This document shows, piece after piece, positions 1-64,000 of a DNA stretch of 64,000 nt; the stretch's first letter is position 1; the number at the start of each line of letters is the position of its first letter. The stretch lies in assembly GCA_963718895.1 (NCBI GenBank), contig CAVRAG010000004.1:96001-160000 (forward strand), in the 5' to 3' direction. The position numbers were made by a program, and so were the translations under genes. A model generated the notes under the pieces. The model saw only the letters and a list, made by a program, of their open reading frames with translations. It was not told where the DNA came from and made no database searches. This stretch comes from an uncultured Nitrososphaerota archaeon. Lineage in GTDB: Archaea; Thermoproteota; Nitrososphaeria; Nitrososphaerales; Gagatemarchaeaceae.

Positions 1-1
1 G

Positions 2-424
2 TTGGGGAGGTGCTATGACCTGTTGCTGGACCTCCGCTACATCCTCTCCAGGACCCTGACGAAATCGCATCCGGAAGAGAGGAGGGAGGTCAAGGAGAAG
101 CTGGTCGTGATTCGAAACCTTCTGCTCAAGTACAACCCGTCGCTCAAGCGGGAAGATCTCGAAAGCAACGAATCCAAGGGAACGGAGATCGGCATCAAGG
201 ACCTCCTGAGCGGAGGGATACTGTGGGAGAAGAGGTTCATAAAATGGGGCCTCAAGGACCGATATCTGCACCTCGTAAGCCTGGCAAAAGAGTTGCCGGA
301 AGGTCCTGTCAAAGAAGAGATACTCGGCTCCCTTGATCTGTTCAGGGAAGTCGCCGGAAGGGTGGACGGCAGCCTGAAGGGCCTGGAGGCTCCCTCACAA
401 TCTCCTGAAAGTCCTAACCCTTGA
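2..424 (+). CDS. hypothetical protein, probably 5'-truncated by the window edge
   Basis: 140-aa ORF with natural charged helical composition; no family recognised. Confidence 0.6.
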   Translation: MGRCYDLLLDLRYILSRTLTKSHPEERREVKEKLVVIRNLLLKYNPSLKREDLESNESKGTEIGIKDLLSGGILWEKRFIKWGLKDRYLHLVSLAKELPEGPVKEEILGSLDLFREVAGRVDGSLKGLEAPSQSPESPNP

Positions 425-506
425 TGCTAGACTGCTCCATGTCGAGCATCTCCTCTGCCTCCTGCAGATAATTCTTGTAGAGCTTCTCATCGACCGGCTT
501 TGCCAT
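414..506 (-). pseudogene. truncated HEPN-like stub (MAKPVDEKLYKNYLQEAEEMLDMEQSSIKG*)
   Basis: ATG at 506 overlaps the end of the MNT gene, as in MNT-HEPN pairs; resembles the first HEPN helix; stops after 30 codons. Confidence 0.4.
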
Positions 507-1110
507 TCTTGACCATCTCCTTCAGGTCTCTTCTGCGCACGAGGATATAGCGTTCAAGAATCGACTTTTCAAGGTCGATGTCGTGGTCTCGACGGAACTT
601 TTTCTCGCCCAGAATCAACGGAGACAGCGCATGACCAAATCGAGAAACCGTGGTGTCCATGGCCCTGGCCGCGCATTCAGTTGCAAATTCTCGGTCATCT
701 GAGATGATCAGGAGGTCGACGTCGCTGGCCTCTCCCTCGTCGCCCCTGGCCACGCTTCCGAAAATGGCCGCCGAGATTATCCTCGGGTCATCGAAGAAGG
801 GTGCGATTGCCGAGACTAGGGAGGCCACGGTGTCCTTCTCTGCGGTGAATAGTGGTTCTATCAGAGAGTTCACGGCGTAGCTCTCTTTGTTCAGGCTCAC
901 CTGGTATGCCTTGCCCACGGGCTGGAGCCTCACCACGCCCCTCCTCTCCAGCTCCTTCAGCACCGACGATGCCTGCGGATGGGAGACACCGGCAGCCGCG
1001 GAGAGCTCCCTGACAGTGAAGACCTTGCCCTCATAGCGCGCCAACGTCCTGAGGAGGCGGATGCTCGTCTTGCTCCCGAGGATATCGGCGGCGTATTCGT
1101 GGAGTGCCAC
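487..1110 (-). CDS. wHTH-fused minimal nucleotidyltransferase (MNT antitoxin)
   Basis: N-terminal HTH (TVRELSAAAGVSHPQAS...LKELERRGVV) and GS-x10-DxD motif (GSVARGDEGEASDVD); likely start GTG 1110. Confidence 0.85.
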   Translation of the reverse strand: MALHEYAADILGSKTSIRLLRTLARYEGKVFTVRELSAAAGVSHPQASSVLKELERRGVVRLQPVGKAYQVSLNKESYAVNSLIEPLFTAEKDTVASLVSAIAPFFDDPRIISAAIFGSVARGDEGEASDVDLLIISDDREFATECAARAMDTTVSRFGHALSPLILGEKKFRRDHDIDLEKSILERYILVRRRDLKEMVKNGKAGR

Positions 1111-1128
1111 GTGGGTGCTATCCACAAG

Positions 1129-1167
1129 TGGTAGAAATACTTTCCATATGGTAGATACACATACCAT
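1129..1167. promoter_or_regulatory. two tandem palindromic operator-like sites upstream of the wHTH-MNT gene
   Basis: TGGTA-N8-TTCCA (1129-1146) and TGGTA-N8-TACCA (1149-1166), 20-bp period, 19-57 nt upstream of the minus-strand start. Confidence 0.5.
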
Positions 1168-1228
1168 CTCCGGGCCCGAATGCCGCGCATCGAAAAGCGA
1201 GATTGTAGGAGGGGACCACACTCGTGGG

Positions 1229-1663
1229 TCATTTCATGTTAAGAAGCTCTAGAGTCTTGCTGACGAACTTCTCTGCGTACTGAACCAGATTTCGACCCTG
1301 TGTTTCGGAGATTGAGCCTGCGCGGTCGTAGAGCGACTCGTTCCTGCGCCTTCTGGCCTTTTCGAAGGCCTGTAGGACCTCGGCGTCAAACTTGTTTGCG
1401 TAGACCGCCTGAACGAAGGAGATTACCGCTGTGTGGTGCTCTTGGCTCCTCGGCCTGTACCCCTTCGAGAACATGAGCGCCCTGCCCGCTTGGAGCATCG
1501 AGTTGTAGGCTGCATTGTGAGCCCATCCCCACTCCTGTATCCCCAGCATATGCTTCGCTGAGGCGAGGTCGTTCTTCGCGATTTCGGCCTCGTTCCTTAC
1601 CTGATCCTCATCAGACTGGTACTTCTCAACCAGTCCGTTTTTCAATAACTCGCTTAAACTCAT
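1229..1663 (-). CDS. HEPN domain protein (toxin, RX4Y type)
   Basis: HEPN pattern: AYNSMLQAGRALM...G...EHHTAVI...RRNESLY; directly downstream of an MNT domain. Confidence 0.88.
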   Translation of the reverse strand: MSLSELLKNGLVEKYQSDEDQVRNEAEIAKNDLASAKHMLGIQEWGWAHNAAYNSMLQAGRALMFSKGYRPRSQEHHTAVISFVQAVYANKFDAEVLQAFEKARRRRNESLYDRAGSISETQGRNLVQYAEKFVSKTLELLNMK

Positions 1664-2622
1664 TCTCTTCGCCTATTACCATCATCACCGGTGTCTTCCC
1701 TATCTCGCGTATCAGCGGAATCTGGTCTCGAACCTTCTCTCCAAGCTCCCCGTCGGTCCACAGATTGTAGTTCACTTCCCGCCCCGTTCTCCTCTCCACC
1801 TCGTTCACGGCTTTCAAAAGCTTGTCCTCCGCTATATCCCCCACCACAAGCAGGTCGATGTCGCTCTTCTCGCCCTCCACCCCTTTCCAAACGATCCGTA
1901 GATGACCGCGTTCTTGACCTGTTCAGCCCCAAGTTTGCTCGCAAGCAACTCATCCAGGAACTCGTACTTCAGGAATATCCTCTTCAGCTCATCGTATATC
2001 ACACTCTTTTTGTTGATGACGTACAGTGACTATTTGCCCTTGATGCTCTTCTTCATCAGCTCAGATTGAGCAGAAGCTGCACTCCTTTGACGTGCGGATG
2101 CTGCATACCTGCCTTCCTCGCAATATCGTTGAGATGAAACGCCGAGCTGGAATTGAGGAAGAGGAGCTTGAGGATGAGAATCTGGCCACGCGACCTGAAC
2201 GGCCTTTCGAGCGAACTCCTCAAGACCACTTCGCGGACTTTCGGCTTCTCGTGGAGGATTACTTCTCTCACCGACGCCAGAGCCTCTCCGCGCTCAGGTT
2301 TCACAGCTTCCGCGACCCCTCCGTTGATCAGCAGCAGCCCAATGCCAAGGTTCCTACAGGCGGTCAAGAGTTCTCGATCTTCTCTCTCCTTAGGCAAGGC
2401 GAGGTAGGCGATATTTGCTGCGTGCTTGTAGTGAAGCGTTTGTTCGAGGCCGAGCCTCGGGTCACCGAGGCTTCCTTTGACCTCGACGACGGCAATCTCT
2501 CCGCCCCTGACTGCTACGATGTCGGCTATCCTGCCCCTGAGCTTGACTTCTCTTGAGACCTTCCATCCAGCGGCTGACAAGTAATCGGCCACCTTCGAGG
2601 CGATCACAGGCTCCGATGGCAT
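1626..2622 (-). pseudogene. PD-(D/E)XK-like nuclease + wHTH + MNT fusion, disrupted by frameshifts and an in-frame TAG
   Basis: N-terminal REV...IADIVA...VVEVKG; middle HTH (FHLNDIARKAG); C-terminal IYGSFGKG|VEGEKSDIDLLVVG reconstructed across ORFs 2056-2664 and 1626-1880 plus the frame between them. Confidence 0.7.
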
Positions 2623-2711
2623 AATAAAAGCCGTATTTTTCATAAACGAATAATCATTCTCCAAATAGAAACGGGAGTATTAATAAACTTGCCTGCTAGG
2701 TTTGGGGTGAG

Positions 2712-4005
2712 TCAGAAGGGTAGCTTGACGACAACCTCGGAGTCAGGGAGTTGAGCGATGTACTCCCATCCCTGACTGATGTGGGTCTTCAGCTCGCTCA
2801 TGGGAATCACCTTCTGCTTGTGCCCGTTGTTCGCCATGGCTCCAAGAAGCTTCTCCCGCACCATCTTCTGGAAGTCCTCGTCCTTGATGCTCGAGAGATC
2901 GAGCTTGTCGACCTCCTCCTCGCTGTACCCGGCGACCTGCATCAGGATCTCCCTCCTGAAGGACTCCTTGATCTCGTCCTGGCTCATCCCCCGCTTCCGC
3001 AGCATTATCGTGACCGCGTCCATCCCCTTGAGATAGAACTCCCTCATCTGGTCCTCTGTGTATCGTCGGTACGCAGAGTCCAGGAAGAGCTTGTGCCCCA
3101 TGAGCGCCTCGGCGATGTCCCTTCCCAGCGGCTGCAGCATCTGCGTGAAGAAGAACTTCCTCAGACAGTGGATGTGGATGGTATCCCTCCCGTGGTCATC
3201 CTTCATCGGCCAGCCCGGCAGTTCTTCAGCGCCAGCGAGAAGATGTGGTCAGCGTTCCAGTAGGACATCGGAAGGTTGCCGGTCTTGTGCTCCTGTCCGC
3301 GGGTCGAAGTCTGGAAGATGTAGTCGTCCGGATTGTTGACCCGTTCGCTGGAGGAAATCCTTCAGGAACGTGACCGCCTCGTCGCTGATGAAGCAATACC
3401 TCGCCTGCCTGTCCTTGGTCACCTCTGCCCTCAGGCGTACCGTCGCCGGATTCTTGGACAGGTCGATGTCCTTCACCCTGAGAGTCAGGAACTCTCCGAC
3501 CCTCATCCCGCTCGACGCAAGCATCGTGACAAGGGCCTTTCCGCGCGAATCCGTGTGCATGAGGACGCTCCTGAGCTCTTCCGGTGTCGGCACCCTGTCT
3601 GCGGTGACGGCGTGATACCTGGGAGGTCCACCTTGACCCTCATCTTGGCGTTGTCTAGCTCGAAGTCGTTGATGGCGAGGAACTTCTTCACGGCCGAGAG
3701 ACGGTTCCTGAGAGAGTTGGGAGCGAACTTGTCCTTGAGCATCCAGGCCACGTATCCGTCGAGGACCTTGTAGACGTCGTTCTTCCTCATGTAGTGCCAG
3801 GGCATCGTTCGGCAGCATCTCGAGGTAGCTGCAAAAGTCCATCATCCCTCCCAGTGGCATTCTCGACACTCTTCCTGGAGCCGCGCCTCCCCACCTTCTC
3901 CAGGTAGATCTTCAGCTGCGAGACAACCTCGTCTCGATGATCCCTCCTCCACTCGTACGCCTTCCTGTTTAGGACCTTCATGCAGGGCGGGAGGTTGCGT
4001 CCCAA
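2712..4005 (-). mobile_element. tyrosine recombinase/integrase, multiply frameshifted
   Basis: SSGMRVGEFLTLRVKDID (catalytic R), HCLRK, LMGH and AYR spread over four overlapping ORFs, with an N-terminal core-binding domain. Confidence 0.85.
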
Positions 4006-4040
4006 CCCGCATTTAAGCCTTGACAGGTAGCAGTTAACTG

Positions 4041-5504
4041 CTAGATATCGAAGTAGAGGTAGAACTCGTACGGGTGAGGCCTCGCGGAGACCGCCCTGTA
4101 GTTGGCCATCTCGAGCTCGATCATCATCTCGATGAGGTCGTCCGAGAAGACGCCCTTGAGGAACTCCGAGTCGGACTTGAGGGACTCGATCGCCTCGAGG
4201 AGGCTACCGGGGAGCTCCTTGACCCCGAGCTCCTTCCTCTTCTTCGGTGTGAGCTCGTAGATGTCCTGGTTGACCGGGTCTCCGGGGTCGAGCTTGTGCT
4301 TTATCCCGTCCAGGCCGGCCGAGACGATGGCCGCGAACGCAAGGTACGGGTTCGAGGATGGGTCGGGCGTCCTGAACTCGGCCCTCTTGCCCTTCATGCC
4401 GGACTTGCCCTTGTAGTGGAGCGGAATCCTCACGTTGGCCGACCTGTTACCTCTGGACCACGCGACGTAGACGGGCGCTTCGTAGCCCGGGACCAGTCTC
4501 CTGTATGAGTTCGTGGTGGGGTTTGTTATGGCGCACAGGGCCCTGCTGTGGGCCAGGAGCCCTCCCACATAGTACCTCCCGGTCTGGCTGAGGTTGGCGT
4601 AGTCGTCCTTCTCGTCGTAGAAGGCGTTCTTGTCGTCCTTCCAGAGACTCGAGGAGACGTGCATGCCAGAAGCGTTGTCGCCGAAGATCGGCTTCGGCAT
4701 TATCGTGGCGATCATCCCCCTGTTCGATGCCACGTTCTTCACCACATACTTGTAGGTCACGATACTGTCTGCCATCGGCGTTAGGGTGTCCCTGTAGATG
4801 TTGATCTCGCACTGCCCCGCCGTCGCGACCTCGTGGTGGTGCGCGTCGTTGACGATGCCGAAAGACTCGTCGAGCGTGTAGGCCACCTCGCTCCTGTAGT
4901 CCTGCAGCGTGTCTGAAGGAGGCGTGGGGTAGTATCCTTCCTTGAACCTGATAGGATAGTTCGTTCCACGGGCCTCGTTGGCTGACTCGACGGACGTGAT
5001 CCTGTGGCTCGTCCCGAACGGGCTCGAGACGTCCCAGGTGACAGAGTCAAAGACGAAGAACTCCATCTCGGGCCCCCAGTACGACTCGGTGAAACCCGCC
5101 GACTTGACGGCCACCTCGGCCTTCTGGGCGATGTATCGGGGGTCCCTTGAGAACCTTCCCTTCTGGTAGCCCCAGTGGACGTCGCAGATCATCCTCGCCG
5201 TCGGAAAGCGCTGGTCGCCCCACGGGATTATCCCGAACGTCGAGGGGTCCGGGAGCAGAAGCATGTCGGAATCAAAAATCTCGGCGAAGCCCTTGATCGA
5301 AGAGCCGTCCAGCTTTGGGACTCCTCCCTCGAAGGCATCCTCATCGAGCATGTTGTTCGGGATTGTGACATGCTGTGTGCGACCCGGGACGTCCGTGAAC
5401 TGCAGGTCGATGAACCGTATTCCCTTTGACGCTACAGCGTCTATGATTTGTTTCGGTGTCCGCTTTCTCGGAACATAGCCTTTTGCCGACTTGTCGAAAG
5501 GCAT
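4041..5504 (-). CDS. glnA: glutamine synthetase type I
   Basis: DGSSIKGF, GPEMEFF, HHHEVATAGQCE, MPKPIFGDNASGMH, SYRRLVPGYEAP, RAEFRTPDP. Confidence 0.97.
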   Translation of the reverse strand: MPFDKSAKGYVPRKRTPKQIIDAVASKGIRFIDLQFTDVPGRTQHVTIPNNMLDEDAFEGGVPKLDGSSIKGFAEIFDSDMLLLPDPSTFGIIPWGDQRFPTARMICDVHWGYQKGRFSRDPRYIAQKAEVAVKSAGFTESYWGPEMEFFVFDSVTWDVSSPFGTSHRITSVESANEARGTNYPIRFKEGYYPTPPSDTLQDYRSEVAYTLDESFGIVNDAHHHEVATAGQCEINIYRDTLTPMADSIVTYKYVVKNVASNRGMIATIMPKPIFGDNASGMHVSSSLWKDDKNAFYDEKDDYANLSQTGRYYVGGLLAHSRALCAITNPTTNSYRRLVPGYEAPVYVAWSRGNRSANVRIPLHYKGKSGMKGKRAEFRTPDPSSNPYLAFAAIVSAGLDGIKHKLDPGDPVNQDIYELTPKKRKELGVKELPGSLLEAIESLKSDSEFLKGVFSDDLIEMMIELEMANYRAVSARPHPYEFYLYFDI

Positions 5505-5552
5505 CGATTGGGCCGGTTCCCGAATCAGCGGTTATAAGTTTTACCATGGGGT

Positions 5553-5571
5553 TTTACATTCGTCATGTAAA
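5553..5571. promoter_or_regulatory. perfect inverted repeat TTTACAT-N5-ATGTAAA between divergent glnA and Lrp genes
   Basis: 7-bp arms seen directly, between TATA-like boxes of both genes. Confidence 0.5.
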
Positions 5572-5621
5572 TAATAATAACGCTTATCAAATGCGCACTA
5601 TCTAGGGACTGTTGCTCACAA

Positions 5622-6077
5622 ATGAAACTGGACAATCTGGACAGGTCGCTGCTCAAAGAGCTGGAGATTGATGGCCGCCAGTCGTTCAGGGACCTCGCCA
5701 AGAAGACGGGCGTCTCTGTGGTCACCGTCGCCCAGCGGGTGAGGAAGCTCGAGGAGGACGGGACGATCAGGGGCTACTCCGGGCGCCTGAGCCAGGAGAA
5801 GCTCGGTTACGAGATCACGACGATAACCGAGGTGACGGTCTCGAAGGGCAAGCTCGTCGAGGTGCAGGAACGGATTGCCAAGATGAACTCGGTCTGCGCC
5901 GTCTACGACGTCACCGGAATAGAGGACAGCATAGTGATATCAAAGTTCAGAAACAGGGACGAGGTCAGCAAGTTCGCCAAGGAGCTCCTGACCGTCCCCC
6001 ACGTCGAGAGGACCAACACGCACCTCGTCTTGAACACGTACAAGGAAGACCTGAGGTACCCGTTCATCTCAGAATAA
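5622..6077 (+). CDS. Lrp/AsnC family transcriptional regulator
   Basis: LDNLDRSLLKELEIDGRQSFRDLAKKTGVS...RVRKLEEDGTI HTH; YDVTG RAM domain. Confidence 0.95.
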   Translation: MKLDNLDRSLLKELEIDGRQSFRDLAKKTGVSVVTVAQRVRKLEEDGTIRGYSGRLSQEKLGYEITTITEVTVSKGKLVEVQERIAKMNSVCAVYDVTGIEDSIVISKFRNRDEVSKFAKELLTVPHVERTNTHLVLNTYKEDLRYPFISE

Positions 6078-6121
6078 GGGCCCCCATTCTTCATATAGCA
6101 CGCTTACTCAGCGCCCACAGT

Positions 6122-6427
6122 TTGAGACCGGAGAGAAAGAACGACCTCCCCGCCTACAGCGTCGTGATAGACGACGTCAGCGGAGGAGACATAGCGAACA
6201 TTCTGCGGGGATACATCGTCGTAGCGGGCCAGAAGATACGGTTCACCGGAATCGCCTACGGACGCTACGGCGGGCAGAACGTGGCGCCGCGTCTCTCGCG
6301 CGTCGCAAAGAAGAAACTCAAGGAGGTCTTCGGGGACCTTCCCAAGTTCGAGGAGGACCTGCAGATGAAGCTCGTCAGCGGCGAGTTCGAGGTAAAGCCG
6401 AAGGCAGGGGTCATGCCTCCTCAGTAG
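6122..6427 (+). CDS. hypothetical protein
   Basis: 101-aa ORF with host-like codon usage, operonic with the next gene. Confidence 0.7.
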   Translation: MRPERKNDLPAYSVVIDDVSGGDIANILRGYIVVAGQKIRFTGIAYGRYGGQNVAPRLSRVAKKKLKEVFGDLPKFEEDLQMKLVSGEFEVKPKAGVMPPQ

Positions 6428-7382
6428 TTGGGAGGGACAGGGAACGAACCTCATAGTCGGAGGCACCGGGTTCATCGGAGGCCACCTAGCGGAATACTTC
6501 TTCACCGAGGGCGAGATCTCCAAGGGCATCTTCAGGAAGGGGTCGCACCTGAGGATAATGGATCAGTGCGGCATACAGTGCCTGGAGGCGGACATCATGG
6601 ACAGGCACACCCTGCACGAGCCGCTGGACGCGGTAGATGTGGTCTACAACCTCGCGTCGCCACCGCCAGGAAGCGCGCATGAAGATTTTGTGAAGTACAA
6701 CCAGGGAGGCCTCACGAACCTGCTCGAGGAGGCACACGAGCACGGGACGAAGACCTTTGTCCATCTGAGCTGCCTTGACGTGTATGGATTCGGCTCGGGA
6801 AGGACGATAGGGAAGGAGAGGGTTCCGAGCCCGACAGACGACTACCAGCGGTCGAAGCTGGAGGGCGAGAGGGTAGCGACGGAGTTCGGGAAGAGCCACC
6901 CCGGCCTGCAGGTCCGGATCATACGGGCCGCGAAGGCCGTCGGCTCGAGGGACCCGGCCATCGTCACGCCAATCCTGAAGATGATCGAGCGGGGCAAGGT
7001 CGTCCTCCCTCCGGGCGGTTCCGACAAGCTTTCAGTCACCCACCCGAAGGACGTGGCCCAGGCGCTCCTCAAGGCGTCGTCGTCGGTCGGCGACTCTACA
7101 CCCTATCAGGTGAAGTCCTTCGACCTGAGCCTCGACGAGCTGGCAGAGGCGCTGGTGAAGGCGGGGGGGAAGGGCGTTGAGGTGAAGCAGCAGGGAGTGT
7201 TCTCGGGCAGGGGCCTCATCCCGCAGTACGCGGCCGAGGAGATAAAGGCCGGCTTGACCCTCGCGGAGGAAGACTCGTCGAAGAAGCTGGCGTACCTGCC
7301 AGCATTCAATCTGGAGAAGGTCGTGGCGGAGGTGTCTGCGTGGTACCGGAAAGAGCCATGGGTGACGAAAAGCCCGGAATAG
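6428..7382 (+). CDS. NAD-dependent epimerase/dehydratase (extended SDR); apparent extra G just after the start
   Basis: LIVGGTGFIGGHL lies in frame upstream of ORF 6558; YQRSK (YxxxK); TTG start at 6428 is out of frame by one base. Confidence 0.85.
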
Positions 7383-8350
7383 GCTACATCCTCGGCCGCA
7401 TCGGCAGGATGGTCGCGTCGAGCAAGGACAAGCGCGCCACCGCCCTGGCCGAGCTCAGGTCGGCCGAGGAAGGGGATCCGTTCAGGATACTCATCGGGAC
7501 CGTCCTCTCCCACCGGACCAGGGACGAGAGCACGAGCAAGGCGACAGAGAGACTGTTCTCGGTCTACGACACTCCTCAGAAGCTCGCCGACGCAGACCCG
7601 AAGTCTGTGAGGGAGCTCATAAGGGTGGTCGGCTTCTACAACATGAAGACCAGGAACGTGATCAGGGTCGCCAAGCAGATAGTGACCGAGTTCGGCGGAG
7701 AGGTCCCGGACGACCTGGAGAGCCTGCTGACCCTTCACGCCGTCGGGAGGAAGACCGCGAACTGCGTCCTGGTCTACGCCTTCAACAAGCCCGCGATACC
7801 TGTGGATACGCACGTCCACAGAATCGCGAACAGGCTCGGGCTGGTGCAGACCAAGACCCCGGAGGAGACCGAGGTCGAGCTGACGAGGACCATCCCCAAG
7901 AAGTACTGGCTGGAGCTGAACGAGCTGTTCGTCAGGTTCGGGCAGACGACCTGCAAGCCCGTCGGTCCCAGATGCGACATCTGCACGCTCACCGCGAGCT
8001 GCAGGTACTACCGCGAGGTCGTCCTTCCCAGGACTAGCTCGAGAGGGCTAGGTGCCCTTCTCGTTCTGGTAGAACCCCGAATAGAGCGACGTCGCCGGTC
8101 TCTCGTTCCTGAAGAAGACCAGCTGGACGAGGGCTTCGCTCCGGTGGACCCTCGCGCCGATGGGTGTGAATATCACCTGGGTGGGCTCCCCACGGTACCC
8201 GCTGTCGAAGACCGCCGATTCCAGCTTGATGATCCCGAGCCTGTTCATGGTGGAGCGTGGGAAGGCGAAGCCCGTGCAGGTGGGCGGGATGGTCACCTCC
8301 GGGAACCTCAGCTCGTACATGCCTCCGCGCTCGAAGAGGTAGAAGCCTGA
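7358..8350 (+). CDS. nth: endonuclease III (HhH-GPD glycosylase/AP lyase); true end probably near 8037
   Basis: VGRKTANCVL, PVDTHVHRIANRLG, C-x6-C-x2-C-x5-C FeS motif; the read-through tail is antisense to the next gene. Confidence 0.93.
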   Translation: MGDEKPGIGYILGRIGRMVASSKDKRATALAELRSAEEGDPFRILIGTVLSHRTRDESTSKATERLFSVYDTPQKLADADPKSVRELIRVVGFYNMKTRNVIRVAKQIVTEFGGEVPDDLESLLTLHAVGRKTANCVLVYAFNKPAIPVDTHVHRIANRLGLVQTKTPEETEVELTRTIPKKYWLELNELFVRFGQTTCKPVGPRCDICTLTASCRYYREVVLPRTSSRGLGALLVLVEPRIERRRRSLVPEEDQLDEGFAPVDPRADGCEYHLGGLPTVPAVEDRRFQLDDPEPVHGGAWEGEARAGGRDGHLREPQLVHASALEEVEA

Positions 8351-8551
8351 AGCGTCCGGCGCAAGGTCCTCCTTCTCCGTCACGAGGTCCCCTCCTGGCC
8401 CGAGATAACCCCTCTCGCCACCGTGCAGGTAGATCGTCGAGTCCATCGGGAGCCTCGAGACCTGCTTCGGGGCCAGGTCGACGCCGTTCGGGTTGACCTT
8501 GACGTAGGCCTTGCAGCAGGCCGCGACCTCCTCGCCACTTACGACTGACAT
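8048..8551 (-). CDS. trimeric dUTPase / dCTP deaminase family protein
   Basis: NPNGVDL, FPRSTMNRLG, VFDSGYRG, QLVF, YSGFYQNE. Confidence 0.88.
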   Translation of the reverse strand: MSVVSGEEVAACCKAYVKVNPNGVDLAPKQVSRLPMDSTIYLHGGERGYLGPGGDLVTEKEDLAPDASGFYLFERGGMYELRFPEVTIPPTCTGFAFPRSTMNRLGIIKLESAVFDSGYRGEPTQVIFTPIGARVHRSEALVQLVFFRNERPATSLYSGFYQNEKGT

Positions 8552-8600
8552 CGGGGAGTACCCTCCCCCGGAGAACTAAATAGCCTAGCGAGCGGTCTGA

Positions 8601-9293
8601 CTACGACCTGGTCGCCCAGAACCCGGTCGCGGCCCCTCCCGAGAGCCGCTTCCTCCCGACGTTGCCGAACCCAGCCAATCTCAGCTGGCCCTCGAACTCC
8701 TCATCCCAGCGCCGGGTCTGTATCACGGTGGGGAGCGCTTCGTAGGTGAAAGCGCCTCTGGCTTTGGCCAGCCGGAGGAGCGCGCCGAGTATCCTCAGCA
8801 CCCCGTAGACGTAGAATGCCAGGAAAGGCGCATAGGCGCCCCTGGGGCTCGAGAAGTCGTAGAGCACGAGCCTTCCTCCGGGGCGGAGGACCCGGGCGGC
8901 CTCAGAGGCGAGGACCGACGCGCTGCAGTACTTCACGACGTAGCACGAGACCAGGAGATCGAAGGCGCCATCCGAGAAAGGGAGGTTCTCGGCATCGCCA
9001 AGGCAGAGCGAGCTCATCGACGGAATCCGCTTTCGTTGTGCCTCCCGGATCATCTCCTCGGTGAGGTCCAGGCCGACGACCCCGCGCTCGTCGGCCGCAA
9101 GGTGCTCCTCCAGGACTCCCGTCCCGCACCCGACATCGAGAATCTTCTCCCCCTCCTGGATGGAGGCCTTCTCCAGGAGCCATCTCTTCCAGTACCTGTC
9201 CTGCAGGAGGGTGGCGACCTCCAGCACCCTGTCATAGGACGGTGACAGTCCCTCGAAGATCCTCCGGGCGAGGGGTTGGAGGCCCCGGCTCAA
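8601..9293 (-). CDS. UbiE/MenG-like class I SAM methyltransferase
   Basis: YD...D.YWK, LDVGCGTG, GDAENLPFSDGAFD, RVLRPGG. Confidence 0.88.
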   Translation of the reverse strand: MSRGLQPLARRIFEGLSPSYDRVLEVATLLQDRYWKRWLLEKASIQEGEKILDVGCGTGVLEEHLAADERGVVGLDLTEEMIREAQRKRIPSMSSLCLGDAENLPFSDGAFDLLVSCYVVKYCSASVLASEAARVLRPGGRLVLYDFSSPRGAYAPFLAFYVYGVLRILGALLRLAKARGAFTYEALPTVIQTRRWDEEFEGQLRLAGFGNVGRKRLSGGAATGFWATRS

Positions 9294-9350
9294 CGTTCTC
9301 CTCCGCGCCGGGATAGCTTAATAATCTGAGGGGTCCAGTTTCCCTCTCGG

Positions 9351-10016
9351 TTGGACACCCCTCCCGTCGAACCTGACCTTGTGGGACCCTGGAGCAGGAA
9401 CACCTGGGTCTACGGATTGAGGACGCCGTTCAGCTTCGTCTTCGTGGGATGGTTGACTCTGGCGCAGGCCATAACGCCCAAGTTCAATGTCGAGATCTAC
9501 CTGTTCACCATCCTCGCGGCGTTCCTGGGTCTCATAGTGGGCGCGCACTACATCGACATCGGGTCGAGCAGGGAGAAGTTCTCCCCGTATCTGAGGATCC
9601 CACGCGAGATGCTCGCCGTCGGGATCGCCTCGGTCGGGCTGGGCATCGCCGTCGGCGTGTACATGGCCCTGCGGTGGGACCTCCTCTTCCTCGCGTTCGT
9701 CCTCATCGAGGGGTTCGCGGCCGTGGCCTATCCGAGGGAGAACCCCAAGAGGGTGCATTCGTACCTGGGGTTCGGCCTCACCTGGGGGACCATCCCGTTC
9801 CTGGGTGCATATTTCATCCAGAGCTCCACGATAAGTCTGCTCGCCCTAGGGCTGTCCGCCTTCGTCGGGCTCAGCGTCGTGATGATGCACCACCTCGCGA
9901 TCATGAGCAGGGAGTCGCCGGCGTGGAAGGATGCGCTCTATCTGCTGAGGATATACAACTACTCGGTCTACGTGGTCGCCATCGCTGCCCTCGCGGGAGC
10001 GCTCATCGGCCTCTAG
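9351..10016 (+). CDS. multi-pass membrane protein, distant UbiA-prenyltransferase-like
   Basis: about 7 TM segments; AHYID, AY and H...FGLTWG.IPFLGAYF motifs; divergent from the methyltransferase. Confidence 0.6.
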   Translation: MDTPPVEPDLVGPWSRNTWVYGLRTPFSFVFVGWLTLAQAITPKFNVEIYLFTILAAFLGLIVGAHYIDIGSSREKFSPYLRIPREMLAVGIASVGLGIAVGVYMALRWDLLFLAFVLIEGFAAVAYPRENPKRVHSYLGFGLTWGTIPFLGAYFIQSSTISLLALGLSAFVGLSVVMMHHLAIMSRESPAWKDALYLLRIYNYSVYVVAIAALAGALIGL

Positions 10017-10222
10017 ACCTCCCTCAGCCAGAAGACCACCTTGCAGCTGTGGCAGACTCGGCCCCCGTACACCAGGCCCTTGCCGTCGCGAAACGGCTCG
10101 ACCTTCGACATGGGTCCCCCGCATCTCACGCACCTGTCCTCCGAGGGGCTCTGTCCGACCTTCCCCCAGTCGACCATGTAGTAGGTCTGGAAGATCAGGT
10201 CCCCCGCGTCGTCGATCTCCAT
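10013..10222 (-). CDS. small zinc-ribbon protein
   Basis: CVRCG...CHSC. Confidence 0.7.
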   Translation of the reverse strand: MEIDDAGDLIFQTYYMVDWGKVGQSPSEDRCVRCGGPMSKVEPFRDGKGLVYGGRVCHSCKVVFWLREV

Positions 10223-10301
10223 CCTGGCCCCGGACGGCCGGGCTTCTAGAAAAACCTGCTCTCCGGGATGGTTTAAACGGGTCCCCTGCTACCGCGGCAA
10301 C

Positions 10302-11525
10302 GTGGAGAAGCTCTTCGAGAGGTCGATCCATGACGCGTCGATGCTCATGAAGCTCACCGAGGACGACCACGACCTCTTCCAGAGGGTGGACGCCGCCTGC
10401 GACGAGCTGCTGATCCCCGAGTTCGAGAAGTACATCGAGAGAAGGTTCAACGACCAGGTCCCCGTAGTCCTGAAGAAGCACGACCTGATGGGGATCCCGA
10501 TCTCGAAGAAGTACGGCGGCTGCGGGGCCGGGACGCTGGTCCACTCGCTGACCCTGGAGAGGTTCGGCCAGCTCGGGCTCGGGGTCGTGACCTTCGTCGA
10601 CGTCCACCAGGCGCTCGGCAGCCTGACGATACAGGAGTGGGGGACGGAGGAACAGAAGCAGAGATACCTGACGAGGGCTGCGACCGGCGAGGTCGTCCTC
10701 GCCTACGCGCTCACCGAGCCGGAGGCGGGGAGCGACCCTGTATCCCTGAAGACCCAGTTCAGGAAGGACGGTGACGACTACTACCTCACCGGCTCCAAGT
10801 ACCTGATCTCGAACGGGTCCATCGCCGACAGGGTGATAGTCTTCGCCTACCCCGAGGGACAGACGAAGGGGATGACGGCGTTCCTGGTCGACGTGAAGGC
10901 GAAGGGGTTTGCCGTCGAGATGAGGCTGGAGGAGAAGATGGGGCTGTTCACCTCGGACACGGCCATGCTCTCCTTCGACGGCGTGAGAGTCCAGAAGGAG
11001 GACGTCATAGGCGAGGAGGGAAGAGGACTGGCAGTGGCGTACTCGGCGCTGCTGAACGGAAGGATAGGGATAGCGTCCGGATGCCTGGGCGTGATGGAGG
11101 ACTGCCTCAACCAGGTGAAGGAGAGGGCCTCTTCTAGGATGCAGCACGGCAAGGCGATAGGGAAGCACCAGCTGATCCAGAGGCACATCGCCAGGATCGC
11201 ATCGAACCTCGAGTCCTCGAGGTGGCTGACGTACCAGGCGGCGCTGAAGAAGGAGCAGTACGGCGACAACAAGGCCGACCTCGCGCTCCGCTCAGAGGCG
11301 GACAGGATCTCGGCCGTGGCGAAGTACGTCTCGTCGAGGGCGGCGTTCGACTCGGCGGACAGCGCGGTCCAGTGCTTCGGCGGATTCGGGTACTCGATAC
11401 TCTCCCCGGTCGCGAAGCACCTGATAGACACCCGGGTCGCTCGGATCTACGAGGGGACTGACGAGGTGATGGAGCTGAAGATCGCGTCGACCGTCCTAGG
11501 CAAGGAGTTCGAGGCCTACAGGTAG
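10302..11525 (+). CDS. acyl-CoA dehydrogenase
   Basis: YALTEPEAGSD, GSKYLISNG, FGGFGY, IYEGTDE. Confidence 0.95.
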   Translation: MEKLFERSIHDASMLMKLTEDDHDLFQRVDAACDELLIPEFEKYIERRFNDQVPVVLKKHDLMGIPISKKYGGCGAGTLVHSLTLERFGQLGLGVVTFVDVHQALGSLTIQEWGTEEQKQRYLTRAATGEVVLAYALTEPEAGSDPVSLKTQFRKDGDDYYLTGSKYLISNGSIADRVIVFAYPEGQTKGMTAFLVDVKAKGFAVEMRLEEKMGLFTSDTAMLSFDGVRVQKEDVIGEEGRGLAVAYSALLNGRIGIASGCLGVMEDCLNQVKERASSRMQHGKAIGKHQLIQRHIARIASNLESSRWLTYQAALKKEQYGDNKADLALRSEADRISAVAKYVSSRAAFDSADSAVQCFGGFGYSILSPVAKHLIDTRVARIYEGTDEVMELKIASTVLGKEFEAYR

Positions 11526-11563
11526 GACAGAAGGGATATAGAGAGACATCGTGGAGGACGGAC

Positions 11564-12028
11564 ATGCAACTTCATCTTGAAGGTTCCGAAGACCTCAACC
11601 TTCCAAGAGAGCGGGTCTATCAGCTGCTCACCGACTCGAGCTTCATCGCCAAGTCACTCCCCGACGCGGAGGAGACGAAGGTCGTAGACGACAGCAACAT
11701 CGAAGCCAAGATGAAGATCAAGATGTCCTTCCTCACGGCGCACATGGCCGTGAAGCTGAAGATAGCCGACAAGGTGCCCTCCCAGCACGCCAGGCTGTAC
11801 GTGGACGGCTCCGGGAGCGGGAGCAACATGAAGATCGCGAGCGACTTCGACCTCGAGGGCGACACGGCCACGAAGATGAAGTGGGCCGCCAACGCGGAGA
11901 TCACCGGCGTGATGGCCGGGATAGGGTCGAGCATCATCAAGGGATTCGCCGAGAAGAAGGTCAGAGAGGTCTTCGACGGAATCAAGACCTCGATGGTCCA
12001 GGCCGGCCCCGAAGCCGGTCAAATATAG
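11564..12028 (+). CDS. CoxG/SRPBCC family protein
   Basis: CoxG pattern (PRERVYQLLTD...LP...GVMAGIGSSII). Confidence 0.85.
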   Translation: MQLHLEGSEDLNLPRERVYQLLTDSSFIAKSLPDAEETKVVDDSNIEAKMKIKMSFLTAHMAVKLKIADKVPSQHARLYVDGSGSGSNMKIASDFDLEGDTATKMKWAANAEITGVMAGIGSSIIKGFAEKKVREVFDGIKTSMVQAGPEAGQI

Positions 12029-13572
12029 TCGAGTAGTGTCGACGGCTTCGTCTTTCTCTCGGCCTTCTTGACCTGCCCGGTCGAGACGAGGCTCTTCATG
12101 AACCTCTCCCTGCTCATGCTGCTGTAGTAGTATGCCTCGTCCACGGTCCCCTCCGCCAGGAGAATTATGACCCTGCCCGGGCGGGTCCTCCCGGTCCTCC
12201 CCTTCCTCTGGATCGACCTTATCTCCGAGGGCACGGCCTCGTAGAAGACGACGAGGTCGACGTCCGGCACGTGCAGACCCTCCTCGCCTATGCTGCTGCT
12301 GACGAGCACGGTGAAGTCGCCCCCGCGGAACTGTTCGAGGGTCAGCGTCTGCTTCTTCTGGTCCATCCCCTCGTTGTCGACCTTGTTGGCCTGGCCGACG
12401 AATCGCATCGAGGTGACCCCGATGGCGTCCAGGCGCTCAGTGATGGTCTCGATCGTGTCCCTGTACTGGGTGAATACGATGATCTTCGAGTCGGCCTTCG
12501 AGGCGAGCTGGTCTCTTACTATCTCTGCCAGCTTCTCGAGCTTGGGGTTCGTGACGTCCTTCAGCTTCTCGGCCTCCGCTTCGATGAAGAGCCAGCGCTT
12601 GTCCCTCAGGAGCGCCTGCGCCGACTTGCCCTGCTCCGGCTTCTCCCTGAACCTGACCAGGTACTTCTCCAGGACCGCGGGACCCTGGGTCTCCAGCAGC
12701 TCGACCGCGTGGAGTATCATGATCCCCTGCGCCTGGTTGATCAGGGAACCGAAGAGGTATCCCTTGTTCCCCCCGCTCGTGTCGGCGGCCTTCAGTCTGG
12801 ACAGGATAGTCTGCCTGGCCGCGAGGAGCATCGTCTTCGTCAGGCGGGTCTTAGGGAGGAAACCAGCCTCGACCAGCCTGGTGACCTTCTCGTTGTAGAT
12901 CTCCCTCAGGGCGTGAATGAGCGTCGAGTACTCGGGCGGGAGGGCGACCTTGACCCCCTCGAGCCTGGTCTTCTCGACGTAGGGTTTCACGTCCTCGTCG
13001 TCCTCGGTCCTGATCTCGACCTTCTCGATGTACAGGTTGCGCATTATCTCGTCGACCTTCGCCCTCGACCCGCCAGGGGAGGCGGTCAGCCCCAGTATCA
13101 GCGGATTCCATCCCTGCTCCTTGTAGATGGCCGCGAGCTGCGTGTACGAGTAGTCCTTGACGGAGCGGTGCGCCTCGTCGAAGACGAGGAGGACCGTCTC
13201 GTTCAGCTCGACCCTGCCCGCCCTCAGGTCGTTCCTGACGGTCTGGGGAGTCGCGAAGACGTACCTGGACCGCCTCCAGAGGTAGCTGCGTTCCACAGGA
13301 TCCGTCTCGCCGGTCATTATCGCCACCTCGTTGTCCTTGAGGCCCATCATCCGCTGGAACGTCTCGTAGTGCTGCAGCGCGAGCGGCTTCGTCGGAGCGA
13401 GCATCACGATCTTGCCCTTCGGGAACTTCTCAAGCCTCGCCTTGGCCACGAGCATCGCGACCATCGTCTTCCCCAGCCCTGTCGGGAGGACGACCAGCGT
13501 GTTGGTCCGAGAGGCGACCTCGGCTATGTTCTGCTGGTAGGCCCTCGGCTGGAGGGTGTTCTCTGGGAGCAA
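12019..13572 (-). CDS. hef: Hef/FANCM-like SF2 helicase without ERCC4 nuclease domain
   Basis: PRAYQ, LPTGLGKT, DEAH, TASP, EEGLHVP, QRKGRTGR; only 517 aa. Confidence 0.9.
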   Translation of the reverse strand: MLPENTLQPRAYQQNIAEVASRTNTLVVLPTGLGKTMVAMLVAKARLEKFPKGKIVMLAPTKPLALQHYETFQRMMGLKDNEVAIMTGETDPVERSYLWRRSRYVFATPQTVRNDLRAGRVELNETVLLVFDEAHRSVKDYSYTQLAAIYKEQGWNPLILGLTASPGGSRAKVDEIMRNLYIEKVEIRTEDDEDVKPYVEKTRLEGVKVALPPEYSTLIHALREIYNEKVTRLVEAGFLPKTRLTKTMLLAARQTILSRLKAADTSGGNKGYLFGSLINQAQGIMILHAVELLETQGPAVLEKYLVRFREKPEQGKSAQALLRDKRWLFIEAEAEKLKDVTNPKLEKLAEIVRDQLASKADSKIIVFTQYRDTIETITERLDAIGVTSMRFVGQANKVDNEGMDQKKQTLTLEQFRGGDFTVLVSSSIGEEGLHVPDVDLVVFYEAVPSEIRSIQRKGRTGRTRPGRVIILLAEGTVDEAYYYSSMSRERFMKSLVSTGQVKKAERKTKPSTLLDYI

Positions 13573-13667
13573 GTCGCTACTAGGGCCTGGAAGCCCGTGA
13601 GCGCTAAAAAGCGTTCGGCCGTTCCTTGCGGAAAAAGGCCAATAGTCATATAATCACACGCCGCTGC

Positions 13668-14612
13668 GTGGCGAGAGAGTTGAAGGTCACCGTGGAGGCC
13701 CCGGCGTCCTCAGCCAACCTGGGACCCGGTTTTGACGTGTTCGCCCTTGCGTTGGACAGGCCGAGGGACAGGATCACGCTGAGTTCGGAGAGCGCCCAGA
13801 GGCTCTCGGTCGAGATGGAGCAGGTCGGGGACATCAGAACCCCCGCGTCGGCGGCCAAGAACGGCGCCGGGGCGGTCTGCCTCGCCATAGCCCGGGGTTT
13901 TGGGATCACGAAGAGGATTGGCGTAGAGATAACGAAGGGGATACCCATCGGGCTGGGCATGGGGAGCAGCGGTGCGTCTGCGGCTGCGGCGGCGTTCGCG
14001 ATGAACGAGCTCTTCGGCCTGGGCATGAGCGGCGACGACATGATACTCTACTCCGGAAAGGGCGAGGAGGTCACCTCAGGGACCGCGCACTACGACAACG
14101 TCTCGGCCTCGGTCCTCGGCGGGTTCGTCGTCGTGAGGGTGACAGAGAGGCCCGCCGCCATCAAGTACGAGCCTCCGGCAGACCTGGCCCTGGTGCTGGT
14201 CACGCCCTCCCTGAAGTTCCCGGAGCGCAAGACCGAATACACCCGCTCGGTGCTCCCCAAGATGATAGGGCTGAATATGATGGTTTCAAATGTTGCAAAC
14301 GCCAGCATGCTCGTTTCAGGCTTCGCAAGAGGCGACATCGCGATGATTGGATCAGGGATGAGGGATCGGGTAGTGGAGGAGGCCCGCAAGAAGCTGATAC
14401 CCGGTTATGACTCTGTGAAGAGGCACGCGATTGAGGCCGGAGCGGCCGGGGTCTGCATAAGCGGCGGCGGACCGTCCATGCTGGCCATACTGGACCGGAG
14501 CGAGCACGACCCCCGGGCCGTGATGGACAACATGGTCGCCGGTTTCGGCGAGGAGGGGGTCGAGTCGGACGGCTTCGTGACCAAGGTGGGAGGAGGGGCG
14601 GCTAAGGTATGA
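13668..14612 (+). CDS. thrB: homoserine kinase
   Basis: PASSANLGPGFD, IPIGLGMGSSGAS, HYDNV, ISGGGPS. Confidence 0.95.
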   Translation: MARELKVTVEAPASSANLGPGFDVFALALDRPRDRITLSSESAQRLSVEMEQVGDIRTPASAAKNGAGAVCLAIARGFGITKRIGVEITKGIPIGLGMGSSGASAAAAAFAMNELFGLGMSGDDMILYSGKGEEVTSGTAHYDNVSASVLGGFVVVRVTERPAAIKYEPPADLALVLVTPSLKFPERKTEYTRSVLPKMIGLNMMVSNVANASMLVSGFARGDIAMIGSGMRDRVVEEARKKLIPGYDSVKRHAIEAGAAGVCISGGGPSMLAILDRSEHDPRAVMDNMVAGFGEEGVESDGFVTKVGGGAAKV

Positions 14613-15856
14613 AGGTCGCGGCCGGCTGGACACTCCGCTGCATCGACTGCGGGTCCACATTCGAAACTGACCCTCCTGGCTATACCTGCTCCCGGTGCAA
14701 CGGCCTGTTGGAGGCCGTCAAGGAGGGCGGGTCCCTCTCCAGGGCAGAACTCTTTGGCAGGCCCGCGAAGGGCATCTGGAGGTTCCGCGCCCTGCTACCG
14801 TTCGGCGGGGACGTCCGCCCGGTCTCGCTGGACGAGGGCGGGACCCCTCTCATCAGGGCCGTCAACATTTCCGGGAAGCTCGGAGTCAGGAACCTGCACG
14901 TCAAGAACGAGGGCCAGAACCCTACGGGCTCCTTCAAGGACAGAGGGATGACGGTATCGGTGACCCGGGCGGTTCAGTCCGGCGTCAGGGTCCTGATCTG
15001 CGCCTCGACCGGGAACACCTCGGCCTCCATGTCGGCGTATGCCGCCCGGGCCGGCGTCGCCGCGGCGATAATCGTCCCGGCTGGGAAGGTAGCGGCCGGC
15101 AAGATGGTGCAGGCGACCGCCTTTGGCGCCACCATAATCAGGGTCGACGGCAACTTCGACGACGCGCTCTCGATGCTCCTTCAGACGATCTCGGGACTAC
15201 CGGGCTTCTCCGGGATGAACTCCGTGAATCCCTACCGCCTGGAGGGACAGAAGTCAGCGGCCTTCGAGATATACGAGCAGCTGGGGTTCTCGGTCCCGGA
15301 CTACGTCGTCCTCCCGGTGGGGAATGCGGGAAACATAAGCGCGATTTGGAAGGGGTTCAAGGAGCTCAGGGACTTCGGCATCACGGAGAAGGTCCCGCGG
15401 ATGGTCGGCGTGCAGGCCGAGGGCGCTTCGCCGATTGCGAGGGCGTTCTGGAAGGGGAGCGATACCATAACCCCCGTCGCGAGCCCGAGCACGATCGCCT
15501 CGGCGATAAGGATTGGAAGACCCGCCTCCGGAAAGAAGGCGCTCGCAGCGCTCAGGGAGTCGGAGGGCATGGTGCTCACGGTCACGGACGACGAGATAAC
15601 CGCGGCCCGGGGGATGCTCGCCTCCATGGAGGGCATCTTCGTCGAGCCGGCCAGCGCCGCCCCGGTAGCCGCGCTGAGGGAGATCGGCGGCAAGCTCGAG
15701 AAGGACGCCGTCGTCGTCTGCGTCTGCACGGGGAACGGGCTGAAGGACCAGGAGACCATACGGGTCGACATCGAGGGGACGCCCCTCGTCTCAGACAGGT
15801 CCGGGTTGACCGAGGTGCTCGAGCGGCTGGCTATCCGACCCCTGGTGCCAGCTTGA
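14609..15856 (+). CDS. thrC: threonine synthase
   Basis: NPTGSFKDRG, CASTGNTSAS, PVGNAGN, EPASAA, TGNGLKD; 4-nt overlap with thrB. Confidence 0.95.
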   Translation: MKVAAGWTLRCIDCGSTFETDPPGYTCSRCNGLLEAVKEGGSLSRAELFGRPAKGIWRFRALLPFGGDVRPVSLDEGGTPLIRAVNISGKLGVRNLHVKNEGQNPTGSFKDRGMTVSVTRAVQSGVRVLICASTGNTSASMSAYAARAGVAAAIIVPAGKVAAGKMVQATAFGATIIRVDGNFDDALSMLLQTISGLPGFSGMNSVNPYRLEGQKSAAFEIYEQLGFSVPDYVVLPVGNAGNISAIWKGFKELRDFGITEKVPRMVGVQAEGASPIARAFWKGSDTITPVASPSTIASAIRIGRPASGKKALAALRESEGMVLTVTDDEITAARGMLASMEGIFVEPASAAPVAALREIGGKLEKDAVVVCVCTGNGLKDQETIRVDIEGTPLVSDRSGLTEVLERLAIRPLVPA

Positions 15857-16640
15857 TGACCCGGGTCGTGTCTGCGCTCGGCCTGATATCGATGGAGTCT
15901 CCCACTCTGACGCGAATGCCGTTCCTCGACTTTATCACTCCGAAGAGCCGGGCGTCTGCATCGCGGGTGAGCCTGAGCCTGAACGAAGCCCCCCATGGAA
16001 CCGTGTACCGCAGCGGCGCCTCAGCGCTGTCGTTGCGGGCAGTCAGGACAGGCGCGATGTGGCACACGCCGACCTCGTCCCTGCCAATCAGGGTGTAGCT
16101 GTCAGGCTCGAGTCGGTCCACCATGCGCAGCCGGTCGACGTATGAGTAGTAGCCGGTAGAGCCGGCGCTGGTGCAGATGATCACGCCGTTTGCTATGGCC
16201 GAGTCCGTGAAGGCGAGCCCCCCTCCCCCCTGTACGTCGAGGTGATACCTGAGGCAGTTGCTGTCAGCTCCCTTCTCCAGATAGACGTCCGTGAAGACCT
16301 CGCCCCGGACGACCCCGTTTATCGCGACCTGGAGCCGTCTGTACTCGACGACGTTGTACCTCTTTCTCTTGATCTCCTCCAACGCCCCGCCGAGGCGGTC
16401 GAAGTGGACCTCGGCAAGGTATCCCTTCGAGGCCGTGGGCTCGGCAGACCGCACGCCGACGAAGAGGAGGGGAATCGAGATCAGCCTGCCGTAGTCGCTG
16501 AATATCCCGTCTCCCCCGACCACTATCCCGATGTCCGGTCTCCTCTGCGTGACCTGCAATCCGGCCTCCCTCAGCATCCGGAGGACCTCCGCCCTCTTCA
16601 CCTTGGGCCGCTCCGGGTCTATCAGGATGGACGCTCTCAA
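15831..16640 (-). CDS. NAD(+)/NADH kinase-like protein, divergent
   Basis: VGGDG, KGYL, ANGVIICTSAGSTGY. Confidence 0.75.
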   Translation of the reverse strand: MRASILIDPERPKVKRAEVLRMLREAGLQVTQRRPDIGIVVGGDGIFSDYGRLISIPLLFVGVRSAEPTASKGYLAEVHFDRLGGALEEIKRKRYNVVEYRRLQVAINGVVRGEVFTDVYLEKGADSNCLRYHLDVQGGGGLAFTDSAIANGVIICTSAGSTGYYSYVDRLRMVDRLEPDSYTLIGRDEVGVCHIAPVLTARNDSAEAPLRYTVPWGASFRLRLTRDADARLFGVIKSRNGIRVRVGDSIDIRPSADTTRVIKLAPGVG

Positions 16641-16643
16641 GCT

Positions 16644-18707
16644 TCACTCACGCTCGTTTGATCGAGTCCCGAGCTGCTCCTTGAGGGACTCGAGCTGCGT
16701 AATCGGGCTCTTGCACGCGAAGTTCTCGCAGATGTAGACGGCGGGCTTCCCGCCTATCTCCGTCTTTCCCTCCGTAAGCGAGGAGATCTCGGGGACGCCC
16801 CCTGCAGCGAGAGCGAGGACCTTGTTTGGAAGGAAGCGCATCTGGATCTCCCTTACCATGCCCTGCACATCCTTCTCACCCATCGATCCCGCCACCACCA
16901 CCTCCTTCGAGCCGAACCAGAAGTCGAGCGCGCAGAGCATGTAGGTGTGCGAGATGGGCGAGGACTCCAACGAGTCTCCGAAGGCCTTGAGGGTCTTCTC
17001 GGCCTTCTCCCTGAATTCCTGACGTCCCGTGAACTCTGAAAGGCGCAGGAGCGTGAGCGCCGCGGCGGCGTTGCCTGACGGCGTCGGGCCATCGTATCCT
17101 TCCTTCGCCCTGACCAGGACGTCGGGTGCCGAGCTCATGAAGAACCCTCCCCCGCTGGCGTCCCAGAAGAGCTCGTCCATCTTCTCGGCCAGCCGGACCG
17201 CTCCCCTGAGATAGGAGGGGTCGAAGCCCGCCTCGTAGAGGTCCAGCAGGCCTGCAGCGAGGAAGGAGTAGTCCTCGAGGGTCCCCTCGACCGCGACGGC
17301 CCCGTCCCTGTACCTCCTGAAGAGGATGTCCGAGACCAAGAGCTTCGCCAGGATGAAGTCGGCTGCCCCTGCCGCGGCCTCCAGGAACCTCCTCTCCCCG
17401 GTGACCTGGTAGGCGTACGCGAAAGCCGAGATGGCGAGCCCGTTCCACGAGGCGAGGACCTTGTCGTCGACAGCGGGTCGGCTCCTCTTGTTCCGGGCCT
17501 CGAGCAGCTTCGTCCTCGACTCTCTGACGACCTTCTTCGCGGCCTCGGCGTCCATGGCGAACTTTGAGGCGGCCTTCTCGATGGAACCAGTGACGTGGAG
17601 GATCGAGCGCCCGCCCTCGAAGTTGCCCTCGGGGACGACCCCGAAGATCTCGTCGATCAACCCGGAGTTCTTCTTTCCCAAGACCTCCTCGGTCTCTCCG
17701 GGCGTCCAGGTGTAGTAGTAGCCCTCACCGTCAGGAGTGTCTGCGTCCTGGGCGGAGTGGAACGCCCCCTCGGGACCCCTCATCTCTCTCAGCATCCACT
17801 CCAGCGTATCGACCGCCGTAGCGAGGAAAGTGGGCTCGCCCGTCACCTGATGCGCCTCGAGGTAGACGCGGGCGAGCAGAGCGTTGTCGTAGAGCATCTT
17901 CTCGAAGTGGGGCACGAGCCAGTACCTGTCGGTGGAGTAGCGGTGGAAACCTCCGCCCGCCTGGTCGTGGATGCCCCCGTCGGCCATCGATTGGAGGCTC
18001 TTCTTCACAGCCCGCAGCGCCGGCTCCTTCTTCGTCCTGCTGTGGTAGCGCAGCAGGAATTCGTGATAGCTCGGCAGGGGGAACTTCGGTGCCCCGCTGA
18101 AACCTCCGAACTGCTCGTCTAGGTTGGAGATGAGTTCGGCGTAGGCGCTGTCGGGTATCCACTTGGGAAGCTCGTCCCTGGGATGGAGCTCGTAGCCCCG
18201 CCCGATGTGCTTCATGAGTTCCTCGGAGTTCTCGGTGATTTCGCTGCGCTTGTTCTTCCAGAGATCCGAGATGAAGTCCAGGACCTGGGGGAAGCCCGGA
18301 AGCCCGTGAGCCGGGGCAGGAGGAAAGTACGTCCCCCCGTAGAAGGGCTTCAGGCCGGCGGTCAGGAAGACCGAGAGCGGCCAACCTCCCTGTCCGTTTA
18401 TCGCGATCACGGACTTCATGTATATCTCGTCGAGGTCCGGCCTCTCTTCTCTGTCGACCTTTATCGGGACGAACCGTGAGTTCAGCACCGATGCAATCTT
18501 CTCGTCCTCGAAGGACTCCTGAGCGAACCGATGACACCAGTGACAGGTGGAGTAGCCGATGCTGAGGAAGATCGGCTTGTCCTCCTCCTTGGCCTTTCGT
18601 ATGGCCTCGTCCCCCCACGGATACCAGTCCACCAGATTGTAGGCATGTTCAAGGAGGTACGGGCTCTTCTCGTTGATCAGTCGGTTGGGCCTTCGTTCCT
18701 CAGGCAT
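16644..18707 (-). CDS. YyaL/SSP411 thioredoxin-domain protein (DUF255)
   Basis: [45 protein letters not shown]. Confidence 0.93.
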
Positions 18708-18878
18708 TTTGGCCGGTCACTCGGAAGCCGCAATTTAAGGCTAAGCTAGGCTCATGCCAATCGGCGCGTATGCGGCGCTCTCCGGGTGAAAGGAAGCTGA
18801 AAGGGCGACTGGACACCGTTTGGCGAGATGCCCCTCCTTTTATAAGAGTCCTTTCAAAACTGAACAGGCGACGCCAAG

Positions 18879-19565
18879 TTGCCGAACACGTCCCTGGCCA
18901 GAGCCCTTTCCTCCGAGGCAAGGTGGAACATCCTTAACCTCTTGATGGCAAGGCCGCTCTCTGAGTCCCAGATACGCAAGGCCCTCGGAGCAGGCGCCCG
19001 TTCGGTTGGCGCCAATCTCTCCGAGCTCGTGAGCGCTCGCTTGGTGGACGTTCTTCATCAGAAGCTTCCATCAGGCAGGGAGGTGGTGGTCTACAGAATC
19101 GCACCATCTGCCCAGATGGTGGGCTTCCCACCGAGGAGCTACGAAGGCCTTAGCGAGGCTTTGATCAGAGGTCTCATCTCCTCACTGGGGGAGAAGAACG
19201 CAAGGTTTGTGATTCGGGACATAGGTCTGAAGCTCGGGGAGCAGATGGGACGCTCTCTGCTCACCGACACGGATTCGACGACGCTTACCATGAAGGAGTA
19301 CAGCGAGTTGTTCGTCAAGCGCCTGCTCGCTGCCCAGGACGCCTACCCCCAGATCCTGAGCCAGAAGCGTTCAGAGCTGGTCTATGAGCAATTCAACTGC
19401 CCCTTCCAAGAGCTTGCATCCAAGATGCCTGGGTTGATGTGCGACGTCATGGACGAAGCCGTGCACGACGGGCTAGACCGGGTTCTCAACGTCAAGACGG
19501 CCCGGCTCACCTGCATGGGACATGGTGACGCGGGGTGCAGGTTCCTCGTGACCCCGCGGCGTTGA
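18879..19565 (+). CDS. ArsR-type HTH regulator with Cys-rich V4R/SufR-like sensor domain
   Basis: LARALSSEARWNILNLL HTH; NCPF...C...CMGHGDAGCRF. Confidence 0.8.
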   Translation: MPNTSLARALSSEARWNILNLLMARPLSESQIRKALGAGARSVGANLSELVSARLVDVLHQKLPSGREVVVYRIAPSAQMVGFPPRSYEGLSEALIRGLISSLGEKNARFVIRDIGLKLGEQMGRSLLTDTDSTTLTMKEYSELFVKRLLAAQDAYPQILSQKRSELVYEQFNCPFQELASKMPGLMCDVMDEAVHDGLDRVLNVKTARLTCMGHGDAGCRFLVTPRR

Positions 19566-19871
19566 TTCCACCGAAGGCTCGCGAGTCCGCGTGCTGTAGA
19601 TGGAGTAGACGAGGATGACCAGCCCAATTGCCGTCAGGGTCGACCTGAAGGCGTGAGCCTCGTCCAGTGTGAATCCTAGGAACTGATAGAGCACGCCCTC
19701 CACGAGGGAGGCCGCTCCCAGCATGCCGAAGCCGACAGCTGCGAGAAGGAAGGAGTGGCTCCGACTTCTCCTGTAGCCCCGAACGGCCAGCAAGACCAGA
19801 ACTAGGGCGATTGCCAGGGAGAAGACCTCGATTGCGCTGATGTACAAGATGAGACTTGACTCGACGGCCAT
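19473..19871 (-). CDS. small 3-TM membrane protein of the type paired with archaeal wHTH regulators
   Basis: LAVRGYRR...LAAVGF...GLVILVYSIY; ATG 2 nt after the wHTH stop. Confidence 0.7.
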   Translation of the reverse strand: MAVESSLILYISAIEVFSLAIALVLVLLAVRGYRRSRSHSFLLAAVGFGMLGAASLVEGVLYQFLGFTLDEAHAFRSTLTAIGLVILVYSIYSTRTREPSVESTPRGHEEPAPRVTMSHAGEPGRLDVENPV

Positions 19872-19873
19872 CG

Positions 19874-20238
19874 TCACACCGGGCCCATCATCGTCCAAAA
19901 ACGGAAGAACTTGTCGAGCATTGTGTCGTTGGGAACGAGGTCTACCTCCACGGTGTTTGTGAGGCCGTCGTACCGCAATTGGATCGATTTGACTATGCTT
20001 CTGTACATCACGTATCTCCCTCCACCCTCCAGGAGAATGTTCCTGTCCACGCGAGGAGCCCGACCTCGCAGAGATCGCTGACGTGTCTGTACGCGGTTCT
20101 GGAAGGTAAACCAAGCTCCTCTGAGATTTGGGCGATCGACTTCGGGCTTTGAATCGTCGAATTGATTACGCTTCTCGCTTCGTTCTCGCCTAGCATCTTT
20201 GCTATTCTCTCCTTCCGGAGCCGGTCATTGATTTGCAT
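19874..20238 (-). CDS. winged-helix (ArsR-like) regulator, single frameshift near 20050
   Basis: PKSIAQISEELGLPSRTAYRHVSDL, continuing in the shifted frame VDRNILLEGGGRYVMYRS...FWTMMGPV*. Confidence 0.75.
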
Positions 20239-20306
20239 ATGGCGCCTCGCCGAATTGCGGCAAAGCGCGCCTCTTATTATAAACGGCCTGCCAGCCGTTA
20301 GGATGC

Positions 20307-21674
20307 ATGACGATTCGTTCGAGGCGTGGTCTATCTCGCGCCGTTGGAAGAAGCAGGTTGCTGCTTTGTTCGCTCGCCCTTGTCAACGCGCTCTTGGTGC
20401 TGGCCCCCCTTGTGCCGGCCTCCGCCCAGACGCAGATTGTCACTGCCACTCCAGGATACATCAACCTGGGGATGACGACGTCGATAGCGGTGACGGCTCC
20501 GGCGGCCGGAACGTACACGGCCGTGGTGATCAAGCCAGACGGATCTTCGAGTTCACTCCCCTACACGTTCACCGCCGGAGGAAAGACGCAGGCTTCAGTC
20601 TTCGGGAACGCTACCTCGGGTTTCGGGACCCTGGTGAATCAGGTAGGAACCTACAACGTATTCGTAGAACAGGGTTCTGCGGTGATGGGCACCACTTCGT
20701 TCTACGCGACGAACAAAATCGTGATAACCATGGACATGGTCACCGGAGGAACCTGTTATTTCATCAACTCGGACGCCAGGGGGTACAAGTTCATCCCTAG
20801 GTTCTACGCCAGCTATGCATCGACCGGCGCCCTGCTCAACAACCTGACGCCCGGGGTCAAGATCACATTCACCCAACCGGACGGCAAGACGGTCTCGACC
20901 GCTTCGTGGGACACCGGCGCGCTCCTCTTCAGGGGACTGGTCCAGCCGGCCTGGAACTATACATACATAGGACCCTGGAACCCCACCGTCACGGCCCAGG
21001 ACGCCTTCGGGAACGCCGGAACGTACACCTACGCTGGAATCCCGTTCATTATGACGGCTGCCACACTCTCGACGAGCATCCAGATGATTGACGTCAAGAC
21101 GAGCGCTCTCGTCGCGTCGATCTACCCTGGAGAGTCCGTCACGATTAGCGCAACGGTCACGTATCCCACCAATGCTGAACCAACATCGGGCTTCGTGACA
21201 GGTCTAGACTCCGTCGTGCGGGGCGGTGTGGCCAACGCCGTCGTCGGCTACGGCGCGTACAATGCCACGACTGGGACCTTCAAAGGCGGCGACCTGGCGA
21301 CGGTGAAGCTTACCAACACAAACGGGGCCAATGGCACGTGGACGGGTCAGTTCGTGGTCCCCGCATCTCTCCCGACGCTTCCGGCGGGATCGAGCTTCGC
21401 CGTCTCGGTGACTTCGTCAGACAAGGCCAATCCTTCCAACACCGGGCTTCAGGTCATGGACCTCGGGCTGACTACAGCTCCTCAGGCCGGCGCGGCATCG
21501 ACGTCGACAGTCACTTCGGTCAGCACTGCGACGCAGGTAGTCTCACAGGTGAGTACCACGACGCAAACCGTCTCGCAGGTTACGCAGTCGATACCGACGA
21601 TTGCGTACGCTGGCATGGCGATCCTTCTGATAATAGGTCTCGCCATCGGGCTGACAGTGAGGATGCCCAAGTAG
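20307..21674 (+). CDS. secreted, C-terminally anchored beta-rich surface protein of unknown function
   Basis: signal peptide ending ASA|Q, Thr/Gly-rich body with NxT/S sequons, S/T linker, C-terminal TM plus RMPK; TATA box TTATAAA near 20277. Confidence 0.85.
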   Translation: MTIRSRRGLSRAVGRSRLLLCSLALVNALLVLAPLVPASAQTQIVTATPGYINLGMTTSIAVTAPAAGTYTAVVIKPDGSSSSLPYTFTAGGKTQASVFGNATSGFGTLVNQVGTYNVFVEQGSAVMGTTSFYATNKIVITMDMVTGGTCYFINSDARGYKFIPRFYASYASTGALLNNLTPGVKITFTQPDGKTVSTASWDTGALLFRGLVQPAWNYTYIGPWNPTVTAQDAFGNAGTYTYAGIPFIMTAATLSTSIQMIDVKTSALVASIYPGESVTISATVTYPTNAEPTSGFVTGLDSVVRGGVANAVVGYGAYNATTGTFKGGDLATVKLTNTNGANGTWTGQFVVPASLPTLPAGSSFAVSVTSSDKANPSNTGLQVMDLGLTTAPQAGAASTSTVTSVSTATQVVSQVSTTTQTVSQVTQSIPTIAYAGMAILLIIGLAIGLTVRMPK

Positions 21675-21684
21675 GCGCTGGCCG

Positions 21685-23452
21685 ATGAGCGCCCTGGGGA
21701 AGTTCGCCGTAAGCGCTTCTCTGGCCACGGTCTGTTTGCTCCTGCTGTCCGCAGGGAGCGCCCACGCCCAGAACGTGGCGCAGGCCTCCATCGTGGTCTC
21801 GTCACACGCAGGGTTTGTTGGAAGCGGGATTACCGTCTCTGGTACGGGGTACCCTCCCAGCACCAAACTGCTGCTCGAATGGAACTCGGCAAATGCCAGC
21901 TGGGTCGTCGGAGGTTCCCCGCCGCAGGTCACTGGGACCAAGGTCGTGCCAGTTGAGAAGGTCCTGGGCTCCGCCGAGTCCGATGCCTCGGGTTCGTTCA
22001 GCGTGCAGATCGCCGTGCCGCCTGACTTCGGGATGCAGCACGTCATGCAGGCGTACTATACCAACGGCACCGCCCTCGCTCCGAAGGCAACGTACACCCT
22101 CGAGCCTCAGTTCAGCGTCTCGCCGACGAGCGGGCCGGCCGGAACTCCGATCGCCGTGACCGGCACCGGGTTGGGCGACGGCCTCTACTCGACCAACTAC
22201 CACATCTACTGGGATAACAACTACGTAGGCTATGCCACTGCGCTCACCACTGGCGGGTCGACGAACTTCACAATCTATGCGTCGGGGGTGCCTGGAACGC
22301 ACTACCTCGCCGTATATCAGGGCTATCCGGGTCCCGGTTACCTGAACGCTGAACAAATACCAGTAGCGAGCCAGGGCCAGTCCTACTACCCTCCGGGGTG
22401 CGTAGTGATGACATCGTGCGCTATCCCATACTACGTGAACTTCACGGTCACGTCTGCATATTCCCAGACAACGACCAGCGGGAGCAGCGGTAGCCTGGCC
22501 ATCTCGGGATTGGCGGCCATCGTCCCCCTTCTTGCCGCGGTGATCGTTCCAGTGAGCGGGGGTCTCTATCTGTCCAGGCAGGATTCCGAAAGGCGCAGGG
22601 CCATCGCCAGGTCTACGGCAGCAATCCTCGTCGTCGTCCTGGTGGCAGTAGCTGGCGTCGCGCTCGTATTCTGCACTAGCTCAGGGCTCCTCATCGCAGA
22701 CCACGACCTCCTCGCTGTCATCGTCATCGACGCAGATCAACTTCACGCCCGTGGCTAGTGTCGACAGACCGCAGATAACGGTCCCAGTGCTCCACAACGC
22801 CACGACCGGCCCTCGAATCAGCGTCAGCCCAGAGATAGTCTCGGTCGGCCAGAACATAACGGTGACCGGCGCGGGCTTTGCGGCCGACACTCAACTCCCG
22901 ATAACCTGGTCGACGAGGCAGGGGAGTAACCTGCAAGGCTACAAGCTGGTCGCCCTGCCTTTGAGGAACGTTACCACGACGAGCGACGGGGCCTTCACTT
23001 TCACCATGAAGGTCCACTCGGACGTCGGGGGGCTCCATTTCATATCTGCCGGCAGCCTGACCACTAACTCGAACGGGACCCTCTTCCTCCAGAGGACCGG
23101 GACCATAAGCGAGATCCAGGGACCAGCGGGCACGAAGATCGTCATATCTTTCGTCGGGGTGGGATGGGACTACAACACGAACATCATCGCAGTCGACTAT
23201 GACAACTCATACGTGGGCTACGGTTGCGGCTTCAACACCGGCGGGAACGTGACGATTACCGTCTTCGCGGCGGGCGCGCCCGGGATACACAACATCGACA
23301 TCTACCCCTCTGTCTGGTGGGGTCCCTCTAGTCCGACTTCCCAGCAAGTCGTGATCTACAGATACCCGCTCCTGACCCCCCAGGACCATCCCGAACTGAT
23401 GCCGTCGTTCCACTTCACCTTCCTGATTACAGGGTCCGGCACGACCGGATAG
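21685..23452 (+). CDS. secreted protein with two homologous Ig-like modules flanking a TM hairpin; one frameshift near 22671
   Basis: signal peptide AHA|Q; repeated DN.YVGY...TGG....T..A.G.PG.H motif; removing one base joins ORFs 21685 and 22751. Confidence 0.8.
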
Positions 23453-23558
23453 ATGGAGGATTGATGAGACTGACGCTTTCTCCGGCAACTTTCGTGACCA
23501 TGTACACCTCCCCTCGAGCTCGCGGTGTCATCCCCTTGGGCCTAGCCAGGAGCGAGCC

Positions 23559-24371
23559 ATGACCACGGAAAGCCGTGACGGGTCGGACAAAGAGCCGGTA
23601 AAGAACGATACTCAATCCCAGGTAACGCCCAGGAGTGACAGGAGCGCCACTCGAAGGAACCTGCTGAGGGCTAGTCTTGCGCTTGGCCTAGTGTTTGTGG
23701 TCGGAGGGATCGCCTCCCTGGCAAAGTCGCTCTTCTCCCCCGCCAACCCTCCTTCGCCAGAGGCGGTCCAGACCAACACCCCCACGGTGACCCAGACGAT
23801 TACCGTGACGCAGCAAGGAGGCAACCAGACGGCGAGTGCGTCCACCTCACAGGGGAGCAGCGAGAGTGCCTCGACAACAACAATTACGACCTCTTCTTCT
23901 CCTTTCCCACAGGTTCTGGTAACCAACGTCAGCGACCTGGTCGTGTCCCAACCGGTGGAGTTCAACTACCCTCTCGAGGAGACTCCGAACATCCTGGTCA
24001 AGCTCGGAGTGAAGGCCGTCGGAGGCGTTGGGCCCGACGAGGACATTGTCGCCTTCAGCCAGGTGTGTCAGCACCTGGGTTGCATCTACGCTTTCGTCGC
24101 CCCCAACACTTCCCCGTCGTGCGACAACACCTACAGTTCTTCCAAGCCGTCAGGATACTGCTGCTGCCACGGGAGCACCTATGACCTCTCCGCCGCCGGG
24201 AAGGTGACAGGCGGGCCAGCGCCGAGAGCGGTGCCCCAGGTGACCCTCCGAGTCGATTCCTCAGGCAACATCTACGCGATAGGCATGGGGCCGCCGACGA
24301 TCTTCGGGCACGACACGGGCTCGAACAACGTCTTGGACGATCTGCAAGGCGGGACCGTCGTGAGTGGATAG
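23559..24371 (+). CDS. Rieske [2Fe-2S] protein, SoxL/AioB-like
   Basis: Tat motif TRRNLL plus TM; GGVGPDEDIVAFSQVCQHLGC; CCCHGSTYD; GPAPRAVP. Confidence 0.93.
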   Translation: MTTESRDGSDKEPVKNDTQSQVTPRSDRSATRRNLLRASLALGLVFVVGGIASLAKSLFSPANPPSPEAVQTNTPTVTQTITVTQQGGNQTASASTSQGSSESASTTTITTSSSPFPQVLVTNVSDLVVSQPVEFNYPLEETPNILVKLGVKAVGGVGPDEDIVAFSQVCQHLGCIYAFVAPNTSPSCDNTYSSSKPSGYCCCHGSTYDLSAAGKVTGGPAPRAVPQVTLRVDSSGNIYAIGMGPPTIFGHDTGSNNVLDDLQGGTVVSG

Positions 24372-25940
24372 TAGAATGCCGGGAAAGAGCGACGAGAAGG
24401 CCGAGGGTGGCAGGACCGCCGAGGATTCGTCGGGCAACGAACGGTTGGTCGACAGGGCCGTCCTCTGGTTCGACGCGAGGATTGGCCTCTCCCACCAGTT
24501 CCTGCGGCCGGCGCCGACCTACTCCGTCAACCCGTTCTACTGGCTCGGGGCTCTGGCAGTGGTCGCCTTCGTAATCCAGGGGGTGACGGGCATGCTGATG
24601 ATGATTTACTACATCCCTACGCCCACCCAGGCATATTCTTCCACCCTCTACATCTTCCAGGACGTCAGCTACGGCCGGTTCCTGGAGACCGTGCATCTCT
24701 ACACTGCGTACGCGATGATAATGCTAGCGTTTATGCACATGATGAGAGGCTTCTTCGTCTCCGTCCACAAGAAGCCGCGGGAGCTGATGTGGTTGACGGG
24801 GATGGGAATGGGGTTCGTCACGCTCGGCTTCGGCTTCACCGGTTACCTTCTCCCCTGGTCGGTCGTCTCCAAATCGGCGACCGATGTCGGGACAGGCATG
24901 ATTGGAGCCCTGCCGCAACCGTTCTCTTCCTACATAACGTTCCTGATCGTGGGCGGAGGAAGCTACACCGCGACAATGTTGCGGTTCTTCGAACTCCACG
25001 TCGTCGTACTGCCAGCTGTGCTGCTGGTCCTACTCGCTGGGAAGATGTATATGCTTGAAAGCCACGGTGTGAGCGAACCGGTTCTGGGCCCTGTGCCTCT
25101 GCCGGAGAAAAAGAGCAAGCTTATCCCAATCTTCCCCGACCTCTCGCTCTACCTCCTCGAGCTCGCCGCGTTGTTCGGCGTGGCGATGCTTCTCATCTCA
25201 GTTGCATTCCCGCTAACCCTGCCACCCCAGTACACGCCCGCGCTCGCTTCCCAGTACACTCCCCAGCCCGACTGGTATTTCCTGTGGATCTACCAGATCC
25301 TGAAGATATCGCTGTTCGAGGGGGCGGGGCTACCAGTCGCGCTCTCTGTCGTGACCCTGATATTCGTGGCTCTCACCCTCCTCCCGTTCATGGACAGGGG
25401 GAGACCCGCAGGATCGAGTCGAGGAGGATGTACGTTACGCTCGGCCTCATCTTCGTATCGGAGATTGCGGTCCTGACGATCTGGGGGTACCTGACTCCGG
25501 GGAGAATCATCCCGACGGAGCAGGCAGCGCTCGTACTCGGAGGCACGGCCCTCCTGATCACCCTGGTCTCGGCGGGAACCTACAAGGTGATCTTCAGGGG
25601 TCTGCGTGCAGGCACCGATTCGATGAAAGGCCAATCCCGCTCCTCCTCTCCCGGCACCCCCTACAGGACGAGAACGTTCAACTTCGCGGTGCTGTGGACC
25701 GCCGCGAGCTTCGTCGCAGTCCTGACCCTCGGAGCATTCGGCATAGGCGGTTCCATAGCCGCCTCGGTGCAGCTTCTGGTGCAGGGAACGGATATCTCGA
25801 TTCTTTCGTCTCTTGCCTTGTCTCTCGCAGAACTCTCGCTGGCGATCGTGGGTACCCTCTATCTCCTCTATCGGCTCGACCTTGGCACAGGCTCGATCAA
25901 ACGGCGCGTGAAGGCGTTCGAGGTGGGGTGGAAACCTTGA
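24364..25940 (+). CDS. long cytochrome b of a Rieske/cyt b complex; frameshift in the G-run near 25398
   Basis: TGMLMMIYY.P, His111/His125, GFTGYLLPW, RFFELH, PDWY; continues ETRRIESRR into further TM helices. Confidence 0.92.
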
Positions 25941-26224
25941 CCGAAGCGGCCGAGCGAGTAGCTGTCCAGATAGCGGCGCTTCTTGTTATCCTGGGGTTCG
26001 TATCGTCTTTTGTGCTGTGGACAATCGATACAGCGTCCGCTTCGGGAGAGGCACTCTTCGCTCTCTACATGTCGGCAGACTTGATCTCATTCGCCATGAT
26101 ATCGTATGTCTATAGGGTGACGAAGGAGGGCGACGGGATCTCCCGAATCTGGACGTTCGTCGGCCTTTTTCTGCTGCTCGTTCTGATTGGTGCGGGTTTT
26201 GCATATGCGAGTCCCCCATACTAG
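25937..26224 (+). CDS. small 3-TM membrane protein
   Basis: TTG start overlaps the cyt b stop (TTGA); hydrophobic. Confidence 0.7.
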   Translation: MTEAAERVAVQIAALLVILGFVSSFVLWTIDTASASGEALFALYMSADLISFAMISYVYRVTKEGDGISRIWTFVGLFLLLVLIGAGFAYASPPY

Positions 26225-26295
26225 ACGAGGAGGCATGGTCCTGCCTGATTTGACTCGGTCGTCGAAAGTTGGAAGGGTAGAGAGGGGGCATTGAA

Positions 26296-26855
26296 ATGAC
26301 CGGTAGTCTGTCGAAGGCATTCATAGCCGTCTCCGTTTGGGGCGTCGCACTTGCCATCTACCACGCCTGGCAAGAGAAAGCTTTCGTCACCAATCCGTTC
26401 CTGGTGCACTACTCCTCGTTCGCCGCCTTGTATGGGGTCCCGTACTGGGCCTTCGGCGTAGTCTGGTTCCCGGTCTTGGTGATCGTCGGTCTCTGGTCGA
26501 CAAACCTAGGCAGGGCCAACCTGAGGATGGAGCTGCTCGCCCTGCTGAGCGTGGGAAACCTCTTCACTGCGTACCTCGTGTATCTGGACATCTTGGTGGT
26601 CAAGGCGTTCACCCTTGCCTACGCCGCTCTCTATCTCACAAATTACGTTCTGACCGGGCTGGTCGTGGCTCAGCACTGGAGAAACGACGTGATGGACGGG
26701 TTCGTCTATGGCACTGCGACGGGTGCGGCGATCGGTCTCCTCTTCGGACCGTATGGTGTAGCTGCGTGCGGCATCGCGGGGGAATCTTCGGCGCCGTCAG
26801 AAATTACGTGGTCCCCAGGACGCGTCGAAGCAACGTCCCGTCGCAGCCCAAGTGA
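26296..26855 (+). CDS. VKOR-like membrane protein lacking redox cysteines; frameshift near 26780
   Basis: S.FAALYGVP..AFG..W and F.AYLVY.D..VVKAF pattern of VKOR; CxxC position reads TLAY. Confidence 0.6.
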
Positions 26856-26936
26856 AAAAGGATCGTTGGCGCAGATTGGGGACGAATCGCTAATCCCTAT
26901 TCGCTGGCTCTCGAGTTCTGGCGGTTCTGGGAGGTT

Positions 26937-27170
26937 CTAGGGTTGCTTCCCGGGACTCGCTGATACCTGCATGACAGGCCGGGGCCAGATGCCGAGGACG
27001 GCCACAACTATGCCCACCAGGGCGACGAACGATCCGATGTAGATGAAGTTGGAGTTGTTGTCCATGAGTGAGCTCCCCCCGACCACGCCCTCTCCCTGGA
27101 GCGCAAAGACCGCACCAAGAAGGAGCAGCAGAAGTCCCACCAGTATCAATGTGAATTTTCTAGCTGACAA
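26937..27170 (-). CDS. small 2-TM membrane protein
   Basis: two hydrophobic helices with an ALQG.G..GGS loop. Confidence 0.7.
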   Translation of the reverse strand: MSARKFTLILVGLLLLLLGAVFALQGEGVVGGSSLMDNNSNFIYIGSFVALVGIVVAVLGIWPRPVMQVSASPGKQP

Positions 27171-27246
27171 AGTTATTCCTTGAATGACCTCTGGTAGTCC
27201 CGCTTTTAGGGCTTCGCAAGTCCCTCGGTCCCGCTTCTAGAGGTTG

Positions 27247-27921
27247 TCAGAGCGAGACGATCCTGTCGAGCTCCTTCTCCCTCTGCTTGTAGTCGGGACA
27301 GAAGGCAGCGAGCCTCCCCTTGAACGCCGGAGAGTGGTTGAACTCGGAGAGGTGGGCGAGCTCGTGCAGTATGATGTACTCTCGGAGCCTCTCGGGGAGC
27401 GCGATCAGCTGCCAGTTGAAGGAGAGGCGCCCGTCCCTGGTGCAGTAGCCCCAGTTCCTCATCTGCCTCACGTCGGCCCTCCGGTACTTCACGCCTAGCA
27501 CCTCTGAGAGCGTCCCGAGCTTCCCGACCACGTACCTGGAAGTCTCTCTCAGGTACCATCGCCTGACGAGCTCCCTGACACGAGACCTCTGGCTCGAACG
27601 TACGATCACCTCCCTCCGTATCGGATCGTGAAGGAGCTCCTCCTTCTCCTGGCTCTCCTCGAAGATCAGCTTCAGGTGCTCCCCGTCGAACATTACCTGC
27701 TCCTCGTCCAGGATCCTCCTGCTCTGGGACATCTCCTCGTAGTGCTTGAGTATCCACGTCTGCCTGTTCCTTATGGCGGAGGCTAGGTCCACGTTCCTGC
27801 CTCGTGGCAGAACGATCTCGAGGGTCCTGTCGGCCCGGAACCTGAAGTAGGTGTAACGACGGCTGGAACCGACCGTCACCAAGTACTCGATGCTTCGGGT
27901 CCCGAGGTGGATGATAGGCAC
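27247..27921 (-). CDS. YgjP/DUF45 SprT-like metal-dependent hydrolase
   Basis: WGYC, FNWQL, YIILHELAHL..FNHS..F. Confidence 0.9.
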   Translation of the reverse strand: MPIIHLGTRSIEYLVTVGSSRRYTYFRFRADRTLEIVLPRGRNVDLASAIRNRQTWILKHYEEMSQSRRILDEEQVMFDGEHLKLIFEESQEKEELLHDPIRREVIVRSSQRSRVRELVRRWYLRETSRYVVGKLGTLSEVLGVKYRRADVRQMRNWGYCTRDGRLSFNWQLIALPERLREYIILHELAHLSEFNHSPAFKGRLAAFCPDYKQREKELDRIVSL

Positions 27922-28008
27922 GCTGGATTCCCGCCGCGTCGGTCTGGATTAACAAAGTTTCGGTGTCGGACCGTCTCTCCGCGCGACTCGGAACCGTTTT
28001 AGACGACC

Positions 28009-28392
28009 TTGGAGAGAAAGCCTCCGATGCTCCGGGATGAGATGCGGAACGAGCTTATGCGGTCGGCGCTCGAGCGCAGGACGGTGACCTACGGTCACCT
28101 CATGAAGAAGTTCGGTCTCCCTCGCGGCGACACCGGCGAGACGGTCGTGGGCGTCCTAGGCCAGATCGACAGGGCTGAGGCCCAAGCCGGGGCACCGGGT
28201 TTCGCGGCCATGGTCGTGCGCAAGGACACGGGATACCCGGGAGGGGGGTTCTTTTGCTGGGAGGACATTCCGGCAGGTCTGAGGAGACCGAAAGACAAGG
28301 GGCAGGACCCGAAGCTCTCCCAAGCCGAGAAGGAGTACGTGAGAGGGCAGCAGGAGAAGATCTGGACGTACTACGGCGAACACAGGGGATAG
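28009..28392 (+). CDS. hypothetical protein, possibly DNA-binding
   Basis: TVTYGHL...LGQI...AMVVRKDTGYPGGGFF. Confidence 0.7.
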   Translation: MERKPPMLRDEMRNELMRSALERRTVTYGHLMKKFGLPRGDTGETVVGVLGQIDRAEAQAGAPGFAAMVVRKDTGYPGGGFFCWEDIPAGLRRPKDKGQDPKLSQAEKEYVRGQQEKIWTYYGEHRG

Positions 28393-28408
28393 TCCATGGC
28401 CCAGGCGT

Positions 28409-28780
28409 TCAAGCGCGCATCAGGCGTCTCTCAAGAACGTGCACGGCCCGCTCCACCCATTCGAGCATCTTCCGGTTCTGGTAGGCAGCTTCCATCTGCG
28501 AGGTGTACATCCACGTCAGATTCTTGATCACGTCCCTGTCGTTCACGGGGAGGACGACGTGCCGTTTCATGAATGGCTTCTTGAACCATCCACGGCACCT
28601 GTAGCAGTAGTAGTAGTCCCATTCGGAGCTCATGTAGAGGAGTTCGGCCGTCCTCCTTCCGGTGATGTCGGAACAGCGGAAGCACTCCGAGTCCGGGTAG
28701 ATGCCGAACGACCCGAGACCGCGGGTGCCGTCGGCGTCATCCCCATCGTGTCCGTCCATCCAGTCATCGGCCGAGTCCAA
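28409..28780 (-). CDS. hypothetical zinc-finger protein
   Basis: CFRC...CYRC; upstream TATA-like TATATCT. Confidence 0.65.
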   Translation of the reverse strand: MDSADDWMDGHDGDDADGTRGLGSFGIYPDSECFRCSDITGRRTAELLYMSSEWDYYYCYRCRGWFKKPFMKRHVVLPVNDRDVIKNLTWMYTSQMEAAYQNRKMLEWVERAVHVLERRLMRA

Positions 28781-28864
28781 GCGTCCTCGCTGTCCAGATG
28801 AGAGGGACCGGAGATATATGAAGCTGCTACCAGATCCTTCTCAAATCACCTCTCCGTCTGAGCT

Positions 28865-29359
28865 TTGAATAACGATTTATTCCCCCCTCGCCTGGCTCGT
28901 GTTACCTTGGTGAAGAGCAAGGATAGCGGGCAGTCCACTCTCGCGGACATCAAGAAGCTTCACGGAGCCTTGATATCGATAGGCGTTGACCAGGAGTCTG
29001 CAGAGAAGCTCACGGCGAGCAAGTCTCTCGATAGGATACAGGTTCCGATCTACTGGAAGGAAGGACTTGAATCGCGGGTCAACAGTCTCTGGCTGATCAA
29101 GCTCCCTGAGTTCCTCAGGGGGTTCGCGAAGGAGTTCCCCGACGGGGAGGTCCGGTGGGACCCCGATTACGAGAGCGCCGACCCAGCCGACGATGTTGCC
29201 GTGCTCGTCCGCTTCAACGTCCAAGAAGACGATCAGGGGAACCACTGGCATCCGAAACCGACCCTGCTGGAGGACGAGGCCTACCAGAGGATGATTGAGA
29301 GGGCATCCTTCAAGGGGGCCAAGCCGGTACCCGCGCACGTCGTGGTCCACGGAAAGTAG
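28865..29359 (+). CDS. hypothetical protein
   Basis: 164-aa ORF with plausible composition. Confidence 0.6.
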   Translation: MNNDLFPPRLARVTLVKSKDSGQSTLADIKKLHGALISIGVDQESAEKLTASKSLDRIQVPIYWKEGLESRVNSLWLIKLPEFLRGFAKEFPDGEVRWDPDYESADPADDVAVLVRFNVQEDDQGNHWHPKPTLLEDEAYQRMIERASFKGAKPVPAHVVVHGK

Positions 29360-29365
29360 ACTGGC

Positions 29366-29644
29366 TCACCGCTTCTGGACAGACCTTCGGATTCCCGCGG
29401 CCCTCACCCGGTAGGACGCGGCGGCCCCGAACCCGAACAGCGCGATGACGATCGCGAGTACGACAAAGACAAAGACGTACTGCAGCCAAACCGAGAGCCA
29501 TGCCTGTGGCGCGACGCCGAACGGCATGCCCACTACGAATGAGAACGGAGAGACGAGGACAACCAGCACGAACGTGAGAAGATCTAGGAGGTGGGACGTC
29601 CGCTCAAGGCTCGATGCCAGTCTGGCGTCCTGATTCGCTTCCAA
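29366..29644 (-). CDS. small 2-TM membrane protein
   Basis: two hydrophobic segments and a basic tail. Confidence 0.55.
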   Translation of the reverse strand: MEANQDARLASSLERTSHLLDLLTFVLVVLVSPFSFVVGMPFGVAPQAWLSVWLQYVFVFVVLAIVIALFGFGAAASYRVRAAGIRRSVQKR

Positions 29645-29752
29645 TCCGCGCCCACCGCAGGCGCCTTGTAGATAATCCTAGCTGCGGCAGGCGGCGGATG
29701 TGCAGGGGTGTGACGGCACCTGGGCAGCGCCAGGGTCGTCGTCCTCTGGTTC

Positions 29753-30532
29753 CTAGACCAGTGATTCTTCTTCCGTGAGCACCTTGAGCTTGACTCCGGG
29801 GAAGCTCGTCGAGGTGTGGTGCGAGAGGTCGGAGATCACCTCTTGGCTCTTCGCCTTGCAGTCGTCCAAGAACCGGGTTCGCTCTGGACCCTCCGTCATC
29901 AGCCTTGAGTTCCTTGCGTTGACGTCTTCGAACGACTCGCCCTCCCTTGCATGAAGTGAGACGGGGTTCATCCCTATCGCGAGGGTGAGGCCTGGTTCGT
30001 GCGAGCTATGGACGGGTCTGAACAGGAGGGCGATGTCCAGGAAGAAGAAATCGTTCTTCCCGAAGACGTTGAGACGGATCTCGCGGACCTTCTCGTTCCG
30101 TGACCGGATGAAATCCTCCACCTTCTGCTTGATGAGGGCGAAGTCGGCCGGGTTCCCTGCAACGAAGCGATAGACGGCGTTCCCATCTACCTCGACGGAG
30201 GCGACGTGGACGTCTCCGATCGACCTGAAGAAGTCCGCGGCAGCCTCCACGAATCCGCTCGAGCCTAGCGGCTCCCGGACGGGATGGATTAGGCGCATCA
30301 ACCTGTCGCTGACACCTTCCTTCTCTGGCTGCGGCTCGGTCTGGAGCATCTGCGCCGCTTCGGACGGTTCCGGGCCGGTGACGTCCTGAGAGTAGCCATT
30401 CAGGAGCGCCGAGTAGGGGAACCCCATCCCGCGATAGCCCAGCAGGTTGACACCCATCGGGCTGCTGGAGGGGAGCGAGGCCATGGGACTTATGGTCGAG
30501 CAGTGGGCAGAGGAGTTACAGACCGTGGGCAT
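29753..30532 (-). CDS. hypothetical protein
   Basis: 259-aa ORF; TATA-like TTAATA upstream; no family recognised. Confidence 0.65.
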   Translation of the reverse strand: MPTVCNSSAHCSTISPMASLPSSSPMGVNLLGYRGMGFPYSALLNGYSQDVTGPEPSEAAQMLQTEPQPEKEGVSDRLMRLIHPVREPLGSSGFVEAAADFFRSIGDVHVASVEVDGNAVYRFVAGNPADFALIKQKVEDFIRSRNEKVREIRLNVFGKNDFFFLDIALLFRPVHSSHEPGLTLAIGMNPVSLHAREGESFEDVNARNSRLMTEGPERTRFLDDCKAKSQEVISDLSHHTSTSFPGVKLKVLTEEESLV

Positions 30533-30586
30533 GCTGCCGATCGATGGGGTCTCGCTATTAAGCAGTGGTGTCGAGAGTTCGCAGCC

Positions 30587-31597
30587 TCAATACTTCCTCG
30601 AGGAGAGGTACTCGGAGAGCTCAAGGAGCTTGGTCCGCGTCGCTCCGACATCCGCCGTCTCGAGCAGCCTGCGGGCGTTCTCGGCGTACGACGCTGCTAC
30701 CTGCTGGGCGTATTCGACTGACCTGTGCTCTGAGAGGAGACCCCGCGCCTTCGCGATCTCCGAGTCGGAGAACCCTCCCTTCTTGCCCAGCAGCTCCCGG
30801 AGGAAGCGTCGATCGTCTTCCGAGGACCGCTCGAGCGCATGAATAAGGACTATGTTCTTCTTGCCGCCCCTGATGTCAGCGAAGATGGGTTTGCCGAGGG
30901 TGCCTTCGTCCCCGACGATGTCCAGAATGTCGTCGTGGACCTGGTAGGCCATCCCCAGCCACTCGCCGAAACCGTAGGCGACCTTCACGGTGGCCTCACC
31001 GTCGACCCCTCCCCCGACGATGGCACCGCTCGCCGAAGAGGCCGCGACCAGCGCCCCCGTCTTCATCTTGATCATGTACTCGTAGTCGCTCTGGCTCACG
31101 GAGTCCTTGGCGGCCATCTCGAGGTCAAGGAACTCTCCGAGGACCGCCGCGCCGAACGACTCGCCCAGCAGGTCGAAGAGGACCCTGAGAGTCTCTCCGC
31201 CCGACTTGAGGGCGCCGTACTTGGAGACCTCGCGGGGGACCTGGGCCAGGAGCATGTTTGATGCGAGTATAGCGAACCGCAGTCCGTGCTTCTCCACTAT
31301 CGACTTCTCGCCTCGCCGGGACTGGGACTCATCCAGGATGTCATCCTCCACGAGAGCGGCGGCGTGTGCCAGTTCGTAGGCGACCGCGACCGGGACCGCC
31401 TCCTCGTAGGCGCCGGAGACCGCCTCGCACCACAGCAGGGCGAGCACGGCCCTGACGCGCTTGCCTCCCTCCAGGGCCCCCCTCACCGCCTCTTCCAGCG
31501 AGGAACCTCCGGTCCCGAAGAGCTCCGAGACCCGGGAGTCTATGGCATCGACGTACTTGGTCAGCCAGGCAGGAGGGGAGGATGACGATATTGACAC
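30587..31597 (-). CDS. trans-polyprenyl diphosphate synthase
   Basis: GGKRVR, FARM DDILD...RRG, KT, SARM QVHDDILD. Confidence 0.93.
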   Translation of the reverse strand: MSISSSSPPAWLTKYVDAIDSRVSELFGTGGSSLEEAVRGALEGGKRVRAVLALLWCEAVSGAYEEAVPVAVAYELAHAAALVEDDILDESQSRRGEKSIVEKHGLRFAILASNMLLAQVPREVSKYGALKSGGETLRVLFDLLGESFGAAVLGEFLDLEMAAKDSVSQSDYEYMIKMKTGALVAASSASGAIVGGGVDGEATVKVAYGFGEWLGMAYQVHDDILDIVGDEGTLGKPIFADIRGGKKNIVLIHALERSSEDDRRFLRELLGKKGGFSDSEIAKARGLLSEHRSVEYAQQVAASYAENARRLLETADVGATRTKLLELSEYLSSRKY

Positions 31598-31654
31598 GCT
31601 GGTGCGGTCGTCCTCTCGCGTGGTAAATAGTTTGGGTTGCTCACGGGCTTCTTT

Positions 31655-32626
31655 TCAGTGCTCGACGACTTTGCGAATCGCCTTCAGGACCCTGGGCACG
31701 GTCGGCATGTAGAGGTTCTCGTGGACGTACGGGAACGGGATCCCGAAGCCTCCGACCCGGACCACCGGGGCCTTCAGGTAGTCGAGCGCCTCCTCGGCCA
31801 GGAGCGCGGAGATTTCCGCCCCGTATCCCATAATCTTCTGGGCCTCGTAGACTATCACCACCCTCCCCGTCTTCTTGGCGGAACCCAGGACCGCCTCAAC
31901 GTCCAGCGGCACTAGCGTCCTGAGGTCGACCACCTCGACGTCCACGCCCTCTTCAGAGGCCTTCGACGCAGCGTCCAGGACAGTGGGGACCATCGACCCG
32001 TAGGTGAAGACCGTGACGTCTTCTCCTGCCCTTGCTATCTGGGCCTTGCCTATCGGGACCGTGTACTCCGCCTCCGGGACCTCGGCGCGGAACGACCGGT
32101 AGAGCCTCTTCGGCTCCAGGAAGATGACCGGGTCTTCGTCCCTCATCGCCGAGACCAGGAGCCCCTTGGCGTCGTACGGGTTGGAAGGCACCACGACCTT
32201 CAGGCCAGAGACGTGCGCGAAGAACGACTCCGCGCTCTGGGAGTGGTACGGTCCGCCCTTGATTCCTCCCCCGTACGGAGCCCTGACGACGACGGGCGCT
32301 GAGTACTCGCCGCCCGACCTGTACCTTATCTTCGAGAGCTCCGAGATTATCTGATCGAAGGCGGGGTAGACGAAGTCGAGGAACTCTATCTCGGCCACCG
32401 GCCTCATCCCGTATAGAGCCAGCCCGATGGAGACGCCTATCACCCCGCTCTCGTTGAGCGGCGTGTCCATCACCCTGGCCGGCCCGAACTCGGAGTGTAG
32501 GCCCTCCGTGGCGCGGAAGACGCCGCCGTTCCTGCCGACATCCTCCCCGAGGATCACCACCTGCTGGTTCCTCTCCATCTCGTCTCTCAGGGCAGAGTTT
32601 ATCGCCTGTACGATCGTCATCTGCAC
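31655..32626 (-). CDS. 2-oxoacid dehydrogenase E1 beta subunit
   Basis: GEDVGRNGGVFRATEGL, DTPLNE, HSQS, FLEPKRLY, DLRTL. Confidence 0.95.
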   Translation of the reverse strand: MQMTIVQAINSALRDEMERNQQVVILGEDVGRNGGVFRATEGLHSEFGPARVMDTPLNESGVIGVSIGLALYGMRPVAEIEFLDFVYPAFDQIISELSKIRYRSGGEYSAPVVVRAPYGGGIKGGPYHSQSAESFFAHVSGLKVVVPSNPYDAKGLLVSAMRDEDPVIFLEPKRLYRSFRAEVPEAEYTVPIGKAQIARAGEDVTVFTYGSMVPTVLDAASKASEEGVDVEVVDLRTLVPLDVEAVLGSAKKTGRVVIVYEAQKIMGYGAEISALLAEEALDYLKAPVVRVGGFGIPFPYVHENLYMPTVPRVLKAIRKVVEH

Positions 32627-32628
32627 GC

Positions 32629-33681
32629 TCAGTACCCACCTACCTCTTCGGAGAGCTCGTCGGCCTCTGCGCGGAGGTTCAAGGGCTGTTCCGCGTAGAC
32701 GTCGTCGAAGAGGCTCCTCACGTCCGGATGGGGGAACTTCTCCGCCCTGGCGACCGCCTCCTTCACCTGATCGTGCATGGACTGCCTGGCGTCCGACTCA
32801 TCTTCGTCGGTCCAGACCCCCCGTCCCCGAAGATACCGTCCGAACCTCATGATCGGGTCCTTGGTCCTCATCAGTTCGACTTCCCTCGAGTCCCTGTAGC
32901 GCGAAGGATCGTCCGAGGTCGAGTGAGCCCCCATCCTGTAGGTGACGGCCTCTATCAGCGTCGGACCTCCTCCCTTTCGGGCCTTCTCCAGCGCCATCTT
33001 CGTCGCGGCATAGACGGCAACGACGTCGTTGCCGTCGACCCTGACGCCCTCGATGTTGTAGGCGGACGCCTTTATCGCCAGTGACTCGGTCGCGGTCTGC
33101 TGGGTCACGGGGAGAGATATGGCGTAGCCGTTGTTCCTGCAGAAGAAGACCGTCGGTGTCTTGAAGACGGCGGCGAAGTTGAGCGCGCTGTGGAAGTCGT
33201 TGCTGGATGTCCCGCCATCGCCGAAGTACGCAATGGTGGCGATGTCGTCGCCCCTGATCTTCGCGGCCAGCGCGACTCCCACCGCGTGAGGGAGCTGGGT
33301 GCAGAGAGGCGACGAAGGTGTCACCGTGTTGAGCGCCCGGCTCCCAAAGTGGGAGGGCATCGACCTGCCCTTTGAAAGGTCCTGTGAGCTCCCCATGAGC
33401 TGAGCTAGGAGGATGTCCAGTGCCATCCCTCTCGCTATCATGACTCCGGAGGCCCTGTAGTCTGGGAAGATCCAATCGGTGGCTCTGAGCGCCAGCGCGC
33501 TCCCGACCTCGGCGGCTTCTTCCCCTTCACATGGGACGTAGAAACCGATCCTCCCCTGTCTCTGAAGGTTCACCGCCTGAGAATCGAAGGTCCGCGTGAG
33601 TAGCATCAGCTCGTAGAAACGCCGCAGTTGAGCTATCGGGACCTCTTCCGACCTCTCAGCATCAACCGCGATGTTGGCCAT
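32629..33681 (-). CDS. 2-oxoacid dehydrogenase E1 alpha subunit
   Basis: LQRQGRIGFY, TPP motif GDG...NN, YRMGAHSTSDDPSRYR. Confidence 0.95.
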   Translation of the reverse strand: MANIAVDAERSEEVPIAQLRRFYELMLLTRTFDSQAVNLQRQGRIGFYVPCEGEEAAEVGSALALRATDWIFPDYRASGVMIARGMALDILLAQLMGSSQDLSKGRSMPSHFGSRALNTVTPSSPLCTQLPHAVGVALAAKIRGDDIATIAYFGDGGTSSNDFHSALNFAAVFKTPTVFFCRNNGYAISLPVTQQTATESLAIKASAYNIEGVRVDGNDVVAVYAATKMALEKARKGGGPTLIEAVTYRMGAHSTSDDPSRYRDSREVELMRTKDPIMRFGRYLRGRGVWTDEDESDARQSMHDQVKEAVARAEKFPHPDVRSLFDDVYAEQPLNLRAEADELSEEVGGY

Positions 33682-33765
33682 CGACCTCTCGCAGGAGGCG
33701 AATCCGTAAAAGACTTATGACACAGATAGGATAAATATACCATCTTTGACACAAGCGAGACGATT

Positions 33766-34437
33766 TTGCCACATACAACCAGCATCGTCGAGCGGATAAT
33801 CGAGAGCGATGGGGCGATAAGGAAGGACCTCGGCCGTGGCCTTCTTAACGTCCGGGCTCTGGCGAGGTATGTACAGAAGGAGGCCGGGCTCGAGGGAGAC
33901 GAACTCTCGATTGAGGCAGTGATTGGGGCAATAAGGCGGTACGACGTTGGAGCGAGGGTCGCCGCTCATGAGAGCACGGGGCAGCTGTTCAAGAAGCTGA
34001 CGATGAGGAACAAGATAGTGGACCTGGCGATACTCAACGACCCCGAGATTACGGCCGCGCTCGGGAAGTTCGCATCGACTATCGACTACGGCATGGGAGA
34101 GACCTTCAGGCTCGTCTCAGGCGTGGAGTCGATACGCGTCGTGATAGACGAGAAGAACCTTGAGAAGATGAGGAGCATCATACCGAAGAAGAACATCCCG
34201 AAGATCGTGACAGGGCTCTCGGAGATAATCGTCTCGATGTCGCAGGTCGCCGACACGACCCCCGGAGTCGTCTCCACCGTAACCACCGAGCTCGCCATGA
34301 ACGGAATAAACATGGTGGAGTTCATGAGCTGCGTCCCCGAGTTGATCATCGTCGTCGACGAAAGAGACGCCCTCAGGAGCTACGACGCCATCGAGAAGCT
34401 GAGCAGGAATCCCGCGGGGATGCACCCTAAGACTTAA
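33766..34437 (+). CDS. archaeal ACT-domain protein with N-terminal HTH-like region
   Basis: GLLNVRALARY...AIRRY; TPGVV...LAMNGINMVE..SC..E ACT-like C-terminus. Confidence 0.8.
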   Translation: MPHTTSIVERIIESDGAIRKDLGRGLLNVRALARYVQKEAGLEGDELSIEAVIGAIRRYDVGARVAAHESTGQLFKKLTMRNKIVDLAILNDPEITAALGKFASTIDYGMGETFRLVSGVESIRVVIDEKNLEKMRSIIPKKNIPKIVTGLSEIIVSMSQVADTTPGVVSTVTTELAMNGINMVEFMSCVPELIIVVDERDALRSYDAIEKLSRNPAGMHPKT

Positions 34438-34470
34438 CACCGGGCGAAGGGCATCGGCGGACGGCGAAGC

Positions 34471-34728
34471 ATGAGCAGGTCTCCGACGCTGTTCGACAAT
34501 ATCCGCAACGTACTGATTATTGTTCTCGTCTTCTTCGTGGCGCTGCTCTTCTCTGGATTCATCCTCGGCCCGATTATCACGCTCCTCTTCTTCCTATTCC
34601 AGTACTACTATAGGAAGTCGAAGGACCTGGAGAGGCGGTTGGCGGACGTGGCCGGCGGGAAGACCGAGAGAGAGTCCAACGCTCCTCCGCCTTCCTCGAT
34701 TCCCCCACCTCCCTCCACCGATGCCTGA
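34471..34728 (+). CDS. small membrane protein
   Basis: hydrophobic hairpin and Pro-rich tail. Confidence 0.6.
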   Translation: MSRSPTLFDNIRNVLIIVLVFFVALLFSGFILGPIITLLFFLFQYYYRKSKDLERRLADVAGGKTERESNAPPPSSIPPPPSTDA

Positions 34729-34736
34729 CTCCAGAA

Positions 34737-35189
34737 TCAGCTCGATTTGAGATCCAGGGTCATGACCAGAGCATCTTCCCCGTCGGGGTAGTACCTCCTC
34801 ACCTTCCCTTCTTCCCTGAAGGAGAACTGTCGATAGAGGTCTATCGCCGCCGAGTTGCCGACGCGCACCTGCAGGGAGACCCTCTCTGTCCCTCGGCTGA
34901 GATACCGGAGGACCGCGCCCATCAGCGCGCGACCGATACCCTCCCTCCTGCGTCTCGCGGAGACCGCCAGGGAGAAGATGAGTCCGTACCGGGCCGAGGA
35001 CGCGACATAGCCCAGAACCTCGGTGCCATCCCCCGCCACCAGGAAGCCTCCGGGTTCCGACAGTAGGAGCTGCGAGAATATCTCTCTGTCGTAGGGGTCA
35101 GGGAAGGACTCCTCCTCGATTTTCAGGACGCCGTCCAGGTCCCCCTCGGTGCACCTCCTGATGTGGTAGGATGGCTCGGCTTCAGGCAA
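34737..35189 (-). CDS. rimI: RimI/Ard1-like GNAT N-acetyltransferase
   Basis: SLAV...RREGIG, LQVRVGNSAAIDLY, RYYPDGEDALVM; start probably TTG 35189. Confidence 0.85.
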   Translation of the reverse strand: MPEAEPSYHIRRCTEGDLDGVLKIEEESFPDPYDREIFSQLLLSEPGGFLVAGDGTEVLGYVASSARYGLIFSLAVSARRRREGIGRALMGAVLRYLSRGTERVSLQVRVGNSAAIDLYRQFSFREEGKVRRYYPDGEDALVMTLDLKSS

Positions 35190-35335
35190 GGTCTCGCCGG
35201 TGCCGGCCGTCGGAGCGCCGACATTAATGCTCCTGCCAGACCCTAGACTGCTATGATCCCGCTGCGGTGCCGAGCACCCTGCAGAAATGTGTCTCAACAT
35301 ATATAGCCAAACAATCGGCTGACTCGAGAACGCCG

Positions 35336-36085
35336 TTGACCTCCGGGGCCGCCATCACGATGAAGGCGCTCACGAAGAGGTACGGCCCCAGGGTCGTAGT
35401 CAACGATTTCTCCCTCGAGATCATGTCGGGCGGTGTCTACGGGTTGCTGGGCCCCAACGGAGCCGGCAAGACGACCATCGTCCGGATGCTGTCCACCATC
35501 GTCAAGCCCACTTCCGGAAGCGCCTCGGTGAACGGATTCGACGTCCTGACCCAGCCCAAAGAGGTGAGGGAGAGCATAGGAGCGCTCCCCGAGGACACAG
35601 GTCTGTACGACCGGCTCAATCCGGTGGAGACGCTGAGGTTCTACGGGGGAATGCAGGGACTGAGCGGAGAGAAGCTGGAGGCGAGGATAGACGAGCTGCT
35701 CCACCTTCTCGAGCTTGACGAGAGGAGGAAGGACAGGGTAGCCACGTTCTCCAGGGGGATGAGGCAGAAGCTGGCGCTCGCCCGGGCCCTGATCCACGAC
35801 CCGCCGATACTCCTCCTCGACGAGCCGACGCTTGGGCTGGACGTGATGTCGACGCGCGCCATCAGGGACTACACGAAAGACATGGCAAGGAGGGGCAAGA
35901 CCGTCCTCCTCAACACCAACAACATGTACGAGGCGCAGCTGCTCTGCGACAGCCTGACCATAATCAGCAACGGGGTCATCAAGGCCAGCGGGACGGTCGG
36001 GGACCTTGAGGTTCTCGCCGAGACGAAGGGGCTGGAAGAGGTGTTCATCCATCTGGTGAGGAGCGACAATGGTCTCGAGAGCTAG
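35336..36085 (+). CDS. ABC exporter ATP-binding subunit (NatA-like)
   Basis: GPNGAGKT, FSRGMRQ, LLLDEPT; H-loop reads NTN. Confidence 0.93.
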   Translation: MTSGAAITMKALTKRYGPRVVVNDFSLEIMSGGVYGLLGPNGAGKTTIVRMLSTIVKPTSGSASVNGFDVLTQPKEVRESIGALPEDTGLYDRLNPVETLRFYGGMQGLSGEKLEARIDELLHLLELDERRKDRVATFSRGMRQKLALARALIHDPPILLLDEPTLGLDVMSTRAIRDYTKDMARRGKTVLLNTNNMYEAQLLCDSLTIISNGVIKASGTVGDLEVLAETKGLEEVFIHLVRSDNGLES

Positions 36086-37256
36086 GGTAGTGCGCCTCAT
36101 CGTCTCGAAGGAGCTTCTCGACATGGTCAGGGACAGGCGCACGATAGTCACGGCCCTCGTCCTGCCCCTGCTCGCCTTCCCCCTGCTATTCGGGGTGATG
36201 GGCTATCTCTCGAACCCCACGGCTAACCCCTCGCCCGTCTACGTCGTCAACCTTGACAACGGGAGCTACTCGGCGGCCCTGACCAAGGACCTGCAGAACA
36301 CGACGGGGCTGAGCATCACTGTCGTAGGCTCCGGGAACGTCACGGCCGAGGTCCAGAGCGGTCGGTACGACGTGGGCCTGACAATCCCCGCGAGCTTCTC
36401 GTCGTCCATGTCAGGAGGAGGGCAGGTCAACCTGACGCTGTTCTATGAACAGACCAACGGTCGCGCTCTCCAGGGAGTCTCGATAATCGACGGCGTCGTC
36501 ACATCGCTCTCCCAGCAGATCTCCTCCGCCCGACTGGCGGTCAAGGGCGTCACGGGCGCGGAGCTGAACCCAATCGGAGTCATCACGAGCCAGGTCGGGA
36601 AGAGCGAGAGCGCTTCGCTCCTGATCACGGCCGACCTCTTCCCGAGCTTCCTGCTCTACTTCACTTTCCTGGGCGCGTTCTACTTCATGGTCGACGACAT
36701 CGCCGGGGAGAAGGAGAGAAGGAGCCTGGAGGCGCTGTTCACCCTGCCCCCTACCAGGGCCACGATCTTCCTCGGCAAGTACACCGTCGCCTTCCTGCTG
36801 GCAATGGTCACCACGATCCTGGGTCTCGTCGGGACCCTCTTCAGCCTCAGCGAACTGAACATAGGCGGGGCCGGCTCGGTCTCGCTGCCCCTGATCTTCT
36901 ATCCTGAAGTGATCGCCGTGGTCGCGCTCGCCGCGCTCTCGATGTGCGCACTGGGCTTCTGCATTTCCACCTTCGCGAAGAACATCAGGGAGGCGCAGCA
37001 GTACCTGAGCCCCCTCTTCTTCATCTTCTTCCTTCCGCTCTATTTCACCTTCTCGCTGCCCTCGAGCCAGCTCTCGCAGTACGCCTCGATACCTGTGGTG
37101 GGCTTCACTCTCCTGATCCGGGACATAGTCCTCGGGACGGCGACGCTGGCCGAGGTCGGCTCGGCTGTCTTGGTGAACGTTGTCTTCCTCGCTGTCCTTC
37201 TCTGGGTCGGTATGAGGCTGCTGAACTCGGAGAAGATAATCCTGAGGAGCGGCTAG
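36069..37256 (+). CDS. ABC-2 permease (NatB-like)
   Basis: KELLDMVRDRR, IAGEKERRSLEAL, AKNIREAQ. Confidence 0.9.
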   Translation: MVSRARVVRLIVSKELLDMVRDRRTIVTALVLPLLAFPLLFGVMGYLSNPTANPSPVYVVNLDNGSYSAALTKDLQNTTGLSITVVGSGNVTAEVQSGRYDVGLTIPASFSSSMSGGGQVNLTLFYEQTNGRALQGVSIIDGVVTSLSQQISSARLAVKGVTGAELNPIGVITSQVGKSESASLLITADLFPSFLLYFTFLGAFYFMVDDIAGEKERRSLEALFTLPPTRATIFLGKYTVAFLLAMVTTILGLVGTLFSLSELNIGGAGSVSLPLIFYPEVIAVVALAALSMCALGFCISTFAKNIREAQQYLSPLFFIFFLPLYFTFSLPSSQLSQYASIPVVGFTLLIRDIVLGTATLAEVGSAVLVNVVFLAVLLWVGMRLLNSEKIILRSG

Positions 37257-37726
37257 GGTGCCTTCGCAAACTCTGCGACGACGGCGCCGAGCAGCCTCGT
37301 AAGGTCCTCTCTCTTGATGAGCACGCTCTTGGTCAGTACACCGATGTTGAAGTTGACGTGCTCGTTCTCCAGCACAGACGAGTCTAGGAAGGTCGGGAGG
37401 CCGAACAGGCCCCCGAAGGGGTGGACGGACCCGGGCTCGCACCTCGTGACCGCGATGACCTCATCCCTGGTGGCAAGATGCAGCTTCTTCGTCTTCGAGA
37501 GCTCTTGCAGCTTCTTGATGTCGGCCTTGCGGTCTGCGGCGAGGTCCGCGAGCAGGTAGCGCCCGTCGTCCGACTTCATCACCAGCGCCTTCACCCCGGT
37601 CCTGAGCTCCACCCCGCGCACCCGGGAGGCCTCCTCCGAGGTGTAGACCGGTTCGTGCTCGTAGAGCCGGTACTCGACCCCCTCCTTCCTGAAGAGGTCC
37701 AGCAGTTTCCTCATCTCTTCTTCCAT
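37253..37726 (-). CDS. YbaK/ProX aminoacyl-tRNA editing family protein
   Basis: HEPVYTSEEA, VKAL, PGSVHPFG. Confidence 0.9.
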   Translation of the reverse strand: MEEEMRKLLDLFRKEGVEYRLYEHEPVYTSEEASRVRGVELRTGVKALVMKSDDGRYLLADLAADRKADIKKLQELSKTKKLHLATRDEVIAVTRCEPGSVHPFGGLFGLPTFLDSSVLENEHVNFNIGVLTKSVLIKREDLTRLLGAVVAEFAKAP

Positions 37727-37754
37727 CCCAGCTCACCATCAGGACCTAGGCAGC

Positions 37755-38759
37755 CTAGTGGCTCGGGAGAGGCGAGAGGCCAATGTAGTCGGCCTTGTCG
37801 ACCACCCTTTGGATAGGCTCCCCGTTGAGATAGCGGATCACGTTCTCGAAGGCGTGCTCCTGGCCCAGTTCCATCGCCTCCGGCACGGCGTCTGCGTTGT
37901 GTGGCGAGGCGAGGAAGTTCGGGAGGTCGAAGAAGGGGAAGTCCAGCGAAAACCTCTCGCCCTGCTTTGGGTACCTCCACCACACGTCGATTCCGGCCCT
38001 AAATCGGGGATGAGCCTTGAGGTGCGCGTAGAGGGCCTCCTGGGCGATGATACCTCCTCTGGCGACATTGACGAGGATGCAATCCTCCTTCATGAGGCCG
38101 AGTTCCCGAGCGTTCAGGAGGTGCTTGGTCTGCTTGTTCAGCGGGAGCGAGACCACAACGATGTCTGCCTGCTTCAAGACGTCGCCAAGGCGATCCATCT
38201 TCCAGACGATGTCAAAGTTCTCGACGGGGCGTCCCGAGGTGTTTATTCCCACGGTCCTCATGTTGAAGGACTTCGCCACCCGCGCAACCGACTGGCCTAT
38301 CCCTCCGGCTCCGATGATTCCGATCGTCTTCCTCCGGAGGAAGATTCCGTCCTCGGGGTGGTCAAGGATGCCTTCGCGGAGTCGTTCGTGGTTGCGGACC
38401 AGGTTCCTCCCGAAGTACAGGACCATCGCGAAGACGTGTTCGGCTATCGGTCCTCCGTAGGCACCGCCATTGGAGCAGACGGTGACCTGAGGAGGTATGG
38501 CGGAGAAATCTATGAAGTCGACCCCTGCCGACATCGACTGGAGGACCTTGATGTTCGGCATCTCCTCGAAGAGTTTCTTGGTTATCATCGCGCTACGGTA
38601 CATTATGAGCACCTCCACCTCCTTCCTCTCGGAGTCGCCCAGTTTGTCAATGGAAAGCACGGCGTATTCTCCGTTGCCAGCGCCCGCGACCTTCGTCGCG
38701 AGGCCCTCCGGAATCGACATGTCCGTAGCTATGATCTTCTTTCTTTCAGCCACACCCAT
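37755..38759 (-). CDS. D-isomer-specific 2-hydroxyacid dehydrogenase
   Basis: SAGVD, IAEH, GAGGIG, VNVARG, DVWW, SPHNA. Confidence 0.93.
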   Translation of the reverse strand: MGVAERKKIIATDMSIPEGLATKVAGAGNGEYAVLSIDKLGDSERKEVEVLIMYRSAMITKKLFEEMPNIKVLQSMSAGVDFIDFSAIPPQVTVCSNGGAYGGPIAEHVFAMVLYFGRNLVRNHERLREGILDHPEDGIFLRRKTIGIIGAGGIGQSVARVAKSFNMRTVGINTSGRPVENFDIVWKMDRLGDVLKQADIVVVSLPLNKQTKHLLNARELGLMKEDCILVNVARGGIIAQEALYAHLKAHPRFRAGIDVWWRYPKQGERFSLDFPFFDLPNFLASPHNADAVPEAMELGQEHAFENVIRYLNGEPIQRVVDKADYIGLSPLPSH

Positions 38760-38828
38760 TTCCCCTTCCCCGTTCTATTTATCCGTGGTTGACGTCCCGA
38801 CGAAGACCCGGAGGACTGCGAACCCTCG

Positions 38829-40092
38829 TCAGGCCTCCTCCGGAGGCTTGGACTTGCCGAAGAACGAGGGGAGAGCTGCGGAGGCGGCAACGTAGGCCAG
38901 GACGCCTATGACGAACGGGATCAGGAGGAGCCCCGCACCCAGGAGCTCGCCCCCTACAAACGTCCCGACCGTCGCGCCTACGCCCCAGGCTGTGAACGTG
39001 ATGGCTGTGGTGGTCGCCCTCTCTGCCTCCTCGACGACGCCCATCGTGTAGGAGAGGAGCATCGCCCAGCCCATCGCCTCGAGCAGGCTGCGCGCGACGA
39101 ACAGGCTGGCGGCTCCCTCGAAGGTCCCCGCGAAGGGCATGGCCGCCAGGAAGGCCGAGGCGCTGATGCCGCACATCGCGCTCGAGACCAGAATCCCTCG
39201 CCTGCTCACGAGCCTCGGGATTAGCGGAATCGCCAGTATCGAGACTGCGTTCGCCAGCCCGATCCAGAGGCCCACCTCGTCCTCCGAGACCCCGAACCTG
39301 AGCGCGAACCACGTGGGCAGAAGCTGAACGAGGACACCGAGCCCGACGCCGGTCAGTCCGAAGATGACAGAGAATCTCGCTATCCTCCCCCAGGAGGTCA
39401 CGGGAAGCCTGATCCGTACCCGATCGAGGCGCCGCCTGGCCACGTAGGGCAGGACGTCTGCAGGGACGTTCGCGTCCCTCCCGGAGATCCTCGACTCCTT
39501 GTAGAGCAGGAGAGGGACTACGGACACCACCATGAGCCCGGCCATGAGGAAGTAGGAGTTCGAGTGAGCAGTCATCGGGCTCTGCTTGAAGATGTACTCG
39601 AACGCGCTCGGGAGGACGCTCAGCACCGCGCCTATGCTGAGCGCGAGCGTCCACACACCCTGGGTGACTCCGAAGAAGGTCGTCCTCTTCTTGGCCGAGG
39701 TGGAGTTGGCGACCAGAGGGATGAACGCTGGGTTGACCAGGGCGAATGCGAAACCTCCTGCGAAGCCTATGCCGCCCAGGGCGCCTGCGAAGATCAGCCA
39801 GGCCGGGTTGAGCGTCAGGCCGAAGACGGCGAAGGAGAAGAAGGGTATCAGGCTCCCAACAATGACGAACCACTTCCTCCCGTAGCGGTCTGCGAGATAC
39901 CCGAACGGGATCGAGCGCGGCGGTGTTGGCGAGAGCGCTCGCAGCGTAGATGGCCCCTATGACAGACGGGTCGTAGCCGATCTCCGCAAGGTAGACCAGT
40001 GGGACGACATTCATGTAGCCGACTGGGATGGAGTTGACGAGGAGGTAGGAGATGAGCAGCTTCCCGTCTCTGGTGAGAAGCTTGTCTTCCAC
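38829..40092 (-). CDS. MFS transporter, frameshift near 39913
   Basis: multi-TM; shifted frame gives GYLADRYGRK (MFS motif A) and joins ORF 38829-39656. Confidence 0.85.
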
Positions 40093-40184
40093 GCTGCCTG
40101 ACGACTGGTCTCTGCTAATGTCGGCTCACGCTCGTCTGCCTCCTGCCTTCGTCCTCGCTCCACCATCCGAATAGGGAGGAACCT

Positions 40185-41006
40185 TCAGTCCATCTTCAGC
40201 ATCTTCCGGGTGAGGCTCCCGTACGCCCTCATCCAGTCGAGCAGGATCGAGACGTCGAAACCTATGCAGTAGTCCACGACGCCGAGGTCCGCGTACCGCT
40301 TGAGGGTCTTCTCGAACCCGGCCTGGCCCGTGGTGTAGTTCGACCCGAGTTCTGCGCGGGGATGCTTGTCGTACTTCAGGGAGAGCTTGATCGTTCGCTC
40401 CTCCGCCTCGCGCACCTTGGGACTGGAGAACTCGCCGGCTAGGCCGATGGACATGGCGTAGTCGCACGGGCCGAACTGGATCATGTCGACGTCGGTCATG
40501 TTCAGGACCTCCTCGAGCTTGTCGTAGAGAGGCTTCTTCTCGATCATCATGGCGATGACCACGTCCTTCGCATAGCGGACGAAGTTCTTGCTCCCGTTCT
40601 CTATCGAGTATCCTTCGATCCTGTGCATCCAGCAGCCGTTCATCCCCTCGGGTTCTGGCCTGACGGCCTTGAGGGCACCCTGGACCTCTTCGGTGGTCCT
40701 GAAGTCGGCGAACATCACGTTCTGGAATCCGGCCCCTATCGCCCTCTGGGCGAGGAAGTAGTTCGGGACGGGGTCGATCTTGATCATGGTCGACATGTCG
40801 TAGAGCTCGGACGCCCTCGCGAGGTTCTCGAGCGCGTAGAGGTCGAAGGGGGCGTAGACGCTGCTGAACTCGACGTAGTCCATCATCTCCGAGTTCCCGA
40901 CCACCTCCATTATTCCGGGCCACGAGCTGTGGATATGGGTGCCCAAAGTCGGCTTTCCCTGCTTGAGAAGCTCCCTGAGCTTGTTCTTCCTTAGGATTGG
41001 TGCCAT
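40185..41006 (-). CDS. HpcH/HpaI aldolase family protein, divergent
   Basis: NKLRELL..GKPTLG, MMIEK, FGPCDYAMSIG. Confidence 0.85.
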   Translation of the reverse strand: MAPILRKNKLRELLKQGKPTLGTHIHSSWPGIMEVVGNSEMMDYVEFSSVYAPFDLYALENLARASELYDMSTMIKIDPVPNYFLAQRAIGAGFQNVMFADFRTTEEVQGALKAVRPEPEGMNGCWMHRIEGYSIENGSKNFVRYAKDVVIAMMIEKKPLYDKLEEVLNMTDVDMIQFGPCDYAMSIGLAGEFSSPKVREAEERTIKLSLKYDKHPRAELGSNYTTGQAGFEKTLKRYADLGVVDYCIGFDVSILLDWMRAYGSLTRKMLKMD

Positions 41007-41083
41007 GATTCTGCGGGAGGAGGCGAGTTTGCGTTATAAGCATTGGAGCCTTCGCCGCTTAAGTACCCGGAGGCTCCCTATGG

Positions 41084-41860
41084 ATGCGAATGGACCTCCG
41101 AAGATATGATGGAAAGACCGTCCTGGTTACAGGGGCAGGGTACGGCATCGGACGGGCAATCGCTCTCCGCTTCGGGAAGGAAGGGGCGAGGGTCGGCGTG
41201 CTCGATCTTGACGCTGAGACCGCGAACGAGACCGTGCGGCTGATAGCGTCTGCGGGCGGCGTCGCGCACGCGGTTCGCGCCGACGTCTCAAAGTCCGATG
41301 ATGTGAGGAGGGCCGTCGACGAGGTTGTTTCCAAGCTCGGACCAATCGATGTTCTTGTCAACAACGCCGGGATCAGGTACGTCAGGAAGGTCCTGGAGAT
41401 GACGGATGAGGAGTGGAACAGGACGATCTCGGTAAACCTGACCGGGATGTTCTACACGACCAAGGCTGTCGCGCCGCAGATGCTGGCGAGGGGTGGCGGC
41501 AAGGTCGTGAACGTGGGGTCCATGAGCGGGCTCATAGGGCAGCTCGGGCGGGCGGCCTACGGCGCCTCGAAGGGAGGGGTGCTGCAGTTGACCCGTTCAT
41601 TGGCCGTGGAGCTGGGCCCGACCATAAACGTGAACGCTGTCGCTCCGGGCTACATAGCGGGGACGGCCATGATGAGGGAGGTGGACAAGGACACCAAGGG
41701 CGTCGAATGGATGGTCGCAAGCACCCTCACCCGTCGGGCGGGCACACCGGAGGACGTCGCCGGGGCGGCAGCGTTCTTGGCCTCCGAGGACGCGTCCTTC
41801 ATCACAGGCGCCACGCTCCTAGTCGACGGCGGCTTCAGCGCGGCAAGGTTCATGGTCTAA
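41084..41860 (+). CDS. short-chain dehydrogenase/reductase
   Basis: TGAGYGIG, NNAG, YGASK, VNAVAPG, VDGG. Confidence 0.95.
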   Translation: MRMDLRRYDGKTVLVTGAGYGIGRAIALRFGKEGARVGVLDLDAETANETVRLIASAGGVAHAVRADVSKSDDVRRAVDEVVSKLGPIDVLVNNAGIRYVRKVLEMTDEEWNRTISVNLTGMFYTTKAVAPQMLARGGGKVVNVGSMSGLIGQLGRAAYGASKGGVLQLTRSLAVELGPTINVNAVAPGYIAGTAMMREVDKDTKGVEWMVASTLTRRAGTPEDVAGAAAFLASEDASFITGATLLVDGGFSAARFMV

Positions 41861-41973
41861 GATGGGACCGACTTGACCTGGGAGGCTTCGGAGCTCGCGA
41901 GAACCTCTTCATCTTCCGCTGCGCGTCGCGGAGCTCGTCTCGCACAAACCTAGGATGCTCCAGTCCATTTCAA

Positions 41974-42801
41974 TCACTGGGCGCTGAGCGCCTTTCTCCC
42001 TGCGAGGTAGCCAATCAAGCCGAAGACGATGCAGAACCCGACGAGGTACAGGATATCGCCCGAGAACGTCGAGACTTGACTGCTCGAAAGGTTGCCGTTG
42101 ATGATAAGCACCCTCGCTGCCTCGTTGGCCTTCGAGATCGGGTTCACACCGGCGATGTCCTTCAACCAAGTCGGGAAGGAGGTGGAGGGAAAGAGGGCGT
42201 TGCTCATGAAGATCAGAGGTAGAGTCAGGAAGTTGACTATCGCCACGAGGGAGTCGATGCTCTTGAGACTTAGGGCTATTGCGGTGAACACTGAGGACAG
42301 CCCGAGACCGAGCAGGCCGAAGGCGAAGAAGACCCCGAGGAAATCGACGACCCCGAAGCCCGACGGGAGCTCCAGGCCGTTGGGGATGACCAGCGCTATC
42401 GCGAATGTCAGGAGCGCCAGGAACATGGCCTTCACGAGGTTCTGCACCACTCCTGAGAGAAATATTGCTGCTCTCGGTATGGGCGCAGTCAAGAGCGTGC
42501 TGAGGAAACCGAGCTGCCTGTCGAGGACGAGGTCTATGCCGCCGAAGGCCATGTTGAAGACCAGAATGAGGCATATCACTCCGGCGGTCAGGTACGTGAT
42601 GTAGTTTGGTGCACCGCCGAAGGACTGCTGGATGGCCGAAGTGCCGCCGACCCCTGAGGATATGAGGTTGGTCGGGTTGAACGAGCTCCCGAAGAGGACG
42701 ATGTAGAAGATTGCGGTGACGAGTCCGGGCACTACCGCGGCCGGGTTCCTGATCCACTTCTTGAGAGCTCTGGCAGAGAGAACGAGAGTCTCGTCGATCA
42801 T
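41974..42801 (-). CDS. ABC-2 permease (DrrB-like)
   Basis: DRQLGFL...AP, LPLIFMSNALFP, NP. Confidence 0.9.
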   Translation of the reverse strand: MIDETLVLSARALKKWIRNPAAVVPGLVTAIFYIVLFGSSFNPTNLISSGVGGTSAIQQSFGGAPNYITYLTAGVICLILVFNMAFGGIDLVLDRQLGFLSTLLTAPIPRAAIFLSGVVQNLVKAMFLALLTFAIALVIPNGLELPSGFGVVDFLGVFFAFGLLGLGLSSVFTAIALSLKSIDSLVAIVNFLTLPLIFMSNALFPSTSFPTWLKDIAGVNPISKANEAARVLIINGNLSSSQVSTFSGDILYLVGFCIVFGLIGYLAGRKALSAQ

Positions 42802-42807
42802 TTCGGT

Positions 42808-43806
42808 CTACCTCGCTCTCTCCATCATGAAGTTCTGGGTCACCGAGTCGCTCTCCGACGCGTCCTCGTCGCGCATGGACTTACCAGTGACTTCGAGGAA
42901 GACCTGGTCCAGGGTGGGCTTGGTGAAGGAGATCTCCTTGATTTGCATGTTCTTCTTAATCACCCCCTCCACGATGACGGGGAGTGCCTCCTCGGTTCTG
43001 GGGAGCTTCATCCGGTATATCTGGCCCGTCTTGGTGACCTCCGAGACGTCAGGTATGCCCTTGAAGAAGTCCGTCAGGTCGATGGGGCTCTCGGCGAGAT
43101 CCAGGGTCAGAATGTCGCCTCCGAGCCTTTGCTTCAGCTCTGAGGGAGAGCCGGAGACCTTGATGACCCCCTTGTCGACTATCGCTATCCGCTTGCAGAG
43201 CGAGTCAGCCTCTTCGAGATAGTGGGTGGTCATGAACACGGTGAGACCGCGCTCCCGGTTGAGTTGGGCGATGTAATCCCACATCTTCTTCCTCGTCTGG
43301 ATGTCGAGACCCAGAGTCGGTTCGTCGAGGAAGAGCACCTTCGGCATGTGGACGAGGCCCATGGCGAGCTGCAGACGTCTCCTCATTCCGCCCGAGTACG
43401 TCTTGACCTTACGATCCGCCGCGCCTTCAAGGTCCACGAGCCTGAGAAGCTCTTGCGACCTCTTGCGGGCTTCGCCCCCCTTTACGTGGTGAAGGTTTGC
43501 TGCCAGCATGATGTTCTCGACCCCTTTGAGCTCATCATCGGCGGTGAGCTCCTGCGGAACCACCCCGATGCTGTCTCGCACCGCGCCGGGCTCCTTCTGC
43601 ACGTCGTGGCCGTCCACGAAGGCCCGGCCCTCCGTGATGGTGGCCAAAGTATTGAGCATTTTGATGGTAGTCGTCTTCCCTGCTCCGTTAGGGCCGAGGA
43701 ACCCGAAGATCTCTCCCTCTTCGACATAGAACGAGATATGGTCGACCGCCTTCACCTTCCCCTTGTAGACCTTTGTCAGGTTCTCTGCCTCGATTATCTT
43801 GGTCAT
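42808..43806 (-). CDS. ABC exporter ATP-binding subunit (DrrA-like)
   Basis: GPNGAGKT, YSGGMRRRL, FLDEPT, TTHY, PTLDQVF. Confidence 0.95.
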   Translation of the reverse strand: MTKIIEAENLTKVYKGKVKAVDHISFYVEEGEIFGFLGPNGAGKTTTIKMLNTLATITEGRAFVDGHDVQKEPGAVRDSIGVVPQELTADDELKGVENIMLAANLHHVKGGEARKRSQELLRLVDLEGAADRKVKTYSGGMRRRLQLAMGLVHMPKVLFLDEPTLGLDIQTRKKMWDYIAQLNRERGLTVFMTTHYLEEADSLCKRIAIVDKGVIKVSGSPSELKQRLGGDILTLDLAESPIDLTDFFKGIPDVSEVTKTGQIYRMKLPRTEEALPVIVEGVIKKNMQIKEISFTKPTLDQVFLEVTGKSMRDEDASESDSVTQNFMMERAR

Positions 43807-43931
43807 GCTGAATGGTAGGGCAGAGTGGGCTGCGCATAAAAAGACGGCTCACCACGAGTAATCACCTGACGTAAGCTACAGCGGTGCGCTGGGAGTTCGG
43901 TTATTAGGCCGCAGATGGCGCGGTCTCAGGG

Positions 43932-44972
43932 TTGAAAACCTCTCACAGCGTCATCTACGGAGACGCCAAGAGCGTGCTCGCCGGGATGCCCTCTTCAACC
44001 GTCGACCTCGTGGTCACATCGCCCCCCTATCCGATGATCGAGATGTGGGACGAGACGTTCTCGGGGCAGAGCCCGCCCATCGGCGAGCGCTTGATTGGGC
44101 GCGACGGTGACGGCGCGTTCGAGCTGATGCACCAGGAGCTGGACCCGGTCTGGGTAGAGGTCTTCCGACTCCTCCGCCCCGGAGGAATCGCGTGCATCAA
44201 CGTCGGCGATGCGACGAGGAAGATGGATGACTCGTTCAGGGTCTTTCCTAATCACGCGAGGGTCCTGATGTCGTGTCTGGGGCTCGGGCTCGAAGCGCTG
44301 CCAGAGATACTCTGGCGGAAGGAGTCGAACAAGCCTACGAAGTTCATGGGTTCTGGTATGCTCCCGGGAGCCGCGTACGTGACTCAGGAGCACGAATACA
44401 TCCTCGTGCTGCGAAAGCGAGGCGAACGGCCCTCAAGTACCCCGCGTCGACGACTGGCGCGACAAAGGAGCGCGTTCTTCTGGGAGGAGCGCAACGTGTG
44501 GTTCCGCGACATCTGGGAGAACCTTCAGGGGGACCGACAGCGCCTCGATGTCAAGGGCGCGCGGAATCGGAGCGCCTCCTTTCCCTTCGAGCTTCCGTAC
44601 AGGCTGATCTCGATGTTCTCAGTGCAGAACGACCTCGTCCTTGACCCCTTCGTGGGGACTGGAACCACGATGGTTGCTGCGATGGCCGCCGGGAGGAACA
44701 GCGTCGGGATAGAGCTGGATTCGCGTCTCAAAGGCCTCCTGGAGGAGAAGGTGACGGGGAGCATTGCCGCTTCAAACTCGTTCAACGAACGGAGGGTCTC
44801 GGATCACAGGGCGTTCGTCGAGAGGATGAGGAAGGCGGGTCGGGAGCTCAAGCACGCGAACCAGTTCTACGGGTTCCCCGTGATGACCAGCCAGGAGACG
44901 CAGGTGCGCATTCCTCTTCTGAGGGACGTGGAACGAAAGGACGACGGCGTCTTCGTGGCCACCTACCGATGA
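43932..44972 (+). CDS. orphan beta-class N4-cytosine DNA methyltransferase (M.MthZI/Zim-like, possibly CTAG)
   Basis: VTSPPYPMIEMWD precedes DPFVGTGTT; NVGDATR, KFMGSG and FWEERN motifs recalled from the MthZI family. Confidence 0.85.
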   Translation: MKTSHSVIYGDAKSVLAGMPSSTVDLVVTSPPYPMIEMWDETFSGQSPPIGERLIGRDGDGAFELMHQELDPVWVEVFRLLRPGGIACINVGDATRKMDDSFRVFPNHARVLMSCLGLGLEALPEILWRKESNKPTKFMGSGMLPGAAYVTQEHEYILVLRKRGERPSSTPRRRLARQRSAFFWEERNVWFRDIWENLQGDRQRLDVKGARNRSASFPFELPYRLISMFSVQNDLVLDPFVGTGTTMVAAMAAGRNSVGIELDSRLKGLLEEKVTGSIAASNSFNERRVSDHRAFVERMRKAGRELKHANQFYGFPVMTSQETQVRIPLLRDVERKDDGVFVATYR

Positions 44973-45003
44973 GGGACGACGGAACGGACAGCTCGGACAG
45001 GAG

Positions 45004-46608
45004 TTACAGGTCCTCTCTCTTTCTGATGGAATCGCCGGCCGCGTTAAGAAGCCTGACCAGGACCGCGTAGGTGTAGGCCATCGAGACAGCGACCAGGACG
45101 ATCGCGACCGGAGCCAGGGACCCGCCGAACGGGCCGAGCCAGAGCCCCGCGCTGACGACCAGGCCCATGAGCGGCGCGACCAGGCCGAGGTTGATCGCCG
45201 TCTGGTAGATGAAACGTCTGATGTCGGTCAGGTCCTGCGCCTGGGACGACAGTATGTCGTCGGTTGTGCTCTGTCCGTACCTCGATGCGAAGTACATTCC
45301 TCCGCCCATCGTTATCGCTGCCACCTCCAGCGCGCCAGGGAGAGCAAGGATGATGCTGAGGAGCGAGCCTGCCCTCCCAATCTCGCTTACTATGAGCGGA
45401 ACGCCGACGGCCACCGTGACGGGGGTCAGGACGAGAAGGAGCGGGGTGACCCTGGCGCGATAGACCTGCTTGACGTACAGTCGCAGGTCCAGGTCAGAGG
45501 TCTTTATGATCCAGAGCCTCTCCTTCTCCAGCCACCTTGTCGCCGTACCGGCACCGAACGAGCCTAGGATGAATAGGATGAAGAGGAAGGACGTCGGCGA
45601 GGACTGGAAGACCCCCGACAGGGAGTAGATGACCATGAAGCCGGACAGGAAGAGCGCGTTGAGCAGGAGCGCCCTCCTCTCCTTCGTCCGTTCCATCACC
45701 AGCCTCTCCTTCTGCCTGACGACCGACCAGACCGACCTCCCGGTCGTGTCCAGCCGGGCGGTCACCCTGCCCAGCTCGTCCCTGGGTCCGCCCGAATCCA
45801 TCACCTGCAAGACTTCGTAGAAGTGGTTCCTGGACATTCGAAATCCGAGGACGAGGAATGCGGAGAACCATGCGAGGAGGATCAGCAGGTCGAGAGCCTG
45901 GACGGCGCCGAACGTCGTACCGTTCACGAACCCCACGCTTAGCCCGGCCGCGAGCCCGCTCGGGAGGACCTGGGTGAGGGACCCGACGATGGGCGGGGCC
46001 CCAGGGATCAGGAGAGCTATCGGGACCAGGCTTAGCCCCACTATGAGGATTACCAAGGCGTTCCTGAGGAGCGCTATTCTCGGCGCTATGCTGGTCCCCA
46101 GCGAGAGCGTGATGTCGGCGCTCAGGAGAAGCCCCATGACGAGGAAGACGAGCGTCACCAGCCCCGCCGGGACGGCGTAGAGCAGCGGGGTCCCGTAGGA
46201 GATCGAGAACCTGAAGTAGAGAGCGAGTACCGGCGGAAACGATAGGAGGACCGTCGTGAACGAGTTCATCAAGACCTTGGCTGCGAAGACCTCGCGCGGC
46301 CTCACCGGAGACGTGAAGACGTAGTCCACGTCAGCCGACCTGACCGGCAGACCGCTCCCGTTGAACCCGCTCTGTATCAGGCCCACGAGGAAGAGCGCGA
46401 GCAACAGGCTCAGGCCCACGTCGGAGAGCCCGGTGCCCAGGCTGAACCGGTTCGAGAACGAGAGAAAGGTCGAGCCGACGAAGAGGACCGCGACTATGGA
46501 GAAACCCTCCCCGAGGAGGATGGCGAGCGCGGCCGCCCTGGTGAACCTGCCCTTGATCCAGTATCGGACCAGGAGCGCCACAATCCTCCAAGAGCCCAGG
46601 AACCTCAT
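45004..46608 (-). CDS. putative ABC exporter permease
   Basis: about 12 TM segments, DVDYVFTSPV motif, adjacent ATPase. Confidence 0.8.
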   Translation of the reverse strand: MRFLGSWRIVALLVRYWIKGRFTRAAALAILLGEGFSIVAVLFVGSTFLSFSNRFSLGTGLSDVGLSLLLALFLVGLIQSGFNGSGLPVRSADVDYVFTSPVRPREVFAAKVLMNSFTTVLLSFPPVLALYFRFSISYGTPLLYAVPAGLVTLVFLVMGLLLSADITLSLGTSIAPRIALLRNALVILIVGLSLVPIALLIPGAPPIVGSLTQVLPSGLAAGLSVGFVNGTTFGAVQALDLLILLAWFSAFLVLGFRMSRNHFYEVLQVMDSGGPRDELGRVTARLDTTGRSVWSVVRQKERLVMERTKERRALLLNALFLSGFMVIYSLSGVFQSSPTSFLFILFILGSFGAGTATRWLEKERLWIIKTSDLDLRLYVKQVYRARVTPLLLVLTPVTVAVGVPLIVSEIGRAGSLLSIILALPGALEVAAITMGGGMYFASRYGQSTTDDILSSQAQDLTDIRRFIYQTAINLGLVAPLMGLVVSAGLWLGPFGGSLAPVAIVLVAVSMAYTYAVLVRLLNAAGDSIRKREDL

Positions 46609-46622
46609 GCCGATGCCCTCGC

Positions 46623-47360
46623 TCAGCCGGACTCCTCGGTTAGCTTGAGGAAGACCTCGTCGAGCCTCGCGTCCTTGCCTGCGTCGGCCATCTTCCTGAG
46701 CGTCTGGAGGTCTCCGACCGCGATTATCGACCCCCTGTCGATTATGGCGATCTGCGTGGCGTAGTCCTGGACTATGTCGAGGTTGTGCGTCGAGAGGAGC
46801 ACAGTCTTGCCGCGCATCCCCTGTGAAAGGATCCAGCCGTTCACGAAGATCTGGGTCTTGGGGTCGAGCGCCGTGAGCGGCTCGTCCATGACCAGGACCT
46901 GGGGGTCGTGGATGCCCGCGGCTATCAGGGCGACCTTCTGCTTCATCCCCTTGGAGAGACTCCCGAGCAGCGCGTCGGCCTTCTCTTCCAGCGAGAAGGT
47001 CTTGAGCGACTCCGAGATCTTCTCCTCGAGCGGGGCGTCCTCGACCGCCCTGATCTTCCCGACGAACCTCAGGAACTCGCTGACCGTGAGGCCGGTGTAG
47101 AGGGAGGGGTTCTCGGGGAGGTAGCCCACGGCCTTCTTTGCGTTCTCCGGGTCCTTCACGATGTCGTAACCGCCCACGCTGACGGAACCGCTCGTGGGTC
47201 TGAGGATGCCCACCACTATCTTCATCAGGGTGCTCTTCCCCGCGCCGTTTGGTCCGAGCAGCCCGATGACCTCCCCGGAACGGACCCGGAGTGAGACGTC
47301 GTTCAGCGCGACGAGCTTGTCGTACGTCTTGGTGAGGTTCTCAATGACTATGCCGTCCAT
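46623..47360 (-). CDS. ABC transporter ATP-binding protein
   Basis: GPNGAGKS, LSKGMKQ, MDEP, STH. Confidence 0.95.
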   Translation of the reverse strand: MDGIVIENLTKTYDKLVALNDVSLRVRSGEVIGLLGPNGAGKSTLMKIVVGILRPTSGSVSVGGYDIVKDPENAKKAVGYLPENPSLYTGLTVSEFLRFVGKIRAVEDAPLEEKISESLKTFSLEEKADALLGSLSKGMKQKVALIAAGIHDPQVLVMDEPLTALDPKTQIFVNGWILSQGMRGKTVLLSTHNLDIVQDYATQIAIIDRGSIIAVGDLQTLRKMADAGKDARLDEVFLKLTEESG

Positions 47361-47420
47361 GATGACCGGGTGCCCCCTCGCCGCGACTATCCGCCCTATG
47401 AAGTTAGCACATGGGCCGGC

Positions 47421-48335
47421 CTAGGACTCGAAGACGATGGCGAGGTCGTCGGGGTCCCTGATGGTCAGGGTGCGGCCGGTCCGGCTGAACTCCGGGAATC
47501 TCTCCGAGACGGCTGCCAGGTCGTCGGCGCTCGGGAGCTTGATCCTGAACTCCTCCAGACCTGTCTCCCCCCGCCTGTGCGGCGCTCCTCCCTTGCTGTG
47601 CCATGTGTTCAGCCCGAGGTGATGGTGGTATCCGCCCACGGAGAGGAAGGCCGCCCCGATCTCCGGGAAGTACATCGTGATATCGAACCCCAGCCTCGAG
47701 TGATAGAACTCCACGGATTTCTGCAGATTCGTGACCCTTAGGTGCATGTGCCCTATCCCTGCCCCGTGTGGGAACGGGACGGGGTTGGTCCTCTCTCCTG
47801 CTGTGAGTTCCTTCAGCAAGGAATCCAGGTCGAGCGGGCCGTTCAGCGAAGCGAACCGCTGATACCCTCTCGCTCCGCCGGTCATACCGTCCCAGTGCGG
47901 CCACGAACTCCGGGGCCTGTCCGCGTAGAACTCTATCCCGTTGTGCTCTGCGTCATGAAGGTAGATGGCCTCGCTGAAGGTGTGGTCGGCGTATCCCTCG
48001 TAGGCCACGCCCGAGTTGCCGACGGCGAGGAACGTCGATGCTAGGTCCTTCCTCTCCGGAACCAGGACCGCATAGTGGTAGAGCCCCGCAGAGTCGTGGG
48101 GAGGCCTCGTCGCCCTCGGGTCGTTCTTGAGAACCAAGAGAGGCTCGGCCTTCTGCATGAAGCCCAGTCCGATGGCTTCGAGACCGTCGGGGCCCGTCCT
48201 CCTCTCCTTTACTTGGAGCCCGACGTCCTTCTCGTAGAAGCCGAGCATGCGGTCTAGTTCGCGGACCCTCAGAGTGGGCGGCCCGAGCTTCAGCGCGCTC
48301 GCCAGCTTGAGAGGCACGCCTCTCTGCGCGCTCAC
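47421..48335 (-). CDS. VOC family protein, CatE-like dioxygenase/glyoxalase
   Basis: GLYHYA, DH..SEAIY, IGHMHLRV, GGYHHHLGLNTW. Confidence 0.9.
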   Translation of the reverse strand: MSAQRGVPLKLASALKLGPPTLRVRELDRMLGFYEKDVGLQVKERRTGPDGLEAIGLGFMQKAEPLLVLKNDPRATRPPHDSAGLYHYAVLVPERKDLASTFLAVGNSGVAYEGYADHTFSEAIYLHDAEHNGIEFYADRPRSSWPHWDGMTGGARGYQRFASLNGPLDLDSLLKELTAGERTNPVPFPHGAGIGHMHLRVTNLQKSVEFYHSRLGFDITMYFPEIGAAFLSVGGYHHHLGLNTWHSKGGAPHRRGETGLEEFRIKLPSADDLAAVSERFPEFSRTGRTLTIRDPDDLAIVFES

Positions 48336-48416
48336 GGATTCCGTGATCTCATCCCCGACCCGCTGGATACCCGGCTCGACCCTGCGATGATGGTCATCTG
48401 TCTTCAGAATACGTCA

Positions 48417-48456
48417 GTATTGGGAGCCCAATATAAATATATCGCACGTCCAATAT
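48417..48456. promoter_or_regulatory. two tandem palindromes RTATYG-N6-CAATAT around a TATA box; putative PadR operators
   Basis: GTATTG-GGAGCC-CAATAT (48417-48434) and ATATCG-CACGTC-CAATAT (48439-48456), 22-bp period, TATAAATA at the junction. Confidence 0.55.
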
Positions 48457-48498
48457 GTTTATATTTTGAGGCGCGATCTCATATCGCGGGGCTAGAGA

Positions 48499-48840
48499 GT
48501 GGAGAAGGAGGAGTGCGTAGACGCCGGTATGTGCGACATGAGGGGAATGCTTTCCTTCATGATACTCTGGATGCTCTCAAGCCGACCGATGAACGGGCAG
48601 ATGCTCGCCGGCGAAATCGGGAAGCGCAGGGGAGACAAGCCGAACCCCGGTACCATATACCCTGCCCTCAAGGAGCTCTCGAACCGCAATCTGATCAAGG
48701 GCCACGCTGAAGGGAGGACCATCGTCTACGTGCTCACGGAGACCGGCCGATTGCGCCTTGCGAGATCGCTGGAGTACTTCGAGAGGGTCTTCGGGGAGAT
48801 TCTCCAAGAGCAGAGCAGCAGCCGGGCCATCAAGGCCTAG
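48499..48840 (+). CDS. PadR family regulator
   Basis: RGMLSFMIL, PNPGTIYPALKEL, YVLTETG. Confidence 0.92.
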   Translation: MEKEECVDAGMCDMRGMLSFMILWMLSSRPMNGQMLAGEIGKRRGDKPNPGTIYPALKELSNRNLIKGHAEGRTIVYVLTETGRLRLARSLEYFERVFGEILQEQSSSRAIKA

Positions 48841-48898
48841 GGACTGTTTCCGTAGCGCCACGAAGCATTTTATACCGCGCGGACCCGATTTTCGCCCG

Positions 48899-49882
48899 TT
48901 GCCAAAGGTGGAAGTTCAGCTTGACATAGGAGAGAACCAGTACGAACCGATGAAGTTCGTCGAGACCGTGCGGTTCTGTGAGGATCAGGGATTCAAGACA
49001 GCCTGGCTCGGCGACCACTTCTTCCCGTGGTACCACTCGGCAGGCGGGTCGCCATTCGTCTGGAGCACCCTTGGAGTCGCCCTCGACCATACAAGCACGA
49101 TCAAGGTCGGTCCCCTCGTGACGGTGCCTATCGGGGCGCGCTACCATCCTGGGATAGTGGCTCAGGCGAGCGCGACGCTAGACAACATGTACCCCGGCAG
49201 GTTCTTGCTGGCCGTGGGGACCGGAGAGGCTCTCAACGAGAGACCGTTCTGGAACGGGAAGTGGCCCGAATGGGAGGAGAGGATGGAGCGGCTGGTAGAA
49301 GGGTTGGAGTTGATCCGTCGACTGTGGGAATCAAAGAAGCCGTTCAGCTTCAAGGGCAAGTACTATTCAGCCGACTTCTATTACGGGTACACAAAGCCGA
49401 AGACGCAGATACCGATCTACTTCTCCGCGATTGGGAAGAGGGCCGCGTACTACGCAGGGAGGTATGCCGACACCCTGGTCACGATCTCGCCCCGGAACGA
49501 CCTAGAGAGGCTGGAGAAGGTGATACTCCCGGCCTACCGGAAGGGCATCAAGGAAGCCGGGAAGAAGAAGGGAGGGCTGCAAGTCCACCTTTCGTTCACG
49601 TTCATGAGCCCAAGCGAGCTCAGAAAGAGAGCGTGGAGGTCTCTCGGCTGGCTGAGGAAGGACTCCTGGAGCATAAAGGATCCCGTGGCCGTCGAGAAGG
49701 CAGGCAAGAAGGTCACGGACGAGGAGCTGGAGACGGGCATGCACTTCTGCAAGGATTGGCCTGACCTCGTGAGGATAATGCAGTCCTATGCAGACGCAGG
49801 AGCCAACGAGATCTGCCTCTCCACCGGCGCCGAGAAAGACCTGATCAAGGAGGTCCGGGACAACGTGCTCTCGGTGTTCTGA
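48899..49882 (+). CDS. LLM-class, probably F420-dependent (Fgd-like) oxidoreductase
   Basis: GDHFFPW, RYHPGIVAQASATL, VGTGEALNE. Confidence 0.9.
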   Translation: MPKVEVQLDIGENQYEPMKFVETVRFCEDQGFKTAWLGDHFFPWYHSAGGSPFVWSTLGVALDHTSTIKVGPLVTVPIGARYHPGIVAQASATLDNMYPGRFLLAVGTGEALNERPFWNGKWPEWEERMERLVEGLELIRRLWESKKPFSFKGKYYSADFYYGYTKPKTQIPIYFSAIGKRAAYYAGRYADTLVTISPRNDLERLEKVILPAYRKGIKEAGKKKGGLQVHLSFTFMSPSELRKRAWRSLGWLRKDSWSIKDPVAVEKAGKKVTDEELETGMHFCKDWPDLVRIMQSYADAGANEICLSTGAEKDLIKEVRDNVLSVF

Positions 49883-49896
49883 GGGGATGGTCTGGT

Positions 49897-50992
49897 TTGA
49901 GAGCTAGCGACTGCGACACCCCCGCCCTCCTACTCGACATGGACGCGGCAGAGCGCAACATCGAGAAGATGGCCACGTACTTCCGCGGGACCAGCGCGAG
50001 CCTCAGGCCTCATGTGAAGGTCCACAAGTCTCCCTGGCTCGCCCAAAAACAGATTGACGCGGGAGCGAAGGGGATCACCGTCGCAAAGGTGAGTGAGGCT
50101 GAGGTGATGGCGAGAGGCGGGATAGGTGACGTCCTGATAGCAAACGAGGTGGTCGGCGAGTTCAAGGTGAAGAGGCTCGCCAGAGTTGCGAAGCTGTGCA
50201 AGCTCGCCGTGACCGTCGACACTCTGCACAACGCGAGACAGAATCTCGGAGCTGGCCTCCCAGGAGGGCTCGCGAGTCCGTGTCCTGGTAGACGTAAACC
50301 TGAGCAGCGCTGGACAGGGAGTGCTCGACAGGACGGGGGTGGCGCCCGCCGACGCTGTTACCCTCGCACGCGAGGTCTCCAAGATGAGCAACCTGGAGTT
50401 CGGTGGACTGATGGGATATGAGGGCGCCCTCTACGGCTTCCCTGACGCTGCGGCAAAGACCGCAATGGGAAAGAAGGCACTCGGCCTCCTCGTCGGGACG
50501 GCTCAGACTATCAGGGACTCCGGGCTGAGCGTAGACACGGTTAGCTGCAGCGGCACCATGTCGTACAAGATCGCCGCCGAGTTCCCGGGCGTAACGGAGG
50601 TGCAGGCCGGGGGGTACGTGTTCATGGACCTCGGGTACCGCAAGGCTGGCGTGGATTTCGAGACCTCCCTAACACTGTTGACCACGGTCGTCAGCAAGCC
50701 GAGGCCGGAGAAGCTGATAATCGATGTGGGATACAAGGGGATAAGCGCGGAATCCGGACTGCCCAAGATCAAGGACAGGCCAGACCTCGAGGTCGTCTCC
50801 CTCAACGCCGAGCACGGCCATCTGGCGGTCAGGAAGGAGCCTGCCGGACCGGACACGATGGTCGAGGACAAGCTCGAGCTGCTTCCCTGGCACGTTGACA
50901 CGACGACGTGTCTCCATGACGAGTACGTCCTGCTGAGGGGAGGGGAGGTCGAGAGCAGGTTGCAGATAGCCGGCCGCGGGAAGTTACAGTGA
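49897..50992 (+). CDS. DSD1/D-threonine aldolase-like PLP enzyme, frameshift near 50241
   Basis: DTPAL, LRPHVKVHK, RTG, YEG, QAGGYVFMD, AEHG. Confidence 0.88.
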
Positions 50993-50999
50993 CGGCGGG

Positions 51000-51884
51000 T
51001 CAGCCAGACCGCGACTTGATTTCGTCAAGTATCTGGAAGATCGAGGATATGTCGTAGTCGTCGCGCCCCATCTCACTGGCCTTCTCGATGTACCGGTATG
51101 CGACCTCGTCGAGGGACATCGAGACGCCCTTCTGTTCGGCGCTTGCGAGCACTATCGAGAGGTCCTTCTTGAGGTTCCTGACCAGGGCGCCCCCCTTGAA
51201 CTCCCCTGACCGGAGCACCGAGACGAAGTGACGGAAGGGAGGGGAATCCCCCCAGCTCGTCGATATCACTTCCCCTAGGTCCTCCAGCTTGACCCCGAGC
51301 TTCTCGGACCAGAGATAGGCCTCCGCCACGGCGACGAAGTACACGCCCACGAGGGCCTGGTTGAAGAGCTTCATCTTCAGCCCGGAGCCGGACTCGCCAA
51401 GGTAGAAGACTCGCTTACCAATCTTGCCGAGGACGCCCTCGCACTTCGCGAACGCTGAGCGGTCACCCCCCACCATTATGGAGAGAGTCCCGGCGTCCGC
51501 ACCTTCGGGCCCTCCGCTCACCGGGGCATCCAGGAAATGGAACCCACGCTCCTTCAAGGCCGACGCGACCCTCATCGTGACTGCGAGGTCTATCGTGCTG
51601 GTATCGATTACGACGCTCCCTGGGGCAAACCCGTGCACAAGCCCCTTCTCTCCCAGAACCGTCTCTTCAACGCCCTTCGAGTCCGAGAGTGACAGGACCA
51701 CGATCTCGCAGGTCTTGGCCATCTCCGCGGGGGACCCGGCTGCGACGGCCCCGTGCCTCAGCAGGTCCTCGATGGCAGGCCGGCTCCGGTTGTAGACGAC
51801 GACGTCGTATCCACCCCGTAGGAGGTTCTTCGACATCCTGCTGCCCATCACGCCCAGCCCGATGAAACCAATCCTGGAAGCCAA
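51000..51884 (-). CDS. beta-hydroxyacid dehydrogenase (3-hydroxyisobutyrate/tartronate semialdehyde reductase family)
   Basis: GFIGLGVMG, DTST, DAPVSGG, KLFNQ, KDL. Confidence 0.93.
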   Translation of the reverse strand: MASRIGFIGLGVMGSRMSKNLLRGGYDVVVYNRSRPAIEDLLRHGAVAAGSPAEMAKTCEIVVLSLSDSKGVEETVLGEKGLVHGFAPGSVVIDTSTIDLAVTMRVASALKERGFHFLDAPVSGGPEGADAGTLSIMVGGDRSAFAKCEGVLGKIGKRVFYLGESGSGLKMKLFNQALVGVYFVAVAEAYLWSEKLGVKLEDLGEVISTSWGDSPPFRHFVSVLRSGEFKGGALVRNLKKDLSIVLASAEQKGVSMSLDEVAYRYIEKASEMGRDDYDISSIFQILDEIKSRSG

Positions 51885-51977
51885 TCGCTTGGTTGCGCTG
51901 CTCTGGCGGCCTAAAGCGTTTCGGCTTTGGCACGCCCCGGCGGCGAATTAATATCCGACCTCGTGTCGCATTGACCG

Positions 51978-52875
51978 TTGGTCAATTTCAGGCTGGCGAT
52001 CGAGACCACCCTCTTCGCCCAGATGCCCCTCCGCGAGGCACTGGAGAAGTCTTCGGGGTGTGGTTTCGGCATGGTCGAGATAGGCCTCTCGCACTTCGAC
52101 GCGTGCGCCGCGAGAACGGCCAGCGTTGAGACGTTGGACGAGCTACTTTCGCTCAACGGCCTCGGAATCGCGGCGCTCTTCGCCCTTCCGGGTTGGAACC
52201 CCCTCAAACGAACCAAGTCGAGCCCGGGAATCGCATCCCCCGGAGAGTCCCGGCGCGCGAGGAGCGGTCAGGGAGATGAGGCACGTGCTCGAGGTGGCAC
52301 GGAAGCTGGGATGCAAGTCCCTCGCTTCGGAGCTGTCGGGGGACATGGACAATCCGGGAGGGTCGCGGAGGTCATTCGTCAAGTCGATTGGCGAGCTTCT
52401 GCCGGAGCTGCATGACGAAGGCGTGACGATATTCTTCGAGGCGCATCCTGGAGACTTCATCGAGGACTCGTTCGCAGCGGTGAAACTGCTCGCCTCGTTC
52501 GAATCGCAGCACATCAGGTACAACTATTGCGTACCCCACACCTTCAGTCTGGGGCACGGGCCGAGGGAGATCATCCAGGACGCGAAGGGGCTGCTAGGGT
52601 ACGTGCACTTCGCCGATACCCTGATGCCGAGCCGGATATTCTTCTCACCGACTTATCAGCCGAAGGTGAAGCCTCACCTCCACATGATTCCGGGGGGAGG
52701 AGATGTCGACATGAAAGAGGTCCTTTCGAGTCTGGCCAAGGAGGGCTTCGAGGGTTACCTGGTCGCCCAGCCTTTCTCAAGCATGGACGAGCCGGTGAAG
52801 GCGGCCAGGAGGACCAAGGCAATCCTGATCCGCTTGCTGGCCGACCTCGGCCATGGGATAAGGGCCGATCATTGA
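51978..52875 (+). CDS. sugar phosphate isomerase/epimerase TIM barrel (IolH-like), frameshift near 52260
   Basis: EAHPGDFIE, PHTF, VHFADT, HLHMIPGGGDVD. Confidence 0.82.
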
Positions 52876-53294
52876 AGATCAGGACCTTTGGCATCTCTGA
52901 CTACCCGGGTGTCGTCGAAGTCTGGTCAGAGTCAGGGCTTGAGTTCAGACCGGGGGACGAGATGGAGGGAATCAGGACCAAGATTCAGAGAGACCCCGAG
53001 CTCTTCCTGGTCGCCGAGGAGCGAGGGAAGATAGTTGGCAGCGTCATGGGCGCATGGGACGGAAGGCGGGGGTGGATCTACCACCTCGGAGTGCGCCCTC
53101 GATACCGGAGGAAGAAGGTCGCGACCCGGCTGGTAAGGGAGGTCGAGTCTCGGATGATGAAGAAGGGCGTTGTTAAGGTCAACGCCCTCATCTTCGGGTG
53201 GAATGAGGCCTCAATAGGGTTCTTCTCGAAGAGCGGCTATCTCGTCGCAGACATGAAAGAGGCGCAGAAATCTCTGAGCACCGGGAAGGGCTAG
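52872..53294 (+). CDS. GNAT acetyltransferase (YpeA-like)
   Basis: DPELFLVAE, WDGRRGWIYHLGV, KVN. Confidence 0.88.
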   Translation: MKIRTFGISDYPGVVEVWSESGLEFRPGDEMEGIRTKIQRDPELFLVAEERGKIVGSVMGAWDGRRGWIYHLGVRPRYRRKKVATRLVREVESRMMKKGVVKVNALIFGWNEASIGFFSKSGYLVADMKEAQKSLSTGKG

Positions 53295-53308
53295 TCAGGT
53301 GGGTCGGC

Positions 53309-54331
53309 CTATCTCGGGACCGGCGCGTCTTCTCCGATGAGATTCTCAGACTTGAGGTCGTTCCACAGGTCTCTCGGTATCTTGAACCTGAGCGCGTTCG
53401 AGTTGTCCTCCACCTCCTCGGGAGATCGGCACCCCGGTATCGTAGACGTTACGGTAGGGTTCGCCAGGATGAACTGCAGCGCGGCGGCCCTCAGGGGTGT
53501 CGAATGCTCATCGCAGACCTTCTTGATCCTCCGGGCCTTCTTCAGAAGCTCGGGCGGCGCGTCCGCATAGTTGTACTTGGCGCCCGCAGAGAGGTCGGAG
53601 GCGAGGATCCCGCTGTTGAAGGGGCCGCCGATGATTACACCTATTTGGTGGTCGTCGCAGTACGGGAGGAACTCTTCGAGGGCGCCCTGCTCCAGCAGCG
53701 TGTACCTCCCGGCGATTAGGAAGCAATCGAAATCGGCCTTCTTCGCCAGTTTGAGGGCGGTCTCGTAGCTGTTCAGCCCTGCCCCTATCGCCTTCGTTGC
53801 GCCGCTCTCCTTGAGCTTCGAAATGGTCGGATAAGACTCCCTGATAGCCTGCGGGATATCGTCATCGCAGTCGTGGATGAGCAGGATGTCAACGCTCTTC
53901 AGGCGGAGGCGCTTGAGGCTGCTCTGGAACGAGTTCATGATACCCGCCGTGCTGAAATCGAAGACGGCCTCCAGCTTCGGCGCGCCCTTCCATCTTACAG
54001 GCTCAGAGGATGGTACGAGTACCCTTCCAACCTTGGTGGATATTGTGAACAGCTTCCTGTCGATGCCCATGAGCGCCTCGCCGACTCTCCTCTCGCTCGT
54101 GCCCGACCCGTACAGGGGCGCGGTATCGAGGTGATCGAATCCTGCATCGAGCGCCTTCCTGACAGTTGCGACCGCCACGTCGTCCTGCACGGGCTCGTAC
54201 ATGTAGCCCAGGGCTCCCCCGCCGAGCCCGGCTCTGCTGATTTCCAGCTTTGCGGCGCCGACACGAGCCCTGCCAAAACTCGCCAAGACCGTTGTCGGTA
54301 CCGTGTGCAATAGATAGAGTTTTCCGGGCAT
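53309..54331 (-). CDS. aldo/keto reductase, D-threo-aldose 1-dehydrogenase-like (start uncertain)
   Basis: DTAPLYGSG.SE.RVG, STKVGR, FDFS, IHD, AGRYTLL, FNSGIL. Confidence 0.9.
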   Translation of the reverse strand: MPGKLYLLHTVPTTVLASFGRARVGAAKLEISRAGLGGGALGYMYEPVQDDVAVATVRKALDAGFDHLDTAPLYGSGTSERRVGEALMGIDRKLFTISTKVGRVLVPSSEPVRWKGAPKLEAVFDFSTAGIMNSFQSSLKRLRLKSVDILLIHDCDDDIPQAIRESYPTISKLKESGATKAIGAGLNSYETALKLAKKADFDCFLIAGRYTLLEQGALEEFLPYCDDHQIGVIIGGPFNSGILASDLSAGAKYNYADAPPELLKKARRIKKVCDEHSTPLRAAALQFILANPTVTSTIPGCRSPEEVEDNSNALRFKIPRDLWNDLKSENLIGEDAPVPR

Positions 54332-54401
54332 CCGTCTCCGGAGACCTCGTCTGTAGGAATTTTGAACAAGGCTTATACGATTCCCACGGTGGATTACTCT
54401 C

Positions 54402-54788
54402 ATGCTGAAAGAAGAGAAAGCGAGGCTCAAACAGCGCCTGACCCCCAAACAATACGACGTCTGCATCAACAAGGGCACGGAGATTCCGTTCTCGGGCGAG
54501 TACTGGGATAGCCACGAGCAGGGAGTCTATCACTGCGTGGTCTGCGGCAACCCGCTGTTTAGTTCGGAGACCAAGTTCGAATCCGGCACTGGGTGGCCGA
54601 GCTTCTGGGAGCCGATAGCGGCGGGCTCTGTCAAGGAAGAATCAGACAACTCCCTGTTCATGAGGAGGACGGAGGTTGAGTGTGCCCGCTGCGGTTCCCA
54701 CCTGGGGCATGTCTTCAGCGACGGTCCGAAGCCGACCGGTTTGAGGTACTGCATCAACTCGGTCTCTCTGAATCGCAGCGAGAAGTAA
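54402..54788 (+). CDS. msrB: peptide-methionine (R)-S-oxide reductase
   Basis: [39 protein letters not shown]. Confidence 0.97.
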
Positions 54789-54842
54789 CTCCGCTCTGAA
54801 CAGGCCCAAAGGCTGATAGCCTGAATCCATCCTAGACCGTCC

Positions 54843-55826
54843 GTGGAGTACGTTAGATTCGGTCAGACGGGCCTGAAGGTCTCTCGAATCTGCCTTGGCT
54901 GCATGACCTTTGGGAACCAGTCGACCTGGATGGTGGATGGCGAAGGCGCGAAGGCGGTGCTGAGGCGCGCCTGGGACCTAGGGATAACCTTCTACGACAC
55001 CGCCGACGTCTATTCGAAGGGGAGGTCCGAGGAGATACTCGGAGAGTTCCTCAAAGGGGGCCGCGAGGACGCGGTAGTCGCGACCAAGGTGTTCAACCCC
55101 ATGGGCGAGGGCGCCAACGCGCAGGGCCTTTCCAGCAAGCACGTGCACCACGCGCTCGACGAGTCTCTTCGCAGGCTGGGGATGGACTACGTGGACCTCT
55201 ACCAGACGCACCGCTGGGACTACGACACGCCGATCGAGGAGACACTCTCGGTCCTCAGCGAGCTCGTCGAGGGTGGGAGTGTCAGGTACATCGGAGCGTC
55301 GAGCATGTGGGCCTGGCAGTTTGCCAAGGCGCTCTACGCCAGCGATATAGGAGGCTACGCCCGCTTCGTGAGCATGCAGAACCTGTACAACCTGATCTAC
55401 CGCGAGGAGGAAAGGGAGATGAACCCCCTCTGCGCCGCTGAGAAGATCGCCCTGATCCCGTGGAGCCCGACCGCCGCCGGGATACTCTCGGGGAAGTACT
55501 TCGACGGCGGCAGGATAGTCACGACGCAGAAAGACAGCGGGAGGGTCTCACCCGGGTCGATGTCCTACTCTAGGTACGTGGGGAAGCCGACGAGCGATGA
55601 AATAGTCCGCAGGACCAGGGAAGTGGCTGGGAACAAGGGTGCGACCCCAACTCAGGTCGCGATTGCATGGCTCCTCTTCAAGGGAGTCACCGCCCCCATC
55701 GTCGGCACGACGAAGGTGGAGCACCTGGAGGAGTTCGTAGAGTCGCTCAACGTGAAGATATCGGCGGAGGAGGCTAAGTACCTGGAAGAGCCCTACACCC
55801 CTCAGGGCGTCTCGGGGCACGTCTGA
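54843..55826 (+). CDS. aldo/keto reductase (aryl-alcohol dehydrogenase/YajO-like)
   Basis: GLKVSRICLGCMTFG, DTADVY, HRWD, YNLIYREEERE. Confidence 0.93.
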   Translation: MEYVRFGQTGLKVSRICLGCMTFGNQSTWMVDGEGAKAVLRRAWDLGITFYDTADVYSKGRSEEILGEFLKGGREDAVVATKVFNPMGEGANAQGLSSKHVHHALDESLRRLGMDYVDLYQTHRWDYDTPIEETLSVLSELVEGGSVRYIGASSMWAWQFAKALYASDIGGYARFVSMQNLYNLIYREEEREMNPLCAAEKIALIPWSPTAAGILSGKYFDGGRIVTTQKDSGRVSPGSMSYSRYVGKPTSDEIVRRTREVAGNKGATPTQVAIAWLLFKGVTAPIVGTTKVEHLEEFVESLNVKISAEEAKYLEEPYTPQGVSGHV

Positions 55827-55827
55827 G

Positions 55828-56238
55828 ATGAAGATTCCCCGCCCCGGCGTCGAAGACAGGGCCTTCTTCTTGTCGGTGCTCCCGAAGGACCCGCATGTCC
55901 ACGTCAGGCCTATGTTCGGGAACGACGCCGCTTTCGTGAACGGGAACCTGTTCGCGGGCCTGTTCGGCAAGGACCTCTTCGTCAGGCTCTCGGAAGAGGA
56001 CCAGACGGAGCTTCTCAGAGAGAAGGGCGCGTCGAGGTTCTCCCCGATGGATGGCAGGCCCATGAGCGGCTACATCGTGGTTCCGGGCGCGTGGAGAACA
56101 GACCAGAAGAAGGCCAGCGCGTGGGTCGCAAGATCGCTTGTATGGGCCTCCGGGCTACCTGCCAAGAAGGCTAAGTCCGAGACCTATCGTCCGGAGCCAA
56201 GGCGCGGCCCCGTCACATCCCCTTCCGGAATTCCTTGA
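55828..56238 (+). CDS. TfoX/Sxy N-terminal domain protein
   Basis: RPMFG, NGNLFAGL, GRPMSGY. Confidence 0.8.
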   Translation: MKIPRPGVEDRAFFLSVLPKDPHVHVRPMFGNDAAFVNGNLFAGLFGKDLFVRLSEEDQTELLREKGASRFSPMDGRPMSGYIVVPGAWRTDQKKASAWVARSLVWASGLPAKKAKSETYRPEPRRGPVTSPSGIP

Positions 56239-56440
56239 CCTCTCCTGTCGTCGCATCCAGAATGAGGAAGGCCGTGTCTGAGAACATGGCCTTGGGTTTC
56301 TTGTACTCGACGTCGAATCTCCAGACACCTTGCATCTCCTCGAGCTTTGCAGATGTGACGTCGAAATCCTCCGCGCCTACCGCCGTCCTGAGCTGTTCGG
56401 CTACCCGCTTCTTGGCGTCAGCAAAGCTCAGCGTGGGCAT
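56213..56440 (-). CDS. small PepSY-like hypothetical protein
   Basis: LSFADA...W...LDATTGEV. Confidence 0.6.
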   Translation of the reverse strand: MPTLSFADAKKRVAEQLRTAVGAEDFDVTSAKLEEMQGVWRFDVEYKKPKAMFSDTAFLILDATTGEVKEFRKGM

Positions 56441-56618
56441 TACTCGAGGCTTCCGTTCCGTTTCATCTCTAGGCACGATATAAGGTTGAGTGGAGACGCC
56501 GCGAGATGGAGGCCGGGCTGGGTCTCATTCGGGAGGTGGCCGGCAGCCTCCATGGAGCCTTCACCGGTCATCTGACGCCCTCGTTCGGTTTAATACCCGG
56601 CCCCCGCGAATCAGGGTC

Positions 56619-57566
56619 GTGCTAGCCTCTTCTCTGACTGAGAAGGTGATCATCACGGCGGCCATTACAGGCGCCGTCCACACGCCTACCATGAGTCCAT
56701 ACCTGCCGATCACGCCGGAGCAGATCGCCGACGAGGCTGTGAGGGCCGCCGAAGCCGGTGCCGCGATTGTGCACATCCACGTGAGGGACCCGTCGACAGG
56801 GAAGCCGACCTCTGACCTTGAGCTGTTCCGCAGAGTCCTGACCGAGATCAAGAAGAGGTCTGACGTCGTCGTCAACACCACCACAGGAGGCGGGTTCGGG
56901 ATGACCGCCCAGGAGAGGCTCGCAGTAGTCCCCGCCTTCAGACCCGAGATGGCCTCGTTCAACATGGGCTCGATGAACTTCGGCCTCTATCCGTACCTCT
57001 CGAAGCCGAGGACGTGGAAGTTTCCCTGGGAGGAACCGTACATCAGGGCGACCAAGGACTACATCTTCAAGAACACCTTCGCCGACATGGAGGTGTTCTG
57101 CAAGACAATGCGAGAGAATGGGACCAAACCGGAACTCGAGTGCTACGACGTCTCGCACGTCTACAACGCGAACAGGCTCCTGGCGGAGGGGACCCTGGAG
57201 GGTCCCGTACACATGCAGTTCGTCCTCGGGATAACTGGGGGGATCGGCGCCTCCCTCGAAGACCTTCTCATGATGAAACAGACCGCGGACAGGTTGCTTG
57301 GTGCCGGGAGCTACACCTGGTCGGTGGCGGCTGCCGGGAGGCACCAGTTCGGGTCATGCCTGGCCGCCGCCAGGCTTGGCGGCCACACGCGGGTGGGCCT
57401 TGAGGACAACCTCTACATGGGGAAGGGTGTCTACGCGCGCACAAACGCCGAACAGGTGACCAAGATTAAGACGATGGTGCAGGAGACGACCGGGCGGGAC
57501 ACCGCCACGCCAGACGAGGTCAGGAAGGGACTCGGCCTGAAGGGCATTGGCGCAGTGAACTTCTAG
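56619..57566 (+). CDS. beta-keto acid cleavage enzyme (BKACE/Kce, DUF849)
   Basis: ITAAITG, AGAAIVHIH.R, SFNMGSMN, RVGLEDN. Confidence 0.93.
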   Translation: MLASSLTEKVIITAAITGAVHTPTMSPYLPITPEQIADEAVRAAEAGAAIVHIHVRDPSTGKPTSDLELFRRVLTEIKKRSDVVVNTTTGGGFGMTAQERLAVVPAFRPEMASFNMGSMNFGLYPYLSKPRTWKFPWEEPYIRATKDYIFKNTFADMEVFCKTMRENGTKPELECYDVSHVYNANRLLAEGTLEGPVHMQFVLGITGGIGASLEDLLMMKQTADRLLGAGSYTWSVAAAGRHQFGSCLAAARLGGHTRVGLEDNLYMGKGVYARTNAEQVTKIKTMVQETTGRDTATPDEVRKGLGLKGIGAVNF

Positions 57567-57607
57567 ACCTCGAAGGAAGAAAGGGCCAAGGGATTTAACC
57601 GATTGAT

Positions 57608-58624
57608 GTGTTGGGAGACCAGATGAAAGCACTGGTCCTGAACAGGCTAGCTCCGATAGAGGACGGCCCTCTCGAATATCGAGAGTTCGACGACCCCATT
57701 CTGGAGCCGTCCGACGTCTTGCTCAGGGTGTCAGCGTGCGGGGTCTGCCACTCGAACCTCCATCTAGTGGAGGGCGACCTCAAGGTCTATGGGATACCCG
57801 CGGCCCTCCCTATCATCCCCGGACACGAGGTGGTCGGGGTAGTCGCGGGGATCGGGCACAGGGTGAAAGACATCAAGATGGGTCAGAGGGTCGGAGTCTC
57901 TGTCATCTGGAGGACCTGCGGCAGGTGCGAGTACTGTTTGAGCGGCGACGAGAACCTCTGCCCGGAGAGGGTGATTTCTGGGGAACACGTGAACGGAGGG
58001 TACGCCGAGTACATGAAGGCCCCGCACGACTTCGTCTACCCGGTACCTGACAACATAAGCGACATAGATGCCGCCACACTGTTCTGCCCCGGGGTGACGG
58101 CGTACAGGGCGGTGGAGAGAGCCGAAATCAGACCTGGAGAGAACGTCATGGTGATTGGGATAGGCGGGGTGGGCCACTTCTCCGTCCAGTTCGCGAAGCT
58201 GAAGGGTGCGCACGTAACGGCGGTCGACGTCTCGAAGGCGCAGCTAGGGCTCGCCCGGGAGATGGGGGCCGATGAGGCCGTGCTCTCCTCGGAGGCCGAC
58301 GAGTTCGCGAAATCGAACAGGCCCGCGAAGGTAATCATGCACACGCCTGCGCCGGCCGCGATAAGCCTCGCTACCAGGGTCGTGAAGAACAGGGGCACGA
58401 TCCTCATGGCGGTCTTCGGCGACGTCCCCGTCGGGTTCGGGGGGGAGGTCGGCATAGTCACGAGCATGGCAGGCAGCAAGAAGGACCTGCACGAGATGCT
58501 CAGACTGGCGTCACAGGGGAAGGTGAGGGTGAAGGCGAAGGGATATCCACTTAGCGAAGGCTCAGAAGTCCTACAGAAGCTCAAGGCCGGCGATGTGGTG
58601 GGAAGAGCAGTCCTTGTCCCCTGA
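57608..58624 (+). CDS. Zn-dependent alcohol dehydrogenase (MDR)
   Basis: CGVCHS, GHE, C-x2-C-x2-C-x7-C, GIGGVG. Confidence 0.95.
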   Translation: MLGDQMKALVLNRLAPIEDGPLEYREFDDPILEPSDVLLRVSACGVCHSNLHLVEGDLKVYGIPAALPIIPGHEVVGVVAGIGHRVKDIKMGQRVGVSVIWRTCGRCEYCLSGDENLCPERVISGEHVNGGYAEYMKAPHDFVYPVPDNISDIDAATLFCPGVTAYRAVERAEIRPGENVMVIGIGGVGHFSVQFAKLKGAHVTAVDVSKAQLGLAREMGADEAVLSSEADEFAKSNRPAKVIMHTPAPAAISLATRVVKNRGTILMAVFGDVPVGFGGEVGIVTSMAGSKKDLHEMLRLASQGKVRVKAKGYPLSEGSEVLQKLKAGDVVGRAVLVP

Positions 58625-58933
58625 GCGCTGAGGACGTTCAGTTCGAATAGGTCAGCGTTCCTTCCACGGTGAGTCTGCATCATCTTCGCGGTTGCGAGAG
58701 ACTCAGCGGACGGCTGTATTCCACTCGCAACGGGAACGAGCCTCTGACGGCAGTAGCGGCAGAAGACCGTGCTCGGTCCTATCTCGTTGCCGCAGGACGG
58801 CGGGCCGCCAAGACCGCACGGTCTCAGCGGATTCTGTGGATTCGGTGGATGAACCTAGCGAAGAGGTCCCCTCCTCTTCACGCGTCGGTTCGCGTGGCGA
58901 GTCATCTTTATTATCAGGAAAGGGGCGTTTACC

Positions 58934-59761
58934 GTGTTGTCCCTGGCAAAGAAAGTCAAGGTGGGCTGCAGCGGCTGGTCGTACAAGGACTGGGCCGGTC
59001 CGTTCTACCCTAAGGATCTGCCCGCAAAGGACTACCTAAGGTTCTACTCCCGGGTCTTCGACTGCGTGGAGATCGACTCCAGCTTCTACAGGATCCCCAA
59101 CCAGTTCATGATAGACCAGTGGATGAGGGCGACCCCCGAAGGGTTCGTCTTCAGCCCCAAGCTCTCCAAGAAGATAACCCATGACAACAAGCTCGAGAAC
59201 TTCGAGAGCACGCTCACGTACTTCTACAGCGTCGTGGGGAAGCTCGGGCCGAAGCTCGGGCCGATCGTGGCTCAGCTACCCCCCTCGGTGAAGGCAGACA
59301 AGCACATGCCCGCGATGAAGAAGTTCGTGGAGTTTCTCAGCCCGAAGTACAAGCACGCCATCGAGTTCAGGCACAAATCCTGGTTCACCCCCGAGGTGTA
59401 CAAGCTGCTCGAGAAGAACAACGTCGCGATGACCTGGTCGCTCAACCAGTACCTCGAGACGCCCGCGGAGGTGACGGCTGACTTCACGGTCCTTCGCATG
59501 GTCGGCGAGCGGGACATCACCGAGTTCGGAGGGATACAGAAGGAACGCAAGGCGGACATGGAGAGGTGGGCTGAGAACCTCAAGGAGGAGGGCGACTCGT
59601 TAGACAATGCGTACGTCTTCTTCAACAACCACTTTGCGGGCTTCGGCCCGGAGTCGGTCAACGAGTTCAGGAGGCTCCTCGGCATGATAGAGATGGATTG
59701 GAAGGAGAAGCAGGTTCCGGGCCCGGCTGACTCGGCCCAGGGGACGCTCACAGGGTTCTAG
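58934..59761 (+). CDS. DUF72 (YecE/UPF0759) family protein
   Basis: VGCSGWSY.DW.G.FYP, VEIDSSFY, QLPPS, EFRHKSW, FFNNH. Confidence 0.93.
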   Translation: MLSLAKKVKVGCSGWSYKDWAGPFYPKDLPAKDYLRFYSRVFDCVEIDSSFYRIPNQFMIDQWMRATPEGFVFSPKLSKKITHDNKLENFESTLTYFYSVVGKLGPKLGPIVAQLPPSVKADKHMPAMKKFVEFLSPKYKHAIEFRHKSWFTPEVYKLLEKNNVAMTWSLNQYLETPAEVTADFTVLRMVGERDITEFGGIQKERKADMERWAENLKEEGDSLDNAYVFFNNHFAGFGPESVNEFRRLLGMIEMDWKEKQVPGPADSAQGTLTGF

Positions 59762-59768
59762 TCGCGCC

Positions 59769-60848
59769 ATGGAACAAGAGACGCGCCGGACGATCTTCCA
59801 CGTGGACCTCGACGCCTTCTACGTCTCGGTCGAGGCGAGGGAGAACCCAGCACTTCGGGGGGCAGCGGTCGTCGTCGGAGCCGACCCAGAGCAGGGCAAG
59901 GGCAGGGGCGTTGTGATAACGTGTTCCTATGAGGCCCGGAGGTTCGGTCTGAGGTCCGGTATGCCGATATCCAGGGCATGGAAGCTCTGCCCCTCGGCTG
60001 TCTACCTCAGGCCGAACTTCGCGCTCTACGAGCGCGTCTCCGAGGAGGTAATGGGCACCCTGAAGCAGTTCGGCGAGTTCGAGCAGACGGGCATCGACGA
60101 GGCTTTTCTGGACGTGAGTGGACGGGCCACCAGCCCGGAGGAGGCGGAGCAACTGGCCCTCGTGGTCAAGCGGACGGTCCGCAACGTCCACGGGCTCTCA
60201 TCTTCGATCGGCATCGGTCCGAACAAGTCCTCTGCCAAGATAGCGTCGGACCTTCATAAGCCGGACGGCCTGACGGTGGTCCCGCTGGACTCCCCATCGG
60301 CGTTCCTCGCCCCGCTCCCGGTGTCCGTCATCCCTGGGGTGGGGAAGAAGACCCAAGCGTTCCTCAAGGATCATGGCGTCGAGACGATAGCCCAACTCCA
60401 GGCGGTGCCCGGAAAGCAACTCATGACGTGGTTCGGAAAGACGGGGGTCTGGCTCTGGGGTGTCGCGCACGCCCAGGAGAGGATACCGGTGCGCGCCCGG
60501 GACATGCCCAAGTCCCTCGCCGTCGAGCGGACCTTCAGGGAAGACGTACACGATTTCGGAAGGGTCCACTCCGAGGCCGAAGACGCCGCTCACGAGCTCC
60601 ACGACAGGGTCAAGCAGGCGGGAGTGAGATTCAGGGTGACGGGCATAAAGATCAGGTTCACGCATTTCGAGACGCACACGAGGGAAAGGACGCTCCCGGC
60701 CTATACCGACAGTGAGGGGGTCCTGAAGGAGAACGCGAAGGACCTGCTGGAGGAATTTGCGTCGAGAGGAGAGGGGGTGAGGTTGGTCGGCGTCAGGGTA
60801 TCCGGATTGGAGCGAGACTCCTCGAAGACGGAGACCCTGCTCGCCTAG
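59769..60848 (+). CDS. dinB: Y-family DNA polymerase IV (DinB/Dpo4)
   Basis: HVDLDAFYVSVE, SYEAR.FG, IDEAFLD, AKIASD..KP.G, RLVGV. Confidence 0.95.
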   Translation: MEQETRRTIFHVDLDAFYVSVEARENPALRGAAVVVGADPEQGKGRGVVITCSYEARRFGLRSGMPISRAWKLCPSAVYLRPNFALYERVSEEVMGTLKQFGEFEQTGIDEAFLDVSGRATSPEEAEQLALVVKRTVRNVHGLSSSIGIGPNKSSAKIASDLHKPDGLTVVPLDSPSAFLAPLPVSVIPGVGKKTQAFLKDHGVETIAQLQAVPGKQLMTWFGKTGVWLWGVAHAQERIPVRARDMPKSLAVERTFREDVHDFGRVHSEAEDAAHELHDRVKQAGVRFRVTGIKIRFTHFETHTRERTLPAYTDSEGVLKENAKDLLEEFASRGEGVRLVGVRVSGLERDSSKTETLLA

Positions 60849-61114
60849 GCGCGCGAGCCACACGACATGTTGCAAGCAACTTGGGCAAGGAGGGTGAATG
60901 ATTGACGCTCTGCTATGATGATTCTGTGAGAAGTTGCAAGATAATAGATTGTATTATTGAACAAATCGACAGTTAAGGCCATAATCATTGATGGTTCCTT
61001 CCTCCGTCGTCTGAGGTGCGGGAGACCTGGCGGTGCGACGCCAAATCGATTGAACAGCCCCTCCGGGCGTGTTCTTTTCTGTAGTTCTATTAATCCCGCT
61101 GATACCATGTCAGG

Positions 61115-61795
61115 ATGATTCGCATGATCTCGAAAGCGCTGTTGCTTACGGCGGCCATAGTCATAGTGCTTGGCGCCGCAATCTACATCCCCGCCACGGT
61201 CCAGCCGGGTGCCAGCTCCACCCTGTCGACTGTGACAACGGCCTCCAGCTGCACGACTTCAAACACGTCCGTCTCGACGACGGCTCAGTCGTCGACCACA
61301 TCGACAACCTCCACGACCTCTACCATCATCAGCACCTCAACGTCCTCCAGCGCGATCTCGAACGTGACCTCAGGTCAGTTCAGCTACTCGCCGGGCACGC
61401 CAGTCAGGGTTGAGTCGGTCCAGGCCACCACGGCCAAAGATTCGCACGGAAACACGACTGTCACATTCCAGGTGCTATTCGAGAATGTCGGGAGCGCTCC
61501 GATATACGTGGTGGGCGGCTGCGGAGGAGGACTCTCGGCGTCAATAGTCGGGAACTCATCGGTGCTTCGTCAGGTTCCTGGGGGCCCGTTGTGCGACTGC
61601 GCAGCGATCATCCTAACTCTTAGTGAGGGCCAGAACCACACATCCGTCACGCCGGGCTGCTGGAGCGGTTACGCCTACCATCTCGTGTCCTCTGGGACGG
61701 TGACAATGAACATGACCCTCGAGTGGTCTACGAACGCGCAGAGTCTCTCGGGCACCGACTCCACGTCAATCCAGGCGGAGTTCACTTTCACGTGA
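61115..61795 (+). CDS. membrane-anchored Ser/Thr-rich secreted protein
   Basis: N-terminal TM, long S/T linker, Ig-like domain with Cys (GGCGG, CDC, GCW). Confidence 0.75.
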   Translation: MIRMISKALLLTAAIVIVLGAAIYIPATVQPGASSTLSTVTTASSCTTSNTSVSTTAQSSTTSTTSTTSTIISTSTSSSAISNVTSGQFSYSPGTPVRVESVQATTAKDSHGNTTVTFQVLFENVGSAPIYVVGGCGGGLSASIVGNSSVLRQVPGGPLCDCAAIILTLSEGQNHTSVTPGCWSGYAYHLVSSGTVTMNMTLEWSTNAQSLSGTDSTSIQAEFTFT

Positions 61796-61812
61796 TGAGT
61801 CTTGTGAACGAC

Positions 61813-62049
61813 TTACTTGGTCTTCGCCGGTTTGTGCACAAAACCGTCGAGAATCAGCCGAATGTCCTTGCCTTCCTTCCTCGATTGCTTCGATAGCTCC
61901 GCCCTTCTTCCGGGTGGGAGCTTGTTCCAGTACCTCGCCAGGTCGTCTGCCGTATCGAACACATAGTATTCACCTTGCTTGAACGGGGGCTCGAGTCCCT
62001 TTCCCACTACCGGGGCGACACCGTCATCCACGACCCTGATTGAAGCCAT
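61813..62049 (-). CDS. hypothetical protein
   Basis: 78-aa ORF, TTTTAA about 25 nt upstream. Confidence 0.55.
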   Translation of the reverse strand: MASIRVVDDGVAPVVGKGLEPPFKQGEYYVFDTADDLARYWNKLPPGRRAELSKQSRKEGKDIRLILDGFVHKPAKTK

Positions 62050-62166
62050 GCACTGAGACCCGAGTCCGACCCGTTAAAAGAATTGGCTTCGGGTCTCATC
62101 GAGGATAGAAACGGACCGGCGGTACGGTTCGGCCATGTTTTATAGTGGCATAATTCAGCAAGGACT

Positions 62167-62292
62167 GTGAACAGAGCCGTAGAACGTTGCCCAGTGTGCG
62201 GCGCAACGGGGAAGGTCTACAGAACGCCCCGCGGGTTACGTTGCGAGAGTTGCGTCCGGAAGATGGATTCGTCGGGCCTCGGTTTCACCTAA
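62167..62292 (+). CDS. CPxCG-type zinc-finger micro-protein, 41 aa (not in ORF track)
   Basis: MNRAVERCPVCGATGKVYRTPRGLRCESCVRKMDSSGLGFT*; TTTTATA about 24-30 nt upstream. Confidence 0.6.
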   Translation: MNRAVERCPVCGATGKVYRTPRGLRCESCVRKMDSSGLGFT

Positions 62293-62392
62293 AGCCGTGA
62301 GGATTACCTCCCACCCCTTGGGATTCGTTTAGAGTCCAAGGTGGCTCCCTGCGAGGTCACGCGTGGGTCAGGGAAGGCTATGGCCGGATGTC

Positions 62393-62545
62393 TCAGGTTG
62401 TCTCGGCTTTGGCAGGTTCACCGTTCATGAACCCGGCCTTCGCTCTGACTTCCTTCGGCCTCTGTCGCTTCAACCAACTCTCGAATGAATCTAGAATCTC
62501 TTCATTCCCAGTGCGAGACTTCCGCTTTGCCTTGCTTTTCGGCAT
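62393..62545 (-). CDS. possible 50-aa basic micro-protein
   Basis: MPKSKAKRKSRTGNEEILDSFESWLKRQRPKE...; AT-rich upstream. Confidence 0.3.
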   Translation of the reverse strand: MPKSKAKRKSRTGNEEILDSFESWLKRQRPKEVRAKAGFMNGEPAKAETT

Positions 62546-62651
62546 GAACAGACTGGCTCATGGACGTAATTATCCTTTGCTAAGGTGCGTTGACCATTTG
62601 GGGGTTACCATCAACCCCAAATAGAGTGATTGCACTCTTCTTCCTCCCGCT

Positions 62652-63221
62652 TTGGTATTCGGCTTTCTTGTCGACGTCCCTCTGCTGACTGCAACATTCG
62701 CGCTGATCCTCGTCTTCAGGAGAAACCTCGCCACGATTATGGTCAAGACGGGGCTGCCCCGATTCCTGCTCTTCCTGCTCCTGGCTATCCCACTGATAAT
62801 CTTCGAGGAGCAGATCGATTGCATGCCTGCCTGGTGCGGAAAGGTCGTGATTCCGCCCACCCTTTACTTCCTCGAGTTCGAGGTGTTCATCCTGGGGCTG
62901 CTGGTCATCCTCCTACACTCGAGGAGCGCTCTGAGGGTCGCGCTGGCCTTCAGCATCTACGGAGTCTTCTTTGAGCATCTCCTCGGTGGTCTCAGAGGGC
63001 TTCCTCCATCCTTGGTAGCCCTCTTCCTGGTCCCGTACGTGGCGATGGGCTATGGCTTCGTCTCGCTCCTCCCGTTAGAGGTTCTCCTAGGACGAGAACG
63101 TGAGGGCTTGAGCCTGACAGTAGCCCCGGGGACGAAAGGGGGCGCCGAAGCAAGCGCACTCTTTGCAAGAATTAAAGTAGCAATGAAGTTAGCCGTGAAG
63201 GCTGCAGGTGATTGGTGGTAG
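62652..63221 (+). CDS. membrane protein of unknown function
   Basis: about 5 TM segments; EEQIDCMPAWC loop. Confidence 0.65.
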   Translation: MVFGFLVDVPLLTATFALILVFRRNLATIMVKTGLPRFLLFLLLAIPLIIFEEQIDCMPAWCGKVVIPPTLYFLEFEVFILGLLVILLHSRSALRVALAFSIYGVFFEHLLGGLRGLPPSLVALFLVPYVAMGYGFVSLLPLEVLLGREREGLSLTVAPGTKGGAEASALFARIKVAMKLAVKAAGDWW

Positions 63222-63683
63222 ATGAGCAGCCAAGACGCGCTGGCGCGGATGGAAGCTTTGCTTCAGGAACACGAGAGAAGAATCAAGTCACTCGAGCAGA
63301 AGGTGGGCGGAGGAGAGACTGTCGTCCCGCAGCCTCTCCAGCCTGCACCGCCCGCGCAGCCTGCGCAGTCTGCCCCTCCCGCAGCGAAGGTGCTTTCTAT
63401 CCGTCAGTTCATAGTAGAGAAGAGTCCAACCGATGACGTCCAGAGGTCTCTCGTAATCGGGTACTACCTCGAGAAGCAGTCGGGATTGGCTTCCTTCAAC
63501 GCCAAGGACATCGAGAAGGGTTTCGTGGATTCGAGAGAGAAGGTCCCCGGCAATGTCGCCGACAAGATTCTGAAGAACGTCTGGAAGGGTCACATGATGC
63601 AGGTGAAGGACGACAAAGACGGCCTCAAGGCGTATGTGCTCACGAACACTGGGACCAAGTTCGTCGAGAGCGGGATCAAGTAA
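63222..63683 (+). CDS. hypothetical protein: coiled coil, Pro-rich linker, wHTH-like C-terminal domain
   Basis: GYYLEK...FNAKDI...YVLTNTG.KFV. Confidence 0.75.
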   Translation: MSSQDALARMEALLQEHERRIKSLEQKVGGGETVVPQPLQPAPPAQPAQSAPPAAKVLSIRQFIVEKSPTDDVQRSLVIGYYLEKQSGLASFNAKDIEKGFVDSREKVPGNVADKILKNVWKGHMMQVKDDKDGLKAYVLTNTGTKFVESGIK

Positions 63684-63874
63684 CCCCCAGGAGACTACCC
63701 GGCTGCGTCTCCGCGAAGACTGAAGCCAGACGACTGAGCGGCGGGCATTCGTCGAAGAGTTCAGGCCGCGCCCGAGGAACTCGCCCGTGCGTTTCCTAAT
63801 GTGGACAGATAGTCGCCGGATCCTGGGACTAACAATTTAAGCCAACAAAGAAACCGGGTTCTCGAACTCTTCAG

Positions 63875-64000
63875 ATGAAATTCTGCCCGGAATGCGACGC
63901 CCGCCTCAGGGTCTCAAGGAAGGGGCCGTCTTTCTGCCCCAAGTGCGGCTACACGTCGTCGGGCAAGGACGCGCTCGCTGACTCCTTCCCGTACGGGTCC
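63875..64000 (+). CDS. protein with N-terminal TFS/RpoM-like zinc ribbon, 3'-truncated by the window edge
   Basis: MKFCPECDARL...FCPKCGY; TATA-like TTTAA upstream. Confidence 0.65.
   Translation, partial: MKFCPECDARLRVSRKGPSFCPKCGYTSSGKDALADSFPYGS

Follow-up and report, generated by a model that had tools for sequence, protein, structure and literature searches.

Thaumarchaeal complex III works with blue copper carriers. In the Sulfolobales, the SoxL2N-CbsAB(-OdsN) operon combines genes for a surface protein and a second membrane protein with those for a Rieske protein and cytochrome b and a small ORF. One source (PMC4122944) names the Sulfolobales complex SoxNL-CbsAB and gives its Qo motif as PPWF; it also describes the cytochrome b of Pyrobaculum, where a whole lineage lacks the second His ligand of haem bH. 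Here, we analysed a 64,000-nucleotide stretch of DNA from an uncultured Nitrososphaerota archaeon of soil (hereafter the window) that carries a Rieske/cytochrome b gene cluster led by genes for two surface proteins, A and B. We tentatively favor a model, plausible but short of probable, in which the genes specify an alternative Rieske/cytochrome b complex that oxidises menaquinol, with A and B as recruited accessory ectodomain subunits and a cupredoxin as acceptor.

Gene content of the cluster

A, B, a Tat-Rieske protein, a long cytochrome b, a 3-TM protein and a VKOR-like protein are encoded in a co-oriented, tightly spaced run on the plus strand (Table 1). All genes listed in an earlier sequence-only reading of this DNA were found, as was the TATA-like box that it placed before A. 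The gaps are 10 nt between A and B, 106 nt between B and the Rieske gene and 71 nt between the 3-TM and VKOR-like genes, the Rieske and cytochrome b ORFs overlap by 8 nt, and no T-run was seen between genes of the cluster when the sequence was inspected. The arrangement is not a chance one, since 14 of 15 related loci carry the same set of genes. The claim that haem c and cupredoxins are absent from the cluster was borne out by a motif scan, which found CxxCH in none of the cluster proteins, and by a Pfam search that returned no cupredoxin match for A and B. The cluster had also been described as flanked by two regulators; two putative regulators are present, but both lie upstream. One has weak profile matches (Pfam MetOD1, 19.2 bits, cut-off 23.8; NCBIfam HTH_metalloreg, 25.9 bits, cut-off 55) and is not conserved, with zero tblastn matches across 15 related loci. 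The other, a small HTH gene, adjoins that of the DUF7521 membrane protein, a homologue of which was found upstream of the Rieske gene at one other locus (L048).

Table 1. Features of the cluster and its upstream region (positions in the window)
Feature	Position	Strand	Basis or remark
Putative regulator, N-terminal ArsR-type winged HTH and Cys-rich C-terminal MetOD1-like part	18879..19565	+	weak profile matches
DUF7521 small membrane protein	19473..19871	-	Pfam DUF7521 55.5 bits, cut-off 27; divergent from operon
Small HTH protein, 76 aa	20008..20238	-	several weak HTH Pfam matches, best HTH_20 21.8 bits; divergent from operon
Candidate TATA-like box TTATTATAAA	20273..20282	+	about 25 nt 5' of the ATG of A; read from sequence
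Protein A, 455 aa	20307..21674	+	ORF; homologues, alignment, AF2 model
Protein B, ~588 aa once a one-base shift near 22666 is bridged	21685..23452	+	homologue comparison
Tat-exported Rieske [2Fe-2S] protein, 270 aa	23559..24371	+	Pfam Rieske 28.9 bits, cut-off 20.3; RR motif and CxH/CxxH boxes
Long cytochrome b, ~525 aa, C-terminal TM extension	24364..25940	+	Pfam Cytochrome_B 112 bits
Small 3-TM subunit, ~98 aa	25928..26224	+	likely start GTG 25928, overlapping the cytochrome b stop
VKOR-like 4-5 TM protein	26296..26855	+	Pfam VKOR 21.7 bits, below cut-off 27.5

In the assembly, single-base frameshifts split three genes, one each in those of B, cytochrome b and the VKOR-like protein. B is open in frame 1 to 22665 and from 22667 in a second frame that continues into the sequence of its homologues; cytochrome b lacks one G in a G5 run (25397-25401); and the VKOR-like gene is shifted at another G5 run (26778-26782), its true end being 26855. 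Shifts in G5 runs are a typical long-read error. Contigs of public runs X1 and X2, two runs that come from one study and may include the source sample, are otherwise identical and carry an extra G behind 25396 that restores cytochrome b. Since two of the shifts fall in G5 runs and that in cytochrome b is absent from the contigs of both runs, we read all three as assembly errors, a reading that the runs demonstrate for cytochrome b and that we extend to the other two genes. Three frameshifts in 4.2 kb, affecting 3 of 6 genes, could instead mark a decaying pseudogene array whose module is disused. We consider this very improbable: stop codons and larger deletions are absent, all domains are intact, split B genes also occur in other low-contig genomes of the genus, and the window contains a further split gene (49897-50992).

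The Rieske protein matches TIGR02694 at 104.3 bits, and its RR motif and its CQHLGC and C-x-CH boxes are invariant across 23 Rieske sequences. An S/T-rich tether of 54 residues separates its TM anchor from its head. Tethers measure 24-67 aa in 13 aligned rows with A/B and 9-29 aa in 9 rows without, these rows being kin rather than independent; the exceptions are L039, which has no A/B and a tether of 55 aa, and L019 (with A/B) and L038 (without), both at 24 aa. Cytochrome b has the Qo motif PDWY, a C-terminal extension of ~170 aa and Lys in place of the fourth haem-ligand His. At this position, that of the second helix-D His, which ligates haem bH, every intact type-1 and type-2 cytochrome b sequence has Lys, and the same Lys is conserved in a clade from another family that is 40-42% identical, so that a His/Lys-ligated haem and loss of the haem appear equally likely. 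The 3-TM gene, whose product has no Pfam family, follows cytochrome b in every type-1 locus examined by tblastn (14 of 15 loci with A and 10 of 10 without B). A separate complex III had been proposed as something to look for, and the genome indeed holds a second Rieske/cytochrome b pair, the paralogous cytochrome b being one ORF of 499 aa; judged by sequence, both cytochrome b genes of this genome differ from the type in most other families of the order. The VKOR-like protein scores 27.7 bits against an NCBIfam threshold of 120 and, as had been noted, has no catalytic cysteines: it contains one Cys and no CxxC, which is also absent in 6 of 6 homologues. Its gene is only loosely linked to the cluster (near it in 4 of 15 A loci, and also at L036 and L143). 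The Lys, the long Rieske tether and the missing CxxC thus uphold the view that several parts deviate from their family norms together.

Protein A comprises a signal peptide, three or four Ig/FN3/MG-like domains, an S/T-rich stalk and a C-terminal TM anchor. Alignment and residue counts show that mature A has no His and a single invariant Cys, C150. None of its 152 homologues has a name, and Pfam and NCBIfam searches placed it in no family. Fold matches of its AF2 model (pLDDT 72.7) are restricted to Ig-like/MG domains, the best being TEP1r (Z 10.2) and an alpha-2-macroglobulin MG domain (Z 10.0, rmsd 2.5 over 84 residues). Protein B has a signal peptide, two Ig/TIG-like domains, a TM hairpin, an S/T linker and two further Ig/TIG-like domains, and its homologues are single proteins, mostly of 560-625 aa. 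A model of P0122, which is 71% identical to B, has a pLDDT of 72.6 and helices at 279-297 and 301-331; the fold matches the IPT/TIG domain of EBF3 (Z 9.7, rmsd 2.5 over 82 residues), and Pfam TIG was detected on some A/B homologues. In the alignment, the last domain of B carries an invariant Cys521 with His542 and Asp574-His575, and His583 in close homologues only. From these models, A and B are predicted to be Ig-like/TIG multidomain membrane-anchored surface proteins, probably glycosylated. By sequence, Pfam and NCBIfam gave no match of either to cupredoxin, haem or DOMON families. CbsA and CbsB had been considered as identities for the pair and were ruled out: the CbsA model TIGR03154 had 0 matches here and hit the gene in the corresponding slot of a relative at 3.1e-31. 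A and B are thus uncharacterised, as first supposed, being neither ordinary named S-layer proteins nor CbsA/CbsB.

Linkage, distribution and the electron acceptor

The tie of A and B to the Rieske/cytochrome b module is conserved, in support of the earlier reading: A, B, Rieske, cytochrome b and 3-TM genes occur together, in four gene orders, at 14 of the 15 loci that have an A homologue, and across the four rearrangements A and B always adjoin the core and are co-oriented with it. A search of 97 family genomes found B less than 3 kb from type-1 cytochrome b in 15 of the 17 genomes that hold it. Gain and loss of the pair are patchy. Cytochrome b 67-77% identical to that of the window is present in about 46 of the 96 other family genomes, B in only 14 of these, and on the cytochrome b tree the presence of A/B requires at least 3-4 changes, with A/B and non-A/B sister pairs supported at 100/99 and 100/100. 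Some 30 relatives have Rieske, cytochrome b and 3-TM genes without A/B, usually behind a CuA-like cupredoxin gene and once behind a CbsA-like gene, from which the core is predicted to work without A/B; the three core genes are kept in 10 of 10 fetched B-less loci. Whether homologues of A and B occur independently of such genes has a divided answer. Close ones sit with Rieske/cytochrome b, but 4 of 4 extra B paralogues and one lone A paralogue have neither gene within 6-9 kb, and distant kin also stand apart from them. The latter are pairs of a small-lipoprotein gene (A') and a B-like gene (B'), common in metagenomes and, judged by their signal peptides, probably bacterial; Rieske/cytochrome b lies near none of 80 such loci, and cytochrome c in only 2 of 37 annotated neighbourhoods. 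A' has an invariant Cys, with which C150 of A aligns, and an invariant His.

In 5 of 10 B-less loci, the gene immediately 5' of the Rieske gene is CuA-like, and two others have a di-cupredoxin or a CbsA-like gene in that slot. Since no CuA-like gene occurs within 9 kb in any of 15 A loci from the species collection, A/B and cupredoxin usually exclude each other at the locus, a pattern that replacement and add-on explain equally well. One relative (G488) has CuA-like, A, B, Rieske, cytochrome b and 3-TM genes in one co-oriented row, and this operon suggests that A and B were added to the cupredoxin and did not replace it. A CuA-like gene is present in 12 of the 17 B-holding genomes, including this one, and was not seen in the other 5, which are 54-87% complete. 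The present genome encodes two haem-copper oxidases, 11 plastocyanin-type matches and the CuA-like cupredoxin in trans. These carriers, and the coexistence of A/B with the cupredoxin in G488 and in 12 of 17 genomes, weaken the idea that A and B fill the slot of a high-potential partner.

The role of A and B

We envision a complex whose core would consist of the Tat-exported Rieske protein, the ~525 aa cytochrome b and the 3-TM subunit. Quinol would be oxidised at the PDWY-type Qo site and electrons passed to the Rieske cluster, and from there most likely to the membrane-anchored CuA-like cupredoxin and on to a haem-copper oxidase. A and B would derive from an old two-gene extracytoplasmic module, whose distant relatives have no link to Rieske/cytochrome b, and, as an exchangeable pair, would have been recruited in this lineage to serve as accessory ectodomain subunits. 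Their TM helices would probably dock on the core, and the pair would act as a scaffold around its outer face, the site at which the Rieske head, on its unusually long tether, reaches its acceptor, without being the primary electron acceptor itself. The invariant Cys, His and Asp-His in the last domain of B are odd for a mere scaffold and count against this reading.

Those residues are central to a different proposal, which we regard as unlikely, in which the Rieske protein has A and B as its redox partner, in the role of cytochrome c1/f or CbsA, or in which the pair forms an outward-facing unit that oxidises a substrate. A new Cys/His metal centre, most plausibly of copper and perhaps completed by the Cys of A, may lie in the last of the four Ig-like domains of B. 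Consistent with this, the C-lobe residues are kept in bacterial-type relatives at ~30% identity, and the N-lobe lacks the Cys and Asp-His; the Cys of A is shared with A', A/B occupy the slot in which relatives carry a CuA-like cupredoxin, a di-cupredoxin or a CbsA-like haem protein, no such cupredoxin lies within 9 kb in the 15 A loci of the species collection, and Rieske tethers are longer where A/B are present. However, the cofactor motifs match no known site, A has no His, the fold matches are generically Ig-like, and the same module is repeated many times in giant proteins of 1300-4377 aa, which suggests a structural repeat. Coexistence with cupredoxin in the G488 operon and most B-holding genomes, and the rarity of redox genes around A'/B', argue in the same direction.

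A and B could also be envelope proteins, serving surface architecture or adhesion, that share a promoter or a neighbourhood with Rieske/cytochrome b but do not associate with the complex. In fold they resemble adhesins, S-layer proteins and MG/TIG domains, lone paralogues lie away from Rieske/cytochrome b, distant relatives stand apart from respiration genes, and the core is complete without them in ~30 genomes. Yet linkage has outlasted four rearrangements, nearly all B-holding genomes keep one copy beside type-1 cytochrome b, and A and B are 10 nt apart in a cluster without T-runs between its genes, so we hold this explanation to be doubtful. More doubtful still is that A and B are an extracytoplasmic maturation pair, a metal (copper) chaperone or thiol-redox helper for exported redox proteins such as the disulfide-containing Rieske protein or cupredoxins, and not permanent subunits. 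One invariant Cys per partner in archaeal and bacterial-type pairs, the additional His of A', the wide and solitary occurrence of the bacterial-type pair, as expected of a general helper, and a loosely neighbouring VKOR-like gene would fit such a role. But no similarity of A/B to Sco, PCuAC, CopC, Dsb or thioredoxin families was found, the VKOR-like protein lacks redox cysteines, and the archaeal proteins are large, with stalks and TM anchors, unlike known chaperones.

Comparison with known systems

Like SoxL2N-CbsAB, the cluster is an archaeal Rieske and long cytochrome b operon without cytochrome c, in which the 5' genes encode a large, probably glycosylated surface protein anchored in the membrane and another membrane protein, and a small ORF follows the core. 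However, A and B are unmatched by TIGR03154, A has no His, no haem-binding domain was detected, and B, unlike the polytopic CbsB, has two Ig/TIG lobes and a TM hairpin; the Qo motif is PDWY in place of the PPWF given in PMC4122944. The bc1 and b6f complexes share adjacent Rieske and cytochrome b genes, both cluster-binding boxes, the helix-B His pair, the first helix-D His and PDWY, and the best solved-structure matches of cytochrome b are cytochrome b6 and bc1 cytochrome b (E-values 3e-36 to 1e-12). They differ in that the cluster has no c1 or f gene, carries Lys for the second helix-D His and the C-terminal extension, and adds the 3-TM subunit and two surface proteins. Cytochrome b of Pyrobaculum, of the same phylum, likewise lacks the fourth haem-ligand His (PMC4122944), whereas cytochrome b of the window's type has a conserved Lys at that position.

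With thaumarchaeal complex III the cluster shares the archaeal order, the absence of cytochrome c and a genome rich in plastocyanin-type genes, but in 13 of the 15 families of that order that have a cytochrome b match, identity to the best one is no more than 27-44%. The other thaumarchaeal type keeps the fourth His and reads PEWY (four full-length rows examined). Cytochrome b of the window's type forms a separate lineage, represented at no less than 55% identity in only 2 of 20 sampled families. The domain fold of A and B is that of invasin/intimin adhesins, alpha-2-macroglobulin MG domains and archaeal S-layer proteins (IPT/TIG and MG-type Ig-like). What distinguishes them from such surface proteins is the TM hairpin in the middle of B, the invariant Cys, His and Asp-His in one of its lobes, and the occurrence of A and B as a fixed gene pair linked to a respiratory complex.

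Rieske/cytochrome b gene cluster and its frameshifts

We rate the finding described here as a Rieske/cytochrome b complex whose accessory proteins, the two surface proteins A and B, are new. Little is known about such complexes in archaea, and the partners on their outer face vary by lineage. The literature we searched holds no description of this cluster, and a term search of the main text of work on non-ammonia-oxidising relatives returned no mention of Rieske proteins or complex III. Every gene that the sequence-only reading had listed in the run is found in the sequence, in which the start of cytochrome b overlaps the Rieske stop by 8 nt. Its TATA box likewise holds up, as a TATA-like TTATTATAAA lies ~25 nt upstream of the ATG of A; no T-run was found in the intergenic spacers of the cluster. 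The two regulators that it had described as flanking the run exist and both lie upstream; neither was found again at 15 related loci. At the start of the window, a MarR-nucleotidyltransferase gene adjoins a HEPN gene beside a fragment with a phage-integrase domain (487-3869), and G+C is lower (55-56%) across this interval.

Features of the cluster and of compared loci (unprefixed positions refer to the window, L to loci fetched for comparison and C8 to contig 8 of the same genome; TM3 is the small three-helix ORF after cytochrome b)
Feature	Position	Strand	Remarks
Weak ArsR-type regulator	18879-19565	+	upstream of A
Small HTH protein	20008-20238	-	upstream of A, beside DUF7521 membrane protein
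Protein A	20307-21674	+	455 aa ORF
Protein B	start 21685	+	10 nt downstream of A
Rieske protein	23559-24371	+	RR motif, both cluster boxes; Pfam Rieske 28.9 bits (cut-off 20.3)
Cytochrome b	24364-25940	+	Pfam Cytochrome_B 112 bits
TM3	end 26224, likely start GTG 25928	+	start overlaps cytochrome b stop
VKOR-like ORF	26296-26855	+	Pfam VKOR 21.7 bits, below cut-off 27.5
CuA-like gene	L035:10480-11166	-	
CuA-like gene	L037, L040, L041, L044, L036		
CuA-like gene	L143:6679-7272		
CuA-like gene	C8:965700-966350		
Lys-type cytochrome b clade	L009, L010-L024, L035-L050, L057-L061		with window 24364-25940

Three genes of the cluster are interrupted in the assembly. B homologues are single proteins, mostly of 560-625 aa, and the B of the window is split: frame 1 is correct to 22665 and the frame from 22667 continues into the homologues' sequence. 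The cytochrome b paralogue elsewhere in the genome is a single ORF of 499 aa, and the copy in the window shifts frame in a G5 run at 25397-25401. The VKOR-like gene does so in a G5 run at 26778-26782, and its real end, once the shift is bridged, is 26855, as first proposed. In contigs of two public sequencing runs, X1 and X2, which are otherwise identical to the window, an extra G behind 25396 restores cytochrome b; both runs stem from a single study, and the source sample may be among them. This comparison covered the cytochrome b site over a stretch that excludes the VKOR-like site; none of the contigs spans 22666, and one X2 contig begins at 22667 with six letters unaligned. The cytochrome b frameshift is thus an assembly error, and we take those in B and the VKOR-like gene to be assembly errors as well. 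Split B genes also occur in other low-contig genomes of the genus. Within the window, ORFs 49897-50421 and 50321-50992 overlap in different frames and carry Ala_racemase_N and D-ser_dehydrat, domains usually found in one protein; this pair is probably another assembly frameshift. A decaying pseudogene array would also present interrupted frames in neighboring genes, and with cytochrome b intact in the run contigs we find this reading scarcely credible. Homopolymer errors in an assembly would make all three cluster genes look split or like pseudogenes, which is a caution for annotation.

Linkage, mobility and anatomy of A and B

In the species collection, A, B and the core, by which we mean Rieske, cytochrome b and TM3, occur together in 14 of the 15 loci with an A homologue; the fifteenth holds a lone A paralogue. 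The order is A-B-Rieske-cytochrome b-TM3 at nine loci, A-Rieske-cytochrome b-TM3-B at three, and Rieske-cytochrome b-TM3-A-B and B-A-Rieske-cytochrome b-TM3 at one each. B was found in 17 of the 97 genomes of the family, and in 15 of these one copy lies <=3 kb from a cytochrome b of the window's own type (type-1). The named homologue records are metagenome-assembled genomes labelled Nitrososphaerales, Nitrososphaerota or Thaumarchaeota archaeon. A and B stay linked to the core through rearrangement, which argues for a shared function.

The core itself is more widespread. A cytochrome b 67-77% identical to that of the window is present in ~46 of the 96 other family genomes, only 14 of which have B, and all ten fetched loci without B retain Rieske-cytochrome b-TM3, with A and B absent within ~8 kb. 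In a cytochrome b tree of 31 rows, from which six broken, partial or duplicate rows were omitted, the presence of A/B requires four changes, of which well-supported branches force at least three; sister pairs with and without A/B have support values of 100/99 and 100/100. The core can do without A and B, and the two are mobile. No Rieske, cytochrome b, TM3 or partner gene lies near any of the four extra B copies that genomes with B carry, or near the lone A copy, and hmmsearch at E <= 1 found no ORF resembling A, or its distant counterpart A', beside the lone B copies. A cupredoxin-like match lies 3-5 kb from two of these four B paralogues (L146:4256-4528 and L149:13479-13664). In a phylum-wide search, the B profile gave only weak partial matches outside the family (best E 4.3e-10). 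The sequence-only reading had asked whether homologues of A and B occur independently of Rieske/cytochrome b, and the answer is divided: the close ones are linked at all A loci except one, and the lone B and A copies and 80 distant loci are unlinked.

Protein A begins with a signal peptide, which is followed by three to four Ig/FN3/MG-like domains, a stalk rich in S/T and a C-terminal transmembrane helix. In a whole-model search, its AF2 model (pLDDT 72.7) best matched TEP1r (Z 10.2) and an MG domain of alpha-2-macroglobulin (Z 10.0). Mature A contains no His and one Cys, which is invariant in 25 sequences. B was modelled on P0122, a homologue 71% identical to it (pLDDT 72.6), and consists of two Ig/TIG-like domains, a transmembrane hairpin, an S/T linker and two further Ig/TIG-like domains; its fold matches are IPT/TIG domains (best EBF3, Z 9.7), adhesins, MG domains and S-layer proteins. 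The lobes of B are homologous to each other, and an invariant Cys (C521 of P0122) and Asp574-His575 are present only in the C-lobe. His583 of the C-lobe is conserved among close homologues, and His458 and His542 are conserved in both lobes.

Neither protein belongs to a Pfam or NCBIfam family above threshold, and the halves of the window's B have no Pfam match at E <= 0.01. PF01833 (TIG) is carried by some B homologues and by 12 of 25 distant ones, and the atlas neighbors of B are TIG clusters (score 0.93). The matches listed by fold searches of A and B as whole models are only generic Ig-like, TIG and MG folds. SoxZ appears among them at Z 7.8 with the last domain of B, a match that we do not take as a sign of sulfur chemistry. 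The G-C-G-F-N of B resembles the thioester motif GCGEQ, and a thioester reading was dropped, the Asn being Ser or Ala in several homologues. A and P0122 have no match at E <= 0.01 to the CbsA model TIGR03154 or to EB_dh, and the proteins are thus not the known CbsA/CbsB, a match to which would have told against the original proposal. Neither A nor B matches Copper-bind, Cupredoxin_1 or COX2; A lacks His, and the Cys/His spacing of B does not fit the cupredoxin ligand pattern.

The upstream slot and the role of A and B

The cluster in the window contains no acceptor gene (cytochrome c1/f, cupredoxin or CbsA), and no cupredoxin or haem family in any ORF; CxxCH occurs in none of its proteins, as had been read from the sequence. 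Acceptor-type genes exist in the clusters of relatives and elsewhere in the same genome. At eight of the ten loci without B we examined the gene that directly precedes Rieske. In five of the ten it encodes a ~228-aa CuA-like protein that is anchored at its N-terminus, matches COX2/Cupredoxin_1 weakly and shows a His...C-E-T-x-C...Met pattern without the second His of CuA. The slot is occupied at one locus each by a 422-aa di-cupredoxin (Cupredoxin_1 1.3e-16), a 377-aa CbsA-like protein (L042:6746-7879, + strand; TIGR03154 3.1e-31, Pfam EB_dh 1.5e-24) and a NosD-like beta-helix protein; at a sixth locus without B a CuA-like gene lies close by, beside a VKOR-like gene. The CbsA-like, EB_dh-type haem-b protein of L042 belongs to a genome of the window's family, far outside Sulfolobales. 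CuA-like genes were found in 45 of the 97 family genomes, among them 12 of the 17 that have B; completeness is 54-87% in the five genomes with B and no CuA-like gene. The genome studied here carries its copy on contig 8 at 965.7 kb among unrelated genes. In one relative (G488), the genes for the CuA-like protein, A, B, Rieske, cytochrome b and TM3 follow one after another in the same orientation, and a VKOR-like gene lies on the opposite strand.

The Rieske protein has both cluster-binding boxes, with C170, H172, C175, C201, C203 and H204 invariant in 23 sequences. It scores 104.3 bits (cut-off 95.65, residues 115-244) against TIGR02694, the arsenite-oxidase small subunit AioB; no molybdopterin family (AioA) was found in the scanned ORFs of the window, and the next gene after Rieske is cytochrome b. 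In 13 rows that have A/B the Rieske tether measures 24-67 aa (median 54), against 9-29 aa (median 12) in nine rows that lack them; the rows are related to one another, and the paralogue has a tether of 12 aa. Later rows blur this contrast, with 22-44 aa in three more A/B rows and 55 aa and 32 aa in rows without A/B. The VKOR-like gene is a loose neighbor of the cluster, found near it at 4 of the 15 A loci and also at L036 and L143. Its NCBIfam score (27.7 against 120 bits) is, like the Pfam score, under threshold, and the catalytic cysteines that the first reading had reported as lacking are indeed absent, none of six homologues having CxxC.

The Qo motif of cytochrome b is PDWY in all type-1 rows, and PMC4122944 associates PDWY with menaquinol and low-potential Rieske proteins. 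The genome encodes two haem-copper oxidases and 11 plastocyanin-type matches. Most likely the core oxidises menaquinol, and the electrons reach a haem-copper oxidase by way of the Rieske cluster and then a copper protein. At C8:474317-478382, a haem-copper oxidase gene has a plastocyanin-type gene on one side and a small Rieske-domain gene on the other.

We tentatively favor a model, held at somewhat less than even confidence, in which A and B are recruited accessory ectodomain subunits docking on this core. The sequence-only reading had instead cast them as the high-potential partner or as an outward-facing substrate-oxidising unit. If A and B carried a new Cys/His redox centre they could serve as acceptor or as a substrate-oxidising unit, and the best argument for this is that the slot upstream of Rieske seems often to encode an acceptor in relatives, a view supported by the cupredoxin and CbsA-like genes found there. 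However, a CuA-like gene coexists with A and B both in the G488 row and in 12 of the 17 genomes with B, which indicates that A and B add to a cupredoxin and do not replace it; the partner role as first proposed is weakened, and we regard a redox centre in A and B as unlikely. Their dispensability and the unlinked B and A copies would suit unrelated envelope proteins merely sharing a neighborhood, an explanation that we consider doubtful given a linkage that persists through rearrangement. A role as a maturation pair appears very unlikely to us. Docking of accessory subunits remains our preferred reading. Within one family, the same core is accompanied by a CuA-like cupredoxin, a di-cupredoxin, a CbsA-like haem protein or A/B, which provides a clean comparative series, and one genome combines cupredoxin and A/B, making the identity of the Rieske protein's electron acceptor directly testable.

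A distant gene pair and the haem bH ligand

A profile of the B C-lobe retrieved 1400 representative proteins at E <= 1e-3, of which 86 reach E <= 1e-30. Two-lobed proteins of ~500 aa with lipoprotein-type signals and no transmembrane hairpin are common among them; such distant relatives keep the Cys, the His of PGxH and Asp-His-Pro but not His583. Giant proteins of 1300-4377 aa (P0252, P0263, P0313 and others) contain up to 28 matches to the same profile. A metagenome scan with a three-sequence alignment as query returned at least 494 relatives, and 80 loci were kept (L063-L142). None of the 80 has a Rieske, cytochrome b or A matching the proteins of the window, and Pfam annotation of 72 flanking ORFs at 37 of them identified no Rieske or cytochrome b. 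Cytochrome c occurs twice among these flanks and the other flanking genes are unrelated; a NapC/NirT cytochrome lies upstream at L125, and at L118 there is a downstream cytochrome c.

The co-oriented ORF immediately upstream of the B-like gene (B') belongs to one family, A', in all 23 compared cases. A' is a lipoprotein of 150-220 aa with an invariant Cys, His and YPTG, and in a profile comparison it aligns with the second domain of archaeal A so that the Cys residues of the two coincide (86% probability, E 4.8e-6, 112 columns). Neither A' nor B' has a match in Pfam, NCBIfam or solved structures. Because the A'/B' pair occurs without Rieske/cytochrome b and A' is akin to A, the A/B pair looks like an old extracytoplasmic module whose ancestral job looks independent of Rieske/cytochrome b. 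The A'/B' module is a separate unexplained item beside the Rieske/cytochrome b finding, and a two-gene surface module with conserved Cys/His residues, so far without annotation, thereby comes into view. It is conceivable, though distinctly unlikely in our estimation, that A/B and its widespread bacterial-type counterpart A'/B' represent a novel type of extracytoplasmic module with a redox or metal function, in which an invariant Cys/His/Asp-His site in an Ig-like fold is completed by the partner's invariant Cys, and which in these archaea would act as the electron exit or entry of a Rieske/cytochrome b complex whose haem bH is His/Lys-ligated.

On the point of a separate complex III, raised by the sequence-only reading, the genome (3.13 Mb, 11 contigs) does have a second Rieske/cytochrome b pair, on contig 8, without A or B and with a cytochrome b 61% identical to that of the window; the other cytochrome b type of the order, which keeps the fourth His and has a PEWY motif in the four full-length rows examined, was not found in the 80.5% complete genome. 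The window's type (>=55% identity) is present in only 2 of 20 sampled families of the order, and in 13 of the 15 families with a cytochrome b match the best match is only 27-44% identical. The next nearest cytochromes b, 40-42% identical, come from one other family, among 300 sampled genomes of the phylum.

Three of the four His haem ligands are present in the window's cytochrome b, and by comparison with cytochrome b6 the second helix-D His, a ligand of haem bH, is Lys. The same Lys is found in all intact type-1 and type-2 rows, in the paralogue of the same genome and in the 40-42%-identical clade of the other family, so that a whole cytochrome b clade has Lys in place of a haem-ligand His; in the order's other cytochrome b types, His is retained wherever the rows extend over this column. 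A precedent is described in PMC4122944: the cytochrome b of Pyrobaculum lacks the same second helix-D His, at which the cytochrome b of the window has Lys.
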